Shown here: positions 1-64,000 of the stretch, in pieces
Layout: every line of letters starts with the position of its first letter
How positions within the stretch are numbered: the first letter of the stretch is position 1
Source of the DNA: Bdellovibrionales bacterium
GTDB taxonomy: Bacteria; Bdellovibrionota; Bdellovibrionia; Bdellovibrionales; JAKFYE01
DNA length: 64,000 nt
Assembly (NCBI GenBank): GCA_021731045.1
Contig: JAKFYE010000018.1
Coordinates: 3,310-67,309, forward strand
Direction of reading: 5' to 3'
Notes under the pieces: generated by a model
Database searches by the model: none
What the model was told of the DNA's origin: nothing
The model's input: only the letters and a program-made list of their open reading frames with translations
Position numbers and translations under genes: made by a program

Positions 1-203
1 GTTTAGTAATGCAAGCCAACGGAATTCAGTTTGTGATTGGCCCAGGCGGATCTTACACAGATGGAATCATCAACGGTGTGTCTCCGTATCGCTCAGGACC
101 AAACGGTGAGCAATACCCAAGTTACTTAGCAGGTGATGTGTATATTCAATCTGTTAACGGGCAGCCATGTAACGTGTATCCAATTATTGAGTCGATCAAT
201 TAA
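1..203 (+). CDS. C-terminal fragment of a gene that starts upstream of the window (hypothetical protein)
   Basis: The frame of ORF 9..203 stays open back to base 3, with the stop at 201-203. No recognisable motif. Confidence 0.35.
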   Translation, partial: LVMQANGIQFVIGPGGSYTDGIINGVSPYRSGPNGEQYPSYLAGDVYIQSVNGQPCNVYPIIESIN

Positions 204-240
204 GAGAGTCGTTTTAAGTTAGTTTTTCGAGGGGGATGTC

Positions 241-882
241 GTGAAGTCGGTAAAGTGGTTCTTAGCATTAAGTATCGTGATCGTTTCGATGCATCAAGCG
301 TGCGGCCACCGTATTCGCGAAGCCTCTTCGGGTAAATCTGCAGCTGAAGTCAGCGAACTTTTTAGAGGCTTACAGAGTTCATCCTCTGGCACGAGCACGT
401 CGCTTCAACAGGCAACCAAAATGCTCGAAGATTACCCTGAAACTGTTGTGTATTTTTCAGAAGCTCCCGGAGAAATGGGCCCGTTACACGCGGTTCTTCC
501 TTTAGATTTTTCTTTCGTCAGCGATCGTATCACGTCGGCAAATCTTGAAAGTGCGCGTGCGTACTTTTTGGATCTTTTGACAGAAGAAGGTCACAAAAAC
601 TATTTGATCATTGAATATAAAATCGTAGGGGACGCTTCAAGTGGATATGCCGTTTATTCTAACGAAGGTATGGATTACGGATCTATTGTAGACGGAGAGT
701 TCACTTCGGTTCTAAAAAATGAGACCGGCGAAATGATCGTCGTGAGATCTTACGACATCGACGACAATGAAGATTTAACGCAGACAATTCAGCTTGAGTT
801 CTCAGGTATAAATGCGTCGGGTCAAGAAGAAGGCAACCTAGGACAAATCAGTTCTATGGAAGGCTTTTCCATCTACTTTTAA
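241..882 (+). CDS. exported hypothetical protein
   Basis: GTG start 5 nt after GAGGGGG (229-235). N-terminal hydrophobic signal-like segment WFLALSIVIVSMHQACG. C-terminal residue is Phe. No catalytic motif. Confidence 0.6.
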   Translation: MKSVKWFLALSIVIVSMHQACGHRIREASSGKSAAEVSELFRGLQSSSSGTSTSLQQATKMLEDYPETVVYFSEAPGEMGPLHAVLPLDFSFVSDRITSANLESARAYFLDLLTEEGHKNYLIIEYKIVGDASSGYAVYSNEGMDYGSIVDGEFTSVLKNETGEMIVVRSYDIDDNEDLTQTIQLEFSGINASGQEEGNLGQISSMEGFSIYF

Positions 883-1037
883 AATATCCCAATTTAGACT
901 TTCTAAAATCAATTTAGGCGCACTGCTCCCATATCAACAGTCTCAAAGATTTTTCATAACGCCTTGTTATCCTTATATTTTCTGTTGCAACTTCTATCAA
1001 AAAGGAATCTCATTATCCCACACTGGAAGGTTACAGC

Positions 1038-1910
1038 ATGGGATTACCGCTTTGGGTTGAATTTTTTGATGACCTTGAAAACGTTCGAGGCCGTTCTCGT
1101 AATACGGTTTTGGCTTATCGTCGTGATCTTGAACTCTACAATGATTTTCAAGCCACACAACAAACCGTGACGGCATTTTATGGTTACATGAAAGCGCACG
1201 GATTAAGTGATCGTTCCCAAGCCCGCGTGATTAGCAGCCTTCGTTCTTATTTTAAATTTTGTGAAGAGAACAAAGTGTCAGCTCCAGAACTTCGAGAGCT
1301 CCGTCCCCCTCGCGTAAAAGCAAAACTTCCTAAAGTTCTCACCGAAGACGAATTTAAAAAACTTTTTGCTTCGTGTGAACTGCAAGACTCCAATCGCACA
1401 CTTCGTAATCGCATTACGCTGCTGTTGTTGTTTGGTCTCGGCTGTCGCGTGAGTGAGTTGATTGCGTTGAACCTTGAAGATTTAAGCGAGACGCAATCGT
1501 GCTTAACGGTCACAGGTAAAGGACAAAAACAGCGTTTAGTTCCTTTAAGCGCAGGTTTGTTATCAGATCTTAAAAACTACATTCGAGATGTGCGCCCAGA
1601 TCTTGTGAAAGATTCCACGCACTCTATTATTATTAACGATCGCGGTCATCGCCCTAGTCGTGTGGATATCTGGAGATGGCTCTCGGCTTGGAGTGCAAAA
1701 GCCGGATTTGCCGAACCGGTGAGCCCGCATCAATTCCGTCACGGGTGTGCAACAGCACTGCTTGAGTCTGGCGCCGATTTGCGCTCGATTCAAATGTTGT
1801 TAGGTCACTCAAGTTTGCAAACAACGCAAATCTACACGGCCGTTTCAATAAACAAAAAATCCAAAACCATCGAAGAGCATCACCCCCTCTCAAAACTCAA
1901 AGACCTCTAA
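1038..1910 (+). CDS. xerD: site-specific tyrosine recombinase, XerD-like
   Basis: 290 aa. C-terminal catalytic region HQFRHGCATALLESGADLRSIQMLLGHSSLQTTQIYT closely matches the Xer R-H-R-Y box and is closer to XerD (LRVVQMLLGHSDLSTTQIYT) than to XerC. Confidence 0.85.
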   Translation: MGLPLWVEFFDDLENVRGRSRNTVLAYRRDLELYNDFQATQQTVTAFYGYMKAHGLSDRSQARVISSLRSYFKFCEENKVSAPELRELRPPRVKAKLPKVLTEDEFKKLFASCELQDSNRTLRNRITLLLLFGLGCRVSELIALNLEDLSETQSCLTVTGKGQKQRLVPLSAGLLSDLKNYIRDVRPDLVKDSTHSIIINDRGHRPSRVDIWRWLSAWSAKAGFAEPVSPHQFRHGCATALLESGADLRSIQMLLGHSSLQTTQIYTAVSINKKSKTIEEHHPLSKLKDL

Positions 1911-2115
1911 AAGGTACGGACATCCTTTTGCGACTGCGCGCATTATGCGCGTGCGTTTATACATTTAGTTTTTTCGAATTTTTTATGCATGCAGGATCGT
2001 GGGGTTCAATGCTGAATAAATTTTCCGATAAAAAAACCGTCAAACGGATTTTCAATTTTAATTTCTAAAACAATTTGAGTTCCAGTCGGCGGCACGATTG
2101 CAGATTTGCGCTGAC

Positions 2116-3549
2116 ATGATTGTACATTCTTTTATTCGAGATGGATTTGGATTACAAAAAATTGAAATTGAACTTTCAATAGTTCCTGGTTTACCACAAA
2201 TGAAATTTTTAGGAATGCCGGATGGTTTAATTAAAGAGAGCGAAGCGCGAATTAAAACTGCGATTCGCAATCAAGGCTTTGAAATTCCAGCTTCAAAACA
2301 AGTGCTCATTCAACTTCGACCCAATGATATTAAAAAACACAGTCGCGGATTAGATCTTGCCGTAGCGGCTGCATTTTTGTGGGAGACCGAACAACTTCCA
2401 AAGCCAGAACGTCCCAAGCCGGCTCTGTATGGTGAATTGAATTTTAATGGTGAAGTCATCGCGCCTCTTGATTTCTGTGATGTTGAAACTTTAAAATCTC
2501 AAGAGACGATCATCACCGGAAAGTCCGAAACCGATCTTGGCTTTGACTATTTAAGTGTTAACGAACTTCGAACTCTAAGTGTACCGACAATCCACACAAA
2601 ACAAGATGTCACTTTGCAAATTGTTGAGCCTTCTGTTGAAAATCTTTTTTTATCTAAAGCCCAGGCACGACTCGCCATGATTATTGCCGCTGGAGAGCAC
2701 AGCGCTTTATTTGCTGGTCCTCCGGGTACAGGCAAATCCACAATGGCCGAATATATTTCAAAAATTCTTTGTCCTAATTATGAAGACTTAAAAATGAGCG
2801 CACAAATTGCGAGGTATTTTGGAGAAAAACTGGAATGGATTCCCACTCGTCGTCCTCATCATAAATCCACATTGTTATCAATGATCGGAGCCGGCCGACC
2901 GCCTGAGCCCGGTGAGGTGACGAGAGCCCATGGAGGGGTTCTTATTATGGATGAATTTCTAGAGTTTGATTCCAAGCTTCAAGAGGCTCTCCGTGAGCCT
3001 ATAGAAACGGGAAAAATTATGATATCTCGTGCCGGTGCGGCCAGAGAATTTCCGGCAAAATTTCTTTTACTTGCCACGACCAATTTATGTAAGTGTGGGC
3101 AATTAATACCTTCAACTAAAAATCAGTGTCAGTGTCGAACTGTTCGTAAGCGGCAGTATGTCGAAAGGCTTTCAGGTCCCATACTCGATCGCTTTCAAAT
3201 TATTTCGTTTAGCCATGAATATTCTCAAGAGCACGACGTCTCTCTTACAGATATTCGTCATCGCGTAAAAAGAGCACGTGAATTTGCGCAAGAAAATAGA
3301 AAGCAGCACGCACCTAACAGTCGGATTTCAAGTTTAAGCGTAGAAAAAGACATTAGCCCCAGTCTACAAAAAGTATTTAAACTCAAAATGTCTTCGCAGC
3401 GGAGGTTAAAATCTGTGCTCCAAGTGGCCCGTACGATTGCCGATTTAAGCGAAAGCCGCGAGATTCGGGCCGGCCATCTTAATGAGGCTCTCGCGTTGTC
3501 ATTGCGCTCGGCCACTCGTATCCAAGTTGATTTACAGCGCTATATTTAA
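2116..3549 (+). CDS. comM: YifB/ComM family Mg-chelatase-like ATPase
   Basis: N-terminal Lon-like domain (GLPQMKFLGMPDGLIKESEARIKTAI), Walker A GPPGTGKST, Walker B VLIMDEF, and LSGPILDRFQI. Start moved to ATG 2116 to match the usual family N-terminus. Confidence 0.9.
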   Translation: MIVHSFIRDGFGLQKIEIELSIVPGLPQMKFLGMPDGLIKESEARIKTAIRNQGFEIPASKQVLIQLRPNDIKKHSRGLDLAVAAAFLWETEQLPKPERPKPALYGELNFNGEVIAPLDFCDVETLKSQETIITGKSETDLGFDYLSVNELRTLSVPTIHTKQDVTLQIVEPSVENLFLSKAQARLAMIIAAGEHSALFAGPPGTGKSTMAEYISKILCPNYEDLKMSAQIARYFGEKLEWIPTRRPHHKSTLLSMIGAGRPPEPGEVTRAHGGVLIMDEFLEFDSKLQEALREPIETGKIMISRAGAAREFPAKFLLLATTNLCKCGQLIPSTKNQCQCRTVRKRQYVERLSGPILDRFQIISFSHEYSQEHDVSLTDIRHRVKRAREFAQENRKQHAPNSRISSLSVEKDISPSLQKVFKLKMSSQRRLKSVLQVARTIADLSESREIRAGHLNEALALSLRSATRIQVDLQRYI

Positions 3550-3645
3550 TCTTGCTTAAAATCTGAGCCTCATACGGCTCAGGCCGCATCGCAGATCGAC
3601 TTGACACCTAGTTTCCAATTCGTCAAAACTGTGATTCATCATTAG

Positions 3646-3719
3646 GGTGACGTAGCCAAGTGGTTAGGCTCCGCTCTGCAAAAGCGGCTACGCCGGTTCA
3701 ATTCCGGCCGTCACCTCCA
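3646..3719 (+). tRNA. tRNA-Cys (anticodon GCA)
   Basis: Hand-folded cloverleaf. Acceptor GGTGACG/CGTCACC is perfect. Anticodon arm CCGCT-CTGCAAA-AGCGG. T arm GCCGG-TTCAATT-CCGGC. Discriminator is U73 (a CysRS identity element) and CCA is encoded. Confidence 0.9.
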
Positions 3720-3720
3720 A
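3709..3720 (+). repeat. attL core (3' end of tRNA-Cys)
   Basis: CGTCACCTCCAA, identical to 14726-14737. Confidence 0.55.
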
Positions 3721-4038
3721 CTTACTTGCGCAGTTTCGCGCTGAAAACTAAGTACTAGAAAACATTAAACAATCGCCTTATGTGCTGAGAAGGTTTTAGC
3801 TTTTGAGCATTTCTTAAAATTTCGCTGCATTTCTGTCGTTGGCCTGAATTTGGCCACAATCTGGCCTGAATGCGAAGTTGTAGTTTCGTGTTCCGTTTTA
3901 GCGAGAACAAGAACTCGCGACACAGTGTCCATCCATATCTTCCCTTTAGAAAGACTTTTGCCCTTACAAGAGCATTTTAATCTGTCTTAAGGGAATTGTT
4001 TTTAGAGCGTCTCTTCTTAACCCGAAAAAGAGGCGGCA

Positions 4039-4320
4039 ATGGAATTAAAAAGAATGCTGAAGCAGTTGATTTATCAGAACGACATAAGTATCGCGCATTT
4101 GGCGCGAGCTACTCGTATTCCTCGACAGACGATAGATAACTGGATGACGGGGCAAGAGCCACGAAGTCTTAAACAAGTAAAAAAGGTAGCGGATTATTTT
4201 AAGGTCCCAATGGATTACTTGTGTTTTGGTGAGACGCCAAAAGATAAATCAATTCGCGAGTACGAAGATCAAATTAATGCAGGTGTTTTTGAAGTGGTTT
4301 TAAGACGAGTTAAACGTTAA
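4039..4320 (+). CDS. XRE/Cro-C1 family HTH transcriptional regulator
   Basis: 93 aa. ISIAHLARATRIPRQTIDNWMTGQEP is a typical HTH_3 helix-turn-helix. First gene inside attL. Confidence 0.8.
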   Translation: MELKRMLKQLIYQNDISIAHLARATRIPRQTIDNWMTGQEPRSLKQVKKVADYFKVPMDYLCFGETPKDKSIREYEDQINAGVFEVVLRRVKR

Positions 4321-4329
4321 GGGGACAAC

Positions 4330-4755
4330 ATGAAATTATTTATACTACTATTCATTTTACTTAGCTCTGTGCGGACTTTAGCTACTCCCGCTGAGTGCAA
4401 GCTTTCGTTCTATAATTTTAATAAAGCCCATGAATCTAGGGTGCAGGCAGTGGGAGTTGATGAAGGTGGAAGCATAACTCTAGGCTTCAGACATGATGTA
4501 AATGCAAACCTTCAAGAACAAGCTGATATGGCGAGTTTAATTAGAGCGTGTGTATCGTCAGGTATGATGTCGCGCGCACTTTATAAGTTCAAAAAAGACG
4601 ATAAAGTCCCACACACGATTTGCACAAACTTAAATGCTATAACCCTTGGTATGGTTTGTTTGCCGTATAAATGCGAAGGGCCAAAGGGCAAAAGTTGCGC
4701 GCCGCCGCGTTTGATAAAGGGCGATGCCGATGGCAACCCTATCGAAGTGAAATAA
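4330..4755 (+). CDS. small exported cysteine-containing protein
   Basis: Signal peptide MKLFILLFILLSSVRTLA. Six Cys in the mature part. Starts 10 nt after the XRE gene, with GGGGA ahead of the ATG. Confidence 0.6.
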   Translation: MKLFILLFILLSSVRTLATPAECKLSFYNFNKAHESRVQAVGVDEGGSITLGFRHDVNANLQEQADMASLIRACVSSGMMSRALYKFKKDDKVPHTICTNLNAITLGMVCLPYKCEGPKGKSCAPPRLIKGDADGNPIEVK

Positions 4756-4928
4756 AGCATTAAAATGACCTAGTATTAGCTGCAAATTCTTCACGGACCG
4801 TTAAAACAGCGTGAACTTCAGAGCTAGAACCGTGGTTTCGGTCTCTTATGTACGGGCCAATAATAATCCAAATGACATGCTTCAATTCGACATGCTAACT
4901 AAACCCAAATTTCAAATTGGAGAGAGTT

Positions 4929-6872
4929 ATGATCATACGATCTGTGGTATTGGCTTGTTTTATAGGTCTGATTGTCGGTTGCAGCTCATCTTCCGTAAAA
5001 CCCGAGCCTCAAACCGTGTCTCTGAATAACGACACACTAATTAAGTTGGGTATTACCGCCGCGTCTCCAGCGCCCCAATATCCGTTTGAAGAGTTTTATA
5101 AGACATCTCAAATTTCGGGTTTCGAATTTAAGTCAGATAAGTCTGGCGTTTATTTCCTGAAGAAAGATGCAAAGGTTGAGAATGTTTTTGAATACAACTT
5201 TGCGAACCGTAAGATAAAGCAGATCACTTTCTTCCCAGAAACAGTATCCTCATTCCTCGTTGATCCAAAAGGAAAGTACTTAATCATCCAAAAAGATATT
5301 GGTGGAAGCGAACTATACGATCTTTACAGATTTGATTTAAAAACAAAAAAAGTTAAGCGACTTACTGATGGGAAAAACGAAGAGAGAAATTTTGCTTGCG
5401 ATCTTACCAAAGATGGTCGCAAACTTTACTTTGCTCAAAGCCGCGAGAAACGCAATTACTCTGACATTATGTCTTACGACTTGGTCTCAGACAAAATTGA
5501 AACCGTTCTTAAGGCAAATAAAGAACAACTTTATTGTAGTACTTTAAACAAGAAGAATAACTTACTAGGATTTACGAAATTTATAGACAACAACGAAGTC
5601 CATTTAGGATTGCTCGATCTCGACACTGGAAAATACAAATATATTTTAAACGAAAAAGGGATCAAGTCATCTGACGGGGTGTTTGCAGATAACACTGACA
5701 ACATTTATTTTTTGAGCACCAAAGGTTCGGACCTCTTCAGACTTTGGGTTTATAATACAAAAAGTGAACTGGTAGAGCTCGCCAAAACAGATATTTCAAA
5801 TAGCATTGAAGGTGTAGGAATTTATGGTAGCGGAAGTGTATCAGTTGTTCGTTATCGAGGTGAGTTAGCGCCTAAAGTGAAGGTCTATTCAGGAGTACTC
5901 GAAGCTGAGTTGAAACTTCCCATTGCGCCGGAGAACATTAAGAATGCGATGTTTGATAAGGAAGATCCAAAACTAGGTATTATCATCGCTCAAAATGGTG
6001 CAGCACCAAAGCAATACTATGTCTTAAATCACGACAAACTCGATTTGCTTTATAATTCTAATCAATCCTCCATTAAAGATGAGCACTTTTCAAAATCATC
6101 CTCGCTTTTTGTGAACAGCTTCGATGGTCTTAAAGTGCCAGCTCACTATTTTATTCCAAACGGTACTTCTAGTACGAATAAGAAGCCAGTCGTCTTCTGG
6201 ATTCATGGCGGTCCTGAAGACAATGTCGATCCTGAGTTTTCTTCAGTGATTCAGTATATTTTAAATCAGGGTTTTATTGTTGTTGCCCCTAACGTGCGAG
6301 GAAGCACAGGGTTTGGTAAAGCTTATCAGTTTAAGGATAACGGCGATTGGGGTGGCGGACATATCAAAGACATAGTTGCGGTGGCGGAGTTCACGCGTGG
6401 TCTTGATTTTGTTGATAGTCAGAATATATTTGTACTTGGTGGCAGTTTTGGTGGATTTAGTGTGATGTCACTTATTACTCAGTATCCTAAAGTATTTAAA
6501 GCCGCAGTGGATATTTTCGGCCCCGTCGAGTTCGCATCATTTGTTAACAGCTGGCCACCGCAAGTTCAGCCGTATTGGATCACTGAATTAGGTTTTGATC
6601 CTCGTCTTGATAAAGCTAAAAACGAAAAAGTGTCGCCGTTATATCATGTGCAAAATATTTCAATTCCTCTTCAGGTTCACCAAGGCGCGAACGATATTCG
6701 GGTACCAAAAGCACAGTCTGACTTGCTAGTTTCTGAAATCAAAAAAGCCGGAAAAGATGTTGATTACTTCGTATATGATAGCGAAGGCCACGGGTTTACA
6801 AAGTTTGAAAACTCAAAATTATGCTTTACTCGCATTACTGATTTTTTCCGAAAACAATCTAATAAGCAATAG
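4929..6872 (+). CDS. S9 family serine peptidase lipoprotein (prolyl oligopeptidase / dipeptidyl peptidase type, with N-terminal beta-propeller)
   Basis: Lipobox LIVGC. Nucleophile elbow GGSFGG, and VFWIHGGPE, NDIRVP and SEGHGF match the Ser-Asp-His triad context of S9 peptidases. ATG 4929 is preceded by GGAGAGAG. Confidence 0.85.
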   Translation: MIIRSVVLACFIGLIVGCSSSSVKPEPQTVSLNNDTLIKLGITAASPAPQYPFEEFYKTSQISGFEFKSDKSGVYFLKKDAKVENVFEYNFANRKIKQITFFPETVSSFLVDPKGKYLIIQKDIGGSELYDLYRFDLKTKKVKRLTDGKNEERNFACDLTKDGRKLYFAQSREKRNYSDIMSYDLVSDKIETVLKANKEQLYCSTLNKKNNLLGFTKFIDNNEVHLGLLDLDTGKYKYILNEKGIKSSDGVFADNTDNIYFLSTKGSDLFRLWVYNTKSELVELAKTDISNSIEGVGIYGSGSVSVVRYRGELAPKVKVYSGVLEAELKLPIAPENIKNAMFDKEDPKLGIIIAQNGAAPKQYYVLNHDKLDLLYNSNQSSIKDEHFSKSSSLFVNSFDGLKVPAHYFIPNGTSSTNKKPVVFWIHGGPEDNVDPEFSSVIQYILNQGFIVVAPNVRGSTGFGKAYQFKDNGDWGGGHIKDIVAVAEFTRGLDFVDSQNIFVLGGSFGGFSVMSLITQYPKVFKAAVDIFGPVEFASFVNSWPPQVQPYWITELGFDPRLDKAKNEKVSPLYHVQNISIPLQVHQGANDIRVPKAQSDLLVSEIKKAGKDVDYFVYDSEGHGFTKFENSKLCFTRITDFFRKQSNKQ

Positions 6873-7001
6873 ACTTACTGGGTATACACAGAAAGTTTTT
6901 AGAGTAACCACGCCCGTTAATTGTACGTTTTTAACGGATGCGCGGCGCTTAATTAACCATGCAGCCTAAACATTAGTCTGCCGTTTCTATATACTATCTA
7001 G

Positions 7002-7883
7002 ATGTCTGCCACATATTTACTAGCTAAAATTAACGCCTTTTGGAAATATGGCTTTTCTGCTGGAAAGCAATTTGCGAATCCTCACTTTCAATCCGAACAG
7101 CTAAATAATTATCTTCTGCATATACCTGCGTTACTCAAAAAAGAGGGCCATAGACCCGATTTGCTTCGCGAGCATTATGAAAGTATTTTTTCACCTATGG
7201 TTGGACTGGGGTTTACTTGTGCTAATCATAATTATGGTATTAGAGTTTTAGGTCTTAGTGGTGCATCTTTAGAGGGTCTAATGCTATTGAGACCTCAGAT
7301 TGAGGCTCTTCTTATCTTTTTTTACTTTATTGAATGCAAATCTGATCTAAAAGCTATCGAAGCAAGAGTCGAGAAGTTCAACGACTGGATTCAAGTTAAG
7401 ATGAGACAAAATCACAAGAAGTCCAAAAGTTTTGATTGGACAAAGTTTATTTACAAGAACCGTTCATTTGAAAAGACAGTAAGACAGAACTACGACAGCG
7501 TTAAAGCAAAATATAAAAATGACGAGGCTGCGTTTTTAGAGTTATGTGAATTTACAGGTTTTCTTACCTCTAAAGAGAAATTACGCTTAGCTAAAGATTT
7601 TGATATATTAGGTCTTTATAACCATATAGTCGCTGAAGCCTCGGCGAGTATTCACGTGGCAGATTTATACGACAGAATGATTCGTGTTGGAGATGTGTTC
7701 TTTCAGTTTAGATTGAAGGATGAATCAAACGGATTCTGGCCTATGAGTTTAAGTAATCTCTTATTATTTCAATATTTTTTTACGCTGTCAGAGTTTATGG
7801 GGGCAAAGGATACAATTAGTAAAGACCTTCTAAAAATATTCGCCGCGCAAAAAAAGAAAGGACCTGCGGCGAAAGGAGTGTGA
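7002..7883 (+). CDS. hypothetical protein (orphan island cargo)
   Basis: 293-aa ORF, apparently all-helical, with no signal peptide, TM segment or catalytic motif that I recognise. Confidence 0.55.
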   Translation: MSATYLLAKINAFWKYGFSAGKQFANPHFQSEQLNNYLLHIPALLKKEGHRPDLLREHYESIFSPMVGLGFTCANHNYGIRVLGLSGASLEGLMLLRPQIEALLIFFYFIECKSDLKAIEARVEKFNDWIQVKMRQNHKKSKSFDWTKFIYKNRSFEKTVRQNYDSVKAKYKNDEAAFLELCEFTGFLTSKEKLRLAKDFDILGLYNHIVAEASASIHVADLYDRMIRVGDVFFQFRLKDESNGFWPMSLSNLLLFQYFFTLSEFMGAKDTISKDLLKIFAAQKKKGPAAKGV

Positions 7884-7948
7884 TGTTGAATTTTGTAGGT
7901 TAAATCCCATATTATGTTCTGAGCAGCCGCCTTCAAATATACTTATGA

Positions 7949-8608
7949 TTAAAACTCATCAGACATTTTGGTTAAAACGTCTCTAACTTTAGGCGCTGTT
8001 TGGTAGAAGCTACTTTCGGAGACAAGATAAGGAAGAAGATTGGCTACAAAGTGTTTCGCGGCGAAAAGTTCGATCACAAAAGTCAATATTACAAAAAATA
8101 TCATAAAAAATATGTCGTATATATGCAGTGTATGAACTGAAAAGAGAGCAAGTATTAGTGTCATCTCTGCACCCAAGTGAAGGCGGACAAGTTTCTTTTT
8201 ACCGACTTTTATTTTCTCAACAATTTCCTTTTTCAAATGCTGATTTACTTCTTGCGAGGTTGACGGAATTGTTGCTGCTTTGACAGCCCACTCATCAATT
8301 ACATTTTGCCATTTAAAGAAACTTTTTGTCCAGTTTGCGAAAATTCCTCGAAACCATGTTGCACATTTTATTCCAACTACAATGACTAAGGAACATAGAA
8401 TGACATTCCAAAAAGTTGCGCTTTTAAATACAAGTTTTGTGACATCAAATACTTTGCTATTCATTAATGAGATCCAAATGCCATTCTCTAAACTAGGAGT
8501 TTGGAGTGCGTACATTGAAACAAAAAATACGAAGGCGCGCGTAAGCGGAAGTGCTTTCGCTAGATCAGATACATATTGTTTTTTTAGATCATCTATTAAT
8601 GATTCCAT
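7949..8608 (-). CDS. small integral membrane protein (about four TM helices), second gene of an orphan operon
   Basis: 219 aa. Hydrophobic segments AFVFFVSMYAL, FWNVILCSLVIVVGI, MTLILALFSV and IFFMIFFVILTFVIELF. Start lies 4 nt downstream of the stop of ORF 8613..9491. Confidence 0.65.
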   Translation of the reverse strand: MESLIDDLKKQYVSDLAKALPLTRAFVFFVSMYALQTPSLENGIWISLMNSKVFDVTKLVFKSATFWNVILCSLVIVVGIKCATWFRGIFANWTKSFFKWQNVIDEWAVKAATIPSTSQEVNQHLKKEIVEKIKVGKKKLVRLHLGAEMTLILALFSVHTLHIYDIFFMIFFVILTFVIELFAAKHFVANLLPYLVSESSFYQTAPKVRDVLTKMSDEF

Positions 8609-8612
8609 TTTT

Positions 8613-9491
8613 TTATTCTATCAGTCTAATAAAATAAATGTCACCTGCTTTAGGGTCGAATGAGCCATATTCAACTAGAGGGCAGCCGATAAAAGTTATT
8701 TTACGATCTTCTCCCAAGTAGTTTCTAACAAGAATGAAATCCTGCTCACTGGGGAAATTTATCGTGGCTTGTTTACCACCCTCTATAAGGATAATTCCCT
8801 TTTGCGACTTTGAGTTTAATTCCGTTACTTTTCCTGAGTATAGAACTGGTTCGGCAAGTGTCTTCGCCGCAACAACTTTATGAAATGCTTTGCTGGTTTC
8901 TAAATCAAATTTGAATTTTACTTGTGTCTGGCTTGTAATACTAATTTCAATAGAATTAGTAGAATCACCTGCTCTTCTAACTATTGAAGCTATTTGATCA
9001 AATTCTTTTGCAATCGACCTGTCGCCATAGCTTCTCTTAAAATCCATTTTTCCTTTAATTAAATCTTGATAGCTAATAGGTGTAACCATTTCATTTACTA
9101 CTTCCAATTTTTTCCTTTCGGCGACCTCGCTAAGTTTTTGAATGTTGTTTGAACCCTCTCGTTGGGCTTCTTTCATCGCTTGCGAAAGAGTGTCTGCAAT
9201 TCTTTTTAATACTCGTTGTGCCAGCTCGGGGTTACTGGCTGCTAAAAGGTCCAATATGAATCCGCCATTTTGGGGTACCGGAACTAGAAATTCAATTTCA
9301 GCTAAATCGTCAATTTTTACTTTTGCATGCTTGTGAACCCCTCCCTTTTCAATATCCAAATACGCTCGCCCGATTGCGCATTGGGTGTGATATAAACTTT
9401 TGGCCAAATAGCGTAATGGAATCCGGTGTTCGCGTGCAAGACTGCCTTCAAAGTGCAACTGTAAGTTCGGTCTATTCAAAGTTGGTGGCAT
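8613..9491 (-). CDS. hypothetical soluble protein, first gene of an orphan operon
   Basis: 292-aa ORF with no recognisable motif. GAGGAAACC precedes the ATG on the minus strand. Confidence 0.65.
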   Translation of the reverse strand: MPPTLNRPNLQLHFEGSLAREHRIPLRYLAKSLYHTQCAIGRAYLDIEKGGVHKHAKVKIDDLAEIEFLVPVPQNGGFILDLLAASNPELAQRVLKRIADTLSQAMKEAQREGSNNIQKLSEVAERKKLEVVNEMVTPISYQDLIKGKMDFKRSYGDRSIAKEFDQIASIVRRAGDSTNSIEISITSQTQVKFKFDLETSKAFHKVVAAKTLAEPVLYSGKVTELNSKSQKGIILIEGGKQATINFPSEQDFILVRNYLGEDRKITFIGCPLVEYGSFDPKAGDIYFIRLIE

Positions 9492-9510
9492 GGTTTCCTC
9501 ATAAGCAAAA

Positions 9511-9535
9511 TCTATAAATAATATCTATTTATAGA
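9511..9535. promoter_or_regulatory. putative operator: perfect 10-bp inverted repeat
   Basis: TCTATAAATA-ATATC-TATTTATAGA. It lies 20 nt upstream of the 9491 start, in the divergent intergenic region 9492-9721. Confidence 0.4.
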
Positions 9536-9721
9536 ATCGGATACTTTGAGGCTTGTGTGCACAGACTATAGGTCCAGGACTTTCGTGTTCGGTAATTGTC
9601 GAAGTGCGGGAGTTGAAAAAAAATAAACTTCTAGCCTGTTTGTGCGGGCTTGGCCACTCGTTCCATTTTTTTGTGTGGGAGGACCCTTGTCGTACGGGTC
9701 GTATGGTCGTATATACGGATT

Positions 9722-10441
9722 ATGGACAATCTAGTTAAAGATCTTGCTAAATATATCAAGCTTAAGGAGTTCTTAACTCTAAATGAGTTGGAAGACCATC
9801 AGCTTTTAACTGCCATCGTAAATAATGATTTGCAACTGTATGCCCATGTTGATGAAGGTGCTCTGATTGAAATTGACGAGTATAGAAACAAGAAGCGAAT
9901 AGGCACAGTGATCGACGAGTTTTTGGAAGTGTATCCAGAGGCTTTTTATGGTGCGTTCGTCAACGGAGTTGATCTAACTTCAAACTTTTTAAAGACAGAG
10001 CGCCCAATAGAAGACTGGCTACCAGATTTTGATTGGTCCGGGTTGTACTACGATACAACTCCGTCTGTTATTAAGATTGAGAATCTATATCTGAAACGTG
10101 TTCGTTCTGCGCAATATTCTCCATCGGGTACGACGGGACGACATAACGACATAGTTGTAATACAAAAAAATTGGAGCCAAATTAGAATTGGGGATGATTG
10201 TGTCAGATTAAGTCGAAGTCAGCATTTTTTATTGGAAGCACTATACTGTGCTCAAACTTCTTTAGAAATTGATCAACTTGTAAGAATCGGTGAGGAGCAA
10301 AAGTATTCGCTTATAATTAGAAGCAGAGATAAAGCATTACGAAGATTAGTCGTGCAAGGTGATGGAAAACTGTTTCCAAAACGACATTTCAAAGCATCGC
10401 AACTTTTAAAAAACGCAGTGTTTGCCGTAACAGTCGAGTAA
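9722..10441 (+). CDS. hypothetical protein upstream of the island primase
   Basis: ORF 9650..10441 trimmed to the first ATG (9722, MDNLVKDLAKYIK). No recognisable motif. Confidence 0.5.
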   Translation: MDNLVKDLAKYIKLKEFLTLNELEDHQLLTAIVNNDLQLYAHVDEGALIEIDEYRNKKRIGTVIDEFLEVYPEAFYGAFVNGVDLTSNFLKTERPIEDWLPDFDWSGLYYDTTPSVIKIENLYLKRVRSAQYSPSGTTGRHNDIVVIQKNWSQIRIGDDCVRLSRSQHFLLEALYCAQTSLEIDQLVRIGEEQKYSLIIRSRDKALRRLVVQGDGKLFPKRHFKASQLLKNAVFAVTVE

Positions 10442-10499
10442 AGCCGGTACCAAATGGTTCCAAATGGTCCTATGATTTGAATTAGAGAATCATGTACAA

Positions 10500-10517
10500 G
10501 CCTCCTAAATAGGAGGC
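10500..10517 (+). promoter_or_regulatory. hairpin sequestering the primase Shine-Dalgarno sequence
   Basis: GCCTCCT-AAAT-AGGAGGC forms a 7-bp stem whose 3' arm is the AGGAGG SD, 4 nt before GTG 10521. Confidence 0.35.
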
Positions 10518-10520
10518 ATT

Positions 10521-12602
10521 GTGAACGAAGTTTTAAAGTACGCACTATACACAGCAAAGAACGGTATTAAAGTTTTTCCTCTGGCAAGCATAGACAGTAA
10601 AAGGAATTGCACTTGTTTTAAAGGCAAAAACTGCCAACAAATCGCAAAACATCCAATCTTGGCGGGAAGTTGGAAAAAATATGCAACTACAGATGAACAA
10701 ACAATAAAATCTTGGTTTGAAAATGGGAAGTATAACTTCGCGCTGGTTGTGCCAGACAACTATGTCGTCGTAGATGTGGACCCCAAAAATGGAGGAGATC
10801 TTGCACTTGCAAACTTTGAAAAAGAGTTTGGCAAGTTAACACATACAGTTGAAGTGAAAACCGGAAGTGGCGGAAGGCATTTGTTTTATTTGAAGCCAAA
10901 GCAACTGGCGGGAGTTCACGTTAAGAATCGAGAAATTATAAGGGGTGTAGATATAAAGGCAGCAGGTGGGTATCTAGTAGGCGTTGGAAGCAATCACAAG
11001 TCAGGAAACAAATATATACAGGCCGGTGTGATGGGTTTTGATTTAACTAAGGTGCAGGAGTTGCAGCACGAAGATCTCATTAAGTTATTAAATCCACAAA
11101 AGAAGGCGAGTAAAGAAAATCACCAAAGCTCAGTGAAACCGATAATTGATGTTGGCTTTACCGATGGCAAAGTGGCTGAGGGATCGCGAAATCATTTTCT
11201 TTTTGCACTGGCTTGTTCACTTAGGGGCCGAGGTTTTTTCGAAGATCAAATACTTGGAGCCTTAAGGGTTATTAATAGTCTTCACTGTACTCCGAGTCTA
11301 TCAGAGGATGAAGTTATACTATGTTCTAAAAGTGCTGCACGTTACGCGGTCGGTGCAGCATCTCCGGAAAAGCCCAAATATTCAATGAATGACGCTTGTT
11401 TCGACGGAGCACTAGGAGAGGTTGTTAGAATTATATCTGAACATACAGAATCATCAGCAATAGGTGTGCTTTGCACATTGCTCACGATTTGTGGAAATGC
11501 AATGGGAAGAAAAGTAAAATTAGACGTTGGAAATATGAATCACGCGTCAAACCTTTTTTTAATTCTAGTTGGAAGCACGTCTAAAGGGCGAAAAGGCACT
11601 TCATATAATGTTGCCCGGGAAGTGAGCCAACAGTTCATAGATTCAAGTTGGTTTTCAAGAGTCGAAACGGGGTTAGCAAGTGGCGAAGGGTTGATTCAGG
11701 CGGTTAGAGATAAAAAAACCATTCTTAACGAAAAAGGGCAAGACGTAACAATAGATGAAGGAACTAAAGATAAACGACTACTAATATATGAGCCTGAAGT
11801 GTCTAAAGTATTAAGAGTAGCTAAGCGAGAAGGAAATACCGTGAGCCAAATTTTGCGTCAAGCTTGGGATGGGGGACGAATTCAATCTTTATCGAAAGCT
11901 TCTCCACAGGTGGCAACCGGTCACCATATTTCTATGATAGGCCATATCACTAACCATGAACTTCTTACGGAAATTGAATTGAATGACATTTTCAATGGAT
12001 TCGCTAATAGGTGTCTTTGGGTGTATGTAGAAAGAGAAAGACTGTTACCGCTCGGCGGTTCAATTATTGACTTTTTATGTGATTATAAAAAACTTGAAGG
12101 AATATTCTATGAGCCTTCGGAGCGGACTTCTCTAAAACTTTCCGAAAAAGCCAAGCCTGTATGGACGCAGATATATCAAAGTCATAATACGTCGTTTGAT
12201 ACCCAAGATGAAAAACTTAATGCGTTGGAGGCCAGAGGCACTGACCATATTCTTAGGCTTGCTTTAATCTATGCGTACGCTGACAGAGCCACAGAAATTT
12301 CTCCTCAGCACTTGCATTCTGCCCAGTCGATTTGGAATTATTGCAGGCTGTCTATCGCATATGTCTTTGGAACAAAGGCTCAGTATGCGAGCCGTGTTGA
12401 AGAGAAGATTCTTGAACTATTTAATAATCGCACTGAACTTACTAGGACACAGATACGAGATGGCCTAAACCGAAACTCAAGCTCTAAAGAGATCAACGAA
12501 ATTCGACAGCGATTGCTTGAAAAGGATCTAATCCAAGTTGATTTTAAAGATGGGACCGAGGTTTGGACGAAGAAAATAGACAACTCGATCAATTCGCACT
12601 GA
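10521..12602 (+). CDS. bifunctional Prim-Pol primase/polymerase with PriCT-like and DUF3987-like (helicase-type P-loop) domains
   Basis: Prim-Pol motifs GIKVFPL, VVVDVDPKNGG and TGSGGRHLFY. PriCT-like EGSRNHFLFALACSLRGRG...SEDEV. P-loop-like LVGSTSKGRKGTS. GTG start follows AGGAGG. Confidence 0.85.
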   Translation: MNEVLKYALYTAKNGIKVFPLASIDSKRNCTCFKGKNCQQIAKHPILAGSWKKYATTDEQTIKSWFENGKYNFALVVPDNYVVVDVDPKNGGDLALANFEKEFGKLTHTVEVKTGSGGRHLFYLKPKQLAGVHVKNREIIRGVDIKAAGGYLVGVGSNHKSGNKYIQAGVMGFDLTKVQELQHEDLIKLLNPQKKASKENHQSSVKPIIDVGFTDGKVAEGSRNHFLFALACSLRGRGFFEDQILGALRVINSLHCTPSLSEDEVILCSKSAARYAVGAASPEKPKYSMNDACFDGALGEVVRIISEHTESSAIGVLCTLLTICGNAMGRKVKLDVGNMNHASNLFLILVGSTSKGRKGTSYNVAREVSQQFIDSSWFSRVETGLASGEGLIQAVRDKKTILNEKGQDVTIDEGTKDKRLLIYEPEVSKVLRVAKREGNTVSQILRQAWDGGRIQSLSKASPQVATGHHISMIGHITNHELLTEIELNDIFNGFANRCLWVYVERERLLPLGGSIIDFLCDYKKLEGIFYEPSERTSLKLSEKAKPVWTQIYQSHNTSFDTQDEKLNALEARGTDHILRLALIYAYADRATEISPQHLHSAQSIWNYCRLSIAYVFGTKAQYASRVEEKILELFNNRTELTRTQIRDGLNRNSSSKEINEIRQRLLEKDLIQVDFKDGTEVWTKKIDNSINSH

Positions 12603-12609
12603 GTAAACC

Positions 12610-12855
12610 ATGAAAACCAAATTCAAAGTGCATAATCAGATTGAACAACCTAATGACATGGAATACCAAAGAGTTGAGACGCTCTTTGATAAAAAAATAT
12701 GGATGAATACGAGAGAAGCAGCGGAATACTTAAGTGTTTCGGTTAATAGCCTTCGATTGAAGGTGTGGAAGCGGCAAATACCTGCTTACAAATTTAACCG
12801 GCACCTTCGATTTAAGAAAATAGAGCTAGATCGGTATATGAGGCCACTAAGATAG
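12610..12855 (+). CDS. excisionase/AlpA-like HTH DNA-binding protein
   Basis: 81 aa. WMNTREAAEYLSVSVNSLRLKVWKRQIPAYKFNRHLRFKKIELDRYM matches the MerR-type excisionase HTH pattern. Lies directly upstream of the integrase. Confidence 0.7.
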   Translation: MKTKFKVHNQIEQPNDMEYQRVETLFDKKIWMNTREAAEYLSVSVNSLRLKVWKRQIPAYKFNRHLRFKKIELDRYMRPLR

Positions 12856-12863
12856 GGGACCCT

Positions 12864-14012
12864 ATGTCGATACAAGAATATTATCTAAACGATAAAAAGT
12901 ATTTCAAAGTCATTGTAAATTTGCGCTCGAAAAAGGATCGAAATCTTAAAGTTCAAAAATACAGATCAAGTATTGATGACTTAAAAGAAGCCGAGAAAAT
13001 TGAACGATCACTTTTTCGAGATGCTCACGAAATAATGGCGCGAAAAGAAAATCGTGAAAGAAGCTGGGGACCTTTGGTAGATGAATGGGAGCTTGCGCTG
13101 CGGAACGGAAGTGGCGCAATGCGCTCGCTCGTTAAAACTACTCAAGAGGACTACATCAATGTCCTCCGTCTCTACACGATAAGTTGGTGGAAGATGCCCG
13201 CTGATCAAATAACACCCGCAGATGTGCGCGATCTTCTAATAAAAGTTCACGAATTGGGTAAGTCACAAGGTCGTCAACAACGTCTCAAGACTGCCATAGA
13301 TGGGATTTTTAAATGGGGCATAGAAACAAGACGAATAAAGTTTGTTCATGCAAGCCCAGCGCGCGGAGTAAGTTTGGTTGGTCGAGTTGATGAAAGACCA
13401 CCAGAAATTCTCACGCTCAATGAAATCAAAAAACTACTTAGGTGCGCAAAGGAAATGAATCACCGCTTTTATTCAATATGGGCGATTGCGCTGCTAACAG
13501 GTTGTAGAACAGGTGAGCTTTATGCTCTTGAATGGAATGATGTGGATTTTGAAAACAGACGAGTGATGATTTCAAAGTCATACAACAAACGAATCCGTAC
13601 CTATGGCCCAACCAAGGCAGGATACTGGCGCGAGGTGCCCATGAGTGGTGAGCTTGAGAGAATGTTGAAAGAGTTAAAGCTTAACAGTGCTGGAAGAAAA
13701 TGGGTTTTACCTCGTCCTCACGAATGGACGAGTTACCAACAGGCAGCTGTTTTGCGTCAATTCTGTGGTGAAATTGGCATTCCATCTATTCGCTTCCACG
13801 CCTTACGCGCTTGCTTTGCGACTCAGTTGATAAAAGACGCCGTAGCACCTTCAGTTGTTATGAAAGTATGCGGTTGGAAGGATTTGAAGACCATGCAGAG
13901 GTATATCCGTATGGCAGGGATTGAAATTAATGGCGCCACCGACGCGCTAAAAATTCTCCCTGAAGATCAGGTTATGGGACGAGTTGCCCATCTTTTTGAC
14001 GTCGGGAGTTAG
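12864..14012 (+). CDS. tyrosine-type integrase
   Basis: 382 aa. TGCRTGELYAL (Arg I), HALRACFATQL (H-x-x-R), and GWKDLKTMQRYIRM (catalytic Tyr). Confidence 0.9.
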   Translation: MSIQEYYLNDKKYFKVIVNLRSKKDRNLKVQKYRSSIDDLKEAEKIERSLFRDAHEIMARKENRERSWGPLVDEWELALRNGSGAMRSLVKTTQEDYINVLRLYTISWWKMPADQITPADVRDLLIKVHELGKSQGRQQRLKTAIDGIFKWGIETRRIKFVHASPARGVSLVGRVDERPPEILTLNEIKKLLRCAKEMNHRFYSIWAIALLTGCRTGELYALEWNDVDFENRRVMISKSYNKRIRTYGPTKAGYWREVPMSGELERMLKELKLNSAGRKWVLPRPHEWTSYQQAAVLRQFCGEIGIPSIRFHALRACFATQLIKDAVAPSVVMKVCGWKDLKTMQRYIRMAGIEINGATDALKILPEDQVMGRVAHLFDVGS

Positions 14013-14192
14013 TTGTAAATATTGACACTGAACAGACAGATTTATAGGCTGGCCACGGTTTCATGAAATATCCAGCCGCTCGCGGCCATTTGGCTACGGT
14101 GAAAATTTCTGTCTTGTCTCTAAAGGTCTAAACAACTTTTTAAGGACTTCTTAACGCGAGCAAAGAAATAAAGTCCATGAAAGGTTGCAAAT

Positions 14193-14672
14193 ATGCAAAC
14201 CAATATCCCGTCGACAGAGAGCCTTAAAGAAAAGGCCAAAGTAGTTCGCAAGTTCCTAAAAGATAAATGCAATGCGGATGTTTCGCATAGTCACTGTCTT
14301 GAACTTATCGCGCAAGTGTATGGCATCAAGGATTGGAACACGGCTTCCGCTGTATCCAAACCAGTGGTGAACAAAAGCACTCTGCCGTTTAAGGTTGAGA
14401 CTGTCGGTGACATGAGAAAGGCATTGGAGCCGTTCAAGGATTCGGATGTCATTGATGGCATGTATGAATTTAAGATCGCAGATTTCTTAGATAAGATCGA
14501 AAACGCTAGCGAGGACGGCATAATTTCCCAAGAGTTTCGTTTAACCTTGGAAGATTTGGATGAAGGGAAAGCCGAACCAAGAATAGCCAGTTTTAAATTG
14601 AATCTGGAGCACGAAGACGTTCGCTTTGAGTCCGAAGATGGAATTCACGGTGGAGACCTAAGTTTATTTTAG
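14193..14672 (+). CDS. hypothetical protein (last island gene)
   Basis: 159 aa. The N-terminal segment VSHSHCLELIAQVYGIKDWNTASA resembles, from memory, a short helical domain seen at the N-termini of some proteins annotated as glyoxalase-superfamily. Acidic C-terminus. Confidence 0.5.
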   Translation: MQTNIPSTESLKEKAKVVRKFLKDKCNADVSHSHCLELIAQVYGIKDWNTASAVSKPVVNKSTLPFKVETVGDMRKALEPFKDSDVIDGMYEFKIADFLDKIENASEDGIISQEFRLTLEDLDEGKAEPRIASFKLNLEHEDVRFESEDGIHGGDLSLF

Positions 14673-14725
14673 GCCAAGAAGGTGTTTGTCGAGGACTTAA
14701 CTTGTTAATCTTGTTGAGTAATCGA

Positions 14726-14737
14726 CGTCACCTCCAA
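14726..14737 (+). repeat. attR core (duplicated tRNA-Cys 3' end)
   Basis: CGTCACCTCCAA in direct orientation, lying 714 nt past the integrase stop. 13 of 14 positions match if extended 2 nt to the 5' side. Confidence 0.55.
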
Positions 14738-15173
14738 ATTTCTGCTAAGAAATAGCCGCTAATTGAACTAAGTAACGAAAATCATAAACAAATGGATTCA
14801 ATGAGTTACCGAGTTCGGAACGCTTCAAACAAGACCACAAATAACCAAAGATAACAGTCTTGCTTTGGCATTTGCCTGGCATCGACCTGACATTTTTGGT
14901 GGTCTTTAACACGGGGTCTATCGGCCCAATTAATAAACGAAAAATTTAGTCTGATTTTTTTAATCCACGAGGAGGATTTATGTAGTCGTTCAATATTCGT
15001 CACTTTTACCTCCACGCTTGTCCTAACAAGCTATTATGAAAGGCAATCTTTTAACTCACGCGAGACAATCAAAGAGGAAGGAATTTCGTTGCACCTGACA
15101 GGTAATACTTCAAAATATAGAATTACAAAATGCGATATCTCGAAACGAAACTTTCTATGAACATCATTCACAT

Positions 15174-15866
15174 TTAGGCTTTTTTCATTTTAACAACAAG
15201 ATTGCAGATTCCGCTATTTGATGAGAGCTCTTTTTCGGTTTGTTCAAGAAACCACTTATAAAACAACGGTGACCGACGTAATATCCATTTTGAAAAATAA
15301 AGATTAAGATAGTACAGAATAAACCACATTTTACCAACAATACGTACACTTTCGACTTTGAAACCTGCCTGAGTTGCATAAGCGACTATGGAGCTCGCTG
15401 AGTAATGCCGATGACCTTTTAGCCACCAAGCGGGATCAGAGATATTGCTCAAAATTGAGTTGTGGGGTGTGGAGAGGTAAAAGAGGCCGCCGCTTTTTAA
15501 TACACGATGGGCATTCTGAAAAAGTTTTAATTCCATGTTCGGATTTATATGTTCTAGAACCTCCCAACACACGACTACGTCAAACTCTTCATTCATAAAT
15601 GTTAAATTAAGAGCGTCATTTTGAATAAATGATATTTTACTGTTTGTGTGGTTTCTTTTTGCTGTCTCTAAGTCTTCGGATTTAAATTCGATTGCGACAA
15701 TACTTTTAGCGAATTGAGAGGCGTAATGCTCAAACCATCCAAAGCCACAACCAATATCGAGTAGGTTTTTATCTTTAAGCTCAGGCGGAGCGACTTGCTG
15801 ACATAAGTATCCAGGAAATCCCCTCATGTCCAAATCTGAAAATTTATATTGTTCTAAACTCTTCAT
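15174..15866 (-). CDS. class I SAM-dependent methyltransferase
   Basis: Motif I LLDIGCGFGWF, post-I acidic residue (AIEF), and FDVVVCWEVLEH. Confidence 0.8.
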   Translation of the reverse strand: MKSLEQYKFSDLDMRGFPGYLCQQVAPPELKDKNLLDIGCGFGWFEHYASQFAKSIVAIEFKSEDLETAKRNHTNSKISFIQNDALNLTFMNEEFDVVVCWEVLEHINPNMELKLFQNAHRVLKSGGLFYLSTPHNSILSNISDPAWWLKGHRHYSASSIVAYATQAGFKVESVRIVGKMWFILYYLNLYFSKWILRRSPLFYKWFLEQTEKELSSNSGICNLVVKMKKA

Positions 15867-16162
15867 ACATTTAGTTAACCAGATTTGAAATAGACGTCAC
15901 GCTACTTTTCGTTCCGAAGCGCATCATCTGCTAAAACACTTCGGAATGAAAAGTAGCTTGAGACATATTCATTTCGTTTTGTCCCACGCATTGGATTTCT
16001 AATTCATAGATTTAAAAAATGGTCGAAGTGTGTATTCCAATTTAACAGTTAGGAATATATTACCGGCAAAATGTACGATTTATAGGTGTCCAAACATAAC
16101 TTGGTATAAATGAGCGAATGATTTATTGTGCCCTAGAATAAAAAATAAAAAGGAGATTCCTT

Positions 16163-16654
16163 ATGAAACAACGACTTTCTTCGTTACTGGTTTTAGCACT
16201 TTGTATGATGACTCTTTCTGCTTGCGTAGACAATAGTTCACCTGAGGCTGTGTTAAACTCTTCATTCAAAGCTTTGAGTAAAAATTCGACTAAAAAAAAT
16301 GTTGAGTTGGCTCAAGAATATTTTTTAGGTGCAGCACTTGTACAGTTTGGGAGTGAGGCAGGAATGCTTTCTCTTCAAAACGCTGTGGTTCCCTACAAAA
16401 AATTACGGCTAGGCAATATCAATATCGAAAGTACCATTATACTTGAAGTTGGAGAGCGCGCTCTTCGTAGTTACAGTGTCGAAGTTCTTGGCGTTACATC
16501 TTTAAGTGAGAAATCAAGGGTGTTAACAGCTGGTGTTCAGTGCGATTACACATTTGAAAGAAGTCAATGTAGCTATGAGTTCGATGAAGGCTGCAGCAGT
16601 CGCCCTCAAGGTTGGTATGACTCAAATTGTGCGATTACGGATTTAAATTTTTAA
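16163..16654 (+). CDS. lipoprotein, function unknown
   Basis: AAGGAG RBS. Signal plus lipobox LSAC. Confidence 0.6.
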   Translation: MKQRLSSLLVLALCMMTLSACVDNSSPEAVLNSSFKALSKNSTKKNVELAQEYFLGAALVQFGSEAGMLSLQNAVVPYKKLRLGNINIESTIILEVGERALRSYSVEVLGVTSLSEKSRVLTAGVQCDYTFERSQCSYEFDEGCSSRPQGWYDSNCAITDLNF

Positions 16655-16829
16655 ATAATATGATTATCGAGGCGGATCAAAACCTCGATACAGCGTCTAC
16701 AGAGTATATCCTCAAACTTTGTGGCAAGAAGACGCCATCTTCAAAGCTTTCTATGACTCAATGTTTGTATAATTGCAAAATTGTACGCGAAATGGAATGC
16801 CAGCTCACTGAAGACTAGAGTGACACCTT

Positions 16830-18833
16830 CTACTCTGATCTTAGAGCTTCGATAGGTGATAGCTTCTCGGCTCTGAGAGCGGGGATGAAACCGCTGGCGA
16901 TTCCTACCGCGAGAATTGAGACGGTTGAGAGTAGCAAGGCTTGGTAGTTAATAATCCATTCAAATTGAAATTTGGGAATAAATTTTGAACCACCCCAAAT
17001 AATAGTTTGATATCCGATAAATCCGAAAGCTAAGCCGAAAACGCCGGCAATTCCACAAAGTAAAATAGCCTCTAATAAAAACTGTTGTCGGATACTTGTG
17101 TTCGTTGCACCTAGAGCTTTTCGCAAACCGATTTCGCGATAACGTTCTGAAACTGAAACCAACATCATATTCGCAATGCCGATACCTCCAACAGCAAGTG
17201 AAATTAAGGCGATGCTGGCTAAAAACGTTGAAAAAATATTTAAAAATCGATTCATTTGACCGATCAAAATACTATTAGCGTTGGCTCTAAATCTACCCGA
17301 GGTTCCGTATTTTCTTTCGAAAAAAGATTGAATGGCTTTGCCTGTTTTCTCAATATCGTTGCCATCAGCAATTTTCATTAGGACGTCTCGAATTCGCACA
17401 ACCCACCAATTGCCTCCGACAGTTTGAAAGTATGTATTAGGAATATAAACCTCAAGATCAGGGTTGCGATCCTCGCTTCGACTTCGCAAGGCTTTGGCCA
17501 CCCCAATCACTCGACAGCCATAACTTTGTTCATCAGAAGAAATTTTTAAAACTTCGCCCAGCGCTTCGACGTTTGAAAATAATTTTTCGGCAACTTCTGA
17601 GCCGATAACACAAACAGCAGAACGATTTTTGACATGAAATAGCGAGATATTGGATCCTTTAGAAAGTTCTCTTCCCGTAATTAAAAAAGCCTCTTCATTA
17701 ATGCCGATCACGCGCGCGTCTTCCTCGATGGCTTTACCGCCAAAATCCAGTTTTGCTCTCCAAGTAGAAAGTACGGGGGAAATTCGAATGACTTCTGGAA
17801 AAATCTTCTTAAGTGGCTCAAGGTCTCTCTCCCAAGAAAAACTTGAAAAAACAATACCCGTTTTATCTGTCGCCTTCTGGTCCCAATTTTGACTTCCGCG
17901 AAAACTGAGCGTGTTCACTCCAAGTTCGGCGTAACTACTGAGAATGCGCTCTTTTGCAAATTGACCAAGAGTCACCATTGCAAAAACGGAAGCCACACCA
18001 ATAGAAATTCCAATCATAGTTAGTATTGAACGAATTTTATTTCTAAATATATTTGCACTCACAAAAGGCAAAAGTTTTAAGTATGAATCAATCGGATTTC
18101 TAAACCCAAGCTTCGGCGAGGGAATTAAGATGTTTGGGGCGTTTGATAATCCATGAGATTCTTCTTTTGCAATCTTGCCGTCATAAATAAAGATTGTACG
18201 ATCGGCTTGTGCGGCAATATCTTTATCGTGGGTTATTAAAATAACGGTCTTGCCTGACTTTTTAAGAGACTTAAGCTCATCAATAACGATAGCGGCGCTT
18301 TTTGAATCAAGATTCCCGGTGGGTTCATCGGCTAAAATAATGGGGGCTTCATTTAGAAGCGCACGTGCAATAGCCACACGCTGCTGTTGGCCGCCAGAAA
18401 GTTCTTGTGGCCCATGATCAAGTCTGTCCTGCAACCCCAGTCTTGTCGCCAACTCTCTTGCTTTCAGAGTAAAAGTTTTTATATTTTTTGGTTTTTCAAT
18501 TGGATAGCGTGCTGATAGTAAAATATTTTCTAATACATTCGCTTTTGGAAGCAAATGAAACTGTTGAAAAACAAATCCAAGGTTCTCATTGCGAAAAACG
18601 GCGAGTTCATCGTCAGTAAGTTTTGAAGTGTCCCAATTACCAATCGTAATTTTTCCGCTTTGAACTGGCGTCATACAACCTAACAAGTATAGTAGAGTCG
18701 ATTTGCCAGAGCCTGAAGGTCCTTGGATCGCAACAAACTCACCAGAGTAAATTTTAAAATTTAACCCAAATAATATTGGAAAACCTGGTTTGTAGGCGAA
18801 TCCCAAATCCTCAACATGGATCAGAGGTTTCAT
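16830..18833 (-). CDS. macB: MacB-type ABC transporter (fused ATPase and FtsX-like permease)
   Basis: Walker A GPSGSGKST, signature LSGGQQQR, Walker B ILADEPT, and a C-terminal four-TM FtsX-type domain with a large periplasmic loop. Confidence 0.9.
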   Translation of the reverse strand: MKPLIHVEDLGFAYKPGFPILFGLNFKIYSGEFVAIQGPSGSGKSTLLYLLGCMTPVQSGKITIGNWDTSKLTDDELAVFRNENLGFVFQQFHLLPKANVLENILLSARYPIEKPKNIKTFTLKARELATRLGLQDRLDHGPQELSGGQQQRVAIARALLNEAPIILADEPTGNLDSKSAAIVIDELKSLKKSGKTVILITHDKDIAAQADRTIFIYDGKIAKEESHGLSNAPNILIPSPKLGFRNPIDSYLKLLPFVSANIFRNKIRSILTMIGISIGVASVFAMVTLGQFAKERILSSYAELGVNTLSFRGSQNWDQKATDKTGIVFSSFSWERDLEPLKKIFPEVIRISPVLSTWRAKLDFGGKAIEEDARVIGINEEAFLITGRELSKGSNISLFHVKNRSAVCVIGSEVAEKLFSNVEALGEVLKISSDEQSYGCRVIGVAKALRSRSEDRNPDLEVYIPNTYFQTVGGNWWVVRIRDVLMKIADGNDIEKTGKAIQSFFERKYGTSGRFRANANSILIGQMNRFLNIFSTFLASIALISLAVGGIGIANMMLVSVSERYREIGLRKALGATNTSIRQQFLLEAILLCGIAGVFGLAFGFIGYQTIIWGGSKFIPKFQFEWIINYQALLLSTVSILAVGIASGFIPALRAEKLSPIEALRSE

Positions 18834-18835
18834 TT

Positions 18836-19711
18836 TTACCTACTAATTTCCGAAAAATCTACTTTTCGCACGGCTTGTCCTTCGGTCACACCGTTTAAAA
18901 TTTCGCTGAATTCTTCGTTTTGAGTCCCGACTTCTATCTTTTGTCGTTTGCCATCCGCAAGGGTTACAAAATAAGAGTTTTGCTCTCGACCAATAAATTC
19001 GTGGCGAAGCATTAATGCATTATTTTTTTTAAGCGTAATAATATCTACGATGACACTCATACCCGGTTGCAACTGCTCATCAAAATCTAAAATTTGCAAA
19101 CGCATCGGAAACTCTACGGCGGTCGTTCGTCCGTAACGATCTTGTTCACGCGCCGCAAACGTCAATTCGCTAACGACCGCCTTGTACGTACGATCTAAAA
19201 TGGCCGAGGCCTTGACGATGGCCTCGAGGCCTATTTTCATTTTAACTCGATCAAGCTCCGGAACATTGGCATCAATAAACATTTTACTCGTGTCATCAAT
19301 TCGCGCAATAAAATCGACGGAGTCTGAGGCCTTCACGTATTCACCATTGGCTTTGTTTAGTTGAACAACGCGTCCACCAAAAGGAGCCCGTAATGGAAAG
19401 ACGGTATCACCGGCTACTAATGTGGGCGCGACACTCGCAATTGGATCACCACTTTTTACATTTTGTCCAAGTTTTACAAATACGCTGCGGATATAACCTT
19501 GATACGGAGCTGTAATAACCGTTTTTTTTAAAGGGGTTACAACTCCGGAAATTGTTGAACGTTGAATGAGTTCGCCTTTTTGAACTTTAGTCATCGACTG
19601 TCCTTCACGTCCAGATTTTTTCTTTCGTGAAAATTGTGTGGAATAAACCAAGCCAATAATTAAGGCGACAATGGCAAGCCATAAGTATTTATTCGTAAAT
19701 AGTGTCTTCAC
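18836..19711 (-). CDS. macA: HlyD/MacA-type periplasmic adaptor (membrane fusion protein)
   Basis: N-terminal TM anchor, a biotinyl-lipoyl-like segment (GQNVKSGDPIASV), and a position 2 nt upstream of macB. Confidence 0.8.
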   Translation of the reverse strand: MKTLFTNKYLWLAIVALIIGLVYSTQFSRKKKSGREGQSMTKVQKGELIQRSTISGVVTPLKKTVITAPYQGYIRSVFVKLGQNVKSGDPIASVAPTLVAGDTVFPLRAPFGGRVVQLNKANGEYVKASDSVDFIARIDDTSKMFIDANVPELDRVKMKIGLEAIVKASAILDRTYKAVVSELTFAAREQDRYGRTTAVEFPMRLQILDFDEQLQPGMSVIVDIITLKKNNALMLRHEFIGREQNSYFVTLADGKRQKIEVGTQNEEFSEILNGVTEGQAVRKVDFSEISR

Positions 19712-21002
19712 TTAAAATTCCTTTATAGTATTTCCACCTTAAGTACAGATCAGCTTGATTAAAATCTGCTTCTTGTCCACGAGATTGTGCATCTAAAAGA
19801 TTCGCTAATCCCGTGATGAGTTCGAGGTATGTGGTTTGTCCTGAGCGATAGTCTCGCTCTAATAATTTAAAAGCGTCTTCTTCCATTTTTTGAAGCTCTT
19901 TTGCTAATTGGTAACGCTCCTTTGAATCGGCAACTTCTTTTTTAAAAACTTCGAGATCTTTTTGAGCTTGTAACAAAGTGTTTTTGGCAGTCTGTTCACT
20001 CGTATTTTGATTGAGTGCTGCGATTTGAATGTTTCTAGAGCGAACACCCCAATCAATAAGATTAAATTTTATATTTGCCAGTACACTCCATTGTGTCGAC
20101 TCGTTGTCTTTCCAAGTTTGTTTAGTATCTACGTAATCTGAGCTGCCGTAGGTGGCGCTTGCCACTAAATTAAGTTCGGGCCAAAACTTTCTTCGAGCCA
20201 AAGAAACCTCATGTTCGCTAATTTTCTGTTGTAGGTCTAAAGCCTGAGATTCGTAAAGGGTGTTGGGATCAATATCCACAATCATGTCCTTTTTTGGAAC
20301 AAGGGGTTTGATAGACTCATCAAACTGTATGTCGGTTGTAGGGCCAAGGCCGATTTCGGTAATGAGAGCCGCACGAGCTAATGTTAAGTTTTTTTCGGCC
20401 TCGATTACATTTAAGCGCCCTCTTTGAGCCCGTGTACTAAAACCCAGATAATCTTTTCGGGTTTTCATTCCTTGATGGAACTGATTGCTCACTAATTTCG
20501 CTAAACGCTCTAATTCTTGATAATTTTTTGTCGTAAAACGTAAATTTTGTAGAGCGATATTGTAGCGATAATAAGCTAATAATACCGAACGAATGATTTG
20601 CCCTTTGGTTTTTTGATAATTAACCTTAGCTAACTCATATCTGTATTTCGCAATTTGATTTTTCTTAAAGCTTTCACCATTGTCATAAAGATTTTCAGTC
20701 AAAGCTAACGTCGCCGTACTGACGGCGGGCGTTTTTGCCGTAGTTCCTGCACGATCCGGGTTGAGCCCTCTCACGCCGTGGCTCGATGACAAATCTAAAC
20801 TTGGAAGAAAGGCCGCAAAGGCATTTTTAACTTCTAAGCTGGAGGTCTCAAATTGGTTTTTAGACGTTAAATACATCGGGGAGGCCTTAAGGGCGCTATC
20901 AACGGCTTGCTTTAAAGAGAGTGGGGGAACCTTTTGCGCCCAGGCCGTGCTGCTTAAGCTGTATATGAACAGAAAAAGAAAATAACGTGATTTTCTAATC
21001 AT
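19689..21002 (-). CDS. TolC-family outer membrane efflux protein
   Basis: Two-repeat coiled TolC-like sequence with signal peptide MIRKSRYFLFLFIYSLSSTAWA. Start trimmed to ATG 21002. Overlaps the macA start by 23 nt. Confidence 0.8.
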   Translation of the reverse strand: MIRKSRYFLFLFIYSLSSTAWAQKVPPLSLKQAVDSALKASPMYLTSKNQFETSSLEVKNAFAAFLPSLDLSSSHGVRGLNPDRAGTTAKTPAVSTATLALTENLYDNGESFKKNQIAKYRYELAKVNYQKTKGQIIRSVLLAYYRYNIALQNLRFTTKNYQELERLAKLVSNQFHQGMKTRKDYLGFSTRAQRGRLNVIEAEKNLTLARAALITEIGLGPTTDIQFDESIKPLVPKKDMIVDIDPNTLYESQALDLQQKISEHEVSLARRKFWPELNLVASATYGSSDYVDTKQTWKDNESTQWSVLANIKFNLIDWGVRSRNIQIAALNQNTSEQTAKNTLLQAQKDLEVFKKEVADSKERYQLAKELQKMEEDAFKLLERDYRSGQTTYLELITGLANLLDAQSRGQEADFNQADLYLRWKYYKGILSEDTIYE

Positions 21003-21343
21003 TCCAATCATGGCTAGGATCATAGATAAACCTATGTCAAAACTGAGTTTAATGTATATCAAGATTTGAAGAATTATTGCAAGGATGTCTCAAAATTCAA
21101 CAGGTGTAACATAATGCCACAAACTCAGATTTGTAGAGAAATTTATGGAGTATCTGATGAGTTTTATCTGTTTCTGACGATGCAAAATCTTAAGGCTGTG
21201 TGCTCGTTTTTTTCGAGCTAAAAGGATGAATTCTTTTCCGATTTTGAGTGAGGCCCTTTACAAAGAACGACATCAATTCTACATTTTGCAAAAAACAGAC
21301 TCCATTCAAACACTCTCTTCGTTAAATCGTTAAAGGAAAAATT

Positions 21344-21853
21344 TTGAAAAAAACGTTAATTTTAAAATTCCTATTCGTTATTTTTGCATTTTCAAATTTA
21401 GTCGCTTGTGGCGGTTTTAAGCCTAAATCTCGTCCTCTTGAGAAGCAAACCCTTCAAGTTCCTACACCGAACCCTGTCACGCCACCTCCAACGCCGTCCC
21501 CCGGTGCTCCACCAATAGATGTGACCTGTAAGAATAATAAAATATCGTTAGCTTGGGATGCACCTACAACTTCGACGGGAGCGATTGATACTTCAATTCT
21601 TGGTTATATTATGTTTATAGGGCATGCTTCAGGCGTATATGACTACAGCGTTTATTCATTTAGCCTCACGCTGACATTAAACTCATTACCTTTAGGAAAG
21701 TACTTTTTTTCTGTGAAAGCTTTTAATGATGCAGGTGAAAGTCCTTTTTCTGATGAAATTTCAACAGAAATTACAGAGTGTAAAACGGCTATTAGTGTGA
21801 ATATGGGTCAAGAAGCAGATTCAGCGATTGAATTAGCAGAACAAAAAAATTGA
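21344..21853 (+). CDS. lipoprotein with Pro-rich linker and fibronectin type III-like domain
   Basis: Lipobox LVACGG, linker PTPNPVTPPPTPSPGAPP, and an FN3-like segment ISLAWDAP...GKYFFSVKAFNDAGESPFS. Confidence 0.65.
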   Translation: MKKTLILKFLFVIFAFSNLVACGGFKPKSRPLEKQTLQVPTPNPVTPPPTPSPGAPPIDVTCKNNKISLAWDAPTTSTGAIDTSILGYIMFIGHASGVYDYSVYSFSLTLTLNSLPLGKYFFSVKAFNDAGESPFSDEISTEITECKTAISVNMGQEADSAIELAEQKN

Positions 21854-21887
21854 AGTATAAATAGTTAAATTTAAGGTGGGAATGAAT

Positions 21888-24305
21888 ATGAAGAAAAAGC
21901 TACTCCTCTTGTTATCTTTAGTATGTGTTGCAAGTTGTGGGATGAACGATGATGAAGACTTTAATCGTGACGAAACCAAGGCCCCTAAACTTGTTTTTAA
22001 AACTAAAGACGATGCATTAGCTCTCTTGCCAGCAGCTCAAAGAGCAGCTTTTTTAGGTTGGGAGCATCAAACCATAAAAACATGTTCGTTGTCAGAAGCT
22101 TTGCTTTTCAATGCTGGCACCCAAGTTAATTCCAAACCTGTTTCTACAGGAATCGATGCCGAAATTATTTTGCAAAAAACAAATCACACTCTTCTTCTTG
22201 AAATTCCTCAGTCTGTTGGTTCAGAGCCAGAATACATATTTTTTGGTGCTCCACGATTGGATATGAGCGAATACTCTGATGTTTCAGAGCTCAACTTTAC
22301 TAATAATGGCACTCAGTACGAAGTTGATGTTGAAGCAAGAATGGAAGCGGGACGTTGTCGTATTTTTGCTGGCGGAACCGAAATCTTTTCGACCTATATT
22401 TTGAGCGTTTTACCGGTAGATGCTCATTACAATGCGGCCAAGAAAATAGAAAAAGCCAATAGTATTAAAATTAACCCTTCAACGTTTAATTCAAAAAATG
22501 GTTCGGCGACAATACAAGGACAGTTAGCTTCAACCGCATTAAATTTCGGATTAGATGTTCGCACATCTAATCCTGAAGGCGGATACGATGGCAACTCAAG
22601 TACAACATACCAGATTGCATTGAATCGATTGAGCGATATTTTTGGTTTAGAAAATGCTCAAGTTCAGCAGCAATATTTTCCGTCTTCTTTTATTTCGTCT
22701 TACAGGCTTTCACTTCGCTTAGAAAGTGTTGATCATACATTGGATGTTGTAGGCACTGGCACACCAACGACTTCCACAGATATAATAAATGCGTCGCCGT
22801 TTGGTTATTACTTCTCGAATATTTATGGAACAGAAAAAGAATTAAAATCTTTTAAATCACCTGGCGCTCATTCATTAAAAATGAAAGTTATTATTCGTCC
22901 ACCAGACTCAACACCTAGCCAAGTTCTAAATATAGTAAATCCAGAAACTTGGGCCTTTAGCTCTGTGAGCGAATTTGTAGGTTCAATCGAAAAAGGTGGA
23001 ATAAGTCGCTTGGTCTCGTTTGAGCACATCGGCGCGTATGTTATCTCTCCAAACGAAGCAACAGAGTGTTTCTCAAAACGTTTAGCAGGAGCAAAACTAT
23101 ATCAAACACCACTCGCATCGGCGATTCAGCTTAATGTTTCTTATTATGATGTGACGGAAACTTGTGCTGTTTATACTAATAACTTGATAAAAGATGTGTC
23201 TGTTTCCAAGGATGTGCTTAACTCCGTTCTTTTAATGTTAGCTTCTAGTACGCCATCATCAGCATTTAACTATCAAGGTTGGGACCGTTTTTTTGTTGAT
23301 ATCGTACAAGAATTGGCTGGAAAAAACCTAGATGCGTTGCTCGGTCAACCCAACATTATTAAAGTGCCGCTATTCAAAAAAACCCTAGAGGGCGTTAATA
23401 AATTTTTAATATTAATAGCAAACTTAAGTCTTCAAACTTACCAAAATGAGTTTGTAAGACTAGCTGCAAAGGCGTCTTTGGTTGGCTTTGATTTAGTTCC
23501 GGAGCAAGAATTATTTGCTGTTACAGCAAAAACCGTCGGTAGCGCATTAACCACGTCATATAAAACGTTTTTAAATGAATTTCTTGGGGATACGAAAAGT
23601 AATGCCAAAATATTACATAGTATCGCCTTAATTCCTGTTGAGCGATTAGATAGAATCAAAAATCTTGAAACCACAGCGCGAAGCTTAGGTTTAACTTCTT
23701 GGACGAACATTGAAATAGACAGATACATCCAAAGAACACATCTCACTCCAGATGAAGAAGTCTTAAACTGGGAAAATTCTTTGAACGGAATACAATGGTT
23801 TTTATCTCGTGAGGTTGCACGCCTTCAAGGAGAAAAATCTCCGGCGATTTCAAATAATCAAAACACACTCTTTTTGCAGGCAATGCGAGAGTCATGGCCA
23901 CAAACTTACTATCAATACTTAGAAAAGTTCAGCGAGTTGAGGAGATTTGTGCCAGCGTGTGCGGGCAAAAAAGATGTAACATCATATTTAGCCTGTGCTG
24001 TTGCGGCAGGAGTCTCAACAAACCGAGGTTATCTTTTATATGTAGGGATCAGAAACTCGTATTGGACTTTAACGAATAGCCTTCTAGCTAATTTTAATGA
24101 TCTTGAAGATATAGATCCCCTCGCACAAGAAATCACTAAACGTTTTTACGAAAACATGTGGGGATCATGTAGTGCAGGAGCCATCGAGAATAAGACTTTA
24201 AGGTTACTCTCGCATATTGCGGCTTATAAGTCCGATAGAAAAAACTGGGAAGACTCTGCGTTTAAAGCGGCGCTTCAATCTACGCTTACGAACTGTTCGT
24301 ATTAA
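21888..24305 (+). CDS. large lipoprotein, function unknown
   Basis: ATG 21888 lies 7 nt after AAGGTGGG. Lipobox VASCG. 805 aa with no recognisable catalytic motif. Confidence 0.65.
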   Translation: MKKKLLLLLSLVCVASCGMNDDEDFNRDETKAPKLVFKTKDDALALLPAAQRAAFLGWEHQTIKTCSLSEALLFNAGTQVNSKPVSTGIDAEIILQKTNHTLLLEIPQSVGSEPEYIFFGAPRLDMSEYSDVSELNFTNNGTQYEVDVEARMEAGRCRIFAGGTEIFSTYILSVLPVDAHYNAAKKIEKANSIKINPSTFNSKNGSATIQGQLASTALNFGLDVRTSNPEGGYDGNSSTTYQIALNRLSDIFGLENAQVQQQYFPSSFISSYRLSLRLESVDHTLDVVGTGTPTTSTDIINASPFGYYFSNIYGTEKELKSFKSPGAHSLKMKVIIRPPDSTPSQVLNIVNPETWAFSSVSEFVGSIEKGGISRLVSFEHIGAYVISPNEATECFSKRLAGAKLYQTPLASAIQLNVSYYDVTETCAVYTNNLIKDVSVSKDVLNSVLLMLASSTPSSAFNYQGWDRFFVDIVQELAGKNLDALLGQPNIIKVPLFKKTLEGVNKFLILIANLSLQTYQNEFVRLAAKASLVGFDLVPEQELFAVTAKTVGSALTTSYKTFLNEFLGDTKSNAKILHSIALIPVERLDRIKNLETTARSLGLTSWTNIEIDRYIQRTHLTPDEEVLNWENSLNGIQWFLSREVARLQGEKSPAISNNQNTLFLQAMRESWPQTYYQYLEKFSELRRFVPACAGKKDVTSYLACAVAAGVSTNRGYLLYVGIRNSYWTLTNSLLANFNDLEDIDPLAQEITKRFYENMWGSCSAGAIENKTLRLLSHIAAYKSDRKNWEDSAFKAALQSTLTNCSY

Positions 24306-24307
24306 TT

Positions 24308-24336
24308 ATTTCGGCAATACATTGTAATGCCGAAAT
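24308..24336. terminator. bidirectional hairpin between convergent genes
   Basis: ATTTCGGCA-(11 nt)-TGCCGAAAT forms a 9-bp stem between the stops at 24305 (+) and 24340 (-). Confidence 0.5.
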
Positions 24337-24339
24337 TAC

Positions 24340-25536
24340 TTATAAAGGTTCTGCGGCTTCTACAACAAATGCGATGGATAGCTTCACAAATGGTAACGCA
24401 TGTTCAATATCCAGCAAATTTATTTTATCGTTGGCAGTGTGAATGGCCTTGTTATCGTTAGCTAAGCTCGCTTCAAACGGGAGTGCTGCCGGAACGCCAT
24501 TACGCTGCCACTGAGCATGATCACTACAAGCATAAGTACATTTATCTGTGCCGATCTGATTTGCAGGAATTCCCACGTAGTTAACAATTAATGTTTTTAG
24601 AAACGCAGTTAAAACGGGGTCAACATTATCTTCTATGAGATATATTTTATAGGCATCTTTAGGAGATTTAAATCCAGTCATGTCAAATTGTACGACACCG
24701 CGAATTTTTAAACCTTCGGAGACCATTGTTTTTGCTACGACACCAGAGCCGACGAGTCCACGCTCTTCAGCTGCATAAAATGCAAAATAAATATCACGTT
24801 CGAATTTAAGTCCGCTCTCAAGAACTGCTTGGAACGTTTCCATTACGGTGGCGACTCCAGTCCCATCATCATCGGTGCCTGGCTTATCTTTTGAAAAAGT
24901 GTCCATATGAGCGCCAATCACTACTGCCGGAAGACTAGAGTTATTGCCTGGGATTTTGACGACTGTAGAAGGCTGAATGTATGTTCCGCCTGTTTTGAAA
25001 TAGCGAACGGTGATGTCCGATCGACTATGGTCTTTTGCAATTTTGAGTGCGTGTTCACCGAGCCAATTGGCGGCTTTTACTCCCTCTTGCGTGAGGGCGC
25101 TTCGATCAGAAAATGATGTGAACAATTGAAGGAAATCCCAAAAGCGAGTTCTATCTAATTTAGAAATGGTCGAATTGACTTCGACTGCGCGGTTTGGAGT
25201 TGTCTTGTCAAAGTTTGGAGTCACTACGTTCAATTGCCGAGAGATAAATGATTTCATGTCCGTTTTAGAGCTCAGAAACTCATCGGTAACATCTATGTAG
25301 CCACCGCATATATTCAATTCTTTATGTAAAAGCGCAGAAAGTTTGGAAACATCAGATGGTTGCATTTTGACTAACGAGAGATCTTTAAATGTTTCTAACG
25401 CTCGAGGAATAATACGAGATGAAATTTTTAAATTTTTGAGGGGGATTATATAATAACGAGAGTTAGGTTCTGGAGAGCTAGCTATAGTCGTTTGATTTAA
25501 TAACGTCGCTATAGTAAAAATTAAAAAATGTTTCAT
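24340..25536 (-). CDS. M28 family zinc aminopeptidase, exported
   Basis: Metal-ligand contexts GAHMDTF, DDDGTGVATVME and AAEERGLVGS. Signal peptide MKHFLIFTIATLL. ATG 25536 follows a GGAG RBS. Confidence 0.8.
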   Translation of the reverse strand: MKHFLIFTIATLLNQTTIASSPEPNSRYYIIPLKNLKISSRIIPRALETFKDLSLVKMQPSDVSKLSALLHKELNICGGYIDVTDEFLSSKTDMKSFISRQLNVVTPNFDKTTPNRAVEVNSTISKLDRTRFWDFLQLFTSFSDRSALTQEGVKAANWLGEHALKIAKDHSRSDITVRYFKTGGTYIQPSTVVKIPGNNSSLPAVVIGAHMDTFSKDKPGTDDDGTGVATVMETFQAVLESGLKFERDIYFAFYAAEERGLVGSGVVAKTMVSEGLKIRGVVQFDMTGFKSPKDAYKIYLIEDNVDPVLTAFLKTLIVNYVGIPANQIGTDKCTYACSDHAQWQRNGVPAALPFEASLANDNKAIHTANDKINLLDIEHALPFVKLSIAFVVEAAEPL

Positions 25537-25720
25537 TTTGGTTACTCCTAATTCATTGGGCGACCGATTTAAATGTGCGTCAATAAATTTGAGAATATTT
25601 TTTTGAGTTGAATTATAAAAAACAAAAAGCAAGGCGATCGCAATTTACTAAGTAAATCTGCTTGTCTGATTTAAAAGCGTATTCTATTCCTATTAACTAT
25701 AACGGATTCAGGAGCCATAA

Positions 25721-26515
25721 ATGCAAACAAAAACGATTTTTGTCTTAATATATTTAGTTTTCGCATTACCTTGCGTTGCATCGGCGGAGAATAAGAAAAC
25801 TGAGCCGACAAAAAAATCTACAGTAGAACCTAATTTGATTCCGGCAGAAGAAAAACGAAGTGATTTTGTCGAGAAAGCGACAGATATAGTTGAAGAGACC
25901 ACTCAAAAAGTGTCAGAGGCAATAGAAGACACAAGGACGCGAAGAGCCGCCACTAAATATTTTGTGCTGGGAAATTATTCTCCTATCGATTTAATTATTC
26001 CGTCTAAATACGGAGTCACAATCGGATTTATTGAAAATGAAGATAAAACTTGGGAGCTTGAATATTTACGTAAAAGTATTAATTTCCCCTTTATTTTAAG
26101 CGATATTGGTAGCATGACGGAGCAAAGACTTTCCTTTATTGGCCGCTCCTATTTTGGGAGTAATAGTTTTAATATCAGCTATGGTTTAAGTTATTTTGAT
26201 TTTTCAATGAGCCTCGGCGACAATTTTTTAGGTCGGTCATCGATAGTGAGCTCCCCAGCTCTTGATTTGGTGGCTGTGCAAGCCATAGGCTTTAATGTGG
26301 CCGTCGGTAATAGGTGGACAATTGAACATAATTTTACTTTTGGAGTGGATTGGATTTCTTGGGCGCAACCTCTGTTTATAACTAAAAACGAATCTGAATT
26401 CACAAAGTATGTAACCAATCAAAAAGATAAAGACGATCTGGATCGTGCAATTAAAATGATCTCTTATTTTCCGCGATTTGCATTACTTAAGTTGCAATTT
26501 GGATTCTTATTTTAA
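25721..26515 (+). CDS. exported protein, probable outer-membrane beta-barrel
   Basis: Signal peptide ending VASA. Alternating hydrophobic pattern. C-terminal LKLQFGFLF ends in Phe (OMP signature). Confidence 0.5.
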   Translation: MQTKTIFVLIYLVFALPCVASAENKKTEPTKKSTVEPNLIPAEEKRSDFVEKATDIVEETTQKVSEAIEDTRTRRAATKYFVLGNYSPIDLIIPSKYGVTIGFIENEDKTWELEYLRKSINFPFILSDIGSMTEQRLSFIGRSYFGSNSFNISYGLSYFDFSMSLGDNFLGRSSIVSSPALDLVAVQAIGFNVAVGNRWTIEHNFTFGVDWISWAQPLFITKNESEFTKYVTNQKDKDDLDRAIKMISYFPRFALLKLQFGFLF

Positions 26516-26592
26516 GTTGAATATCTAGAATTTGTAATATGGGACGTCGGGCATTGACCGCATTTCTCTCCAGTGTTGTAACTGGAGTCACT

Positions 26593-27576
26593 ATGATGCA
26601 GACTCTATGTATATTCATGAGCATTTTAACTCTTCATTCTACAAGTTACGCGGCTATTCCAAGCGTCAAGCTTGAGGTCGTACGGTCACTCAACTTAGAA
26701 GCTCCTTTGCAAAAAGGTCGTGGCGCGTTTGTCAGTGCCGCGAGCGGTTTAATTGTACTAAAAAATAATTTTTACGTTGTGTCGGACGATGAAATGTCTC
26801 TCTTCTCTTTTCAGAAAGATGACAAAAATTTAAAGAGTTATCCTCTCAGTACTAAAGAACTTTCGGTAGAACCGAGCGTACGTAAAGCCCAAAAGGGTGA
26901 TTTCGAATCTTTGATTTACCTTTCAAAAACAGAATGGGCGCCCTTAGGTGCTCTTGTCGCATGGCCTTCGGGTTCAACCCTTCAAAGAATGAAGGCTGTC
27001 GTTATTCCTTTTAAATCGGAATCTGAGCTGGATAAAGCCATCGAATTTGATATCGCCTCTTTATATAAGAAAATTCAACCGCAAGCGAAAGAACTCAACA
27101 TAGAGGGCGTAGTTATTCACGATCAAAAAGTTTTTCTCCTTCAGCGCGGTAATTCGAAGGGATCAAAAAACGGTATTTTTGAAATGCCGTTTGATATGTG
27201 GATCAAAGGATTAAAAACAGGGGTTTGGGCCGGAGAAATCGATTTCAAACAAATTAAAATTGGTAAACTTAACGACGTTAAGCTGACTTTGTCAGACGGT
27301 GTTTGGACAAAAAAAGGAATGCTAGCTTTAGCACCTGCTGAGGATACGAGTTCAAATTATATGGATGGAGCCGTCCACGGTACGATGTTAGTGCAAATTA
27401 TTGGAAATGAAGCCTACGTCATAGCTAAATTCGAGCCTATCGTTAAACTTGAAGGGATCGCGATTGAAAGCGAAACAGATAAGTCGATCAAGTTATTTTT
27501 AGTCGACGATGCCGATGACCCTAAAAAAACAAGTTCGCTTTATAAGGTCGAAATTCCGAATACATGGTTAAAATAA
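26593..27576 (+). CDS. exported hypothetical protein
   Basis: ATG 26593 lies 5 nt after GGAG. Signal peptide MMQTLCIFMSILTLHSTSYA. No catalytic motif recognised. Confidence 0.55.
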   Translation: MMQTLCIFMSILTLHSTSYAAIPSVKLEVVRSLNLEAPLQKGRGAFVSAASGLIVLKNNFYVVSDDEMSLFSFQKDDKNLKSYPLSTKELSVEPSVRKAQKGDFESLIYLSKTEWAPLGALVAWPSGSTLQRMKAVVIPFKSESELDKAIEFDIASLYKKIQPQAKELNIEGVVIHDQKVFLLQRGNSKGSKNGIFEMPFDMWIKGLKTGVWAGEIDFKQIKIGKLNDVKLTLSDGVWTKKGMLALAPAEDTSSNYMDGAVHGTMLVQIIGNEAYVIAKFEPIVKLEGIAIESETDKSIKLFLVDDADDPKKTSSLYKVEIPNTWLK

Positions 27577-27588
27577 ATGTGGCTCGAG

Positions 27589-28863
27589 TTATCTCAAACC
27601 AAGCGCATCTAAGTCAGCCTTGGTTACAGGGCCTTTTTTATTGTCGATTTCAACCACATATAAAAGGCCACGAATATTGGCTTCGTTTTCATACATAGGT
27701 TGCAAGCCCGAAGCTTCCATCAATGCATCCAGTAACAAGCGCTGGTCTTTATAGTCGACACCTTGAAATTTAATCTCGCGCTGAGAGATGCAACCATGAG
27801 TGGCGACAAAAGGTTGATAAGGAGCATGGGATGAAGAGATTTGTCTGCCGGTCCCATGAATACGAAGGAGATTTCGCCCTGCTTTTCGCGCCACGACCGC
27901 CTCTTGCCACCAGATTTTGTCAAAATGAGAAGTCGGTATTAAGAGTTTGTTGTTTTCTTCATTCGTAGAGCTTGCGACAAAATTTAAAATCATCCGACGA
28001 AATTTTCCGAAAGAGATATTTTGGTCGGCGACCGGCATAACTCCGTTGATTTCGTGAATTCCTGAAGGCGTGTAGCCGCTACGTACATAGTAAGGGGCGC
28101 CAGAAGCCACGTATCCAAGTGCCGGATGGGTCCACATACCCTTTCCATCATAAACTGTATTGTCACTGGCATCCCTCATTGCCATAAGGCACGGGTATTG
28201 GCGCTCATGACGGCAGAACATAAAAAGTCGTGGGCTGTTATTGTAACGACCATTTCGGTAGTGATTAATAAGAGGTCGTTGCATGAATAAGTCTTGAATA
28301 TCTTGACGTGAAAGTTGTTGGAACTCGACCGCCTTACCTTTTGAGAAGAGGCGCGCAAATTCAGGATGAGTTTCAGCCACCGATTGAAAAATATCAGCCT
28401 CAATAGAGCTCTTGAGTGCGTTTTCATTCTTTAGGAGTTCTATAGCTAAGCGTTCATCTGATTGGGTTCGCAAAAATTGAGCTAAGTTCTCGTTTAAGTT
28501 TTGGGCGCGTTCTGGATCGAGAGTTCCCTTTTTTGCGAGTAAAGCCGCTAATCGAACTTGATCCGCAAGTTCAAATTGTTTAGCATTCACTCCGTTGATA
28601 AGCTCAAGCACGCGCGGAGATGAGGCCAATTTAAGATCCGCATTTTCAGTTTCAAAATCTTCTATTGCATCTGTAAGAAGCTTTCCCTCAGATATGTTTG
28701 GCTTTGAAAGTCGCATTTTCGTAGGCGCTTCGCTCTTGAGCCAAGTTTGAATTTGATTGTAATAATTCTCGTCCCTTACTTCAAAAACTGAAGCCTGGCT
28801 AGAAGTGGTAAATAAGAGACCAAATATGACGCTGATAATTTTATTTGAGTATTGTTTTTTCAT
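27589..28863 (-). CDS. exported protein with a C-terminal L,D-transpeptidase (YkuD)-like motif
   Basis: Signal peptide ending SQA. The C-terminal IHGTGRQISSSHAPYQPFVATHGCIS resembles the YkuD H-G...(S/T)HGC catalytic signature. The functional call is tentative. Confidence 0.55.
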   Translation of the reverse strand: MKKQYSNKIISVIFGLLFTTSSQASVFEVRDENYYNQIQTWLKSEAPTKMRLSKPNISEGKLLTDAIEDFETENADLKLASSPRVLELINGVNAKQFELADQVRLAALLAKKGTLDPERAQNLNENLAQFLRTQSDERLAIELLKNENALKSSIEADIFQSVAETHPEFARLFSKGKAVEFQQLSRQDIQDLFMQRPLINHYRNGRYNNSPRLFMFCRHERQYPCLMAMRDASDNTVYDGKGMWTHPALGYVASGAPYYVRSGYTPSGIHEINGVMPVADQNISFGKFRRMILNFVASSTNEENNKLLIPTSHFDKIWWQEAVVARKAGRNLLRIHGTGRQISSSHAPYQPFVATHGCISQREIKFQGVDYKDQRLLLDALMEASGLQPMYENEANIRGLLYVVEIDNKKGPVTKADLDALGLR

Positions 28864-29063
28864 AACAAAAGGCTGTCATAAAAAAAAATTCTTGGATTTA
28901 TTTTTTTAAATAAAATTAAAATATATTGCCTGAACAGAAATTTAAGTAATGTCACCTAGACCTAAGTCTCGCTCTATTTTTTTATTAACCATGAAATATC
29001 AAAATAATAGGTTCATTTTTTTAGAAAAACGTTTTTAAATTTTGAAAATAAAATTATCGAAAA

Positions 29064-29100
29064 ACTGAGGCTTAGAAACCTCAGTCTAGTATTTTCTTTT
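29064..29100 (+). terminator. orphan terminator-like hairpin in the AT-rich intergenic region
   Basis: ACTGAGG-CTTAGAAA-CCTCAGT is followed by CTAGTATTTTCTTTTT. No annotated plus-strand gene lies upstream within 1.4 kb. Confidence 0.35.
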
Positions 29101-29119
29101 TAAAAATTAGAAGGCTAGC

Positions 29120-29277
29120 GCCTTGCCCAATAAGTCTTTTCATTATAGATGCGCAGGAATTTTTGCCCAGATTCAATGCACGACGACGAAGGGCTAGCCG
29201 TGGTAATTCGAGGAGGAGCAAATTGAATCTAGGCAAAAAGAACAAGTAGATATATGAAAAGACTTATTAGATAAGGC
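29120..29277. repeat. 158-bp bipartite inverted repeat (long hairpin, MITE-like or structured RNA)
   Basis: Outer arms 29120-29143 and 29254-29277 pair at 20 of 24 positions, including a 15-bp run AATAAGTCTTTTCAT. Inner arms 29160-29177 and 29222-29239 pair at 17 of 18 positions. Confidence 0.5.
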
Positions 29278-29511
29278 ACTCCAGTGCTATTTAGGCTTAC
29301 GATGTAGTCAAAATTGAATATATTTTGAATATTTTCAAACGTGCACGACCTAGGCGAATGTCGCTCCGTATTTTATGCAACTAATATGACCATTGTTTTT
29401 TGTTTTGCACCGCTCCATCTGTCTAGTCTTGTTAGGGAAAATCGAAGACGAATCTCATCGCATTTGCTAGTGTTAATCATCAGCAGTAAATATATTTACA
29501 GGTAAACAACG

Positions 29512-32253
29512 ATGAAAGACTTCACTCATTTGACAGTTGATAATTCTGAATATGTAGAAAAAATGTTTTCTCTATACCGAGAAGCTCCGGAAACACTACC
29601 AGGAGATTGGAAGTATTTTTTTGATGGCGTTGAGTTTGTAAAAAAATATGCAAAAGGAACTTCTGATTTTGATAAAGAAATGAAGGCCGTTAAAGTCATC
29701 GAAGCTTATCGCACTTACGGACATTTAAAAGCCAATTTAGATCCACTCGGAATGCAAAAGCGACGTTCTGAATTGTTTGAATTGTCTCGTTTTGGTTTAG
29801 TTGAAAAAGATCTGAAAGATTTGTATCAAGCGGGCAAGCTCGTTTTAGGGCGAGAGGCTCAGCTGTCAGAAATTATTTCGGTTTTAGAGACGACGTATTG
29901 TGGAACTTTCGCCGTTCAGTATGAAGATGTTCCGCAAGATATTCGTGATTGGGTAGTTCAAGAAGTTGAGCAAAAAAGAAAGTTTGAACTTAGCGCAGTC
30001 GAGAAAAAAGATATTTTTAATGACCTTTTGAAATCAGAGGCGTTTGAAAAATTTCTCCACACACGCTATGTAGGTGTTAAGAGATTTTCGGGTGAAGGCT
30101 CTGAGAGCATCATTCCCATTCTGAATCGCATTCTTACAGACGGCGTCAACACTGGCGCTACCGACGTCGTTATCGGTATGGCTCACAGAGGCCGTCTTAA
30201 CATTTTAGTGAATTTTTTTGGTAAGAGTTTTAAAGATCTTGTCACCTCGTTTGACGGTAAAGATTACGAAGGCCCGGCTTGGTTTACTGGCGACGTAAAA
30301 TATCACATGGGCTATTCAAATGATCGCAAAATGCCAAATGGAAAATCAGCGCACGTGGCCTTAGCTTTTAATCCGAGTCATCTCGAGACGGTGAATCCCG
30401 TTGTTGAGGGCATGGTTTGGGCAAAGCAAGTTGCTAAAGGCACCGAAAGTAAAAGTGCTGTTATTCCAATTTTAATTCATGGAGATGCGGCGTTTATAGG
30501 TCAAGGCGTTGTTCTCGAAACTTTACAGATGTCACAGCTCCAAGGTTATTCGACGGGCGGAACCGTTCATATCGCAATTGATAACCAAGTCGGATTTACA
30601 ACAGACTCGATCAACGCGCGCTCAACTCAATATTGTACGGATGTCATGAAGACTGTTCAGGTTCCCGTTTTTCATGTGAACGGCGATGACGCTGAAGCTT
30701 GTGTACGGGCAGCAGACTTAGCAGTTAAATTTCGAAATAAATTTAAAAAAGATATTTGCATTCGCATCTCCTGCTACCGAAAACATGGTCATAATGAAGG
30801 CGATGAGCCTTCTTTCACGCAGCCGCTGATGTACGAAAAAATTAAAACGCAACCAGCTCCACGTGAAAAATACCAACAACAACTTGAAAAAGAGGGCGTA
30901 TTAGCGACAGGAGAAGGAAGCAAGCTTTACGAAGCTGAGATTTCACGTTTGCAGACTGTTTTAGATGAAGCACGAGCCAATCCTTCGACATTGAAACTAA
31001 ATCGTGGCCAAGGTCCTTGGCGTGAATTCAAGGAAGTTAATATTGAAGAGACCCACGTCGCTGGAGATACAAAGGTGAGCGAAGGGCAAATCGTAAAACT
31101 CTGCGATATTATTCTAGGTACACCGACCGAAGTAGAAATCTTACCTAAGTTAAAATCAGTTATCGAAAAAAAATCTGCACAATTTAAAGAAAAGAAAACT
31201 TTGGATTGGGGTGCGGCTGAATTGTTAGCTTACGCCACGCTTTTACAGGAAGGTACAACTGTGCGTTTGGCTGGCCAGGATGCTCAGCGCGGAACGTTTT
31301 CTCATCGACATTCGGTTTATCATGATCACAAAACCAATAAGACATTTAATTTTCTCAATACGGTTAATCCCGGTAAAGCTCAGTTCTACGTTTATGACTC
31401 ATATTTGTCAGAATATGCAGCCTTAGGTTTTGAATACGGCGTGGCTTCCGCCAATCCTAATATGCTGACCATATGGGAAGCACAGTTTGGCGATTTTATG
31501 AACGGTGCTCAAATCATTATCGATCAATACATCTCGGCAGGTGAGCAAAAATGGCAGCAGATGAGCGGCCTCGTGATGTTGTTACCTCACGGATATGAAG
31601 GGCAAGGCCCAGAGCATTCGAGTGCGCGATTAGAAAGATTTCTGCAACTTTGTGCTCAGGGGAATATGCAAATTTGTAATGTCACAACTCCTGCACAATG
31701 TTTTCATATGTTGCGCCGTCAAATTAAACGAAACATACGCAAACCATTAATTGTTATGAGTCCAAAATCTTTGCTCCGACATCCAAAAGTCATTTCGCAT
31801 GTTTCAGAATTTACGAATGGCACTTTTCAAGAAGGCTTAGGAGATGAAACGATTACGGATCCTAAAAAAACAAAACGGGCAATTTTGTGCTCAGGCAAAA
31901 TTTATTTTGATTTGCTTGAAGAAAGAGAAAAGCTAAAAATCGAGGATACCGTCGCTCTTTTACGGGCGGAACAAATTTATCCTTTTCCGCATGTCGACTT
32001 AGTTAAAGATTTAAAACGATACTCGAATTTGAAAGAAATAATCTGGGCGCAAGAAGAACCTGAAAACATGGGAGCATTGTTCTTTGTACGCTCTAAAATG
32101 AATCGTCTTAAGGCCGAGTTAGATAAAAAAGATATAAACTTGGGTTATATTGCACGGCCAGAGAGAAGTAGCCCTGCGGGTGGATCTCCTTATAAACACA
32201 AGCACGAACAAGAAGAAATTTTGAAAAAAGCATTCAATCTGAATGGCGGATAA
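29512..32253 (+). CDS. sucA: 2-oxoglutarate dehydrogenase E1 component
   Basis: 913 aa with typical SucA sequence throughout (GMAHRGRLN, IHGDAAF.GQGVV, HGYEGQGPEHSSARLERFLQL). Confidence 0.95.
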   Translation: MKDFTHLTVDNSEYVEKMFSLYREAPETLPGDWKYFFDGVEFVKKYAKGTSDFDKEMKAVKVIEAYRTYGHLKANLDPLGMQKRRSELFELSRFGLVEKDLKDLYQAGKLVLGREAQLSEIISVLETTYCGTFAVQYEDVPQDIRDWVVQEVEQKRKFELSAVEKKDIFNDLLKSEAFEKFLHTRYVGVKRFSGEGSESIIPILNRILTDGVNTGATDVVIGMAHRGRLNILVNFFGKSFKDLVTSFDGKDYEGPAWFTGDVKYHMGYSNDRKMPNGKSAHVALAFNPSHLETVNPVVEGMVWAKQVAKGTESKSAVIPILIHGDAAFIGQGVVLETLQMSQLQGYSTGGTVHIAIDNQVGFTTDSINARSTQYCTDVMKTVQVPVFHVNGDDAEACVRAADLAVKFRNKFKKDICIRISCYRKHGHNEGDEPSFTQPLMYEKIKTQPAPREKYQQQLEKEGVLATGEGSKLYEAEISRLQTVLDEARANPSTLKLNRGQGPWREFKEVNIEETHVAGDTKVSEGQIVKLCDIILGTPTEVEILPKLKSVIEKKSAQFKEKKTLDWGAAELLAYATLLQEGTTVRLAGQDAQRGTFSHRHSVYHDHKTNKTFNFLNTVNPGKAQFYVYDSYLSEYAALGFEYGVASANPNMLTIWEAQFGDFMNGAQIIIDQYISAGEQKWQQMSGLVMLLPHGYEGQGPEHSSARLERFLQLCAQGNMQICNVTTPAQCFHMLRRQIKRNIRKPLIVMSPKSLLRHPKVISHVSEFTNGTFQEGLGDETITDPKKTKRAILCSGKIYFDLLEEREKLKIEDTVALLRAEQIYPFPHVDLVKDLKRYSNLKEIIWAQEEPENMGALFFVRSKMNRLKAELDKKDINLGYIARPERSSPAGGSPYKHKHEQEEILKKAFNLNGG

Positions 32254-32266
32254 ACTGAGGTACTAA

Positions 32267-33505
32267 ATGGATATCAAAATTCCAACTGTGGGTGAGTCGA
32301 TCACCGAAGTTACAATTGCTGAATGGCGAAAAAAAGACGGCGATTATGTTCAACAAAACGATGTATTAATTTTAGTTGAAACGGATAAAGCTACGGTTGA
32401 AGTGGCGGCTGAAAAAGCGGGATTATTAAAAATAAAAACTCCGGCTGGTCAAGTTGTTCCTGTTGGCAGCGTCGTCGGTGAAGTCGACACAAACGCATCA
32501 GCTCCAGCCAGCGCAGCTACGGCAAAACCAGTATCAGCACCGTCACCAAAACCATCAGCCCCTCCTGCTGCTCTTGCTACAAAACCTGCGGCAAATGGAA
32601 ATGGACATGGTGGCGACTTGATGCCGGCTGCACGAAGACTTGCGACAGAATCTAAAACCGATATTACTCAAGTCGAGGGGACCGGTCGCGGTGGTCGTAT
32701 TTTAAAAGAAGACGTTCAGCGCACAATCGAGGGAGGAGTCTCGCCAACAAAAGCTCCAATAAAACCAGCTGTTGATATTCCTCCTCGTCGCGAAATTCAC
32801 ACTGAAAAGGGAACACGCGTTGTTCCTATGACTACAATTCGTAAAAGAATTGCGGCTCGTTTGGTCGAAGCACAAGGTACAGCCGCCATTCTAACCACGT
32901 TTAACGAAGTCGACATGACAGCTTATAACCGTTTGAAAGATACATACGGAGAGAAGTTTAAAGAAAAATATGGAACTCGCTTAGGCTTCTTGAGCCTTTT
33001 TGCTAAAGCCTGTGTTGAAGGATTAAAAGCTTTTCAAGGCGTTAATGCGTTTATCGATGGTGACAATATCGTTTATAATGATTTTTATAATTTTGGTATT
33101 GCCGTTTCGACGGAGCAAGGATTGGTTGTGCCGGTTGTTCGTGATGTGGACGAATTGACTCTTGCCGAAATTGAGTTGGATATCAAACGTTTGGCTATTA
33201 AAGCGCGCGATGGAAAATTAGGAATCGATGATATGCGCGGCGGAACATTTACGATCACTAACGGTGGTGTTTTTGGTTCGCTCATGTCGACACCAATTTT
33301 AAACCCTCCGCAAAGCGGTATTCTGGGTTTACATAAAGTTCAGGATCGCCCTATGGCTATTAACGGTAAAGTAGAAATTCGTCCGATGATGTACATCGCG
33401 CTTTCTTATGATCATCGTATGGTCGATGGTAAGGAAGCGGTAAGTTTCTTAGTCAAAGTTAAAGAGTGTGTGGAAGATCCAGAACGCGTTCTTGTCGGAA
33501 TTTAA
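32267..33505 (+). CDS. sucB: dihydrolipoyllysine-residue succinyltransferase (E2o)
   Basis: Lipoyl domain ([10 protein letters not shown]), Ala/Pro linker, E3-binding domain, and catalytic SYDHRMVDG. Confidence 0.95.
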
Positions 33506-33516
33506 TCGAGGTTTTT

Positions 33517-34905
33517 ATGTTTGATGTTGTTTTTGTCGGAGCGGGCCCTGGAGGTTATGTCGGTGCGATTCGTGCCGCGCAATTGGGTCTTAAAGTTGCC
33601 GTTATTGAAATGAAGTCTCTCGGGGGCACATGTTTAAATGTGGGGTGTATTCCGTCTAAAGCACTCTTAGAGTCGAGCGAGCTCCTACACATGGCGCATA
33701 AAGATTTTACGGATCATGGGATCGATATAAAAGGCGAAATTAAAATTAATATGTCTCAATTTATGAAACGCAAAGAAAAAATCGTTGCGGATCAAGTTGG
33801 TGGCATTGGATTTTTATTTAAGAAAAATAAAATCGAACACGTTCAGGGAAAAGGAAAAATTTTAGCTGTCGGAAAAGTCGAAGTGACAAAAGCAGATGAC
33901 TCTAAACAAGTCATCGAAACCAAAAACATAGTGTTAGCTTCAGGAAGTGTCCCTCGTGAGATTCCGAGTCTTACTTTCGATGGTCAAACTGTAGTTTCGT
34001 CCACTGAGGCTTTATGTTTTACCGAGGTTCCCAAAACCCTAGTCATCGTTGGAGGTGGGTACATCGGTTTGGAGATGGGATCCGTTTGGAACCGCTTAGG
34101 ATCTAAAGTCATCGTAGTAGATTTAGCTCCAGAGATTGTCCCAGCAATGGATAAAGAGGTTAGTACCGCATACCGAAAAATTTTAGAGAAGCAGGGTTTT
34201 GAGTTTGTTCTTGGTGCAAAGATCAATGGCTTTGACAAAAAATCAAAAGCACTAAAGGTTCAAAAATCAGATGGTAATGAAGTTGAGTTTAAATGTGATA
34301 AATTATTAGTGGCTGCCGGTCGCGTAGCCTTCACTGAAGGCTTAGGATTAGAAGAGGCCGGAATTAAAAAAGATGAGCGTGGAGTAGTTGAAGTTGACGA
34401 TCATTTTCAAACTTCCGTATCAGGAATTTATGCTATCGGAGATGTCATCCGAGGACCTATGTTGGCCCATAAAGCTGAAGAAGAAGGTGTGGCGGTTGCC
34501 GAAATTATAGCGGGCAAGCCTGGGCATGTGAATTATGAGACGGTTCCTGGAATTGTGTACACGTTTCCTGAAGTTGCAACGGTTGGAAAAACTGAAGAGC
34601 AACTTAAAACCGCGGGAATTGAGTATAATAAAGGCAAGTATCCGTACGCTCCGAATGGGCGAGCGAAAGCTTTAGGTTCCACAGATGGTTTCGTTAAAAT
34701 TTTAGCTGATAAAAAAACAGATCGCATTCTGGGTGTCCATATTATCGGTGCGCGAGCGAGCGAAATGATCGCTGAAGCCGTGGTCGCCATGGAGTTTCAT
34801 GCCTCGAGCGAAGACTTAGCACGAAGCTTTCACGGCCACCCCACGCTTTCGGAAATCATGCGTGAGGCCGCTCTTGATGTTACGGGAATGGCTCGTCAGA
34901 AGTGA
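33517..34905 (+). CDS. lpdA: dihydrolipoyl dehydrogenase (E3)
   Basis: FAD motif VVFVGAGPGGY, redox disulfide GGTCLNVGCIPSK, and C-terminal HGHPTLSE. ATG 33517 chosen over the 5' extension of the ORF track. Confidence 0.95.
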   Translation: MFDVVFVGAGPGGYVGAIRAAQLGLKVAVIEMKSLGGTCLNVGCIPSKALLESSELLHMAHKDFTDHGIDIKGEIKINMSQFMKRKEKIVADQVGGIGFLFKKNKIEHVQGKGKILAVGKVEVTKADDSKQVIETKNIVLASGSVPREIPSLTFDGQTVVSSTEALCFTEVPKTLVIVGGGYIGLEMGSVWNRLGSKVIVVDLAPEIVPAMDKEVSTAYRKILEKQGFEFVLGAKINGFDKKSKALKVQKSDGNEVEFKCDKLLVAAGRVAFTEGLGLEEAGIKKDERGVVEVDDHFQTSVSGIYAIGDVIRGPMLAHKAEEEGVAVAEIIAGKPGHVNYETVPGIVYTFPEVATVGKTEEQLKTAGIEYNKGKYPYAPNGRAKALGSTDGFVKILADKKTDRILGVHIIGARASEMIAEAVVAMEFHASSEDLARSFHGHPTLSEIMREAALDVTGMARQK

Positions 34906-35678
34906 ATTCGAATATTCCATAGGTCTGGAAAGAGCGGTTTAAACAGAGTGCCTCTTAAATATGGCGCGCCTGGCGACCCGCCAGTGCCCGGCTTAAATCC
35001 AATTGTGCGTTCGACCATTTTTACATGACGATAACGCCATTCTTGTATGCCTTCATCTAGATCCACGAGTCTCTCGCATATTTGCGAAAGAATCGGGTTT
35101 GTTTTGTATAAATGTATAAGAGCGGGTTGAACTTCTGGAGCTTCTTCCGTCGGAAGACGATAATTGCGAGACAAAAGTTTTTCAGGAATTTCGCATTTAT
35201 TCAGATGTAAAAAATAAAAGAAATCATCGTAAAGAGAAGGCTGGTCTAAACGCGAATTTAAGCGTTTTAGAATCTCAGGGTCCGTGTGATGTTTTAAATG
35301 AGCTTCACTTTTGTTTCCCAAAGCAAACTCAAACTCTCGAAACTGTACCGATTGAAAACCACTTGAAGTTTCAAGTCGAGTGCGAAACGAAGCAAAGCTT
35401 AGCGGCGACATGGTTTCAAGAATATCTATTTGACCGACCATTGTTTTGAGAATCGTAAGAATACGTTTAAATGTTGATAAGACATGTGTGATCTGGTTAG
35501 TTCTTAAAGATGTTTTTAAGTACTCCACTTCATGCAAAATCTGTTTAAACCATAATTCGTAAACTTGATGGATCACGATAAATAGCGTTTCATCGTGTTC
35601 GATCGGATCTTTAGAAAGAGGCTCCTGAAGTTTTAAAAGCTCATCAACCTTTAAATACTGTGTGTATGTAAGCGCCAT
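34896..35678 (-). CDS. kynA: tryptophan 2,3-dioxygenase
   Basis: YLKVDELLKLQ...HDETLFIVIHQVYELWFKQILHE and GTGGS are hallmark TDO segments. The 3' end overlaps lpdA by 10 nt (convergent). Confidence 0.9.
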   Translation of the reverse strand: MALTYTQYLKVDELLKLQEPLSKDPIEHDETLFIVIHQVYELWFKQILHEVEYLKTSLRTNQITHVLSTFKRILTILKTMVGQIDILETMSPLSFASFRTRLETSSGFQSVQFREFEFALGNKSEAHLKHHTDPEILKRLNSRLDQPSLYDDFFYFLHLNKCEIPEKLLSRNYRLPTEEAPEVQPALIHLYKTNPILSQICERLVDLDEGIQEWRYRHVKMVERTIGFKPGTGGSPGAPYLRGTLFKPLFPDLWNIRIHF

Positions 35679-35826
35679 GTAAAAATTCCTTCTGTGAATG
35701 TACGATAGACAATCCTCCCTAGGGATTCAAGCATAAGGCGACTTATAGAGGCATTGAATCAGAAATATTAGGCCCTTCTTTTGTAAGAGCCTTTGACACT
35801 GCCGCCAAGCTAGAGGAGTTGATTTT

Positions 35827-37242
35827 ATGAAGATAAAGCTTTTTATCTTTGCGTTGATAGTTCTGACTTTTGATCTTTCTTATGCGTTTCAAGAGGCCTC
35901 ACCCACTCGTGAACAATCCCTTTTAAAAGTTTTAAGTAATCCTGTTGAAGCAGGCCAAGCACGTATTGACTTGATTCAGGGCGCGAAAAAATCCATTACC
36001 GCTCAATATTTTATCTATGCGGACGACGCCGCTTCATTTGTGGGGCTTGCGTTACTTCGAGAGGCGGCTCGCCGTGGAGTGAAAGTCCGTCTCATTATTG
36101 ATTCTATGTATAATGGTATCCCGGTCGAATTACGCGAGCTTTTGCAAGTCGAGGGCATTGAGATTCGTGAATATCATCCTATCAATATTTTGCATTTGAG
36201 ATGGATCACTCACCGAATGCACGACAAAGTCCTGATCATCGATGAAGAAGAAATGATCACAGGTGGACGTAATATCGAAAATGATTATTACGAAATTCCA
36301 GGCGGACATAAATTTAAAGATCGAGACATCTATGTAAAAGGTTCGGGAGTTGTATCTCAAGCGACGACTTATTTTAATCAAATGTGGGAAGATAAAAAAA
36401 ATGTAAAGCCAACTTCATTTGGCGTGTACACAAAGAAAAGAATGGACGATGAATGTCTTTTAGGTGGGTTTGACAACCGCAGACTCTGTACTATGCAGCG
36501 AGATCATCTGCGCACAAAATATGTATCTGCGGTTAAGACACTCAATAATGCTTTGAAGTTTTTAGGCGGAGAAGGTGTGTTGCAACATGAATTTCAACTT
36601 CAGTCTGATCGCAGCTGGGCTTCAAACGCGGTACTCGTTTCGAAGGCTCGTTTTCTCTCAGACCCTGTTTTAAATAAAGGCCCAGGGATAGATGATAGTA
36701 TTATAAGTTTAATTAATGCGGCCCAAGTTTCATTTATCGCCGAAACACCGTATTTGGCACCCGACGTGGAAATGTTGGACGCGCTCGCGGCTGCGGTGAA
36801 ACGTGGAGTAGATGTTCGTATTTTAACAAACTCTTCGTATTCGGGAGATAGCCGTGCCGTATTGATTTCGTATTATAAAAGCGAACAAAAAGAAATGCTC
36901 CAAAGGGGAATTAAGCTTTGGGAGTATAAAGGGCCAGAGACAATTCACTCAAAGTCGTTCGTCGTCGATGATACTTTAACTTTTATTGGTTCGTTTAATT
37001 TTGATCGCATGTCTTTTAATCTCAATCGCGAAGTTGGAATCGTCACTGATGACAAAGAGATTTCGGCCGTGACTCGAGAGAGTATTGAAGAACGCATGCA
37101 GGGTGCATGGGAGATTGGTGAGGATGGTCGTCCTTTAGAAACCCTACAGCCGGAGCAAAGCTATCCTTGGAAACAAGGTACAAACGGCGTGATAACAAAA
37201 ATTATGCGCCTTTTGCTCCCTCTGTATAAACACATAATTTAA
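35827..37242 (+). CDS. exported phospholipase D / cardiolipin-synthase-like protein (two HKD motifs)
   Basis: Signal peptide. HKD motifs MHDKVLIIDEEEMITGGRN and IHSKSFVVDDTLTFIGSFN. Confidence 0.85.
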   Translation: MKIKLFIFALIVLTFDLSYAFQEASPTREQSLLKVLSNPVEAGQARIDLIQGAKKSITAQYFIYADDAASFVGLALLREAARRGVKVRLIIDSMYNGIPVELRELLQVEGIEIREYHPINILHLRWITHRMHDKVLIIDEEEMITGGRNIENDYYEIPGGHKFKDRDIYVKGSGVVSQATTYFNQMWEDKKNVKPTSFGVYTKKRMDDECLLGGFDNRRLCTMQRDHLRTKYVSAVKTLNNALKFLGGEGVLQHEFQLQSDRSWASNAVLVSKARFLSDPVLNKGPGIDDSIISLINAAQVSFIAETPYLAPDVEMLDALAAAVKRGVDVRILTNSSYSGDSRAVLISYYKSEQKEMLQRGIKLWEYKGPETIHSKSFVVDDTLTFIGSFNFDRMSFNLNREVGIVTDDKEISAVTRESIEERMQGAWEIGEDGRPLETLQPEQSYPWKQGTNGVITKIMRLLLPLYKHII

Positions 37243-37245
37243 AAT

Positions 37246-37683
37246 TTAAGCAGATTTTTTTGATGTTTCGAGAAAGTACTGAATTTGTTTTTGAACATCT
37301 GGGCGGCACGTGCCACATGCCGTAGATGCAGACGTTTTTTTACTTACGCTCAAAGGGGTGTGGCAGCCGGAAATGATCGCGTTGTTGACGCGTTCTGTAG
37401 GAATCGCTCGGCAGTGACAAAGCTCCTGTTCCGTATAAGGTGGTGTCCATTTATTTTGGGCTTGTAAAAGAAGCTCACGAAGCAACAAACTACTATGATC
37501 GTTGGCTTGTGGGAGGGGAACGTTTTCCAGAGGCCCTTTTAATTTAGGGCGCCATTCAACAAGTAAATCTAAAAGCTGGGTGCAGCCAATGCCTTTAAGG
37601 TTTGCGGTTTGAATCTCATCGCCGTTGAGGGTGAGATCTAGCGAAATCATATCTCTTCCCGGTAGGCCCACAGACCATTTCAC
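37246..37683 (-). CDS. BFD-like [2Fe-2S]-binding domain protein
   Basis: C-terminal CHCRAI...ACGTCRPDV has the C-x-C...C-x2-C pattern of BFD-like domains. 4-nt overlap with the upstream bfd-like gene. Confidence 0.6.
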   Translation of the reverse strand: MKWSVGLPGRDMISLDLTLNGDEIQTANLKGIGCTQLLDLLVEWRPKLKGPLENVPLPQANDHSSLLLRELLLQAQNKWTPPYTEQELCHCRAIPTERVNNAIISGCHTPLSVSKKTSASTACGTCRPDVQKQIQYFLETSKKSA

Positions 37684-37940
37684 GTCTTCTCACCCTTATA
37701 TTTTTTTTTCCCGGTAGTATCTGGAATAATTTTTTCGGGAAATGTTCCGGTTGTTAAATAGTGTTCAAGCATTGGCGCTAGCTTGCGTCGACAGCTCCCG
37801 CCGCAAGCGCCCACGCCGGCTGTCGTTGCATCAAATATTTTGTTCATAGAATTTGCGCCCTCCGAAATAGCTTTTTCAATTTCGTGACGTGGGACATTGT
37901 TGCAAAAACAAATGATCTCTTTGGTTTTACGTGGATCCAT
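37680..37940 (-). CDS. bfd: bacterioferritin-associated ferredoxin-like (2Fe-2S) protein
   Basis: 86 aa. ICFCNNV...GACGGSCRRKL is the BFD cysteine pattern. Confidence 0.7.
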   Translation of the reverse strand: MDPRKTKEIICFCNNVPRHEIEKAISEGANSMNKIFDATTAGVGACGGSCRRKLAPMLEHYLTTGTFPEKIIPDTTGKKKYKGEKT

Positions 37941-38919
37941 TTTTCTTCTTTAATTTCTTTTTTAGTGCGTCCAGTGTGATGTCTTTCAATTTAGTAAATT
38001 CGCCATTATAAGTTGCGCCAGCTGCCCACCGATGTCCTCCGCCGCCCAGTAATTCAGCGACTGATAAAACTTCAATTTGCCCTTTGCTTCGAAGACTCAC
38101 CTTAAATGTATTGGGGCTGTCCTCTCTAAAAATAACCGCGGTTTCTAGTGATTCGATATTCATAATCATATCGATCATATCACGAGTTTCATCAAGCGTA
38201 AGGCCATGATCTGTTAAATCTTGATCTCTAATTTTTAAAACGGCAATGCGACCATCTAAATGATATTCGATTTGACCTAGGGCTTTTGAAAGAAAGGCTA
38301 TCTTTCCTGCTGTATGGGTAGAAAATAAGCGACGATGAATATCTTCTGATTTGATATTAAAGTTTAGTAATTCAGATGCAATAATATGAGATTTTGGTGA
38401 ACTGCGAATGTAGCGAAAGACTTGAGTATCAAAAGCCACGCTTGTGTAAAGTGCTTGCGCTATGTTTTCATCCATTTCAATTCCAAGTTTTTTAATAATG
38501 TCGTAGACAATTTCACCCGTACTCGCGGCTGAAGTGTCAATGTAGGATCCTGCGCTAGGACTTGGTCCTTCAAGAAGAATAGGGTGGTGGTCGACAAATA
38601 AAATTTCTTTACTATATTTCTTTAACTCTACGTAAAGGATGCCTAACTGACGCTCATCGTTTGTATCAAAAATTAAAGCTAGATCATGAGGTTGCAGAGG
38701 TTTATGCGGGCGTTGATAGACTTCAAGAAAACTCGAGTGGTTAAGAAAGTGGTATTTAGGCGGAACATCGTCTACGTTCATTACGCGGACGCGTTTTCCA
38801 TCCTTTTTTAAGGCATGATACAATGCCAATTGTGCGCCCAATCCATCACCGTCACACTCGCGATGTGTACTCAGCAAAATGCTTTTAGCTTGTTTAATTT
38901 TGGCGACGAGTTTTTCCAT
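37927..38919 (-). CDS. nrnA: DHH/DHHA1 phosphoesterase, NrnA-type oligoribonuclease / pAp phosphatase
   Basis: HRECDGDGLGAQLAL (DHH motifs I-II), VDHH, and C-terminal GGGGHRWAAGA (DHHA1). Confidence 0.85.
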   Translation of the reverse strand: MEKLVAKIKQAKSILLSTHRECDGDGLGAQLALYHALKKDGKRVRVMNVDDVPPKYHFLNHSSFLEVYQRPHKPLQPHDLALIFDTNDERQLGILYVELKKYSKEILFVDHHPILLEGPSPSAGSYIDTSAASTGEIVYDIIKKLGIEMDENIAQALYTSVAFDTQVFRYIRSSPKSHIIASELLNFNIKSEDIHRRLFSTHTAGKIAFLSKALGQIEYHLDGRIAVLKIRDQDLTDHGLTLDETRDMIDMIMNIESLETAVIFREDSPNTFKVSLRSKGQIEVLSVAELLGGGGHRWAAGATYNGEFTKLKDITLDALKKKLKKKNGST

Positions 38920-39086
38920 CGCAATCTTATCGGAAAATCAGGGCTTTAAAGCACTCGACATTAGTAGGGGAATCGAGGATTTATCATGTCTAACGCATCG
39001 TTTCTCTGAGACTATAATTTCCGGAGTAATGATTGCTCGGGTCTGGGGTTTTCGTTATACCCTTCAGCTTCAATTAGGAGACCTCT

Positions 39087-39563
39087 ATGAAGAACGTTCT
39101 GCCAATCACTTTGCGTGGCAAGCTCAAGCTTGATTCTGAGCTAAAAAAATTAATTCACGAAGACCGTCCAAGCGTTATTCGTGACATAGAAGCGGCACGC
39201 GCAAACGGAGATTTAAGCGAAAATGCCGATTACGATGCGGCGAAAGAACGTCAGGCTTGGATCGAAGCCCGTATTCAGGAGATTCAAAATCATTTAGCCG
39301 GCGCTGAAATTGTAGATACATCTAAGTTGAAATCCCAAACTGTTATTTTTGGCGCTTCGGTAAAGCTTGTGGATATAGAAGAAGATAAAGAAATTGCGTA
39401 CCAGATCGTTGGTCCAGACGAAGCCGATGTAAAAGCCGGCCGTATTTCGTTGATCTCACCTTTAGCGCGTGCCCTCATCGGAAAACGCGTAAAAGAAACC
39501 GCTCTAGTCAACGCGCCAGGTGGTGAGAAGGAATACGAAATCGTTAAGATTTACTTTGAATAG
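39087..39563 (+). CDS. greA: transcription elongation factor GreA
   Basis: 158 aa. RANGDLSENADYDAAKERQAWIEARI and the C-terminal ISLISPLARALIGK are canonical GreA segments. Confidence 0.95.
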   Translation: MKNVLPITLRGKLKLDSELKKLIHEDRPSVIRDIEAARANGDLSENADYDAAKERQAWIEARIQEIQNHLAGAEIVDTSKLKSQTVIFGASVKLVDIEEDKEIAYQIVGPDEADVKAGRISLISPLARALIGKRVKETALVNAPGGEKEYEIVKIYFE

Positions 39564-39580
39564 TCCGAAAATAGGAGTGA

Positions 39581-40066
39581 ATGAAACTCCTATCATTTAC
39601 ACTCACAATTGTACTTTCCTGTTTGGGATGCACCGTAGACTCTAAGCAATTGAGCGAAGAGGCATTGCCTTCACTCACTACCAGTTGTGGTGATTTATCA
39701 ACGATAGAATGTGAGATGTTCGTCGCGATTAATGGTGAGCGTACAAAAGCAGGTGCGAAGGCGTTAGCTTTGAATTCTACATGCACGTCAATGGCGCGTG
39801 ATCACGCCATTGATATGTTCACTCGTGCTTTTTTTTCTCATGATAGTCCGACTGAGACATTTCGCCAACGTTCAACGCGCTATGGACTTTCTAGCGGTTG
39901 GATTGGAGAGAATATCGCTAAAAATTCAAATGTTTCGGATACGCTGAGCCAATGGATGAATTCTGCAGGTCATAAAGCAAACATTCTTAGCGAAAATTAT
40001 CGTGCCACTGGGATCGGCTTTTATAAATCATATTGGGTTCAGTGCTTCACGAGCATGGGACTATAA
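39581..40066 (+). CDS. CAP/SCP (PR-1-like, YkwD-type) domain lipoprotein
   Basis: Lipobox LSCLGC. CAP motifs FFSHDSP, GENIA and NSAGHKANIL. Confidence 0.8.
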   Translation: MKLLSFTLTIVLSCLGCTVDSKQLSEEALPSLTTSCGDLSTIECEMFVAINGERTKAGAKALALNSTCTSMARDHAIDMFTRAFFSHDSPTETFRQRSTRYGLSSGWIGENIAKNSNVSDTLSQWMNSAGHKANILSENYRATGIGFYKSYWVQCFTSMGL

Positions 40067-40068
40067 AT

Positions 40069-40431
40069 ATGAGCCAAACAAAAAAACGATTCGATCAAAT
40101 CAGAAAAGCGGGCGCAAAAAAAGGCAGTGAGGCGCGTGTTAAAAAATCGTTTCTCGAGTATTTTAAAAAAAATAAGTCCAATGTGTCATTTGGTAAAAAA
40201 ATTGAACTCCTCTATGAATGGATGACCAGCGGAGAGCTATCGAAAAAAGACAAAGCTCTCGTTGTCGGCGCGCTGTTATATTTTATAAATCCGTTGGATG
40301 TGATACCTGATATCACGCCCTTTTTAGGATTCACGGACGACTTGGGCGTGGTATATTTAATTTATAATTACTTACAGAATCGTTCTCTCGAAGAATTACC
40401 GATCGAAGATTCAGAGTCTTCAGACGATTAA
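40069..40431 (+). CDS. DUF1232 (YkvA-like) membrane protein
   Basis: LLYFINPLDVIPDITPFLGFTDDLGVV is the DUF1232 signature. ATG 40069 chosen. Confidence 0.75.
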   Translation: MSQTKKRFDQIRKAGAKKGSEARVKKSFLEYFKKNKSNVSFGKKIELLYEWMTSGELSKKDKALVVGALLYFINPLDVIPDITPFLGFTDDLGVVYLIYNYLQNRSLEELPIEDSESSDD

Positions 40432-40868
40432 TTTTTCTTCTTTTTAATAGCGGTTAGATCGCCGCCATCTGGCTTGGAATCATTATCTTTTAAAAATGCA
40501 TAGATTGCTTCGGCTTTAGTTTTAACGAGTGCTGTATCGACGCTACCATCTGGCTTTTTATTCATTAGTTTAAGCATTGGCGTCATAGGAATATTTCCAC
40601 TTTCGACTAAAAGCTTTTTTGCGATCGCATCTTTTTTAAGCATTTCTTCTGGATCAGAAATCCACGAAACTAACCACTCTTTAGAGTAGCGCTTTGTTGT
40701 ACCGTAGAGCGCTGGACCTGTGTGTGAAGGTTCTTTTTTTGACGTTAAAGAATGGCATGTATTACAGGTAGTTTGGGTAAAGTAGGCTTTGCCATCAGAA
40801 ATCTGATCCGCAAGCACTGAAGTGCCAATAAAGAATAAACCAGATACAATAAATAAAAACTTTTTCAT
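40428..40868 (-). CDS. c-type cytochrome, exported
   Basis: Signal peptide, one heme motif CNTCH, and a distal Met region. Confidence 0.8.
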   Translation of the reverse strand: MKKFLFIVSGLFFIGTSVLADQISDGKAYFTQTTCNTCHSLTSKKEPSHTGPALYGTTKRYSKEWLVSWISDPEEMLKKDAIAKKLLVESGNIPMTPMLKLMNKKPDGSVDTALVKTKAEAIYAFLKDNDSKPDGGDLTAIKKKKN

Positions 40869-41057
40869 GTTGCTCTCCCTTTAGGCTGAATCTGTTCATA
40901 ATATTTGCACTTGTGTACACTGGGCGCAACCACTTTAAAAGGACCTATCGTCGCACCTCAACATAATGCAAAATCGGAAGAGTTTCATTTATGAGATGAA
41001 TTCTTTTCGGGGTGCCTATATAACTAAAGCGAACCTGTTTTCTCTATTTAAGGTGTT

Positions 41058-42740
41058 ATGGCTCATCTCAAACGCAGTCTTATCATTTTTATTTCTACGT
41101 TTCTACTCTGCGTAATTTGCGGCAGTGTTTTACATAATCTTTTTACCAGCACGCGCCTACAAACTTTGGTTGCTAAAATTCTTTCGGAGTCTGCACCTGG
41201 AATGCGGTGGACGGTTCATCGCGTGCAAGTTGAACTTTCAGATGGCCTGTTGCCAATCGTGGCTCTAAGTATTGGCGAAGTGTTGGGTGAACGGCTAGAT
41301 GTTTGTGATAATAATATTTCTTTAAATATACGGGATGTATTTTTACCTTTGGATATGACTTCACTGATTTTAGGACCAGTTCGCTTAGGAAAAATTCGTT
41401 TTCGTGAAATGATGGCGAATGAAATTCCAAAGGTCTTACAGTCTTGTAAAAATCAAAATGGTTCCGTCGTATTTAAAAATGGCGAAGTTTATATAAAAGA
41501 CAAAGTTTACGAATTTAAAGGTGTTTTTGAACCTAGCCCTGAGTTGTTAAGAGGCGAAGTTATTCCCCCTCTTACCTTATCAGGTACCTACATAGATGAG
41601 GTTGAAAAGAGAATTGATTTTGAAATTTTATGGAGAGAATCCAAAATCAACGGAAATTATAATGTAAGCACCGAAACCGTAGATATTAAAGCCACGAAAC
41701 TTCCGTCTTTTGAAATTATAAAAGTATTGAAAGGTTTGGGAGTACATCCTATTCCCACGAACTTAGGTCCAAACTGGATTGAGTTGTCAGCTCAGTACAC
41801 ACGAGCGCGACCTGATGGACTTAAAATAAATGAGATCGCGGTTTCGGGAGATATTGGCGATATCTCTGCTAGCGGTATTGACGTGCAGTTGAATCAAACA
41901 CTGCGATTTGCACCTTTTCAAATGACACTTAAAAAGGTTTCTATCTCTGAAGTTTCAAAAATGTTTGAGTTTGAAAGCTTTCCACGATTTTTTAAAAACC
42001 CTGGCCGAATTTCTGGAACTTTCGTTTACGGTAGCGATGCGCAAAAATTTTACGGGGACATTCTGGATGTCGATATAGAAGTCTCGAATCAGGGCCGCAA
42101 AAATTATTTTAGAATTTTAAAAACGAATTTAGATGTGACCTACAAAAATTCGCAATTTGAATCCTTTATAAAAGACTTTGAAATTAAAAATGGTAAAGCC
42201 AAAGGATTAGTTCACGTGGTTTTTGCTAAAAAAAATGCGCACACCGATTTTAAATTTACAACAGTTCAATTGGATCCGAGTGTTTTAGAGCACCTGCTGG
42301 CGATGCGTATGCAAAATGCGAGCATGGAAGGGCAAATCGAAATCATTGATTCTAAAATTAAATCTCTCTCTGCACGTTCAAAAATTACGGGACTCGAAGG
42401 AAAAGGCTTTAAAGCAGACGCGATTCAAGCTTCGGCCACTTTTAATACAAATACTCCCGGAACTTTATTTTTTGAAATGCCACAAGTCACCGTAGTACCC
42501 ACGAGCGACGCGCCTGAGGTTTTACATAAAATTCATGCAACGATTGAAGACAGTCGTGAGTGGATCAACATTAGAGGCCAACTCACAGGCACCGACGGCG
42601 AAATTCGTTTACGCACAATGAAGTTTGAATATCCCAATCACGCAATTTCAATTCTCCCAGATAAAAACAATCTAGAAGTATTAAATATCTGGGACACCAA
42701 AAAGAAAAAATCTCTAGGAACGATACCAGCCAAGCTTTAA
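41058..42740 (+). CDS. membrane-anchored hypothetical protein (possibly AsmA-like)
   Basis: 560 aa with an N-terminal TM anchor LIIFISTFLLCVICGSVL and a long beta-rich remainder. The family call is a guess. Confidence 0.5.
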   Translation: MAHLKRSLIIFISTFLLCVICGSVLHNLFTSTRLQTLVAKILSESAPGMRWTVHRVQVELSDGLLPIVALSIGEVLGERLDVCDNNISLNIRDVFLPLDMTSLILGPVRLGKIRFREMMANEIPKVLQSCKNQNGSVVFKNGEVYIKDKVYEFKGVFEPSPELLRGEVIPPLTLSGTYIDEVEKRIDFEILWRESKINGNYNVSTETVDIKATKLPSFEIIKVLKGLGVHPIPTNLGPNWIELSAQYTRARPDGLKINEIAVSGDIGDISASGIDVQLNQTLRFAPFQMTLKKVSISEVSKMFEFESFPRFFKNPGRISGTFVYGSDAQKFYGDILDVDIEVSNQGRKNYFRILKTNLDVTYKNSQFESFIKDFEIKNGKAKGLVHVVFAKKNAHTDFKFTTVQLDPSVLEHLLAMRMQNASMEGQIEIIDSKIKSLSARSKITGLEGKGFKADAIQASATFNTNTPGTLFFEMPQVTVVPTSDAPEVLHKIHATIEDSREWINIRGQLTGTDGEIRLRTMKFEYPNHAISILPDKNNLEVLNIWDTKKKKSLGTIPAKL

Positions 42741-42997
42741 GTTACGGCGTCAACGATAAGTAAATTGCGGTGATTAATATTGAAGATCATCTCTCACCAG
42801 AAACGTGTACTTCAATTATTTTTGAAGTCACAAAAGAATAATTGAAGTGCTTCCGATTTTTCAGAAAGTGCTAGAGCTCGGCCCAATGGATGCAAATTTA
42901 AAGCTTGACCCTGAACTCGAAAATGGACGTGATTAAATTAATTATGATAGATGTGAACTTGAATATATTTAATTTATAAATCTCTCCATTTTCTGAA

Positions 42998-43166
42998 GCC
43001 CCAACAGCCGCCGCTGGGTTTTAAGGTAAAATATTTTTGGATCAGTTGTTTCGTGTTTTTGGCGACGAAGGAGAGGTTGAGATTTGAAGATCAGTGTTGG
43101 AAAGACTATTTACCTGTCGTGCGACAGGTGAATTTTAGCTTGCGAAGTTCTAGCGGCTAGGAAAAG
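42998..43166 (+). repeat. structured repeat unit, copy 1 (forward), containing palindrome P1
   Basis: Aligns with the reverse complement of 44424-44652 at roughly 80-85 percent identity by eye, with two indels. P1 is ACCTGTCGTGCGACAGGT at 43112-43129. Confidence 0.8.
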
Positions 43167-43293
43167 GTTTTATTGTCGAGACTTTTTAAGTGGAAGATTG
43201 GCGGACGGGCGTGGCCCTTAAATGGGCCCGTGAGCCCGTTCCGTTCTGGCCAACTTTTAGGTGGGAAAAAATATTTGCCAGGAATTGGCAAAG

Positions 43294-43463
43294 CGGCTTC
43301 AAGGGGGCGTTGGAGCCCCGCCAGCCGCCGCTGATGTTTATCGTTAAATATTTTTTAGATCAGCTGCTTCGTGTTTTTAGCGACAACGGGTTAGAAATGG
43401 AGAGGTTGAGATTTGAAGATCCGTGTTGGAAAGACTATTTATCTGTCGTGCGACAGATAGATT
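43294..43463 (+). repeat. structured repeat unit, copy 2 (forward), containing the GC hairpin and palindrome variant P2
   Basis: CTTCAAGGGGGCGTTGGAGCCCCGCCAGCCGCC, then AAATATTTTT, CGTGTTTTTAGCGAC and GAGATTTGAAGAT, ending in ATCTGTCGTGCGACAGAT (43441-43458). Confidence 0.8.
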
Positions 43464-44087
43464 CTTTCGGTTTTTTAGCCTTTCAGATTTTTGTACTGGA
43501 TCTTGTTCTTTAAGATAAAGATCCAGCAGCACGTCTAGTGTTTCTTCAAGGCTCACAGACTTTCGCTTTTTTTGCGATTCAAGATCTTGCGCTCGTTTAA
43601 GTTTGCAACTTAATGATTCTGAAATACCAAGTTGTAAGTTAAGTCGATCCTCACTTACAAACTTCATTCGTTCAGGGACAGCTTGTTTGGGGCAAGCCTT
43701 AGCAACATAGTGTTCAAGTTTACGCTGCGGCAGTTGAACTGCCATCTGCAGCCACTCTTTTTGATTATCAAAAGTTAGCACAGGAGTAATCTTTCGAGCC
43801 TTTGACACACTCAAAGCCCCAGATTCAATAATAACTTTAAGCTCCGGAACTTCTTTAGCCTTACGAGCAACGGCAATAAAGTTAAAGGCAACACTTTCAG
43901 AAAGCTTTAAGATATTCATGGCGTATTCATGAAGGTTCTTACATTCAAAAAGATAGTAAACCCGGTACTCATCTGCTTGTTGTAAAATATCAAGAAGCTC
44001 AGCTTCAACCCGTTTATAACGCTCAACAATCCCAAGAGCCCGTTGATGTATCTCAAGCTGCATGTTTTTTTCTAAAGAATCTGTCAT
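43377..44087 (-). pseudogene. truncated HNH-endonuclease family gene (DUF222-like N-terminal domain only; HNH domain missing)
   Basis: The N-terminal 195 aa follow the pattern of delta-proteobacterial/Bdellovibrio HNH-endonuclease genes (ERYKRVEAELLDIL...LHEYAMNILKLSESVAFNFIAVARKAKEVPEL...ESGALSVSKA...DPVQK). The reading frame then runs into repeat unit 2/P2 and stops without any H-N-H or Cys-box. Confidence 0.5.
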
Positions 44088-44338
44088 GAAAATTTCTCCT
44101 TAAAATCAGAAGAAACCATAACATAGGTTTTAAAAAATCATTTTTAATGAATACAAAAGTCTCAATAGGATCTCTCAAAACATATTTATAACTTTATTAC
44201 GCTCTAGAGATTAAAAGATAAAAGCAAAACCACCAAAACAAAAACCAGACTTATTTAAACTCCACAATCAAACGAATAAGAAACAAAAAACACGTCAAGT
44301 ATTTTTCAAAGAAAAACAATTAATTAATCTAAAAAATC

Positions 44339-44356
44339 ACCTGTCGCGCGACAGGT
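44339..44356. repeat. solo palindrome P3
   Basis: ACCTGTCGCGCGACAGGT flanked by AATC...AAAT, as in P4 and P5. Confidence 0.75.
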
Positions 44357-44423
44357 AAATATCCATTATCAAAAAGATAATTAAATCAAAAAACAATCTC
44401 CACTCGCCACGACAACTCCTCTG

Positions 44424-44652
44424 AATTTTCCAAGCCGCTAGAACTTTACATCCTAAAAATCACCTGTCGCACGACAGGTAAATATACTTACCAACGCAAT
44501 CTTACCTCACACTTCCAACACCGATCTTCAAATCTCACCCCATCTCTCGCTAACCCCTCGTCGCCAAAAACACGAAACAACTGACCCAAAAATATTTTAC
44601 CGTAAAATCCAAGAGGCGTCTGTTGGGGCTCCAACGCCCCCTTGAAGACGCC
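44424..44652 (-). repeat. structured repeat unit, copy 3 (inverted relative to copy 1), containing P4
   Basis: P4 at 44462-44479. GC hairpin GGCGTCT..GGGGC-TCCAAC-GCCCC..AGACGCC at 44616-44652. Shares the AGCCGCTAGAACTT tail with copy 1. Confidence 0.8.
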
Positions 44653-44923
44653 ACGCCTAAACAAATTAAAATATTTTTCTCTGTGAACCAAGACTCCTCT
44701 CAATGCTGGCTTACGTATTCTCGATTCACTGCATCCACAAAAGGTGCTAGGCACCTTTTCTCCCAAACTGCGTCTGTTGGGGCTCCAACGCCCCCTTGAA
44801 GACGCCACGACTAAACAAATTAAAATATTTTTCTCTGTGAACCAAGACTCCTCTCAATGCTGGCTTACGTATTCTCGATTCATTGCATCCACAAAAGGTG
44901 CTAGGCACCTTTTCTCAGTACAA
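44616..44923 (-). repeat. 154-bp tandem duplication (2 copies)
   Basis: Copies start at 44616 and 44770 and differ at 2 positions over about 146 nt. Each holds the GC hairpin, an AAAATATTTTT box and a terminator-like hairpin AAAAGGTGC-TAG-GCACCTTTT (44739-44759 and 44893-44913). Confidence 0.85.
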
Positions 44924-44950
44924 AACAAAACGAATTATTATTCTAAATAA

Positions 44951-45166
44951 TCACCTGTCGCACGACAGGTAAACAACCATTCCGACACCGAACTTCAAAT
45001 CTTCACACATCTTCAAACTTAAACCTTCTCCCTCGCTAACCCCTCGTCGCCAAAAACACGAAACAACTGCCTCGAAAAATATTTTACATAAAAACCCAGA
45101 GGGCGGCTGGCGGGGCTCCAACGCCCCCTTGAAGACGCCACGCCTGACCTAATTAAAATATTTTTC
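44951..45166 (-). repeat. structured repeat unit, copy 4 (inverted orientation), containing P5
   Basis: P5 at 44953-44970, followed by the same conserved boxes (CGTCGCCAAAAACACGAAACAACTG, AAAATATTTT, GGGGCTCCAACGCCCCCTTGAAGACGCC). Confidence 0.8.
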
Positions 45167-45463
45167 CCCTGCAAAGTCGGAGGCAAGGGAAACTTCTAGT
45201 ATGACTACGACAGAAAAATACCAAACTTCAGACACAGAACTGGCTCAAAGGCCCAAAGGATAGCTCAGGGTTAGAAGTCCCTTATGTGTTTTTTCGTGAC
45301 TCAGGCGTTGTAGATAACAGCAAGATTGGAAGAATGCCTCTGTCTGAAAGTTGCCGAATCATGTCGTTAAGTGCCATCTTGCGAGACGAAGAATCTCTCG
45401 ACTAAATTTCGAACGAATTATTTCATTACCTAAGTATGAGTATTAAAACCTAGGCGACAAAAT

Positions 45464-47056
45464 TTAAACTGGCTTCTTAGATTCAACGTACTCTTCGTAC
45501 GTGGTGTATTTATCGTCTTTTAAATCGACGTCGATTTCGATAATGCGATTGGCGACAGTTTGGATGAACTCGTGGTCGTGAGACGCAAATATTACGGTGC
45601 CTTTAAATCGTTTCACGCCTTCATTAACGGCCGAGATACTTTCTAAATCCAAATGATTGGTCGGGCCGTCGATTAACAACACGTTGGCTCCCGAGAGCAT
45701 GGTTTTGGCAAACATGCAGCGCACTTTTTCTCCTCCAGAAAGAACTGTCGGTTTTTTAAGTGCCTCGTCTTTGTTGAAAAGCATTTTTCCTAGAAAGCCC
45801 CTAATAAAAGTTTCTTCTTTATCTTCAGAATATTGACGGAGCCAATCGACAAGTGAACTCGTTTCTCCGGTAAAATATTTAGAATTATCACTTGGAAAAT
45901 AACTTTTAGTAATGGTGATTCCCCAGGTTAGGCTTCCCGCATCGGGTTTTAACTCTCCAGCTAAAATATCAAAGAGTATAGACTTTGCCATGTCGTTACG
46001 CCCAAGAAGCGCAATTTTATCGCCTTTTTTAACAGTAAAATTAATGTTGTTGAGAACTTTTTGCCCTTGAATACTATGGCTGAGGCCACTCACGGTGAGA
46101 ATATCGTTGCCGGCCTCGCGTTTAATATCAAATCCGACAAATGGCTGGCGACGAGTGGAAACAGGCATTTCGGTGAGATCCAGTTTTTCCAATTGTTTTT
46201 GACGTGAAGAGGCCTGTCGAGATTTTGAAGCGTTCGCGCTGAATCTTTGAATAAAACTTTTTAACTCTTCAGCCTTATCGGCATTTTTTTTATTTTGATC
46301 GGAGCGTAAGCGAAGATTGAGCTCGCTCGCTTGTCGCCAAAAATCGTAATTGCCCGAGTAAATGGTAACTTTAGAAAAATCAATATCAGCTGTATGCGTA
46401 CAGACTTTATTTAAAAAATACCGATCATGTGAAACCACAATGACGGTATTAGGAAAATTAAAAAGAAATTCTTCTAACCACTGAATCGCATAAATATCGA
46501 GATGGTTCGTCGGTTCATCTAACAATAAGATATCAGGTTGACCGATTAGCGCTTGGGCTAAGAGGACTTTGACTTTATCCGAGCCGCTGAGTTCCTTCAT
46601 CAACTTTTGATGGAAAGACTCTGGTATACCTAAACCTGCCAACATAACACCGGCCTCGGATTCAGCCTCCCAACCATTGAGTTCAATAAATTCGGTTTCA
46701 AGTTCAGAGGCGCGAATGCCGTCTTTCTCAGAAAAATCGGGTTTTGCATAAAGTGCGTCTTTTTCTTCAACAATCTTGAAAAGTTTTTGGTTTCCCATCA
46801 GGACGGTTTTTAAAACGGGCGCATCATCATAGGCATAGTGATCTTGCTTCAATGTTGAAATACGTAAATCCGGAGCAATGTGAACTTCACCCGTATTAGG
46901 TTCAATCTCTTTAGAAAGAATTTTTAAAAATGTGGTTTTTCCGGCACCATTAGCGCCGATGAGGCCGTAACAATTGCCGGGAGTGAACTTGATGTTCACA
47001 TCTTCAAAAAGTTTCTTTCCCCCATAACGGAGGCTGACATTCGTTGTGCTAATCAT
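45464..47056 (-). CDS. ABC-F family ATPase (YbiT-like, two ABC domains, no TM domain)
   Basis: 530 aa. Two Walker A motifs (GANGAGKTT and a degenerate GRNDMAKS), two signatures (LSGSDKVK, LSGGEKVR), and an inter-domain linker. Confidence 0.9.
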   Translation of the reverse strand: MISTTNVSLRYGGKKLFEDVNIKFTPGNCYGLIGANGAGKTTFLKILSKEIEPNTGEVHIAPDLRISTLKQDHYAYDDAPVLKTVLMGNQKLFKIVEEKDALYAKPDFSEKDGIRASELETEFIELNGWEAESEAGVMLAGLGIPESFHQKLMKELSGSDKVKVLLAQALIGQPDILLLDEPTNHLDIYAIQWLEEFLFNFPNTVIVVSHDRYFLNKVCTHTADIDFSKVTIYSGNYDFWRQASELNLRLRSDQNKKNADKAEELKSFIQRFSANASKSRQASSRQKQLEKLDLTEMPVSTRRQPFVGFDIKREAGNDILTVSGLSHSIQGQKVLNNINFTVKKGDKIALLGRNDMAKSILFDILAGELKPDAGSLTWGITITKSYFPSDNSKYFTGETSSLVDWLRQYSEDKEETFIRGFLGKMLFNKDEALKKPTVLSGGEKVRCMFAKTMLSGANVLLIDGPTNHLDLESISAVNEGVKRFKGTVIFASHDHEFIQTVANRIIEIDVDLKDDKYTTYEEYVESKKPV

Positions 47057-47139
47057 GAAATTCCATATTTAAAAGAGAGTGATTCACAAGCGCTTTTGTA
47101 GCGAGATTGCTGCAAAATAGCAACTACCGTACTCTTGAC

Positions 47140-48333
47140 TTAACTTTCTTCAATTTTTCCAAATTTTCGGATCATAAATAAACCAGGCAGGGCGATGACG
47201 GTGCAAAATACGAAAAAGGGAATCCATCCCATTTCCTTCGCTATCCACCCCGTAGGAGCCGAGAGAATCACTCGTGGAACACCCATAAGACTTGATAGTA
47301 AGGCGTATTGAGTTGCAGTAAAACGCACGTTGGTTAATCTCGACATAAAGGCCACAAATGCGCTCGTACCCATTCCGGCAGTAAAAGCTTCAAATCCTAC
47401 AACCAGAGCCAAAATGGAAGAGTCGTGGCCGACCATTCCTAGGTAAGCAAACCCGGCCGTAGAGACCATTTGTAGTATGCCAAAATAAACGAGCGATTGG
47501 ATCATGTTGAGCCTAAGCATCAGTACGCCACCGACAAAACCGCCACCGAGCATAGAAAATAAACCCACCGTTTTTCCGATGACCCCGTACTCAGTTTTTG
47601 TAAAACCTAAATCTAAAATAAAAGGCGTAGTCATGGACCCCGCCATGGTATCGCCGATTTTATAAAGTAAAATAAAGGCAAGAAAGAGCCAGGCGCCCTC
47701 GCGTTTAAAATATTCGGCTAATGGCTGTACGACAGCTTCGAGCAATGTCTTTGGAGGAGGTACCGAAACTTTCGGTTCAGGAAGAAAGAACATAACAATC
47801 ATGGCAAAGAACATAATACCTGCCAAAACTAAGTAAACTTCGTTCCAAGCGATTTGATCCGCAAGAAAAAGTGCAAACGCTCCCGAAATCATCATTCCCA
47901 CACGATAGCCGTTTACGAAGAGTGAAGATCCCAAACCTAGTTCTTTTTCAGGTAAGAACTCTCGGCGGTAGGCATCGAGCACGATGTCTTGGCTTGCGCT
48001 CATAAACGCAATAAATAATGCGCAAAAGGCAACGCCCCATGGATTTTCAGTTGGATTGCTTGAGCTGAGAGCAATAATTCCGAGGGCGACTCCCAGCTGT
48101 GAAATAATAGCCCATCCTTTTCGTCTTCCTAAAAAGGGAATGGCGTAGCGATCCATAAATGGCGACCATAAAAATTTAAATGTATAGGGAAGACCCACTA
48201 AAGAAAAAATTCCGATCACTGTTAAGTCCACATTTGAATTTTTCATCCAGGCCTGGAGTGTTGAGCCGGTGAGAGCGAGTGGAAGACCTGAAGAAATTCC
48301 CTGTAAGAAAATAACAAACATTCGTATAAACAT
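47140..48333 (-). CDS. ampG: AmpG-family MFS muropeptide permease
   Basis: GISSGLPLALTGSTLQAWM and FKFLWSPFMDRY are AmpG-family N-terminal motifs. About 12 TM segments. Confidence 0.75.
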   Translation of the reverse strand: MFIRMFVIFLQGISSGLPLALTGSTLQAWMKNSNVDLTVIGIFSLVGLPYTFKFLWSPFMDRYAIPFLGRRKGWAIISQLGVALGIIALSSSNPTENPWGVAFCALFIAFMSASQDIVLDAYRREFLPEKELGLGSSLFVNGYRVGMMISGAFALFLADQIAWNEVYLVLAGIMFFAMIVMFFLPEPKVSVPPPKTLLEAVVQPLAEYFKREGAWLFLAFILLYKIGDTMAGSMTTPFILDLGFTKTEYGVIGKTVGLFSMLGGGFVGGVLMLRLNMIQSLVYFGILQMVSTAGFAYLGMVGHDSSILALVVGFEAFTAGMGTSAFVAFMSRLTNVRFTATQYALLSSLMGVPRVILSAPTGWIAKEMGWIPFFVFCTVIALPGLFMIRKFGKIEES

Positions 48334-48450
48334 TTGGACCCCGTATTTAGTATGCCCATCTTTGTCGTGTGATCAAGGGCGGTGCGTCGGGAATGGAGTT
48401 CTTGAAATCCTAATTTTTCTGAGTCATGACTGACACAACTGGGGGGCTTC

Positions 48451-49461
48451 ATGAGAAAAATACTCTGTCTAGTCGCGGTTTTGATTCTTGTCTTAAGCTG
48501 TACAAAAAAATCTGAAGAGACCTCCTCCCAACAAAAAAAATTTCGTGTCGGATTAGTGTTAGATAAAGGCGGAAAGGACGATAAGTCGTTTAACTCTGCC
48601 GCATTTGCCGGTGCGACGAGAGCGGTCAAAGAATTAAATATAGATTTAAAGGATGTTGAGTCTCCTGACGATTCTGCTTTTGAACCGTCCATGCGCGCGT
48701 TTGCTGAAAAGGGAATGGACTTAATTATTGGGATTGGCTTTTCACAAAAAGATGCACTTTCGAAAGTAGCGCCGCAGTTTCCTAACATCAAATTTGCGGT
48801 GGTAGATGCCGATGTCAAAGGTCCAAACATTATAAGTTTAATGTTCGCTGAACACGAGGGAAGTTACTTGATTGGTTACCTCGCGGGACTTGCCACGCAA
48901 ACAAATGTAGTGGGTTTTATAGGTGGAATGGACATTCCATTAATTCATCGATTTGAACTAGGCTACCAAGAAGGTGTTAAAGCGGCGAATCCCAAAGTTA
49001 AAGTACTGGTGAATTATGCAGGCATCACGAGCGATGCATGGGCAAATCCAAGCCGTGGAAAAGAACTAGCTTTAACGCAAATTGCAAACAAGGCTGATAT
49101 TATTTTTCATGCGGCAGGAGCTACTGGAATGGGTGTTTTTGATGCGGTTGAAGAAAAACAAAAACTTGCGATCGGAGTGGATTCTAATCAAAACTGGGTA
49201 AAGCCAGGCCGTGTGCTTTCAAGTATGTTGAAACGTGTCGACATCGCCGTTTTTGACGTGATCGAACGCACCAAAAACGGGCAATACGTTGCAGGAACAA
49301 AATCATTTGGACTTGCCGATAAGGGAATCGACTACGCGATTGATACCAATAATGAAAAGCTCATCGAACCTTACAAAGCCAAACTCGAAGCCATGCGCGA
49401 AAAAATAATTAAAGGTGAAGTGAGAGTTTCAGATTACTATGTTATCAGAAAAACAAAATAA
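48451..49461 (+). CDS. BMP-family (Med/PnrA-like) ABC substrate-binding lipoprotein
   Basis: Lipobox VLSC. VGLVLDKGGKDDKSFNSAAFAG is the typical BMP N-terminal motif. Confidence 0.85.
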   Translation: MRKILCLVAVLILVLSCTKKSEETSSQQKKFRVGLVLDKGGKDDKSFNSAAFAGATRAVKELNIDLKDVESPDDSAFEPSMRAFAEKGMDLIIGIGFSQKDALSKVAPQFPNIKFAVVDADVKGPNIISLMFAEHEGSYLIGYLAGLATQTNVVGFIGGMDIPLIHRFELGYQEGVKAANPKVKVLVNYAGITSDAWANPSRGKELALTQIANKADIIFHAAGATGMGVFDAVEEKQKLAIGVDSNQNWVKPGRVLSSMLKRVDIAVFDVIERTKNGQYVAGTKSFGLADKGIDYAIDTNNEKLIEPYKAKLEAMREKIIKGEVRVSDYYVIRKTK

Positions 49462-50953
49462 TTTTGTTATCGAGACCCGCAATCTCACAAAAAAGTTTGG
49501 CGCTTTTGAAGCGCTTTCAAACGTCTCGTTAAAAATTAAATCGGGCTCAATTCACGCGATTTTAGGAGAGAATGGGGCGGGTAAAACCACATTGCTCAAA
49601 CATTTATTTGGTCTTCTTCGGCCAAATAGAGGTGAGATTCTCTACAACGGCTCAGTAGTGAACTGGAAGAGCCCTCTCGAAGCCATTACAAATGGCATCG
49701 GTATGGTTCAACAACATTTTACTTTAGTCGAAGAGTTGTCTGCTTTAGATAATATTATTTTAGGAGCCGAGCCTTGTCATTTCGGAAAGATCGATCGTGC
49801 GCAAGCCCTAGCGGATATAGAAAAACTTCTTCCTTCTTCCTTTTTATCTGTTCCTTGGAACGCATTGGTTCAGGATCTTTCGGTGGGACAGAAACAAAAA
49901 ATAGAAATTCTAAAACTTCTTTATAGAAATTCGACGGTCCTTATTCTCGATGAACCTACGGCCGTTTTAGCGCCCCATGAAATTGAAGATTTCTTTCTGC
50001 TTCTGAGAAAGCTCAAGGCTCAGGGTTGTACAATTATTATTATCACTCATAAATTACATGAAGTGTTTTCATTGTGCGATGAAATTTCAGTTTTACGAAA
50101 TGGCAGAGGACTCGGGACGTTTCGAATTACTGAGATTCAATATGATCAAGTCGTAGAATTGATGATTGGTCGCAAGCCTGTACGTTTAACTTCAGATCGT
50201 AAACCCTCTTTGGCGAGTGTCACGCTTGAGTGCAAAGATTTGAGACAGGTAAAAGCACAAAGAGGCGGACTCAAAAATGTCTCGCTTCTTATTAAAACCG
50301 GAGAAATCGTAGGCATCGCGGGCGTTGAAGGCAGCGGACAATCTAATTTTGTCGAAGTGTTACTGGGCCTACAACGCTTTGAGGGTACTTTGAAATTCTT
50401 TAATCAAACCTTGTCTGATATTTCATCAGGGGAGTTACGTCAAAAAATAGGATTAATACCTGAAGACCGTTTGCACCAAGGTCTTTGGTCTCAAGAGAGT
50501 AGTTATCACAATTTGATTATAGGACTTGAGTTTCAATTCGCAAAAATGGGTTGGATGAGTGAGACCCAAATTAAAAAAATAACGCCCCAGTGGGCAAATG
50601 AACTTGATGTGCGTGCTTCGTCTCTTGACGTGGCGGTTGGCTCATTAAGCGGTGGTAATCAACAAAAAATTATTCTTGCCAGGGAAACTCGAGGTAAAGA
50701 CGCACAGTTTTTAATTTGCCATCATCCAACACGCGGTGTGGATCTTGGCGCGATAGAGTTAATACACAAAGAGTTTTTGCGACTGCGTAATGAAAATCAT
50801 AGTCTTTTAGTTTTGAGTTCAGATTTAGACGAACTCTTTGCACTTTGCGATCGCATTTACGTTATGTTTGATGGTCAAATCGTACATGAAATTTCACGTT
50901 CTAAGTTTGATGCACTCGAGATCGGTCGTTACATGACAGGAGCGACGGTATGA
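49439..50953 (+). CDS. ABC transporter ATP-binding protein (duplicated ATPase, nucleoside/sugar type)
   Basis: Walker A GENGAGKTT, signature LSVGQKQK, Walker B LILDEPT. The second half carries LSGGNQQK. Confidence 0.9.
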   Translation: MLSEKQNNFVIETRNLTKKFGAFEALSNVSLKIKSGSIHAILGENGAGKTTLLKHLFGLLRPNRGEILYNGSVVNWKSPLEAITNGIGMVQQHFTLVEELSALDNIILGAEPCHFGKIDRAQALADIEKLLPSSFLSVPWNALVQDLSVGQKQKIEILKLLYRNSTVLILDEPTAVLAPHEIEDFFLLLRKLKAQGCTIIIITHKLHEVFSLCDEISVLRNGRGLGTFRITEIQYDQVVELMIGRKPVRLTSDRKPSLASVTLECKDLRQVKAQRGGLKNVSLLIKTGEIVGIAGVEGSGQSNFVEVLLGLQRFEGTLKFFNQTLSDISSGELRQKIGLIPEDRLHQGLWSQESSYHNLIIGLEFQFAKMGWMSETQIKKITPQWANELDVRASSLDVAVGSLSGGNQQKIILARETRGKDAQFLICHHPTRGVDLGAIELIHKEFLRLRNENHSLLVLSSDLDELFALCDRIYVMFDGQIVHEISRSKFDALEIGRYMTGATV

Positions 50954-52011
50954 AAAAGATGATGAGATCATCGTTCGCTTTTTCACTCTTTTCTCTCGCC
51001 ATCGGTTTACTTGCAGCTTCAGTCGTTGCAATTTTGGTTGGCGAAGGCCCGCTACAGGTCATTAGTATTTTAATTGAAGGGGCTTTTGGATCGCTGACGA
51101 ATCTTGGATATTCTTTATACTACGCAACGCCGTTGATTTTGACCGGTCTTAGCGTGAGTTGGGCATTTCGAGCAGGTCTATTTAATATTGGCGCTGAAGG
51201 ACAAATGGCTTTGGGCGGGCTGACAATGACGTGGGTGGGTTTAAGTCTCTCTGAGCAGCCTCCCATTTTAGTTTTGATCGTAGCTTTGATTTGCGCATTT
51301 TTTGTTGGCGGAATATGGGGTGCGATCGCAGGATGGATGAAAGCTTATCGTGACGCCCATGAAGTGCTCGCCACGATATTACTTAATTACGTCGCGTACG
51401 GAATTGTCAGTTTCTTTATTGCTTTTCCGTTGAGAAATGTGGAGAGCCAATCTCCCGAAAGTCGGAGTTTGATTCCTGAGCTAAAACTGACAACGCTTTC
51501 TTTTTTAGGGGGACAAAGTCCGCTGAACTCCGCTTTTATTTTTTCACTAGCGATCGCGATTCTCGCGGGCCTGGTATTGAGAAAAACCATTTTTGGTTTT
51601 CGCACACGCTTAGTCGGGGAGGCGCCTGGCACGGCAGTGCGCTCGGGTGTTCCAATTAAAAAGTACACGGTTCTAGGAATGTTTATTGCCGGTGGATTTG
51701 CCGGCCTAGCCGGAATAAATGAAATTTTTGGTTCATCTTTAAAACTCCATGAAGGCTTTATGGCCAACGCTGGGTTTGTTGGAATTACCGTCGCACTTTT
51801 AGGTCGTAATTCTATTGTCGGAATTATTTTATCTGCAATTTTATTTGGTGCTCTTCAAAAAGGGGCACTGGCTCTTGATATGGAGACCGATAAAATTACG
51901 CGCGACCTCGCCCTTGTGATTCAAGCGTTTATAATATTTTTTATCGTGAGTGAAAAAGGCCTGCGTACTTTGCTCGATCATATACAAATACGAAGAGGTC
52001 AAAATGAATGA
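50950..52011 (+). CDS. ABC transporter permease (BMP/ribose-type)
   Basis: Polytopic membrane protein. 4-nt overlap with the ATPase gene. Confidence 0.85.
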   Translation: MKKMMRSSFAFSLFSLAIGLLAASVVAILVGEGPLQVISILIEGAFGSLTNLGYSLYYATPLILTGLSVSWAFRAGLFNIGAEGQMALGGLTMTWVGLSLSEQPPILVLIVALICAFFVGGIWGAIAGWMKAYRDAHEVLATILLNYVAYGIVSFFIAFPLRNVESQSPESRSLIPELKLTTLSFLGGQSPLNSAFIFSLAIAILAGLVLRKTIFGFRTRLVGEAPGTAVRSGVPIKKYTVLGMFIAGGFAGLAGINEIFGSSLKLHEGFMANAGFVGITVALLGRNSIVGIILSAILFGALQKGALALDMETDKITRDLALVIQAFIIFFIVSEKGLRTLLDHIQIRRGQNE

Positions 52012-52870
52012 CATTTTGATGAGTACCTTAAGATTGTCCGTGCCACTCATATTTGCCGCATACGGTGGGATGCTGAGCGAGAGATCCGGTATCGCCAATA
52101 TAGGCCTTGAATCTTATTTGCTCGTATCAGCTTTCGTGGCCGCGGCGACGACGTATTTAACAGGAAATTTATTTTTAGGCTGCCTTTGTGCGATTGTCGC
52201 GACATCTCTGTTGGGCGCTTTGTTTGCCTCTATTTGCATTTGGGGACGAGGCGATCAAATAGTTGTGGGAACCGCCATGAACTTAATGGCTGCCGGTCTT
52301 ATTCCTATCGCAACTAAATATTTATTTGATGTGACGGGTTCAACGCCCTCTTTGCCAATAGAACTTCGACTCTCTCATCCACTTGTCTTCTTATCTGTAG
52401 CGATCGTTTGTACGATGGGGTTACATTATATGTTTAAATATTTACGTCACGGACTTCGTATTCAAGCGGCCGGTCATAATCCGCTGACGCTCCTAACTCA
52501 AGGGGTCGCATTTGATATTTTGCGCTTGCGCGCGGTCGTTGAAGGGGCTGCGATTGCGTCGTTAGGTGGAATATATTTAAGCCTCTGCATGTCGAGTGGT
52601 TACATTCGTAATATGTCTGCCGGACGAGGTTTTTTGGCGCTTGCCGCATTAATTTTTGGATCATGGAAACCTATTCCAACTTTTCTTGCCTGCTTATTTT
52701 TTGGATTTACCGATTCTATTCAAATTCGTCTTCAGGGTATTCAGTGGAATGGAAAACCAATACCGAATCAATTTGTTCAAATTTTGCCGTTTGTTTTTAC
52801 TTTGGTGTTACTTGTCGCGTTTTCAAGTCGCATGAAAGCTCCGAAAGCAATTAATCAAGATATTCGTTAG
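52004..52870 (+). CDS. ABC transporter permease (second subunit)
   Basis: ATG 52004 overlaps the upstream stop (ATGAATGA). Polytopic membrane protein. Confidence 0.85.
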   Translation: MNDILMSTLRLSVPLIFAAYGGMLSERSGIANIGLESYLLVSAFVAAATTYLTGNLFLGCLCAIVATSLLGALFASICIWGRGDQIVVGTAMNLMAAGLIPIATKYLFDVTGSTPSLPIELRLSHPLVFLSVAIVCTMGLHYMFKYLRHGLRIQAAGHNPLTLLTQGVAFDILRLRAVVEGAAIASLGGIYLSLCMSSGYIRNMSAGRGFLALAALIFGSWKPIPTFLACLFFGFTDSIQIRLQGIQWNGKPIPNQFVQILPFVFTLVLLVAFSSRMKAPKAINQDIR

Positions 52871-52884
52871 ATAAACTGAGAGCA

Positions 52885-53598
52885 CTAAGTTTTAGACGTG
52901 CACTCCAAAATATGATGTTCCGTCGGTGTCATAGACCAAAGAGTGTAGCTACAATTTGATCCCACTATAATATCTTTAGTTTCGTGATCAATCACGACTT
53001 CACCTTTTAAGTTTTCTACGCGCGCAATTAAGTCTTCATTGCTCAAGGGATATTTTATATTAATCAGATCCTGAAAAAGGGGGCGAGGGCCGGTTAATGT
53101 AAGACGATCGTGAAAAGAAAATATATTTTTATTATAAAGAAGTTGATGAAACTCCTTCTTCCATAAGTCGAGCGCGACCGAGTTTTTCCAGGTAAGCGGA
53201 TATAAAAAAGGAAGTTGTCCTAAAATATTACAAAAAACAATTTTTGAATCTGGATGCGTTTTTAAAAAGGATTCAGTTGCATGGATATTCAGTTTTTGCC
53301 GATCTAACGAGAATACATCTTGAGTGTGGCATTTTATATATCGCCCATGACGCCATCGAATTAAAAGTGGAGACAGCGGGTCAATGTCCACACAAGACAC
53401 CTGAGATGCGAGTTTTAAAATTTTTGTATCAAGCAGATATCCGGCACTAGGGCCCACCAGTAAGATTTTTTTTGAGATAGCAAAATCACGCAAACGCGCA
53501 GAGATAAAATCACGAGTGGGCCTCCAGAGTTTGGAGGCGTAGCGCACTCCTAAGTAATGATAAAAAATTCCACCCGAAAGTGAGGCCATGCCATACAT
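52885..53598 (-). CDS. hypothetical protein (possible Rossmann-fold / methyltransferase-like)
   Basis: ILLVGPSAGYLLD followed by VDIDP resembles a nucleotide-binding beta-alpha-beta motif. Weak evidence. Confidence 0.45.
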   Translation of the reverse strand: MYGMASLSGGIFYHYLGVRYASKLWRPTRDFISARLRDFAISKKILLVGPSAGYLLDTKILKLASQVSCVDIDPLSPLLIRWRHGRYIKCHTQDVFSLDRQKLNIHATESFLKTHPDSKIVFCNILGQLPFLYPLTWKNSVALDLWKKEFHQLLYNKNIFSFHDRLTLTGPRPLFQDLINIKYPLSNEDLIARVENLKGEVVIDHETKDIIVGSNCSYTLWSMTPTEHHILECTSKT

Positions 53599-53727
53599 AA
53601 AAACCGTCTTTCTTACGCAACTATAAATTTATTATTCAAGGCGCTAAGATGAAAAGCAAGTCTATGACGAGAACACAGACCTTTACACGTTTAAGTCCTA
53701 TGCTAAGATGACACATAAATTAAAAAA

Positions 53728-54540
53728 TTGTCTAAGGAGTTCAGTATCAATTTCTATTTTTTGAAACTTTTTACCGTTTTAAAGCTTTTGCTTATAGCGA
53801 TGCTCATTATAGGTTTTTTTGTGATTATGCCCATTTTATGGGGTTTATTTTTTTGGAATCAGAGACTTCAGCAATCTGTATTGAATCGAGCCGTAAGCTG
53901 GATAGCAATTTTTATTTTATTCGTGTTGAATATAAAAGTTCAGACATCTTCTGAATTACGTAAAGAACTTAAAACAAATGCACTTATAGTATCTAATCAT
54001 CTTTCGTATATTGATATTCTAGCGCTCTCGAGTCAGGCCCCAATGTGTTTCGTCACTTCGGTCGAAATGAAAGAAACAGCTTTTCTTGGTTGGATCGTTC
54101 GTTTAGCGGGCTGTCTTTTTGTAAATCGTAAAAATAAACGCAATTTAAGTTCTGAAGTTCAAGAAATTACAGATGCTTTAATTTCGGGCCATCATGTTGT
54201 GATTTTCCCAGAAGCTAAAAGCACAAATGGATCGCACTTGCTCAAATTTAGATCTCCACTTTTTAATGCTGCTTTGGATGCAAAAATCGATATTAAGAAT
54301 ATTGCCATTAATTATGAACAAATCGATGGTCAGCCGGTGAGCGCCGCAAATCGGGATATTGTTTGTTGGTACGACGACATGAGTTTTACGAAGCATATTT
54401 TTAAACTCTGTGATTCGCGCAGCATTAGCGTCACAATATCGGAAGGAGTAAGGTTTTCGGCTTCAAGTTCGTCGTCTTCCAAAGAACTGGCTAAGAAAAG
54501 TTTTGAAGAAATATCCAAAATTTATAAACCGTTGATATAG
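53728..54540 (+). CDS. lysophospholipid (1-acyl-sn-glycerol-3-phosphate) acyltransferase family protein
   Basis: HX4D motif VSNHLSYIDIL, FPEAKSTNG, and an N-terminal TM anchor. TTG start as given by the ORF track; the true start is uncertain. Confidence 0.75.
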   Translation: MSKEFSINFYFLKLFTVLKLLLIAMLIIGFFVIMPILWGLFFWNQRLQQSVLNRAVSWIAIFILFVLNIKVQTSSELRKELKTNALIVSNHLSYIDILALSSQAPMCFVTSVEMKETAFLGWIVRLAGCLFVNRKNKRNLSSEVQEITDALISGHHVVIFPEAKSTNGSHLLKFRSPLFNAALDAKIDIKNIAINYEQIDGQPVSAANRDIVCWYDDMSFTKHIFKLCDSRSISVTISEGVRFSASSSSSSKELAKKSFEEISKIYKPLI

Positions 54541-54648
54541 AGGGGCGTCGCACGGGTACGGTTGAGGTTTTTATTTTTAAATCGACCCTCTTTTTTAATA
54601 CCGATCTAGAGTTCGATGAAGTATTCTGAGGACAAGTTGGGGCCTAGT

Positions 54649-55167
54649 ATGCGCAAAGATGTCGGGCAAATAGCAGTCTGTGTGGGTATTTTTTTTATTT
54701 ATGTACAGGCGTGGGCCCAAGAGTCTTCAGTTTCGTCGTCTTATCCTCGAAAATTTCCCGTAACAGTTGAAATGGGTTACCAGGTCCACACTTTACCTAT
54801 GTCGGGTTCACAAATGATAGGTCCGACATTGATGTACGGTATTACAAAGCATTCACAATTAGGCACGCGATATTTATTAGCTCCTGACGTGGCTTCAGAA
54901 CGCCGCTTGAGTGTTTTTTGGCGAATGACCTATGGATTTCGTCGCGTCAGTTTTGTTTTTGAGCCTCAATATTCGTATTTATGGCGTGCACCTGAAAAAA
55001 ACGGAGAATTTTCTACTACAGGAATTGGGGGTGGGATCAATTTTCAATTGAATTCTCAGTGGTATTTAGGGTCTCTGGTGGGTTTAGAGCAATCAGGTAG
55101 CCCTTTTCCATTCGGTGCTTTTTGGAGTCGGCCTTATCTTCTCATTTTTACTCAGTTTGACTTTTAG
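54649..55167 (+). CDS. exported protein, probable small outer-membrane beta-barrel
   Basis: Signal peptide ending AWAQ. C-terminal FTQFDF ends in Phe. Confidence 0.45.
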   Translation: MRKDVGQIAVCVGIFFIYVQAWAQESSVSSSYPRKFPVTVEMGYQVHTLPMSGSQMIGPTLMYGITKHSQLGTRYLLAPDVASERRLSVFWRMTYGFRRVSFVFEPQYSYLWRAPEKNGEFSTTGIGGGINFQLNSQWYLGSLVGLEQSGSPFPFGAFWSRPYLLIFTQFDF

Positions 55168-55232
55168 ATATATCAGTTCCAATTCAGATTGGACTTGCGC
55201 TAGGGGTCCTACCGCGCGGTAGAATAAAAGTG

Positions 55233-57536
55233 ATGAAGAAGTCAGTTTTCGTCATCGAAGACGATCCGAAGTTCATGGCCGAGATCAAAGAAGCCATTGC
55301 ACAAATCAATCCTGATCTTGAAATTCGTGCTTTTACAGATCTTCGGTTATTTTTGACTTGGATCAAGGAAGTTGTAAATAAAGCAAAAGCTCCACCTGTT
55401 GTGGCTCCAGCAGCTACAGATGCAACCGCCACAAATCCAAAAACACCATCGGAAAACGAAAAAGCGGCTTCGACAACAGTCGCCACTGGACCTACGGCCG
55501 GAAGCGCGCCAGAAGTTCCAGCCGCAGCCCCTGATTCAAAAAAGGCTTCTGCAGAGACATCCATCGAAAATAAGCCGCTCGAAACTCCGGTGGTGACTAC
55601 AAATTCTGCTCCAGCAGCCATCGAAAAAAATAATAAAGAGTCCGACGCAACTGCAAAATCCGATGAGGCTTCAAAGTCTGAGCCGGCGGCCACACCGGAA
55701 GTTCAAGATGATGGCGTCACGCCACCTACGCTTCCATCTACGAGCATTGAAGATTTGAGTGTGGATTTGCTTATCTGTAGTGCGGAACTTTTAAAAGAAA
55801 ACGAATTCCAGTTATTACAAAAAACATTACAATTTTTTACTTCAAAAAAACTTTGTACGATAGAAAAACCAACGGCATTCGTACTTACGGCATTTGATAA
55901 CGACCACTTCGATTTTACTAAATTTGAAAATCAAATAGTGGCGAATGTTATTTTTAAACCCTTCGATAAACTTATTTTGCGGGAGCATATCCGTATCGCT
56001 TTATTGGGAATAACTGCTGATACCGCAGGAGAAGTCTATAAGCAAAAAACTAAATCTAAAATTGAAATGTTAAAAGATGTACATCTCGAATCTATTTCAG
56101 AGTTAGGGTTCAGTACGATTGCAGATGGCGAGATTAAACCGGGGGCGCAATCAAAGTATTACGGAAAAATTTTCCAAGCGGGGACTTTGCCTTTCGTGCA
56201 CGCTAAAGTTGTTTCGAGTGTGCCGATTGCGGATAGGCCAAAACAATTTAAGTGTGAATTTGCATTTACAAATATTCAAAATAACCAGATCTCAGCGATA
56301 CGCAAACTCGTAAAATCCGATAAAAATCATAAGGCGGATATAATAAAAGTCGTTAAAGAAGTTCCTAAATATATTTATAGCATATTAGTGATTTCGCCTC
56401 GAGGTGCACCGTCTCCGAGGTCAAGCCTTGAAAATGTGTTTTCAAATATAACGTTTACCGAATACCCAGACTTTACGAGTTTTGCGACTGATTTGGATCC
56501 CGGAGCAAAGTCTTTAGGTGGTGATGAGAAAAACAAAGATAAGTTTTTACCTTTTCCGGCACAAGGAAAAATTCTATTTGATTCAAAGATGATTAAAATC
56601 GTAGGATTTGAGCCCGGAGCCGCCGATACGGCGAATATCCTTGGTATTCCGGTTAAGCAGGCCATGCAAACAGACAGCTTTCTTCATCAAAGAATATATA
56701 ATGACGACCGCAATAAGTGGATTAATTTGTGTAAAACACAGATGAAGCCACAAGAAGCTGCTGACATTTATCGATTTAAAGGACCAGATGACAATCTTGC
56801 GTTTATTAAAGTCCTCTCTTTACAACCTTTAAAGCATGAGAAGCTGGGAGATGTATTAGCCCTCGATATTATTGAATGTACAGAGGGAGAAAAGATCGCT
56901 TTTTTACTAAAATTGAGTCGTTTGCCAGCAACTATAGATGCTTTGTTTGTTGATTCGGCCTTTTTAGGTGAAGCCTATGCGACACGCTGGCAAGTGATTA
57001 CGACGCTCGTCAATGAGCGAAATAAAAAAGCCAACTCGCCACCAACAAAACTCTTTTTTGTTTCGGATAAAATTATTTCTTCCGATGAGGTTTTGGAGTT
57101 ACAGGCGCCCATTGATGATATTTTTATGAAACCCCTCGATGGTGGTTATTTTATAAAAAAAATGAGAATGATTTTTGATAAACTTTTACTGAAAGACCAG
57201 GATATGGAAATATCCAGTACCATCGATCATACTCTTATCAAAGTAGCTCAGCCTGTAATCGCAGAAGAGGTAGCAGAAACCGGGATGGCCATTATTTATC
57301 ACCGCGCCATTGGTTTAGGAAACTTTCGTAAGGTGTGTTTGACCCTGCCTCACGAAATAGGCTTGCCTGAGTTTTTAGGTTCGTGTTCGGCCGTTGAAGA
57401 AATTGAATTAGAAACTAAGAAGAAAGCCTACCTTTGTCGATTTGTCTTTTTTGGTGTTCGTGATGCATCTTTAAAACATATTCGTCGCTGGATAAAAGAT
57501 TATTACGTCTCAACAAAAGAAGTCGAAGGCGGTTAA
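55233..57536 (+). CDS. large receiver-like (REC) multidomain protein with a Pro/Ala/Thr-rich insertion
   Basis: SVFVIEDDPKF...EIRAFTD (beta1-beta2), a ~110-aa low-complexity PAT-rich stretch, then VDLLICSAELL, AFVLTAFDN and IFKPFDKLILREHI (beta3-beta5-like). The C-terminal 500 aa are unassigned. Confidence 0.6.
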   Translation: MKKSVFVIEDDPKFMAEIKEAIAQINPDLEIRAFTDLRLFLTWIKEVVNKAKAPPVVAPAATDATATNPKTPSENEKAASTTVATGPTAGSAPEVPAAAPDSKKASAETSIENKPLETPVVTTNSAPAAIEKNNKESDATAKSDEASKSEPAATPEVQDDGVTPPTLPSTSIEDLSVDLLICSAELLKENEFQLLQKTLQFFTSKKLCTIEKPTAFVLTAFDNDHFDFTKFENQIVANVIFKPFDKLILREHIRIALLGITADTAGEVYKQKTKSKIEMLKDVHLESISELGFSTIADGEIKPGAQSKYYGKIFQAGTLPFVHAKVVSSVPIADRPKQFKCEFAFTNIQNNQISAIRKLVKSDKNHKADIIKVVKEVPKYIYSILVISPRGAPSPRSSLENVFSNITFTEYPDFTSFATDLDPGAKSLGGDEKNKDKFLPFPAQGKILFDSKMIKIVGFEPGAADTANILGIPVKQAMQTDSFLHQRIYNDDRNKWINLCKTQMKPQEAADIYRFKGPDDNLAFIKVLSLQPLKHEKLGDVLALDIIECTEGEKIAFLLKLSRLPATIDALFVDSAFLGEAYATRWQVITTLVNERNKKANSPPTKLFFVSDKIISSDEVLELQAPIDDIFMKPLDGGYFIKKMRMIFDKLLLKDQDMEISSTIDHTLIKVAQPVIAEEVAETGMAIIYHRAIGLGNFRKVCLTLPHEIGLPEFLGSCSAVEEIELETKKKAYLCRFVFFGVRDASLKHIRRWIKDYYVSTKEVEGG

Positions 57537-57576
57537 ATCTTTTTAAAATTTGAATTGTCAGACATACGCCAATAAA

Positions 57577-58392
57577 CTAGTGAATAAAAATAAGCGAAAT
57601 CAAACCCGATAAAATTACGACAGCGGCACTCATTAAAGGTGCATAAGCCGGAATCCACATAAATCGATCTGATTTTTTAAACTGGTTGATTCCGGTGACA
57701 ACGGCGAGTCCAATCCCAACGAGAGTGATCGCCAACCCAATACTGAAACCCGCAACCGTTATAAATCCGGAAACATATTCGCCGACAGAAAGCGCCAACA
57801 ACATAACCGTGATTGAGGCTGGGCAGGGGATCATGCCACCTGCGGCACCAAATGCCATAATTTGAGCGCGCGAAGGACGTTCACCTCTTTTTACATACTC
57901 AGGAATCGTGGCGGCATGTGCTCGGGCATGCTCATCGTCACTCATAGCGCTGTGATCATGATCATGCGTCGTCCGATGATGATGAACATGATCGTGATCA
58001 TGGTGGTGTTCATGAGAGTGATGATGGGTTTCATCGTGAACGCCATGATGCGCCTGAAGCTTTTGTTTTTTCATAATTTTTAATCTTTTAAACAACATCC
58101 AGAAACCCAGCAAAATAACGAGGACACCACTGCCGATTTGCAACCAGTACATAACATCATTCGTAAAAGTTTCTCGACCTAACCAAAGCGCTGCGACACA
58201 TAATGCAACAACGACGGCGCTATGTGTAATCGCGACGGAAAGTCCTAGAAGCCAAGCATCTTTTTTATTGCCTTTTATTCCTATTAAATAAGCTGCAGTT
58301 AAAGTTTTGGCATGACCAGGCTCAAGCGCATGAAGCGCGCCCAATATCAATGCGGTGGGAAAATAAAACCAAGAGAATGGATTGTCGGTCAT
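57577..58392 (-). CDS. rcnA: RcnA/NicO-family nickel/cobalt efflux transporter
   Basis: LHALEPGHAKT signature, His-rich loop HHGVHDETHHHSHEHHHDHDHVHHHRTTHDHDH, and six TM segments. Confidence 0.8.
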   Translation of the reverse strand: MTDNPFSWFYFPTALILGALHALEPGHAKTLTAAYLIGIKGNKKDAWLLGLSVAITHSAVVVALCVAALWLGRETFTNDVMYWLQIGSGVLVILLGFWMLFKRLKIMKKQKLQAHHGVHDETHHHSHEHHHDHDHVHHHRTTHDHDHSAMSDDEHARAHAATIPEYVKRGERPSRAQIMAFGAAGGMIPCPASITVMLLALSVGEYVSGFITVAGFSIGLAITLVGIGLAVVTGINQFKKSDRFMWIPAYAPLMSAAVVILSGLISLIFIH

Positions 58393-58566
58393 TTTATTCC
58401 TTTGTGTTTATTCTAATCTCCAAATTTGCCACAAAAAAAGGAAAAACGCCACGCACTTCAAGATCACAACGCTCTACATTCGTTTGAAGCTTTGGCATTG
58501 GAGTTGCTCAATATCAGGTTAAGCAATTGCAAAAAGATATGAACTACAAACGCAACGGAGGAAAAC

Positions 58567-58839
58567 ATGGGTAACGAAACAATGTTCAATGACAAAGAAG
58601 ATAAAAATTTTAGAAGTGCTGGTGGTCAAGGCGGAGTAGAGAGAGAAGGCGGAGCAAAAACTCGTCAAACTTCTCCGAGAGAAGACGCTCGCGACATCGA
58701 CACTGATGAAGAAGACATGGACAGCCAAGAGCCAACACGTCGTGCTGGCCAACAAAGAGACAATACGGAAGCTCCGTCACGTGCGGACCGAGATCGTTCA
58801 AACTCATCTCAAGCAAAAACACAGTCATCAGATGTGTAA
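58567..58839 (+). CDS. small hydrophilic, probably disordered protein
   Basis: GGAGG RBS-like sequence (58558-58562) upstream of the ATG and a terminator directly downstream. Composition rich in D/E/R/Q/S. No family recognised. Confidence 0.4.
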   Translation: MGNETMFNDKEDKNFRSAGGQGGVEREGGAKTRQTSPREDARDIDTDEEDMDSQEPTRRAGQQRDNTEAPSRADRDRSNSSQAKTQSSDV

Positions 58840-58845
58840 TCACCC

Positions 58846-58878
58846 TAAAGGGCATAGCGAATTCCGCTGTGCCCTTTA
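58846..58878 (+). terminator. rho-independent terminator-like hairpin
   Basis: TAAAGGGCATAGCG-AATTC-CGCTGTGCCCTTTA forms a 14-bp stem with one G-U pair, followed by TCTTT. Confidence 0.5.
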
Positions 58879-59194
58879 TCTTTAGTAAATCGACTCCATA
58901 CGTAAACGTGCAAATAGTAATGAATATGACCGCCAGTTTTAGAATACTGTAAGGCACTCATTCTCCTTTATAATATTCTTATGTGAAGTATGTCTATTCT
59001 GGATGACCTATAATTTTATCTATAATAAATTATTTATATAAATATCTCAGAAAATTCTGAATGTTCAAAAATCATAGTAGCAGCAAAGAAAGAATGAGTT
59101 AAAAAGAGACTATGATCTCAAGCTTTCCTTGCTGTCGTTGAGTCGTGCACTTCATGTGCTATTTTTACTTCTAATTTACTAAAACCATTGCCTG

Positions 59195-59671
59195 CTAGTT
59201 GAGTCTATTAAACAGATTGCTAATTTGTTTAATTGTAAATGGTTTTGGTAAGAACAGTGGCTTTGACTGAAGATGTTTTGCTTTTTCCATATAAAGTTGT
59301 GGCTGTACGCTGCTTGTTACGACAACGTTTGTCTCAGGATATAAAGCATTTAATCTTTCACAAAATTCAAGACCATCTTGTTCGCCTCGTAAGTAGATAT
59401 CTACGATAGCAAGATCCGGAGCAACCCAGTTGCGTCTTTTTAAAGTTTCAATATGCGTAATAGCGTCTTCTGCTGTACTGAAACTTTTAATGCGTGCGGA
59501 GTTGTTGGAGCCTCTCGCAATGGCTTTAATTAAGCGTGTTGTAGTCATATCATCTTCTAAAATGATAACATCGAAAAATTGGGGAATATCCCATTTATCA
59601 ATGTCAAACATTTCATCGTATCCCCAGTTGATACCTTCGTACGGTGCTGTTGGTATAGTAGTAGTGCTCAT
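59195..59671 (-). CDS. single-domain response regulator (CheY-like receiver)
   Basis: VIILEDD, phospho-acceptor context DLAIVDIYL, VVVTSS, and LPKPFTIKQI. Confidence 0.8.
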   Translation of the reverse strand: MSTTTIPTAPYEGINWGYDEMFDIDKWDIPQFFDVIILEDDMTTTRLIKAIARGSNNSARIKSFSTAEDAITHIETLKRRNWVAPDLAIVDIYLRGEQDGLEFCERLNALYPETNVVVTSSVQPQLYMEKAKHLQSKPLFLPKPFTIKQISNLFNRLN

Positions 59672-59844
59672 CTGTCCCCCCTTATTGGTTCAAATTGAAT
59701 TCATTTTGATTTGTCTAAGCTTAAACCACAAGAGAGCGACTGATATTTAAAGAAATCTCATCAATACAGACTTTTTAAATTAATATTTATAAACAAATTC
59801 TGGATTGCTGTTTATAGAATGTAAATTGTGATTTTTGTTTTGAA

Positions 59845-61413
59845 TTAAGCAGCTTGTAACCACGCCAAATTGTGATTGGCTAAAATTTTATTAATCTCAG
59901 GTACAATTAAACCTTGTTCGGCTTTACCAATTGCGGCGAGATCGCTGAGTATTCCGGGAGATGCGCTCTGATGCTGCAACATAAAGTCTGTAAGATGTTT
60001 TAAGATTTGATGAATTTGTTGAATGCATTCCGGACGAAGCGATGAGCTGGGATATTTAATTAAATAAAAATTCAGCAAGCGTAGACAGACTTTCCAATTA
60101 TTATCTTTTAAACAAAGATTATTAAGGGCGAGTAAATCTTCTTTTCTGACATGGCGTAAAAAACCGATGATGGGAAGATTAAGTGGAATCGCATTTAGAT
60201 AAGTAGTGGCTAATGACGCTTGATTTTCTTTAAGCGCTATCGAGCAGAGAGATGCCGAATATTTGGTTATAAACGCGCGTCCGACTTCGCCATCGGTGTA
60301 CAAGACATTCAGCGAAGCCATGCATCCTGCAGATAAGAATAAATAGTTATCAGGATTTAGTTTCAAACCTCGTGAGCACAACTGCAAGGCTTTTACTGGA
60401 TTATTGGTTTCACGACTCAGCTCTTCGTATAAGGTGCGCTCGTTTCGGTACAAAAATGGACTTGCGAGTCGGTTAAAGATAACTTCTGCCAAGCCTACAA
60501 GGATACCAAATAGGAATCCTAAAGCGTGTGCGGTATGACTGATGCCTGAACCAAGACTTAAAAGTCCCGACATATCTAAAACACAATAGAGAATGGGCAG
60601 AGCCAAGTAGGTTGCAAAATGATAAGAACGACTGGCAAACGGAATAAAAAACTTAAAGTGAAGTGTACGCTTAAAAAAGAGCACAAAAAATAATCCTAAA
60701 ACCGCCATGACTCCGGCAGAAGAACCTAGAATAGGAGTAGAGGTATTGTTATAAATAGCTTCGAAACTCAGCCCGAGTGTATTGCCACCTAAAAATGTAA
60801 TAACAGCTCCGACTTTTGAAGCACGACCTTCTGTAAAAATTAAAAATCCAAATAAAACAAGTAGATTGATAAATAAGTGGAGGTGTCCCGAGTGGATAAA
60901 GCCTGCAAGAGCTAAAGCGTGTAAGCTTTGATTTTGAGAAGAGTAAAGTCCACGATCTTGAATTATTGTGTTTAAATGTGTTTGAATCTTCGTGTTTATT
61001 TCGTTTAATTTTACAAAGGAAGCCAGAGCCATTAAGTCGTCAGGATTTTTTTCTGCGATCTTTTTTACCGACTGAATATATTTAGCAAAACCTGCGTTTT
61101 CTTCACTGTCTAAGAGTGCGGCGAACGTCTCTGCCGCTAAAATAGGCTCATTGTTTTTTAAAACTTGAGCGCTAAAATTGGACAAGGCCTGACAAAACTC
61201 GAGATTGGCGGCGTCTCTAAGGCATTGCTCTTGCGTCACGGCTAAAAGAGCCATCGTGTATTCACGTGATTCATATTTTTGAGTCTTTTCGTTTTCATAG
61301 GAGCTCATCATCCAAAATGACTTAAACGATGTAAAAAACAAAGCTATTGCGAGTGCAATAGTGACGAAGGGAAATTTGGGAATTCGGCCACCAAATCCAA
61401 GAAAGAGAAGCAT
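59845..61413 (-). CDS. rhomboid-family intramembrane serine protease with a C-terminal helical-repeat (TPR-like) extension
   Basis: SGHLHLFINL (H-x3-N region), GSSAGVMAVLG (catalytic GxSxG), and HTAHALGFLFG (catalytic His helix). Confidence 0.75.
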   Translation of the reverse strand: MLLFLGFGGRIPKFPFVTIALAIALFFTSFKSFWMMSSYENEKTQKYESREYTMALLAVTQEQCLRDAANLEFCQALSNFSAQVLKNNEPILAAETFAALLDSEENAGFAKYIQSVKKIAEKNPDDLMALASFVKLNEINTKIQTHLNTIIQDRGLYSSQNQSLHALALAGFIHSGHLHLFINLLVLFGFLIFTEGRASKVGAVITFLGGNTLGLSFEAIYNNTSTPILGSSAGVMAVLGLFFVLFFKRTLHFKFFIPFASRSYHFATYLALPILYCVLDMSGLLSLGSGISHTAHALGFLFGILVGLAEVIFNRLASPFLYRNERTLYEELSRETNNPVKALQLCSRGLKLNPDNYLFLSAGCMASLNVLYTDGEVGRAFITKYSASLCSIALKENQASLATTYLNAIPLNLPIIGFLRHVRKEDLLALNNLCLKDNNWKVCLRLLNFYLIKYPSSSLRPECIQQIHQILKHLTDFMLQHQSASPGILSDLAAIGKAEQGLIVPEINKILANHNLAWLQAA

Positions 61414-61520
61414 AAGAACAAATCGGTTTATACGTCTTGAATCTTAATGAAAGTGTCTCAATACGAGACATAAAACGTAAGAGAAATAGGGCATGAAACG
61501 GAGGCTGTTTGAGCGAGAAG

Positions 61521-62321
61521 TTAGTGTCCTTTTAAGTACTCTTCAACTTGCGAAGTATTCTCAAAAACATCAACGCCATATTTGCGCCAGCCAAAAAACA
61601 CGGACGCTTCGATAAATTTGATTCCGTAATTAGCAGCAAAAAGTCTATCGGAATTACTAAAATGGGTTCCCGGAACGGCGCCCACGTCGTCTTTATTGGC
61701 AACTACCCAATTTCCGTGCTCGTCGTTCTTCTTATAATCGGTACCTTTTTTAAAAGCAGAATCTCCCACCATCAAAGAGTGTTTTTTGTCGATCGTAGCG
61801 GCGCTACCAAAACGAGTTTTTAATATGCGCTCGAGTCGGGTGGCCATACCAATCCCTGGCTTTCGAGTTTCGTCGTCCTTTTCGGAAAAATCATAGCCGT
61901 GAATGACGCCGCCGTCGTTTTCAATACTTTGAATCGTATAGAGCAAGGCTTTGTCGGCTGTTTCGCACGTCACTTTGCCGGCTTGCACGCCGCCTTGATT
62001 CGAAACGATATAGATAAGATAATTAGCAGCGGCTAACTTTTTTAATTCTGCTCCCATGTGCGGCAGTATTCTTACGTCATCAGGGGCATTCGCCGAAACA
62101 CTCCCAGATTTTGAAACTCGTAATGTGCTGTCGGCATCAAAAAAAGCCACTTTGATTTTTGTTTTATTTTTTGGCTGAAAAGCTGGAGATATGGTTTGTC
62201 TAGTGTCTGATAAACACGTGATGGCCTCTTCACCCGAAGGTCGGCGAGAAGATTCTATTTGTGGTGGAGTCGACGCACATGCAACAGTCAAAAAAGAAAA
62301 AAGTAGAATCAGTTTTTTCAT
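61521..62321 (-). CDS. HAD-IIIA family phosphatase lipoprotein (polynucleotide-kinase-3'-phosphatase-like)
   Basis: Lipobox TVACAS. DxDxT motif FFDADSTL, IVSNQGG, and GDSAFKKGTD. AAGGAG RBS. Lies 16 nt downstream of the GGDEF-like gene. Confidence 0.7.
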   Translation of the reverse strand: MKKLILLFSFLTVACASTPPQIESSRRPSGEEAITCLSDTRQTISPAFQPKNKTKIKVAFFDADSTLRVSKSGSVSANAPDDVRILPHMGAELKKLAAANYLIYIVSNQGGVQAGKVTCETADKALLYTIQSIENDGGVIHGYDFSEKDDETRKPGIGMATRLERILKTRFGSAATIDKKHSLMVGDSAFKKGTDYKKNDEHGNWVVANKDDVGAVPGTHFSNSDRLFAANYGIKFIEASVFFGWRKYGVDVFENTSQVEEYLKGH

Positions 62322-62337
62322 ATGGAGATCTCCTTAA

Positions 62338-63858
62338 TTATTTTTTTGGAGCCGGGACGGGGAGTGATACAGGAGGTACGGCACGTAAATCACGAGTGCC
62401 TGTTGCAGTAGCTCCTGCCGGATTATATTTTTGTGATGTTTGTCCGACAGCTTGTTTATAAAACCCTTTATTTGTCGCGAGTTGCGAATTTGCACGCGTA
62501 CTGACTTCGGCTAAAGAATCTGTTACAGTCGCAGTAGCTGAACCGGTACTTACTGAGGCTTTATAAGAGGCCATATCGCTAACAGCGCCAAGGTGTTGTA
62601 AAAGAATTTTGGGTTTAGACGTTGTAAAGTTCTCTGCTGTAAGTCCTGGATTTGTTCCTATTAAGGATTTCTGAAGATTTTCGGGGAGTTCATTCAAGTT
62701 TTTTGCAAGGTTGATAAGCTGATAGTTATTTCTGAGTGATACTCTTTGTGCAAGAAATGCGGATTCGGCATCTCTGCTCTGAGAAACCGCTTTAGTTATA
62801 TTCTCAAGCTGTAGTTTGACACCCTCAGGACTTGTGCCTTGAAACAAAACATAAAATTCATCACCTTTACTTTTTACAACGAGAGCATCTTCACCCACAT
62901 TTTCACGAATAATTTTGGCAACTGACTGAATATACTGATCACCACCCTCATATCCTTTAACAAAAAAGTTTGCGCGCCCGAGGTCGTTGATATCCACAAT
63001 AGCAAGTGTAGTCGGTTTTTCGGAGGGGCTGTATTTGATGATAGATTGAATAACATTTTTAAATCGTGGATTCATCTCCACCATTCGATTTACTTCATCA
63101 ATGGGCGTGGTATATTCACGTCTATCGTTCAGCACATCAATAACTTTATATGTTTCATTTCCGTCAGCCGTTATTCCAGAAATGATTTCGTATTCAGGTG
63201 TTGTGATACTGACTTTAGCTTTTCTGAGACGAGTAAAAAAATAACCTTCATGCTGAAGCATTTCAATAAGCTTAAGTTTAGAATACTTTGCATATTTAAC
63301 AAGCTTGTCGCCTGTAAGCATAGGGCAAACGACTTCCAGTGTTTTTTTCAGGGGTTGGCAAACGAAACCTGAAGCTTCATTAACAAAAATATCATCTAAC
63401 ATTTTCAAGAGTGCTAAGAAGGCTTTGCTACGCTCTTCGATAATCTGTAGGCCACCTCGACAATTGTGAATCGCGTCTTTATGATGGGCATAAGCTTCTG
63501 CGCGAAACTTTTCATTTGGCGAAAGGGTTTTAATGGCTAACTCAGCATCTAGTGCATATCTGCACATGGCTTCTTCTCCATCTTTTGCGACGCTTTTAGG
63601 AATTTGAGCGAGCGCGCCGATGCCTTTAGCCGAATCATAGACTGAACCGAAACATCCTTTGAGTATATTTTCGTAAAAAAAGTTAGAAAGTCTTTGTAAC
63701 GCAGTACGATCTAAATCCCCTTTATAAAACTCTTCGCAAAGATCGACATAATCGTTCACCATTTTTGTTACAACGCCATCTTCAGCACAAGCAGCTTTTG
63801 AGGTAGAGCTAACAAAGAAAACGTGGAATAGGATGGCAAAAACAAGTAGTCGCTTCAC
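62338..63858 (-). CDS. exported protein with a C-terminal GGDEF-like (nucleotidyl cyclase fold) domain
   Basis: Signal peptide MKRLLVFAILFHVFFVSSTSKA. LAIVDINDLGRANFFVKGYEGGDQYIQSVAKIIRENVGEDALVVKSKGDEFYVLFQG aligns by eye with PleD-type LLIDIDFFKKINDTFGHDIGDEVL...CRYGGEEFVVIMP. Confidence 0.6.
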   Translation of the reverse strand: MKRLLVFAILFHVFFVSSTSKAACAEDGVVTKMVNDYVDLCEEFYKGDLDRTALQRLSNFFYENILKGCFGSVYDSAKGIGALAQIPKSVAKDGEEAMCRYALDAELAIKTLSPNEKFRAEAYAHHKDAIHNCRGGLQIIEERSKAFLALLKMLDDIFVNEASGFVCQPLKKTLEVVCPMLTGDKLVKYAKYSKLKLIEMLQHEGYFFTRLRKAKVSITTPEYEIISGITADGNETYKVIDVLNDRREYTTPIDEVNRMVEMNPRFKNVIQSIIKYSPSEKPTTLAIVDINDLGRANFFVKGYEGGDQYIQSVAKIIRENVGEDALVVKSKGDEFYVLFQGTSPEGVKLQLENITKAVSQSRDAESAFLAQRVSLRNNYQLINLAKNLNELPENLQKSLIGTNPGLTAENFTTSKPKILLQHLGAVSDMASYKASVSTGSATATVTDSLAEVSTRANSQLATNKGFYKQAVGQTSQKYNPAGATATGTRDLRAVPPVSLPVPAPKK

Positions 63859-64000
63859 ATAGTTATTTTATGGTTTAGAACGCAGCTCGTATATAGACCT
63901 CGACCAAAAATAGTCGAGGTCTAGAAAGATTAAGTCCTATATCGAATTTTCGATTATCCACTTTATCTTCATCGGTCCCATCTTTTTTGTAGCTGGAGAG

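Follow-up and report, generated by a model that had tools for sequence, protein, structure and literature searches.

Positions 3721 to 14737 of the window (the whole 64,000-nucleotide stretch analysed here, from a Bdellovibrionales MAG) make up a single 11,017-bp site-specific integrative element, which is inserted at the very 3' terminus of the host's only tRNA-Cys(GCA) gene, a reading to which we assign a probability of about 85%. The element was confirmed to be intact-looking, its repeats, its intact genes, its family and the family's boundaries all being seen directly. The sequence-only reading had described an intact-looking mobile island at tRNA-Cys in a host of predatory lineage, and siblings of like architecture, whose homology ends at both borders, bear this out. 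The element is real and, as a kind, not surprising.

ARAGORN and Rfam placed tRNA-Cys(GCA) at 3646-3719 on the + strand. This gene, the integration target and the attB side of attL, is intact, encodes its CCA and is the sole tRNA-Cys of the assembly. The attL core CGTCACCTCCAA (3709-3720, + strand) comprises the 3' strand of the acceptor stem, the discriminator base, CCA and one further base, and a second perfect copy at 14726-14737 (+ strand) forms the attR core. Exactly two copies of CGTCACCTCCAA are present in the window, in direct orientation, as compared to 0.01 matches expected from shuffles, and no other copy was found on either strand of the whole assembly (2,584,040 bp); the earlier claim of a 12-mer direct repeat, made of the tRNA-Cys end plus one base, stood unchanged. 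The repeat is exactly 12 bp long, and the bases adjoining the two copies differ.

The repeat could be a chance match, the gene cluster being ordinary chromosome. It is short, and when the tRNA with 40 further nt was searched in the window by blastn-short, the 12-bp match had an E value of 0.33; thus, the repeat by itself is not decisive. It becomes convincing because it spans the tRNA 3' end, lies in direct orientation and falls 714 bp past the integrase gene. Moreover, the two copies are the only ones in 2.58 Mb, an equivalent repeat is present at the respective tRNA gene of seven other family members, and both borders match the ends of sibling homology to the base. At the left boundary, an nhmmer profile built from the left arms of siblings L052 and L054 alone matched 3731-3872 (E 7.1e-14), with no other significant match in the 2.58-Mb genome. 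At the right boundary, blastn similarity to sibling L200 (76.5% over 963 nt) stops exactly at 14737. Sibling homology begins at the tRNA end and runs up to the final base of attR. These comparative data refute the chance repeat in ordinary chromosome, to which we give practically no credence.

The genes named from the letters alone, namely the XRE regulator, the Prim-Pol/PriCT/DUF3987 primase, the AlpA-like HTH protein, the tyrosine integrase and the gene at 14193-14672, were all found, with Pfam support. The first gene of the element (4039-4320, + strand) encodes an XRE/Cro-C1-type HTH regulator (HTH_3) showing 63-73% identity with sibling XRE proteins, and is presumed, from its position and family, to be the maintenance repressor. 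It is followed on the + strand by cargo genes for a 141-aa protein with a hydrophobic N-terminal leader and no family match (4330-4755) and for a serine peptidase of the S9 prolyl-oligopeptidase family with a signal/lipobox-like N-terminus (4917-6872), of which no paralogue was found in the assembly. The variable cargo slot also holds a 293-aa orphan protein (7002-7883, + strand; DUF5677 match below threshold). A two-gene cargo operon on the - strand (7949-9491) has one gene for a soluble protein of 292 aa (phrog_28486, E 3.3e-69) and one for a membrane protein of 219 aa (phrog_31922, E 5.4e-8). No part of the island is lower in GC than this operon, and siblings carry defence systems at the same spot. 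In this copy the variable slot holds three orphan genes besides the S9 peptidase and the small leader-bearing protein. A perfect 10-bp inverted repeat (9511-9535), a candidate operator, lies in the divergent promoter region that separates the cargo operon from the replication-excision operon.

Repeats of (G)GTCGTA (9689-9712, + strand) lie directly 5' of a gene for a 239-aa protein (9722-10441, + strand). Iteron- or operator-like in appearance, these repeats are kept in five siblings of Prim-Pol type. The 239-aa protein is a conserved partner of the Prim-Pol primase, homologues with 34-35% identity being encoded directly 5' of the primase in L201, L202 and L203; its single-sequence structure model (pLDDT 34) was unusable. 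Tandem 10-mers (GGTACCAAAT x 2.3; 10446-10468, + strand) are present 5' of the primase gene as candidate iterons, and the corresponding place in sibling L054 is taken by an 11-bp x 4 array. The replication protein itself (10521-12602, + strand) is a primase-helicase with Prim-Pol (1.1e-26), PriCT_1 (1.8e-11) and DUF3987 (6.9e-13) matches. An AlpA/excisionase-like HTH_17 protein (12610-12855, + strand; E 1.3e-11, with excisionase/regulator PHROGs) is encoded directly 5' of the tyrosine integrase (12864-14012, + strand; Phage_integrase, E 1.9e-24). The integrase has the complete catalytic set (R215, K251, H312, R315, W338, Y347), which is invariant in a four-member family alignment. The last gene (14193-14672, + strand) encodes a 159-aa protein, the N-terminal 60 residues of which match Glyoxalase_8 (PF20066), and lies in a further small cargo slot, the one that separates int from attR. 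The sequence-only reading had placed the integrase at the 'attR-distal' end, a slip of wording for the tRNA-distal, attR-proximal end, and had called unusual both this placement and the extra gene before attR; both are traits of the family and not oddities of this copy.

The non-coding sequence next to the tRNA (3721-3872, + strand) is conserved in alignment with siblings and represents the left arm (P' arm of attP). The two copies of TGGCCTGAAT noticed earlier were present at 3840-3849 and 3862-3871, and a third unit, TGGCCACAAT (3851-3860), lies between them. The array is therefore one of three 11-bp phased direct repeats in tandem, TGGCCTGAAT / TGGCCACAAT / TGGCCTGAAT (3839-3871, + strand), 119 bp from the core. 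In four elements, this one included, an equivalent array lies at a distance of 119-133 bp from the core, and arrays are also present in L201 and L208; the position of the array was conserved in all siblings examined. The phased repeats are plausible candidates for arm-type sites of Int or of an accessory protein. The earlier suggestion of arm-type sites gained from this conserved position, but the right arm of this copy lent it nothing, as matches to the repeat unit across a 776-nt stretch were only 7-mers at chance level (12 vs about 5 expected), too weak to serve as evidence. In one sibling a 14-mer copy of the repeat is present in the opposite arm.

Besides this copy, eight elements found in Bdellovibrionota genomes and metagenomes have one common scaffold, in which tRNA/attL is followed by a left arm with three phased 10-11-bp repeats, usually XRE, the variable slot, the replication module, alpA, int and attR, with one more small cargo gene between int and attR in some members. 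Six of the eight occupy tRNA-Cys, one tRNA-Asp and one tRNA-Asn. Their direct repeats, 8-17 bp long, copy the tRNA 3' end. At tRNA-Cys, repeat and unit lengths were 10 bp and 9,310 bp (G113/L052), 16 bp and 8,658 bp (G351/L103), 9 bp and 8,110 bp (L200), 11 bp and 8,296 bp (L205), and 8 bp and 8,373 bp (L208); the corresponding values were 17 bp and 9,272 bp for L054 at tRNA-Asp, and 16 bp and 11,183 bp for L105 at tRNA-Asn. The cargo differs in every member and in siblings includes Gabija (GajA 1.8e-156, GajB 1.2e-66), PDC-M24B (8.7e-72; a PADLOC candidate system), a PDC-S33-like RelA/SpoT protein (1.5e-14), a CBASS-type patatin with SMODS/CD-NTase, and a PLD nuclease and TerS. Hosts of the relatives are recorded as Bdellovibrionales, Oligoflexia, Bacteriovoracaceae and B. 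qaytius. The distribution is patchy, XRE homologues being present in 46 of 384 genomes of the order and integrase relatives in 111 of 201. Nearly all occurrences of the family are in Bdellovibrionota.

Mobile elements of Bdellovibrio-like predators are barely described. In the literature on Bdellovibrio we found no paper on such elements, and Bdellovibrio and phage satellites were mentioned together only in passing. The family is so far undescribed yet fairly ordinary; its islands often carry anti-phage defence genes. What is now defined is a family of small self-replicating tRNA-targeting islands that is widespread in its phylum. Its ends are known to the base, its cis-acting arm is conserved, and anti-phage systems recur in its cargo slot. 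It offers a route to defence genes in Bdellovibrio-like bacteria, with the three orphan genes in the slot of this copy as candidates, and a concrete spot in which to seek phage-satellite biology in predatory bacteria. The integrases, whose tRNA targets are known, could become tools for genetic work in organisms that resist manipulation.

An excised or tandem form was obtained for one sibling. The L201 contig assembled by SPAdes has identical 55-nt ends and closes through the att core to a circle of 8,112 bp, in the order int (67%), 159-aa gene (79%), CTCGAC|ACCACCTCCAA|TTTAATCC, left arm (E 6.9e-19), 239-aa homologue and primase. It is devoid of tRNA, and its junction reads right arm-core-left arm. 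Its coverage is very low (0.9) and several frames are broken. This contig shows an excised or tandem form, as a chromosomal tandem duplication assembles alike, and it does so for the family and not for this copy.

We propose that Int would recombine the two 12-bp cores, AlpA assisting as directionality factor or activator, and that this would leave an intact tRNA-Cys and free an 11,017-bp circle. In the circle, int, the 159-aa gene, attP, the left arm and XRE would be contiguous, and the phased left-arm repeats may act as arm-type sites. The Prim-Pol/PriCT/DUF3987 protein would replicate the circle, probably with its 239-aa partner and the iteron-like repeats 5' of both genes. In the integrated state, XRE would silence the rightward replication/excision operon. 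Position and family are the grounds on which XRE, AlpA, the repeats and the 239-aa protein are given these roles. The variable slot carries accessory genes, known anti-phage systems occupying it in siblings. For movement from cell to cell, our best guess is that a helper phage packages the DNA, and other vehicles are possible.

The chromosomal setting was compared with that of relatives. The order Xer-ComM-tRNA-Cys is kept in five of them, and in 14 relatives the tRNA-Cys gene has neither XRE nor left arm behind it. An empty site, the earlier proposal for checking the insertion, was thus found in the form of 14 unoccupied targets, but no near-isogenic or same-species one is available, the nearest genomes belonging to other genera with downstream flanks that are not conserved. 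The proposed composition check gave a GC content of 39.9% for the island as against 41.8 ± 1.2% (6.5th percentile) and a tetranucleotide distance within the top 8.5%, which is atypical but modestly so. A low-GC stretch was also observed 3' of attR.

The island might instead be a fixed, immobile remnant, in which the repeats are an old integration scar and the genes are kept for useful cargo. Its only mildly atypical composition would fit such domestication, as would the lack of a second or near-identical copy anywhere: no integrase more than 81% identical was found elsewhere among 5.8 billion proteins, so that recent transfer of exactly this element is undocumented. Exact-pattern scans of metagenome and genome contigs for all four junction types likewise gave zero matches for this copy. 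However, all mobility genes are full-length with intact catalytic residues, both att cores are perfect, and the non-coding left arm with its repeat array is conserved, apparently under constraint. The patchy distribution, the different cargo in each member and the one circle/tandem member argue that mobility of the family is ongoing, and we consider a remnant improbable. Transfer as an integrative mobilisable element, using a conjugative system in trans and a cryptic oriT and no phage, would agree with int, excisionase and replication genes unaccompanied by transfer genes, as in many such elements, a point already made in the sequence-only reading. Pfam searches found no relaxase, coupling protein, FtsK-like translocase or type IV secretion domain here or in any examined sibling, and nothing seen incidentally points to conjugative elements in the hosts; we consider this reading less probable still.

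The element may also be a true phage satellite (PICI/P4/PICMI-like), which upon infection by a helper, in that case probably virulent, would be excised, replicated by its own primase and packaged in helper capsids, its cargo interfering with phages. This is possible but doubtful. This copy has an integrase, a regulation module (alpA/merR/stl homologue) and a primase-replicase, i.e. three of the five PICI core components (PMC10085698), and the size of the elements (8-11 kb) is within the satellite range. Sibling G113/L052 has four of the five, as it encodes a small terminase (Terminase_2, E 2.9e-24) and no large terminase or capsid gene. Defence systems in the variable slot recall the hotspots of P4 and PICI (PMC9122126), and many siblings lie on contigs of about element size. 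Against this, clusters with three components ('Type C') are not counted as confident by the authors of SatelliteFinder (PMC10085698). The earlier statement that no capsid, terminase, tail or conjugation genes are present was upheld, as Pfam, PHROGs and PADLOC gave no capsid, terminase, tail, relaxase or type IV secretion domain in any island ORF, and no TerS, capsid-morphogenesis, Psu/Sid/Delta-like or other packaging gene. No terS was found among the island ORFs or in the whole assembly, L052 being the only family member with one; for capsid morphogenesis there was no Pfam or PHROGs match in the island, where orphan ORFs could still encode such a function. The host genome (83.5% complete) yielded no prophage hallmark, HK97 capsid, Terminase_6N and Terminase_2 all being absent, and five sibling hosts gave one weak TerL match and zero HK97 capsid. 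Only one relative of the integrase, and a distant one (38%), was found in IMG/VR, and no helper phage was found. The label 'satellite-like' is thus borne out in three of five PICI core components but not in a packaging gene or helper phage, and 'satellite' is only a resemblance because genes for packaging, capsid or conjugation are absent from this copy.

A wider proposal, which we offer only tentatively, would make this element and its kin the first phage satellites in the predatory Bdellovibrionota. They would then be a phylum-specific satellite family with a scaffold of its own, in which XRE and the arm repeats mark one terminus while alpA-int, preceded by a replication module that can be exchanged, marks the opposite one. 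Their helper phages would probably be virulent, and they would be the chief means by which anti-phage systems (Gabija, CBASS, PDC candidates) pass between these predators.

Among known systems, PICIs (PMC10085698) resemble the element in tyrosine integrase, AlpA-type regulator, primase-replicase, a size of about 10 kb and site-specific integration, in the absence of tail and lysis genes, and in accessory and defence genes in a variable region, with terS in one sibling. The element differs from them as a 'Type C' cluster without terS or capsid-morphogenesis gene, in having XRE at one end and alpA-int, downstream of the primase, at the other, in having no known helper phage, and in a host phylum outside those reported for PICI. 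P4-like satellites share the size of about 11 kb, the tRNA 3' end, int, alpA, a primase-helicase, iteron-like repeats by the replication gene and a defence hotspot. However, the psu-delta-sid operon and epsilon were not detected among the island ORFs (PHROGs, Pfam), int is tRNA-distal here, and the primase is of Prim-Pol/PriCT/DUF3987 type whereas that of P4 is of the alpha type. PICMI and marine VEIMEs (PMC10803314, PMC9618062), which virulent helpers presumably package as concatemers, are likewise small and integrative, with int, AlpA and primase, sometimes terS, and no capsid-remodelling genes; no Fis-type gene was seen here, and the likeness is one of gene content. Tycheposons (bioRxiv 10.1101/2020.12.28.424599), which occur in Prochlorococcus and further marine bacteria, differ in host phylum and scaffold, and the resemblance is functional only: a tRNA-targeting tyrosine recombinase, replication hallmark genes and cargo are all present here, as are an excisionase and a primase/helicase module. 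Their cargo-carrying and PICI-like (terS-bearing) forms have common integration and replication modules (bioRxiv 10.1101/2020.12.28.424599). They also share a patchy distribution, a different tRNA target for each integrase clade, and an apparent accretion of material beside the tRNA; here the low-GC stretch lies past attR.

The island at 3721-14737 of the window (11,017 bp) appears to be a site-specific, self-replicating integrative element with base-precise ends, and to belong to a family spread across the Bdellovibrionota. The tRNA-Cys(GCA) gene that it adjoins (3646-3719, + strand) was the sole tRNA found in the window by ARAGORN, and Rfam concurred. The 12-bp core CGTCACCTCCAA covers the end of this gene at 3709-3720 (attL, + strand) and recurs as an exact match in direct orientation at 14726-14737 (attR, + strand), which bears out the repeat noticed in the sequence-only reading. 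Scanned on both strands, the complete sequence of assembly G000 (2,584,040 bp, 47 contigs, 83.5% complete) contained no further copy, and shuffles gave an expectation of 0.01 matches. The repeat is exactly 12 bp long: it takes in the acceptor stem's 3' strand, the discriminator base and the encoded CCA, plus 1 extra base. A 12-bp repeat is weak evidence taken alone, and the attR match had an E value of 0.33 when the tRNA region was compared with the window by blastn-short. The repeat is convincing because of its position, as it covers the tRNA end, is directly oriented and lies 714 bp past the integrase gene. The 10-mer CACCTCCAAC at 21483 was rejected as a further core, since it is at chance level (E 5.1) and 6.7 kb outside attR.

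Upstream of tRNA-Cys lie genes for a Xer-type recombinase (1038-1910) and a ComM/Mg-chelatase-like ATPase (2098-3549), and the same order of these two genes and the tRNA was retained in five relatives. The nearest genomes compared belong to other genera within the same family and order, and synteny downstream of tRNA-Cys was conserved in none of eight such relatives; a same-species comparison with an empty site was therefore impossible. In 14 relatives tRNA-Cys is followed by unrelated sequence, devoid of the XRE gene and the left arm (3721-3872 in the window).

Pfam analysis confirmed the four proteins named from sequence alone, namely an XRE regulator (HTH_3, 4039-4320), a Prim-Pol + PriCT_1 + DUF3987 primase (10521-12602), an AlpA/excisionase-like protein (HTH_17, 12610-12855) and an integrase (Phage_integrase, 12864-14012). 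Capsid, terminase, tail, lysis, relaxase and secretion domains were undetected in the island by Pfam, PHROGs and PADLOC, in agreement with the earlier statement that capsid, terminase, tail and conjugation genes were absent. The description of the island as intact-looking also held: the ORFs are all full-length and tightly packed, the integrase residues R215, K251, H312, R315, W338 and Y347 are invariant in a four-member alignment, the two cores match perfectly and the attL tRNA is intact. The GC content of the island is 39.9% against 41.8 ± 1.2% for the genome, and that of 7000-9500 is 37.0% (0.8th percentile of the genome). A single-sequence structure model of its 239-aa protein had a pLDDT of 34. 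Between the integrase and attR lies a 159-aa ORF (14193-14672), residues 1-60 of which match Glyoxalase_8 (Pfam). Its homologues (44-59% identical), annotated 'glyoxalase superfamily protein', occur in Bdellovibrio bacteriovorus and Micavibrio aeruginosavorus, the latter an unrelated predator.

Relatives of the integrase (E <= 1e-40) were found in 111 of the 201 sampled genomes of the order, and relatives of the XRE protein (E <= 1e-15) in 46 of 384. The carriers of the integrase family were Bdellovibrionales, Oligoflexia, Bacteriovoracaceae and Pseudobdellovibrionaceae MAGs and Bdellovibrio sp. qaytius. At 9 of 30 XRE loci, the window's own included, a tRNA gene lies 300-900 bp 5' on the same strand, the tRNAs upstream of XRE loci being those for Cys, Asp, Met, Ser, Arg and Asn. 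The repeats copy the tRNA 3' end, and units were measured between repeat starts. Besides this copy (12 bp; 11,017 bp), the tRNA-Cys members were L103 in genome G351 (repeat 16 bp, unit 8,658 bp, integrase identity 70%), L205 (11 bp, 8,296 bp, 68%), L052 in genome G113 (10 bp, 9,310 bp, 64%), L208 (8 bp, 8,373 bp, 56%) and L200 (9 bp, 8,110 bp, 53%). L054 in genome G139 is at tRNA-Asp (17 bp, 9,272 bp, 52%) and L105 in genome G010 at tRNA-Asn (16 bp, 11,183 bp, about 35%). Two members are partial, L202 with the nearest integrase anywhere (81%; alpA 77%, primase 50%) and L203 (integrase 68%, XRE 63%). Members run in a common order, from the tRNA through a conserved non-coding arm, an XRE gene in most cases, variable genes and the replication module to alpA and int, then an optional small gene and the repeat. 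The integrase, called attR-distal in the sequence-only reading but in fact tRNA-distal and attR-proximal, and the gene before attR had been taken as unusual there; the shared gene order makes the tRNA-distal integrase a family trait. In a circular form, int would lie just 5' of attP and XRE just 3', and an integrase 5' of attP with a regulator 3' is the usual arrangement.

A second alpA-int pair is present in G000 outside the window, on contig C31 (456-6470), with an integrase gene (41% identical) on the minus strand at 456-1544, an alpA-like gene at 1589-1732 and tRNA-Ser(GGA) on the same strand at 6381-6470. This appears to be an element of roughly 6 kb with the same layout from tRNA to alpA-int; the 455 bp preceding the contig end held no repeat.

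The proposal of a mobile island at tRNA-Cys was right in substance, as the ends match the limits of homology to siblings of the same architecture. Members agree in the 150 bp that follow the tRNA (mean identity 69%), and this holds even across Cys- and Asp-targeting elements. A left-arm profile built from L052 and L054 only matched window 3731-3872 (E 7.1e-14), with an envelope beginning at the tRNA end, and had no other significant match in G000. On the other side, window 13782-14737 showed 76.5% nucleotide similarity to L200 over 963 nt, ending at 14737, where the attR repeat also ends; past this base the two are unrelated. The element side of attR is likewise conserved in the window, L052, L200 and L201, where TCGAC is followed by the acceptor-stem copy.

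Recombination at the core was seen in the sibling L201, an ENA SPAdes contig (NODE_19772_length_8167_cov_0.90) with identical 55-nt ends and a unit of 8,112 bp. Identical contig ends are the usual sign of a cycle in the assembly graph. The contig reads from the C-terminal part of the primase through alpA, int (67%) and the 159-aa gene (79%) to CTCGAC/ACCACCTCCAA/TTTAATCC; next come the left arm, with a profile E of 6.9e-19 and three TGCTGAAT units spaced in 11-bp phase, a 35%-identical homologue of the 239-aa protein and the N-terminal part of the primase. The contig lacks a tRNA and chromosomal flank. The junction is that expected for attP, on a contig with a very low coverage of 0.90 and several broken frames, and a tandem chromosomal array would assemble alike. 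L201 shows that the family recombines at the att core, as excision or tandem formation demonstrated for this sibling only, with nothing direct on the window copy. For the island itself, the attP junction would read GTTGAGTAATCGA/CGTCACCTCCAA/CTTACTTGCGCAG, and the empty attB left after excision CAATTCCGGC/CGTCACCTCCAA/ATTTCTGCTAAG. One degenerate pattern for attL, attR, attB and attP gave zero matches in metagenome contigs and genome contigs. Exact-protein look-ups with flank and end genes retrieved two Logan contigs of 1,065 bp that are identical to the window (from SRR10388232 and SRR10388245), too short and low in coverage to interpret. That from SRR10388232 (L071) spans 3712-4776 and starts three bases into the core, possibly a graph branch at the att site, which at such length and coverage is indistinguishable from a random contig end; the second stops at 14803.

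Just outside attR, a left-arm-like stretch at 14766-14793 was rejected as a decayed tandem element, as its 71% identity over 28 nt is equalled by many chance repeats and the left-arm profile was silent. The segment 14738-16700, with 37.4% GC (1.3th percentile of the genome), contains a minus-strand gene for a class I methyltransferase and a lipoprotein-like ORF of 163 aa. It may consist of older DNA that accumulated beside the tRNA, a process proposed for tycheposon islands; neither a repeat nor an integrase remnant was found in it. Directly after the tRNA-Asp island L054, just outside its attR (G139:C58, 16399-17875), lie genes for an XRE-type HTH protein and a serine resolvase, which may be part of a further small mobile element stacked onto this island's site.

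The pair of TGGCCTGAAT copies described beside attL is real and belongs to a 3 x 11-bp array (3839-3871), the middle unit of which is TGGCCACAAT. The window, L052, L054 and L103 have phased arrays of about three 10-11-bp units at a distance of 119-133 bp from the core. L201 and L208 carry such arrays too, and the unit sequence varies between elements. In L208 a 14-mer of the array is repeated in the right arm, about 60 nt ahead of the attR core; right-arm copies are convincing in that member only, weak in L052, and rejected in the window, where the matches were at chance level. The island's three candidate sites resemble P'1-P'3 of phage lambda, which are arm-type sites arranged in tandem beside the core. 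On the best reading, Int would bind the array through its arm-binding function. Five Prim-Pol-type members have (G)GTCGTA repeats directly 5' of the gene for the 239-aa protein, and the window (10446-10468) and L054 (11 bp x 4) have short tandem arrays directly 5' of that for the primase; both kinds of repeat are candidates for iterons or operators. The cargo operon and the replication/excision operon are divergent, and the promoter region that separates them contains a perfect inverted repeat of 10 bp (9511-9535). A conserved non-coding block precedes the 239-aa gene at window 9640-9725 and at the corresponding places in L202, L103 and L054, with a terminator-like GCGGGC...CCAC.CG hairpin and T-run, GGGAGG(G)ACCC and the (G)GTCGTA repeats in that order. 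The block had no Rfam match. Promoter and terminator scans gave the same counts as shuffles.

The replication module appears to be exchangeable between members. The Prim-Pol/PriCT/DUF3987 protein occurs with a 215-260-aa partner in the window, L054, L201, L202 and L203 and with a different upstream gene in L208; L205 and L052 have Prim-Pol + AAA_25 or AAA_25 alone, and L103 and L107 a DUF5906 SF3-helicase type. The slot between XRE and this module differs in content in every member and often houses defence systems. L107 carries a complete Gabija system (GajA E 1.8e-156, GajB E 1.2e-66), L103 PDC-M24B (8.7e-72) with DUF6978 and SNase, L054 a 950-aa RelA/SpoT-domain protein (PDC-S33 match, 1.5e-14), L200 a CBASS-type patatin + SMODS/CD-NTase, L203 a KAP NTPase, L208 a DUF4160/BrnA-antitoxin-like pair, and L052 a PLD nuclease with a small terminase (Terminase_2, 2.9e-24). 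The window's cargo, without homologues in any other fetched member, consists of a protein of 141 aa that bears an N-terminal leader, an S9 peptidase whose N-terminus is lipoprotein-like and which has no paralogue in the genome, a 293-aa orphan and a two-gene operon on the minus strand (7949-9491). Both operon products gave full-length matches to PHROG families without assigned function (phrog_28486, 3.3e-69; phrog_31922, 5.4e-8), and they are a candidate new defence pair because the slot that they occupy holds Gabija, CBASS or PDC systems in siblings. A second small slot lies between int and attR. Its occupant in the window, L200 and L201 is the Glyoxalase_8-like gene; L054 has a methyltransferase there, and L205 a Gp49/HTH_37 toxin-antitoxin-like pair.

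That the family consists of true phage satellites seems doubtful. The PICI core used by SatelliteFinder comprises integrase, regulator (alpA/merR/stl), primase-replicase, capsid morphogenesis and terS, and 'Type C' clusters with the first three components only are explicitly not confident satellites (PMC10085698). The island has exactly these three, and the sibling in G113 adds terS. HK97 capsid, Terminase_6N and Terminase_2 were not found in G000 (83.5% complete); five sibling hosts gave one weak TerL match and no HK97 capsid, and IMG/VR held a single, distant integrase relative. With no prophage hallmarks and such scant IMG/VR relatives, the helper, if any, would be a virulent phage or of an unrecognised type. 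A conjugative route has no support, as there is no relaxase or transfer gene. The closest functional analogues of the island are tycheposons, which combine a tRNA-targeting recombinase, primase/helicase and cargo, and whose PICI-like and cargo forms have modules in common (bioRxiv 10.1101/2020.12.28.424599); the minimalist PICMI/VEIME satellites are also close (PMC10803314, PMC9618062). Literature searches on Bdellovibrio turned up no paper on such elements, and the papers that pair Bdellovibrio with phage satellites mention them only in passing.

Two other tRNA-Cys loci deserve mention. The best homologue of the S9 peptidase among the fetched loci (30% identity, phmmer E 1e-82) lies 1 kb 3' of tRNA-Cys in genome G012 (L018, G012:C3, 11032-12897), which has no integrase or XRE of the island's family. 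An ancestral chromosomal origin of the peptidase, suggested by this homologue, was rejected, as the gene sits between the family left arm/XRE and the replication module; the location of L018 is either coincidence or a hint of peptidase capture from such a site. In L012 (G016:C18), TTAAGCCGCCACTTCCA lies three bases past the CCA of tRNA-Cys and nearly matches TTAAGCCGCCACCTCCA, the element-side end of attR plus core in G351 and L202, and may be the scar of a lost member of the family.

Follow-up and report, generated by a model that had tools for sequence, protein, structure and literature searches.

What does a two-gene operon do when it is carried as cargo on an integrative island and neither of its products belongs to a named protein family? 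The question is raised by a pair of neighbouring minus-strand genes, here called A and B, in the window (the whole 64,000-nucleotide stretch of DNA that was analysed). The original prediction read them as the soluble sensor and the membrane effector of a new defence module lying behind a palindromic operator. The features of the locus and of the island that carries it are:

3646..3719, plus strand: tRNA-Cys (ARAGORN, Rfam)
3709-3720: proposed attL of the island carrying A–B, the 12-nt repeat CGTCACCTCCAA at the 3' end of tRNA-Cys
7949..8608, minus strand: gene B, ORF of 219 aa; its product, with about 4 TM segments, is a polytopic membrane protein and the proposed effector
8609..8612, minus strand: A–B junction, 4 nt (TAA AAAA ATG), lacking a Shine-Dalgarno sequence of its own
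8613..9491, minus strand: gene A, ORF of 292 aa encoding a soluble cytoplasmic protein, the conserved core of the module
9496..9500, minus strand: Shine-Dalgarno sequence GAGGA, 4 nt 5' of the gene A ATG, read from the sequence
9511..9535, no strand assigned: perfect 10-bp inverted repeat TCTATAAATA-N5-TATTTATAGA, a candidate operator specific to this locus
10521-12602, plus strand: PrimPol/PriCT_1/DUF3987 primase (Pfam matches)
12610-12855, plus strand: HTH_17 excisionase-like protein (Pfam match)
12864-14012, plus strand: tyrosine integrase, assigned from an R..HxxR..Y-type C-terminus in the sequence and from its position
14726..14737, plus strand: proposed attR, the 12-nt CGTCACCTCCAA, a second copy of the tRNA-Cys 3' end

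The primase, the HTH_17 protein and the integrase together form the backbone of the island (10521..14012, plus strand), which also encodes an HTH_3 protein (4039-4320). The A–B segment has a GC content of 0.354-0.363, the minimum within the first 20 kb of the window. That the two minus-strand ORFs (9491..8613 and 8608..7949) lie just 4 nt apart, as originally described, is borne out: in the sequence the TAA stop codon of gene A occupies 8613-8615 and the ATG of gene B begins at 8608, an arrangement that is likely to couple translation of the two genes. The divergent intergenic region upstream of A had been given as 230 bp. This is correct if the region is taken to run to the ATG at 9724 (232 bp) but not if it ends at the TTG at 9650 (158 bp). 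The divergent ORF itself (263 aa, 9650-10441) was compared with a similarly placed 259-aa ORF at another locus with an A homologue (L024) and no homology was found.

The palindrome upstream of gene A is made up of the arms TCTATAAATA (9511-9520) and TATTTATAGA (9526-9535) separated by a 5-nt spacer (ATATC). The 10-bp repeat at 9511-9535 is indeed perfect, but its distance to the gene A ATG is 19 nt rather than the 20 nt first reported, and it overlaps several -10-like hexamers. When arms of 10 bp or more and loops of 10 nt or less are required, three different perfect inverted repeats occur in the window, against 1.7 +/- 1.7 in first-order Markov simulations of the same 64 kb, which were used to set the chance level. 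The frequency of such palindromes is thus close to chance at the scale of the window, and this one is notable only for where it lies, across the likely promoter and 5' end. No second copy of the half-site was found in the island at 0 mismatches, and inverted-repeat scans upstream of A at 16 other loci returned only unrelated, locus-specific palindromes. An operator as a conserved feature of the pair was rejected on these grounds, being absent upstream of every homologue scanned and no rarer than chance in the window; the palindrome is left as a candidate operator of this locus. Speculatively, a repressor encoded by the element might bind the palindrome over the promoter and hold down A–B expression at this locus.

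The original prediction could place neither protein in a family, and this holds for named families, but both have counterparts among the PHROGs that it had missed. Residues 10-290 of A align with profile positions 18-298 of 299 of phrog_28486 (E 3.3e-69), and residues 1-203 of B align with positions 1-211 of 227 of phrog_31922 (E 5.4e-8); neither family has an assigned function. These full-length matches indicate that earlier clustering had placed both proteins among those of phages or prophages. The two PHROG entries hold no function, name or pairing information.

The A family is rare, with 169 representatives among 1.84 billion, all of them about 285-300 aa in length, and no domain fusions were found among the 169. 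A itself has no hydrophobic segment by hydropathy and no significant match in Pfam, NCBIfam or PADLOC. Its AlphaFold2 model is confident (pLDDT 86, pTM 0.84). The N-terminal region is modelled as alpha/beta, for which a search for a fold match in the PDB found none, and the C-terminal domain (about residues 210-290) is predicted to be an OB-fold: a closed five-stranded beta-barrel in which a helix separates strand 3 from strand 4 and which can be superposed on known OB-folds. In the model the strands lie at 216-226, 231-236 and 240-245, the helix at 249-256 and the last two strands at 265-274 and 284-290. Foldseek against the PDB matches A to IF1, SilF, RPA14/32 and CspA with probabilities of 0.95-1.0 (1.0 for IF1, SilF and RPA), the target TM-scores reaching 0.69 (0.5-0.68 for IF1, SilF and RPA) and the E-values being only 1e-3 to 1e-1. 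The most conserved motif of the family, P-x-x-E-Y-G-x-F-D-x-x-x-G-D-I-x-F, makes up the final two strands of the OB-fold together with their connecting loop. The original prediction recognised no Walker, nuclease, HEPN, TIR or HTH motif in the upstream protein; it indeed belongs to no named family, but the C-terminal OB-fold had been overlooked. As a scaffold the OB-fold is generic, and its presence is no proof that A senses nucleic acids. A DNA-binding domain of the HTH, RHH or AbrB type was looked for in A and not found, and profile matches of A to influenza HA2 (E 0.002) were set aside as composition bias of a helical or coiled-coil kind.

Full-length Foldseek matches to A in BFVD comprise three uncharacterised phage proteins (E 3e-10 to 2e-9, query TM-score 0.35-0.51): A0A8S5QA00, which contains DUF6575, Q6NE06 from Leptospira phage LE1 and A0A8S5T657. 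Their identity to A is 11-13% and their rmsd 9-13 Å. In Vassallo et al. 2022 (PMC9519451), DUF6575 is one of the domains given for validated E. coli defence systems; it was not among the Pfam families listed for 100 A-family members. The Pfam domain DUF7946 is matched by A at 15.9 bits (residues 11-34, profile positions 2-25 only) and by two A-family consensus sequences at 13.7-14.2 bits (positions 1-33), with no gain over A itself; weak matches occur in 21 of 100 A-family members (best E 7.4e-6). Membership of DUF7946, a domain of 183 positions with a gathering score of 27 bits, was rejected since all of these bit scores fall below the threshold and, in A and the two consensus sequences, the N-terminal 25-33 residues alone match. 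Given the 11-13% identity, the large rmsd and the sub-threshold DUF7946 scores, a distant superfamily link to these proteins is a lead only.

For B, the description of about four hydrophobic helices proved apt: hydropathy reveals three strong segments (64-82, 140-158 and 166-184) and a fourth, less strong segment near 22-40, which in homologues is more pronounced. The protein also carries a cytoplasmic helical insert of roughly 55 aa. Alignment with 11 partners from other loci identified Glu148 (in TM3) and Pro193 as invariant and Asp165 and Tyr12 as near-invariant. B has no match in Pfam or PADLOC, and a word-indexed homologue search with B found no relative beyond B itself. Its single-sequence AlphaFold2 model is all-helical and of low confidence (pLDDT 58). 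A second type of partner, B', is a 2-TM protein found in Burkholderiales that is unrelated to B (hhalign probability 0.3%). Neither B nor B' yielded a SLATT match.

Homologues of the two genes form a conserved and syntenic pair, usually translationally coupled and mobile between elements. A membrane protein is encoded directly 3' of A, on the same strand, in 36 of the 38 informative distinct loci; L030 and L037 are the two in which A has no such partner. The partner is B in 24 loci (assigned by a match of a B-profile HMM to the ORF directly after A), B-like by topology in four, B' in six and another 1-TM protein in two. Where the partner is of B type, the two genes of the other loci overlap by as much as 8 nt or lie up to a few nt apart, and from gene arrangement A and its membrane partner appear to share a transcript and, in most cases, to be coupled in translation. 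A is the component that stays constant, and its small membrane partner has changed on at least two or three occasions (4-TM B, 2-TM B', 1-TM). A constant soluble protein with exchangeable membrane partners fits sensor–effector logic, and to that extent the original reading of the pair stands.

The contexts in which the pair is found point to mobility. At least nine of about 18 annotated distinct contexts are prophages or integrative elements and five have conflict-type neighbours (raw counts). Besides the PrimPol/integrase island at tRNA-Cys in the window, they include a position beside the gpD end of a P2-like prophage, adjoining HTH_3, nSTAND3, integrase and D5_N primase genes (L017); positions adjoining DUF2971, SLATT_4 and GPA replicase genes (L018/19), with the SLATT_4 gene immediately 5' of A–B in L018; a terminal place in sets of inovirus genes that include Zot, secretin and G2P (L016, L021 and L023); and an element with integrase, HTH_17 and GPA replicase genes (L024). 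Conflict-type neighbours include caspase-WD40, PIN and nSTAND genes (L001), toxin–antitoxin genes (L004) and a type III R-M system (L012). Several copies (L007, L013 and L026) stand alone, flanked by housekeeping genes and with neither mobile-element nor defence genes beside them. The copies at L004, L007 and L013 are closely related cyanobacterial ones, each between different housekeeping genes, which shows that they have moved recently rather than serving a core role. PADLOC matches are few among 148 neighbouring ORFs, with no clear excess of defence genes (raw counts). The defence-type neighbours (nSTAND3, SLATT_4/DUF2971, type III R-M, toxin–antitoxin genes and caspase-WD40) are anecdotal.

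The family occurs in Cyanobacteria, in Proteobacteria and in the window's own organism. Six IMG/VR viral contigs carry it, with P0053 as the sole query finding no viral contig. Neither in isolated phage genomes (INPHARED) nor in plasmids (PLSDB) did tblastn detect a relative, the queries being B and three divergent A proteins. Mobility on prophages and islands in distant bacteria, together with the lack of a named family, makes A–B a credible candidate for a new phage-exclusion module, its defence function being inferred.

The explanation that we favour, as possible if not quite probable, is that A–B is a self-contained mobile two-gene accessory module of temperate phages and small integrative elements that brings about Rex-like abortive infection. 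A would be a cytoplasmic sensor or gatekeeper whose OB-fold binds a nucleic acid or protein arising from another phage's infection. Once triggered, A would release or activate its membrane partner, which would in turn permeabilise or depolarise the inner membrane; the invariant Glu of TM3 may take part in this damage, as may the near-invariant Asp where TM4 begins. Infection would thereby be aborted and the resident element and sister cells protected, following the logic of lambda RexA/RexB without homology to either. The membrane-damage step is read from topology and the conserved charged residues only.

Several of the same observations would suit a toxin–antitoxin or addiction system, with B or B' as a small membrane toxin, A as its co-translated antitoxin and post-segregational killing, not the sensing of phages, as the means by which the island or prophage is stabilised; A may also autoregulate the operon via the palindrome, which lies directly 5' as at many toxin–antitoxin operators. 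The tight coupling, with overlapping genes in many loci, the presence of the pair on integrative elements and among other toxin–antitoxin genes (L004, L001) and the shuffling of the partner are all in keeping with this. We nonetheless consider an addiction role unlikely: A is large (about 290 aa) and conserved where antitoxins are usually small and fast-evolving, it lacks any HTH, RHH or AbrB domain that we could find, and the palindrome is not conserved. The toxin–antitoxin and abortive-infection roles are, moreover, compatible with each other.

Less likely again is superinfection exclusion, in which B would act at the inner membrane to block DNA entry or phage assembly in the manner of Sie/Imm proteins, with A as an adaptor or stabiliser and no death of the cell. 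Accessory ('moron') positions in prophages and inoviruses and the nearly constant presence of a membrane protein accord with such a role. Classical Sie proteins, however, work alone, without a conserved 290-aa cytoplasmic OB-fold partner, and the replacement of B by topologically different 2-TM and 1-TM proteins favours a generic membrane effector over a specific blocker of the entry machinery. We rate just as low the chance of a non-defence accessory role, whether as a membrane-associated stress, transport or regulatory pair or as a factor in replication or transfer of the element. Such a role could account for the lone copies between housekeeping genes (L007, L013 and L026), would agree with the failure of PADLOC to detect defence-family homology and could make use of an OB-fold that handles ssDNA for the element. 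It sits poorly, however, with the occurrence of the pair on unrelated elements that differ in their replication and transfer machinery (P2-like, inovirus, PrimPol island, GPA-replicase island), with the patchy distribution and very small size of the family and with the low GC and variable insertion sites, which are typical of selfish or conflict cargo.

Within the abortive-infection reading, a broader proposal, of which we are somewhat less confident and which we put forward tentatively, is that A founds a new family of OB-fold sensors gating interchangeable membrane effectors, an abortive-infection/phage-exclusion system independent of RexAB that has been spread by inoviruses, P2-like-adjacent elements and primase/integrase satellite-like islands. 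If A–B is indeed a defence module, the Rex-type design, with a cytoplasmic sensor working through a membrane-damaging effector, would have one more, independent origin. An OB-fold would in this case form the basis of the sensor, and the effector swaps that occur in nature would lend themselves to a clean dissection of sensor–effector coupling. A–B would also be among the few candidate exclusion modules on filamentous (inovirus) prophages, would give functions to phrog_28486 and phrog_31922 and would aid in interpreting the related DUF7946. Should the pair prove instead to be an addiction or other accessory module, the value would be smaller, namely the annotation of a rare family of mobile-element cargo.

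How does A–B compare with known systems? With PADLOC-DB v2.0.0, A, B and B' gave either no match or matches with E > 1e-3 only, and neither A nor B significantly matched any system model. Homology to a validated defence protein was likewise not found by PADLOC for A, 100 of its family members, B or B'; PDC-S42 was the one match to recur among the 100 A homologues (5 members, best E 0.0045), and a single homologue matched PDC-M02B (7e-6). Kiwa resembles A–B as a two-gene defence system that combines a polytopic membrane protein with a soluble protein, and its membrane protein is thought to act as the sensor. The gene order is kwaA then kwaB, whereas in A–B the soluble protein comes first and the membrane protein second. 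The original prediction had noted this reversal; with it, and with no DUF4868, KwaA or KwaB match in Pfam or PADLOC for A, the 100 A homologues or B, Kiwa was rejected. A KwaA match was also sought with PADLOC in B plus 10 partner proteins and not found.

The membrane effectors of CBASS, Pycsar and Thoeris and the SLATT proteins are, like B, small TM proteins; they serve as interchangeable killing modules behind a conserved component that senses or signals. A–B differs from CBASS, Pycsar and Thoeris in having no cyclase, TIR, SMODS or SLOG domain, and A has no domain that would generate a nucleotide signal. The nearest leads for A are DUF7946 (and DUF7947) and the three BFVD phage proteins, the match being weak and N-terminal or structural.

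Similar in organisation are the gp30/gp31 pairs of the mycobacteriophages Sbash (PMC6426596) and Butters (PMC7542560), which are described as prophage-expressed pairs of a cytoplasmic and a multi-TM protein. The same accounts present them as Rex-like in logic and as lacking sequence similarity to RexAB (PMC6426596, PMC7542560). Their hosts are Actinobacteria, and the likeness to A–B is drawn from the published descriptions; tblastn with three A-family members returned no match in 50,697 phage records, a set in which Sbash and Butters should be present.

Homology to RexAB itself was rejected by Pfam, PDB sequence profiles and Foldseek. Pfam holds models for both RexA and RexB, and A, 100 A-family members and the B-type proteins matched neither family. 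Profile searches of the PDB, taken as far as E 10, yielded no RexA chain, and the top 50 matches of A in the PDB by Foldseek are all OB-folds and do not include RexA (PDB 8TWQ). RexB is a protein of 144 aa, shorter than B, which has 219 aa and a long cytoplasmic insert. RexAB was kept as a functional analogy alone. A–B shares the layout of RexAB, an operon borne by a prophage or mobile element that encodes first a soluble protein of about 280-290 aa and then a 4-TM membrane protein. In the Rex system the soluble DNA-binding sensor activates its membrane partner, membrane damage or depolarisation follows and infection is aborted. By analogy, RexAB of lambda and RexAB-type systems such as that of P. 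putida (PP_5643/5644; PMC12894663) may offer the best guide to the working mode of A–B.

The soluble protein A and the membrane protein B are encoded by adjacent genes:

9491..8613, minus strand: ORF for A, 292 aa
8608..7949, minus strand: ORF for B, 219 aa
9496-9500: GAGGA before the ATG of A
9511-9535: perfect inverted repeat TCTATAAATA-ATATC-TATTTATAGA, 19 nt upstream of the start of A

ORF calls and the sequence bear out the original prediction of two closely spaced minus-strand ORFs: 4 nt, read directly, separate the stop codon of A from the ATG of B, a junction with no ribosome-binding site of B's own. The perfect 10-bp repeat that had been taken for an operator is likewise real, and what makes it a candidate operator is that it covers several -10-like hexamers shortly ahead of the A start codon. 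It is not statistically exceptional, however (the window holds three different ones of its kind, where Markov simulations give 1.7 ± 1.7), and a sigma-70 consensus scan finds no full promoter there. Palindromes also precede A elsewhere (in L018 and L004, for example, two of the other loci carrying A-family genes, designated by L numbers), with sequences unrelated to that of the window; the repeat may be an operator specific to its element. With a minimum arm length of 10 bp and a short loop, the window holds just two further perfect inverted repeats, one at 22548-22573 (GGATTAGATG...) and one at 63894-63923 (TAGACCTCGA...). Within the 3′ end of A lies a sigma-70-like match (8615-8644, minus strand; GTGACA-18 nt-TAGAAT, extended TG, 10/12 positions) whose -10 element overlaps the A stop codon, 7 nt ahead of the ATG of B, and which could be an internal promoter for B. 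Promoter-like sites in the region are at chance level (7 versus 5.8 by chance).

As predicted, neither protein can be placed in a named family. Searches of Pfam, NCBIfam and PADLOC give nothing significant for either, and each aligns at full length with a PHROG family of unannotated function only (A with phrog_28486, E 3.3e-69; B with phrog_31922, E 5.4e-8). When 1.84 billion representatives were searched exhaustively with an HMM, A had 169 relatives, of which 151 score E ≤ 1e-10. Full-length family members are all ~280-312 aa long, none is fused to another domain, and none shares more than 43% identity with the A of the window. Residues G16, Q37, K54, F195, P271, D279, G283 and D284 are near-invariant, and the closer half of the family carries the motif YGDRSIxKExDQI and a C-terminal CPxxEYGxFDPxAGDIxF motif. 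Hydropathy reveals no hydrophobic segments in A.

The AlphaFold2 model of A is confident (pLDDT 86, pTM 0.84). A structure search of the PDB with this model finds partners only for the C-terminal ~80 residues, all of them OB-folds among the matches listed (IF1, SilF, RPA14/32, CspA and S1-like), with probabilities reaching 1.0 and target TM-scores reaching 0.69 but E-values only of 1e-3 and weaker; as modelled, this region is an OB-fold. The N-terminal two-thirds have no PDB match in the same search. A search of predicted viral structures gives full-length matches (E 3e-10 to 2e-9) to three uncharacterised phage proteins, namely A0A8S5QA00 (a DUF6575-containing siphovirus protein), Q6NE06 (Leptospira phage LE1) and A0A8S5T657. 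Weak matches to DUF7946 occur in 21 of 100 family members, but those with a reported stretch cover the first ~30 residues and fall below threshold, so that A is not assigned to this family. Positions 71-170 of the 100-sequence A profile, a helical hairpin region without a fold match, resemble influenza haemagglutinin HA2 stem sequences in the PDB (E ~0.002), probably through long-helix or coiled-coil composition.

The four or so hydrophobic helices originally predicted for B are recovered by hydropathy as one weaker segment besides three strong ones. Partners of the B type, compared across 11 loci, align along their whole length and share a layout of N-terminal amphipathic helix, TM1, TM2, ~55-aa cytoplasmic helical insert, TM3 and TM4; Glu148 (in TM3) and Pro193 never vary, and Asp165 and Tyr12 hardly do.

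Loci were gathered from protein look-ups, GTDB genomes, IMG/VR and JGI metagenomes, and merging A proteins at least 90% identical left 41 distinct loci plus the window, 38 of them informative in having enough sequence downstream of an intact A. A membrane protein directly follows A, on the same strand, in 36 of the 38, as the original prediction of a co-occurring, syntenic pair required. It is B by HMM in 24 distinct loci, B-like by topology and N-terminal motif in four (L024, L041, L044, L049), a 245-249 aa, 2-TM protein (B′) in six, all Burkholderiales-type, and another protein with a single N-terminal TM in two (L031, L032). The two loci without a membrane partner may reflect partner loss or further effector types; A is followed by a dGTPase-like HD protein in L030 (2485-3804 of that locus) and by a soluble 328-aa protein in L037 (1087-2073). 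At the A-B junction the genes overlap by up to 8 nt in some loci and are at most a few nt apart in others. Since the partner differs between loci, and hhalign shows B and B′ to be unrelated (probability 0.3%), A is the constant core and the membrane protein a replaceable module.

In the window, the pair lies in a proposed integrative element of ~11 kb (3646-14743) at a tRNA-Cys gene, delimited from sequence signatures: 12 nt of the tRNA 3′ end, CGTCACCTCCAA, occur at 3709 and again at 14726 (the proposed attR) and so bracket it. In order, it comprises:

3646-3719: tRNA-Cys
HTH_3 protein
secreted 141-aa protein
4917-6872, plus strand: S9-peptidase-like protein, 651 aa, by sequence only
7002-7883, plus strand: weakly DUF5677-like 293-aa ORF, convergent with B
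A-B
9650-10441, plus strand: 263-aa ORF, divergent from A
PrimPol/PriCT_1/DUF3987 primase
HTH_17 excisionase-like protein
12864-14012: tyrosine integrase
14193-14672: protein with Glyoxalase_8-type N-terminus

The integrase is at the end away from the tRNA, with only the 14193-14672 gene between it and attR, and the A-B segment is the GC minimum of the first 20 kb (0.354-0.363). The N-terminus of the 4917-6872 product resembles that of a lipoprotein, and its C-terminus, bearing a GGSFGG motif, resembles a prolyl-oligopeptidase (S9); such cargo would be unusual, and the real left edge of the island may instead lie nearer 6900. The 7002-7883 ORF, with sub-threshold matches to DUF5677 (E 9e-4), DUF3990 and the PADLOC model PDC-M13B (E 0.005), may be a second cargo gene. 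The 263-aa ORF, directly upstream of the primase and with a likelier ATG at 9724, is a candidate regulator acting at the palindrome. It has no match in Pfam, PHROGs, NCBIfam or PADLOC, no exact copy in a 15-billion-protein collection and no homology to the similarly placed 259-aa ORF of L024.

Several other A-family loci are likewise mobile in character. The element that carries A-B in L024 has an integrase, HTH_17 and a GPA replicase, in a layout resembling that of the window. In L017 (CP090009.1) the pair is flanked on one side by a P2-like tail gene cluster, at its gpD end, and on the other by a block of HTH_3, 1275-aa nSTAND3 NTPase, integrase and D5_N primase; the NTPase gene (5472-9299, minus strand) lies between A-B and the integrase, as does the small HTH_3 gene, which is divergent from A-B. 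Filamentous prophages carry A behind their Zot and secretin genes in L016, L021 and L023, with B′ in the latter two (the L016 contig ends just past A). In L018/L019, an IMG/VR prophage contig, genes for DUF2971 (314 aa) and SLATT_4 (2-TM, 168 aa) proteins at 8035-9630 immediately precede A-B and look like a separate candidate conflict module, with a GPA-type replicase downstream. An HTH and ImmA/IrrE regulator adjoins in L022 and a type III R-M system in L012; caspase-WD40, PIN and nSTAND proteins are close by in L001 and toxin-antitoxin genes in L004. In L010 (Undibacterium), A-B′ is directly followed by a 511-aa protein (11787-13322) that matches HATPase_c weakly and may be further cargo. 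Across 148 neighbouring ORFs, Pfam returned mostly integrase, HTH_3, GPA, terminase, portal, Zot, secretin and G2P, and PADLOC few systems only; tblastn with three divergent A proteins and with B found no relative in isolated phage genomes (INPHARED) or plasmids (PLSDB). In L007, L013 and L026 the pair stands alone amid housekeeping genes. Close cyanobacterial copies lie between different housekeeping genes, which means that they were inserted and do not serve a core function.

A-B is a genuine module of two co-transcribed genes, conserved and mobile and of an unnamed family, that couples an OB-fold cytoplasmic protein to an exchangeable small membrane protein. This supports in part the predicted sensor-effector defence module; in design and contexts the pair fits a Rex-like exclusion or abortive-infection system. 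On the reading we prefer, to which we give somewhat under an even chance, A would use its OB-fold to sense a nucleic acid or protein derived from the infection, with the conserved EYGxFDPxxGD loop as prime candidate surface, and would then activate its partner, which would compromise the inner membrane and abort infection. That the pair is instead a membrane-toxin addiction module seems to us unlikely, and we consider it less likely again, in equal measure, that it brings about non-lethal superinfection exclusion at the envelope or serves some accessory role other than defence.

Among known systems, Kiwa, against which the pair was to be checked, is excluded by both components and by gene order. 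The link of A to DUF6575 proteins, a structural one only, is a model-based lead; this domain is one that Vassallo et al. 2022 (PMC9519451) list for their validated E. coli defence systems. Lambda RexAB follows the logic proposed here and matches in architecture, but homology to it is excluded by Pfam scans, PDB profile searches and Foldseek; for a RexAB-type pair of P. putida, membrane damage has recently been shown experimentally (PMC12894663). Both A and B belong to PHROG families without names, and many candidate systems of this type exist; the interest of A-B lies in its OB-fold putative sensor, its swappable putative membrane effectors and its carriage by inoviruses.

What the first reader, a model, noticed from the sequence alone, without database searches (positions are those of the whole stretch)
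42998..45166. 2.2-kb non-coding mosaic of structured repeats bracketing an HNH-family gene remnant
Seen: four copies of a ~170-230-nt unit occur here, two forward (42998-43166, 43294-43463) and two inverted (44424-44652, 44951-45166). They share ordered conserved boxes. These are a compound GC hairpin (GGCGTCT..GGGGC-TCCAAC-GCCCC..AGACGCC), a palindromic AAAATATTTT box, CAGTTGTTTCGTGTTTTTGGCGACGA, GAGATTTGAAGAT, and a terminal 18-nt palindrome ACCTGTCG-NN-CGACAGGT. The palindrome has five copies at 43112, 43441, 44339, 44462 and 44953. Copies 1 and 3 are inverted relative to each other about 1.25 kb apart and flank the 236-aa HNH-family remnant, sharing even the extra tail AAGTTCTAGCGGCT. ORFs called inside the units are not frame-conserved between copies, so the conservation is at nucleotide or structure level. 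Inference: this is a REP/BIME-like or MITE-like element family, or a family of structured RNAs, possibly mobilised by or co-evolving with the HNH-type gene. I know of no described element with this box order.
Basis: partly seen in the sequence, partly recalled or inferred. Interest (0 to 1): 0.7.

Follow-up and report, generated by a model that had tools for sequence, protein, structure and literature searches.

The report
Local repeats anchored on HNH-gene palindrome
The repeats are real, but they are local, recombined copies of DNA, each anchored on an 18-base palindrome that proves to be a built-in DNA site of a large, unstudied family of HNH nuclease genes, which carry it inside their own coding sequence and often again just upstream.

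Summary
In detail: four ~170-230-nt units, one partial 5' copy, one degenerate 3' end and five copies of ACCTGTCG-NN-CGACAGGT lie at 42998-45166 and nowhere else in the 64-kb window.

The 236-aa ORF is the N-terminal 216 aa of a ~270-aa protein. It diverges from an intact 97%-identical relative exactly at the palindrome, which encodes "SVARQ". About half of the homologues carry a palindrome at this inter-domain linker position. These palindromes are hypervariable in sequence, conserved at synonymous sites, and mostly symmetric through their centre. That favours a duplex site for a dimeric protein over a hairpin. In 7 of 27 testable loci the same palindrome recurs upstream, and in two paralogues it marks the left edge of the ~1.1-kb repeated gene element. 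The N-terminal domain models as a ParB/Noc-like HTH (fold-level evidence only).

The unit bodies are lineage-restricted. They show no RNA covariation, no Rfam match, no TIR/TSD and no dispersal, and they are gene-conversion mosaics. My best reading is that they are multiplied 5'-flank modules of HNH elements, rearranged at the palindrome, with the nuclease domain deleted. REP/MITE and structured-RNA readings are not supported. The family-level palindrome architecture appears undescribed.

The parts
42998..43129 (+). Unit c1 (body plus palindrome 43112-43129). It is 5'-truncated and starts in the middle of the GC hairpin.
   Evidence: nhmmer E=7e-51; alignments. It is a mosaic: closest to c3 in the 5' part and to c2 in the 3' part.
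43130..43200 (+). Tail A after the c1 palindrome, homologous to the tail after the c3 palindrome.
   Evidence: Inverted repeat I2, 87%. tailA c1 vs c3 z=8.9.
43196..43245 (.). Second, unrelated compound GC hairpin between c1 and c2.
   Evidence: Read from the sequence; not analysed further.
43294..43458 (+). Unit c2. Its terminal palindrome (43441-43458, ATCTGTCGTGCGACAGAT) is also the linker palindrome of the HNH gene on the opposite strand.
   Evidence: nhmmer E=2e-61. The tblastn match of intact homologues ends at 43440. Codon view.
43377..44087 (-). 236-aa ORF. Residues 1-216 form the N-terminal (ParB/Noc-like HTH) domain of a ~270-aa HNH-family protein. The last 20 residues are read-through into unit c2. 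The HNH domain is absent.
   Evidence: 97% identity to the intact 273-aa P0001 over aa 1-216. AF2 pLDDT 93 and Foldseek matches to ParB/Noc/Spo0J DBDs.
44088..44338 (-). HNH upstream region: a -35-like TTGACG at 44298-44293 and a long 5' leader. Its first ~32 nt form 'tail B'.
   Evidence: A TTGACA-like hexamer is conserved downstream of the upstream palindrome in 7 loci. The promoter is inferred, not shown.
44339..44356 (.). 'Solo' palindrome. This is the upstream copy of the gene's own site, 252 nt before the ATG, with a degenerate ~35-nt unit 3' end at 44357-44387.
   Evidence: Equivalent upstream copies occur in L108, L109, L190 and L191.
44424..44652 (-). Unit c3 with palindrome 44462-44479 and tail A (44357-44461).
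   Evidence: nhmmer E=5e-61. tailA(c3) vs the HNH promoter-proximal region z=3.5.
44609..44916 (-). 154-bp tandem duplication (97% identical). It contains the GC hairpin, the AAAATATTTT box and a terminator-like hairpin AAAAGGTGCCTAGCACCTTTT.
   Evidence: Family D2.
44951..45166 (-). Unit c4 with palindrome 44953-44970, followed at 44921-44952 by tail B, which is homologous to the start of the HNH upstream region.
   Evidence: nhmmer E=7e-61. Family D3, 84%. tailB vs promoter region z=4.1.

Best explanation
The 18-nt palindrome is not a private end of a new repeat family. It is the cognate duplex-DNA site of the adjacent HNH-family gene. Genes of this family encode an N-terminal ParB/Noc-like helix-turn-helix domain, a short linker and a C-terminal HNH nuclease. 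About half of them carry a dyad-symmetric 12-20-bp site inside the linker codons. In roughly a quarter of testable loci the same site is also present upstream, where it marks the left edge of the ~1.1-kb repeated gene element (site, promoter, ~200-nt leader, gene). The 'units' are lineage-specific DNA lying on one side of that site, most likely the 5'-flank module (or landing pad) of such elements. They have been multiplied locally in tandem and inverted orientation, homogenised in patches by gene conversion, and rejoined to different partners exactly at the palindrome. One such event fused the resident gene's N-terminal domain to an inverted unit (c2) and deleted the nuclease domain.

Shown: the site is a nucleotide-level, position-specific family trait; the upstream and linker copies co-vary; the junctions in the window fall at the palindrome; the units are mosaic and purely local.

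Inferred: the protein's own HTH domain binds the site as a dimer; breaks or pairing at these sites (possibly made by intact HNH paralogues) drive the recombination.
For: (1) The window ORF and the intact 97%-identical P0001 diverge exactly at the palindrome.
(2) The same palindrome lies in the linker codons of L108, L109, L110 and L192, and upstream of the gene in the window, L108 and L109. L190 and L191 carry a variant of it upstream.
(3) Positional enrichment: of 59 full-length genes, 21 and 10 have a palindrome in the two bins at 70-80% of gene length, against ~2 per bin elsewhere.
(4) The sequences are hypervariable and fall in different reading frames.
(5) Synonymous-site constraint: only 5 of 97 conserved-residue columns keep one codon in all five genes, and 3 of those are the palindrome's GTC, CGA and CAG. 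The preceding residue varies S/A/P but keeps 'CT'. The palindrome is the most conserved 14-nt window of the CDS, 13/14 invariant against 42% overall.
(6) 18 of 40 distinct linker palindromes have loop 0 and 30 of 40 have loop <=2, against ~13% per loop size by chance. A hairpin gains nothing from central complementarity, whereas a site for a two-fold symmetric dimer does.
(7) The same palindrome recurs upstream in 7 of 27 testable loci against 2.2% of shuffles, with different sequences in different loci (L116, L140, L151, L159).
(8) The upstream copy lies 40-65 nt before a conserved TTGACA in four of the five loci that have it (~270 nt in L108), so outside the inferred mRNA.
(9) Homology between paralogues L190 and L191 runs from the upstream palindrome to exactly the stop codon.
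(10) The N-domain model (pLDDT 93) matches only ParB/Noc/Spo0J DNA-binding domains consistently: probability 0.96-1.00, RMSD 2.6-3.7 A, TM 0.60-0.63 relative to the Noc DBD.
(11) In the window all five palindromes have the unit body on one side. The other side is one of three partners: tail A (c1, c3), tail B leading to the promoter (c4, solo), or antisense HNH-N (c2).
(12) The unit bodies are patchworks: c1 resembles c3 in one part and c2 in another.
(13) Tails A and B resemble the HNH promoter-proximal region (z=3.5 and 4.1).
(14) N-domain-only truncations ending in the linker recur in the family.
(15) The distantly related DUF222-HNH REP13E12 repeats of M. tuberculosis are reported as top gene-conversion hotspots of unknown function (PMC13061034).
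Against: There is no direct evidence that the protein binds or cuts the site. The ParB/Noc similarity is fold-level only: Foldseek E-values are 0.15-0.5, phmmer finds no ParB, and Pfam HTH_ParB hits 1 of 28 members weakly. The most conserved part of the N-domain (..VARKAKEVPELK..SG.LSVSKARKI..) is nearly invariant while the palindromes vary widely, so the specificity determinants are not evident. About half of the family genes show no strong linker palindrome, only 7 of 27 have the upstream copy, and L110 and L192 lack it. A 'recombination by-product' reading does not by itself explain two features of the unit bodies: the 26-nt box identical in three copies, and the very strong strand asymmetry (GC skew +0.25 and -0.3 to -0.5). 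In the unit's forward orientation all five window palindromes also look like intrinsic terminators. The closest paralogues or orthologues (P0001 cluster) could not be inspected.
Confidence: 0.55

Rival explanations
1. The units form a functional cis-acting array of binding sites (operator- or centromere-like) for the truncated, nuclease-less N-domain protein. Under this reading a domesticated DNA-binding protein works with five sites spread over 1.9 kb, and the unit bodies serve as spacers or accessory sites.
For: Five sites cluster around the gene. N-domain-only proteins recur and are conserved: P0027 and P0029 share a C-terminus. The N-domain has a ParB/Noc-like fold. From general knowledge, plasmid centromeres such as sopC are arrays of repeats that each hold one dyad site.
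Against: Each ~200-nt unit holds only one site. The unit bodies are mosaics with indels of 11-24 nt, which is not what regular spacing would give. The ORF's last 20 residues are read-through into a unit, as in a recent accident. No second locus shows such an array.
Confidence: 0.15
2. The units are small-RNA genes (or one multi-copy sRNA family). Each would be transcribed towards the palindrome, which acts as a Rho-independent terminator.
For: In the unit's forward orientation all five palindromes score as hairpin plus T-tail terminators (9 found against 3.0 expected). The forward strand is strongly G+T-rich. The TAAAAT-like box is conserved.
Against: No Rfam match, even at E<=10. RNAalifold supports only the two hairpins, with covariation term +1.38. 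The fold z-score is only -2.0. No convincing -35/-10 pair is conserved. Upstream palindromes of other family loci have no T-tail. Central symmetry of the palindrome family argues for a duplex site. The unit-derived ORF has no protein homologues, and the unit has no DNA homologues anywhere searched.
Confidence: 0.1
3. The units are a REP/BIME-like or MITE-like mobile repeat family that happens to have accumulated next to an HNH gene, or is mobilised by it.
For: They have a palindromic end, a GC hairpin, a size of 170-230 nt and an inverted pair flanking a nuclease-family gene. The rest of the genome was not searchable.
Against: All copies lie in one 2.2-kb locus of a 64-kb window. There are no TIRs within a unit and no TSDs. 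There is no Y1 (RAYT) or DDE transposase nearby. Units are absent from 86 family loci and from the syntenic relative. The palindrome is explained by the HNH gene family itself.
Confidence: 0.07
4. The palindrome acts as a nucleic-acid hairpin. It could be an mRNA attenuator or RNase site between the two domains, or a single-strand DNA hairpin used as a transposon-end-like signal. Under this reading the protein's HTH is not involved.
For: Both-arm changes keep pairing across the family. c2's palindrome changed symmetrically. Its position between two domains would suit attenuation of a toxic nuclease.
Against: 18 of 40 are perfect through the centre and 30 of 40 have a loop <=2 nt, which a hairpin neither needs nor can use. 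The upstream copy lies before the inferred promoter. No Y1/HUH or other ssDNA transposase is associated.
Confidence: 0.13

Closest known systems
DUF222-HNH 'REP13E12' repeat elements of Mycobacterium tuberculosis
   Same: Both are multi-copy ~1.1-1.4-kb elements consisting essentially of one gene with a helical N-terminal domain and a C-terminal HNH. Paralogues show mosaic variation. REP13E12 repeats are reported as gene-conversion hotspots with no defined function (PMC13061034). The P0001 cluster here shows the same kind of mosaic variation.
   Different: Sequence relationship is at best remote: Pfam DUF222 hits 1 of 28 members at E=0.007. I found no report of a linker palindrome or an upstream copy for REP13E12. 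The hosts here are Bdellovibrionota-like bacteria (source names).
ParB-parS and Noc-NBS (HTH dimers on 16-bp palindromes)
   Same: The best and only consistent structural matches of the N-domain are ParB/Noc/Spo0J DBDs. The sites are 12-20-bp perfect palindromes, and some resemble parS/NBS half-sites (GTTCACGTGAAC in L131, ACTTTCCTGAGGAAAGT in L171). From general knowledge, a parS site lies inside the B. subtilis spo0J coding sequence, so a site inside the binder's own gene has precedent.
   Different: No ParB N-terminal CTPase/Srx domain is present. There is no ParA partner or par operon context. The domain is fused to an HNH nuclease. The sites are hypervariable between homologues, not conserved. 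No sequence-level match to ParB was found.
Free-standing HNH homing endonuclease genes (phage I-HmuI or mob/seg type)
   Same: Both are small selfish single-gene elements combining an HNH nuclease with a DNA-binding module. They sit in unrelated genomic contexts, for example between flagellin genes in L108 and next to DNA polymerase III alpha in L192. Rearrangements fall at the presumed recognition site.
   Different: Homing endonucleases usually recognise long asymmetric sites that the insertion disrupts. Here the presumed site is dyad-symmetric, intact, and located inside and beside the gene itself. No cleavage or homing was shown.
REP/BIME elements with RAYT transposases
   Same: Palindrome-bearing extragenic repeats in both orientations flank a nuclease-superfamily gene.
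   Different: From general knowledge, REPs are 20-40 nt, number in the tens to hundreds per genome, and RAYTs are Y1 HUH transposases. Here the units are ~200 nt and purely local, and the gene is an HTH-HNH.
IscB with omega-RNA (HEARO) of IS200/IS605
   Same: The HNH domain's best sequence matches are IscB HNH domains. A ~200-nt conserved non-coding unit lies upstream of the gene in the same orientation.
   Different: There is no RuvC or PLMP domain (the protein is ~270 aa). No HEARO or other Rfam match was found. There is no RNA covariation, and the scores are far below the NCBIfam cut-off (24-29 bits against 175).

Membership tests
REP/BIME (REP-RAYT) | Many dispersed extragenic copies per genome | tested here: not met
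   All copies lie in one 2.2-kb locus of the 64-kb window. The rest of the genome was not available.
REP/BIME (REP-RAYT) | Short (20-40 nt) imperfect palindromic unit associated with a Y1 (RAYT) transposase | tested here: not met
   The units are 170-230 nt. The neighbouring gene is HTH-HNH and no Y1 transposase is in the locus.
MITE | Terminal inverted repeats on each unit and target-site duplications | tested here: not met
   Unit ends (AAAATATTTT / GC hairpin against palindrome) are not inverted copies of each other, and no flanking direct duplications were seen.
MITE | Dispersed copies at unrelated insertion sites | tested here: not met
   None in the window, 86 family loci, a syntenic relative, or viral, phage and plasmid collections.
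Described structured RNA family (Rfam) | Match to a covariance model | tested here: not met
   No hit at gathering thresholds over the window, and only chance-level hits at E<=10 over 42700-45500.
Structured RNA (novel) | Compensatory base changes supporting a conserved fold | tested here: not met
   RNAalifold on 4 copies gives covariation term +1.38. Only 1 of 44 pairs shows a double change, and that pair is in the palindrome. Power is low with 4 sequences.
Intrinsic terminator | GC-containing hairpin followed by a T-run | tested here: inconclusive
   The pattern is met at all five window palindromes in one orientation. It is absent at the upstream palindromes of L108, L109, L190 and L191, and the palindrome family is centre-symmetric.
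HNH endonuclease (PF01844) | beta-beta-alpha-Me HNH domain | tested here: not met
   The window ORF has no HNH domain, and no remnant is found anywhere in the window. All 28 intact homologues have it, so the window gene is a truncated member of the family.
DUF222-HNH / REP13E12 | Pfam DUF222 N-terminal domain | tested here: inconclusive
   1 of 28 members hits DUF222, at E=0.007. The relationship is remote at best.
ParB/Noc-type HTH DNA-binding domain | HTH DBD fold | tested here: inconclusive
   Foldseek top hits are consistently ParB/Noc/Spo0J (probability 0.96-1.00, TM 0.60-0.63 relative to the Noc DBD), but E-values are 0.15-0.5. Pfam HTH_ParB hits 1 of 28. phmmer finds no ParB.
ParB/Noc-type HTH DNA-binding domain | Binding of a cognate dyad-symmetric site | not testable with these tools
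   Only indirect support: centre-symmetric palindromes, position-specific and co-varying between the upstream and linker copies.
ParABS partition system | ParB N-terminal CTPase domain and a ParA partner | tested here: not met
   No such domain is in the protein, and no ParA is adjacent in any locus.
IscB / omega-RNA (HEARO) | RuvC and PLMP domains with an omega-RNA | tested here: not met
   Only the HNH segment matches (24-29 bits against a cut-off of 175). There is no HEARO hit.
Homing endonuclease gene | Site-specific cleavage of a cognate site and copying into it | not testable with these tools
   Context is consistent: a single-gene element in unrelated neighbourhoods, with paralogue homology ending at the palindrome and the stop codon. 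No cleavage data exist.

The most novel reading that the evidence does not exclude
A large, unannotated family (about 1,900 clusters at 50% identity) of ParB-like-HTH-HNH genes may be self-recognising selfish elements. Under this reading each encodes a nuclease whose own fast-evolving dyad-symmetric recognition site is written into the linker codons between its two domains and repeated at the element's 5' edge. Binding and nicking or cleavage at these sites would drive gene conversion, spread and local rearrangement. The window would then show the aftermath: five sites, multiplied 5' modules and a gene whose nuclease domain was recombined away.
Probability: 0.25. Interest if true: 0.8.

Novelty: new variant of a known kind. 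Interest (0 to 1): 0.55.

Why it matters
For the finding as written, the result is deflationary. The units are not a new mobile repeat or RNA family. They are local debris and modules organised around one site.

What makes the locus worth keeping is that site. It is a coding-embedded, centre-symmetric, hypervariable palindrome conserved at synonymous positions in a large family of HTH-HNH genes that no library annotates beyond 'HNH', and it is often duplicated at the element's edge. I did not find this described (literature searches).

If the protein recognises its own site, the family offers a natural series of nuclease and site pairs with diverging specificity. It would also offer a testable mechanism for how single-gene HNH elements, including the enigmatic mycobacterial REP13E12 repeats, spread and provoke gene conversion. 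It is also a caution for annotation: palindromes and 'repeats' next to such genes may be parts of the gene element, not independent elements.

Tried and rejected
(1) A genome-contig scan with the 17-mer TTCGTGTTTTTRGCGAC was too short for ~600 Gb.
(2) Fetching the closest relatives failed. P0001, P0078, P0083 and the window's own flanking proteins are not on record.
(3) Units as decayed HNH-domain coding sequence: tblastn finds no C-terminal domain remnant in the window.
(4) Units as a conserved flank of HNH genes in other genomes: no significant alignment to L108, L109 or L110 flanks, and nhmmer hits only the palindrome. My by-eye match in L108 was not significant.
(5) A unit-derived ORF as a handle on other copies: no protein homologues.
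(6) Simple inversion between the upstream and linker palindromes: re-inverting 43459-44338 does not restore an HNH domain, because the sequence after the solo palindrome is a degenerate unit end.
(7) Programmed -1 frameshifting at A AAA AAC before the hairpin: the heptamer is absent in L109 and other loci, so I dropped it.
(8) Viral contigs, phage and plasmid collections: no unit.
(9) Sequence-level ParB homology: none.
(10) The phiRv1 attB lead in REP13E12 was not followed beyond a search.
(11) My first palindrome scripts had two bugs: a nested-hit filter that dropped L109, and negative indexing for genes at contig starts (L156, L167, L171 and L177). The counts given exclude these.
Full report
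OBSERVATION.
The 18-nt palindrome ACCTGTCG-NN-CGACAGGT occurs five times, at 43112, 43441, 44339, 44462 and 44953, against none in 100 shuffles. A profile of the four units recovers them at E 1e-51 to 1e-61, together with a 5' partial copy (44831-44763) and a 3' end around the 'solo' palindrome. The inverted c1/c3 pair with its shared tail is confirmed. The copies differ by indels of 11, 19 and 24 nt, so they have no common reading frame. Some corrections are needed. c1 lacks half of the GC hairpin. The 26-nt box is exact in only three copies. A 154-bp tandem duplication (97% identical) supplies an extra hairpin. The region is also not wholly non-coding. Every repeat of 40 nt or more in the 64-kb window belongs to this locus.

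THE PALINDROME BELONGS TO THE HNH GENE.
The 236-aa ORF (43377-44087, minus strand) has 77 homologues, mostly 265-340 aa with a C-terminal HNH domain, from Bdellovibrionales/Oligoflexia-type sources. The closest, P0001 (273 aa, 97% identical), matches up to '...NLSVARQ' and then continues into an HNH domain, whereas the window ORF runs into unit c2. The tblastn match ends at 43440, the edge of the palindrome, and no remnant of the HNH domain exists anywhere in the window. 'SVARQ' is encoded by the palindrome itself (A TCT GTC GCA CGA CAG AT). Intact genes from other genomes (L108, L109, L110, L192) carry CTGTCGCGCGACAG or CTGTCGCACGACAG at the same codons. L108 and L109 carry a second identical copy 480 and 270 nt upstream of the start, which corresponds to the window's 'solo' palindrome 252 nt upstream.

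THE SITE IS A FAMILY-WIDE, NUCLEOTIDE-LEVEL, DUPLEX-TYPE FEATURE.
- Position. Across 59 full-length genes fetched from metagenomes, palindromes with stems of at least 6 bp pile up at 70-80% of gene length: 21 and 10 loci in the two bins, against about 2 per bin elsewhere. This is the linker between the two domains.
- Sequence diversity. The palindromes are very diverse (for example CCTGGCACGTGCCAGG, ACCTTGCCCGGGCAAGGT, CCTTCCTAAGGAAGG, CACTTGCACGTGCAAGTG) and fall in different frames.
- Synonymous sites. In the five genes that share the window's palindrome, only 5 of 97 columns with a conserved degenerate residue keep one codon in all five. Three of those five are the palindrome's GTC, CGA and CAG. 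The preceding residue changes (S/A/P) but keeps its 'CT'. The palindrome is the most conserved 14-nt window of the whole CDS (13/14 invariant, against 42% overall).
- Central symmetry. Eighteen of 40 distinct linker palindromes are symmetric through the centre (loop 0) and 30 of 40 have a loop of 2 nt or less, whereas chance gives about 13% per loop size. A hairpin cannot pair its central bases, so this symmetry favours a duplex site read by a two-fold symmetric protein over an RNA or single-strand DNA hairpin.
- Upstream copy. The same palindrome recurs within 700 nt upstream in 7 of 27 testable loci, against 2.2% of shuffled controls, with locus-specific sequences (L116, L140, L151, L159 and the window clade) (four edge artefacts excluded).
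- Promoter position. In four of the five close-clade loci that have it, the upstream copy lies 40-65 nt before a conserved TTGACA; in L108 the distance is about 270 nt. The upstream copy therefore lies outside the inferred transcript. The promoter itself is inferred, not shown.
- Element boundaries. Two paralogues from one sample (L190, L191) share homology from the upstream palindrome to exactly the stop codon and nothing beyond. The repeated element is therefore ~1.1 kb: site, promoter, ~200-nt leader and gene.
- Genomic context. The elements sit in unrelated neighbourhoods, such as between flagellin genes or next to dnaE. They are multi-copy: a second HNH gene lies in L191, two paralogues share the 88-kb contig of P0012/P0016, and the P0001 cluster holds eight members at 91-94% identity with mosaic differences.

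THE PROTEIN.
Only the HNH domain is recognised by Pfam, NCBIfam, PADLOC and PHROGs. It is closest to the IscB, McrA and group II maturase HNH domains. The ~200-aa N-terminal domain is uncatalogued. AlphaFold models are confident (pLDDT 85 for the full-length protein and 93 for the domain alone). In Foldseek the only consistent matches are the HTH DNA-binding domains of ParB, Spo0J and Noc, with probability 0.96-1.00, RMSD 2.6-3.7 A over ~108 columns, and TM 0.60-0.63 relative to the Noc DBD. The E-values are weak, at 0.15-0.5. Sequence searches do not find ParB, and Pfam HTH_ParB hits 1 of 28 members weakly. From general knowledge, ParB and Noc bind 16-bp palindromes as dimers, which fits the sites found here. 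This step remains an inference. The family is large: 1,905 representatives at E<=1e-30 in the 50%-identity library.

WHAT THE UNITS ARE.
Beyond the palindrome, the unit body has no detectable relative anywhere I could search. That covers 86 family loci, the flanks of L108, L109 and L110, a syntenic relative that has the CAP, DUF1232 and AsmA-like genes but no HNH, units or palindrome, viral contigs, phages and plasmids, the protein database via a unit ORF, and Rfam. RNAalifold supports only the GC hairpin and the palindrome.

Within the locus, each of the five palindromes has the unit body on one side. The other side is one of three partners:
- tail A, at c1 and c3;
- tail B, at c4 and the solo copy, where it continues into the HNH promoter region;
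- the antisense of the HNH N-domain, at c2.
The palindrome is therefore a junction at which segments have been exchanged, at least twice independently. The bodies themselves are patchworks. c1 is closest to c3 in columns 91-150 and in the tail, but closest to c2 in columns 181-270, and its hairpin arm is a hybrid. That is the signature of gene conversion, not of selection on fixed boxes. Tails A and B both resemble the start of the HNH upstream region (z=3.5 and 4.1). Each 'unit + palindrome + tail' therefore looks like a truncated 5' end of an HNH element.

A simple route to the c2 junction is deletion between the linker palindrome of the resident gene and the upstream palindrome of a convergent element. 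That would remove the nuclease domain. This route is inferred. N-domain-only homologues ending in the linker recur in the family. L109 has a third solitary site, 22/23 identical to the window's unit end including the TATTTA flank, in otherwise unrelated DNA. Extra sites near these genes are therefore not unique to the window.

MECHANISM.
My committed model is as follows. The HTH domain dimer binds the dyad site. The gene element carries the site at its 5' edge and in its linker. Breaks or synapsis at these sites, possibly made by intact paralogous nucleases, promote gene conversion, duplication and deletion. In this lineage the DNA left of the upstream site (the unit) travels with, or is the landing pad of, the element and has been multiplied.

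Shown: the site's position specificity, its synonymous-site constraint, its central symmetry, the covariation between upstream and linker copies, the junctions at the palindrome, and the mosaic, purely local units.

Inferred: binding by the gene's own protein, nuclease involvement, and the promoter.

Against the model:
- The best-conserved N-domain segment is nearly invariant although the sites vary widely.
- Half of the genes lack a strong linker palindrome.
- The upstream copy is present in only about a quarter of testable loci.
- The units' strong strand asymmetry (GC skew up to -0.5) is unexplained.
- The 26-nt box identical in three copies is unexplained.
- The palindromes look like terminators in one orientation, which keeps an sRNA reading alive at low probability.

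COMPARISON WITH KNOWN SYSTEMS AND NOVELTY.
The nearest named relatives are the DUF222-HNH REP13E12 repeats of M. tuberculosis. They are multi-copy, are gene-conversion hotspots and have no defined function (PMC13061034), but the sequence link is remote. The locus works like a ParB/parS-type protein and site pair fused to a homing-type HNH nuclease. It fails the membership tests for ParABS, REP/RAYT, MITE, IscB/omega-RNA and every Rfam family. Literature searches found no description of a coding-embedded, hypervariable palindrome with an upstream twin in HNH genes.

I rate the family-level site architecture as a new variant of a known kind, the single-gene HNH selfish element. Interest is 0.55.

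Noticed in passing
window 44200-45200 and 43000-43400: Very strong strand asymmetry in the units and the HNH leader. GC skew is -0.3 to -0.5 on the plus strand at 44200-45200 and +0.25 at 43000-43400, so the unit-forward and HNH-sense strand is G+T-rich and C-poor. In L108 the corresponding upstream region is C+A-rich on the sense strand instead.
   Followed up: partly
window 44609-44916: A 154-bp tandem duplication (97% identical) carries a terminator-like hairpin AAAAGGTGCCTAGCACCTTTT (44739-44759 and 44893-44913). This indicates recent local duplication activity.
   Followed up: partly
window 43196-43245: A second compound GC-rich hairpin (GGCGGACGGGCGTGGCCCTTAAATGGGCCCGTGAGCCCGTTCC...) lies between c1 and c2. 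It is unrelated in sequence to the unit's hairpin.
   Followed up: no
L109 8593-8617: A third solitary site, TATTTACCTGTTGTGCGACAGGT, lies ~1.1 kb upstream of the element's own upstream palindrome. It is 22/23 identical to the window's unit end including the TATTTA flank, in otherwise unrelated DNA.
   Followed up: partly
L191 11913-12813; L108 14913-15482; the P0012/P0016 contig: Further HNH genes lie on the same contigs as family members: a 302-aa gene at the end of L191, a 189-aa HNH/HNH_5 gene in L108, and two paralogues on one 88.5-kb contig. The family is multi-copy within genomes.
   Followed up: no
L190 2124-2408 and L191 5733-6001: The ~200-nt leader between the conserved TTGACA-N15-TAGAAT promoter-like element and the ATG is conserved between the two paralogues (~78%). 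It may contain its own regulatory structure.
   Followed up: no
L108 10580-10613; window 43459-43490 (minus strand): In-frame A AAA AAC heptamers (slippery-sequence-like) lie just upstream of the linker palindrome in some genes. They are not conserved (absent in L109), so a frameshift role was dropped.
   Followed up: partly
proteins P0027 and P0029: N-domain-only homologues of 217 and 226 aa share the same C-terminal 'ASVT'. This suggests a stable nuclease-less subfamily, not random truncations.
   Followed up: no
window 39581-40431: The CAP-domain ORF (39581-40066) and the DUF1232-like ORF (40033-40431) overlap by 34 nt. The same gene pair, followed by the AsmA-like gene, is syntenic in L195.
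   Followed up: no
window 3646-3719: tRNA-Cys (GCA) is the only RNA gene detected in the window.
   Followed up: no
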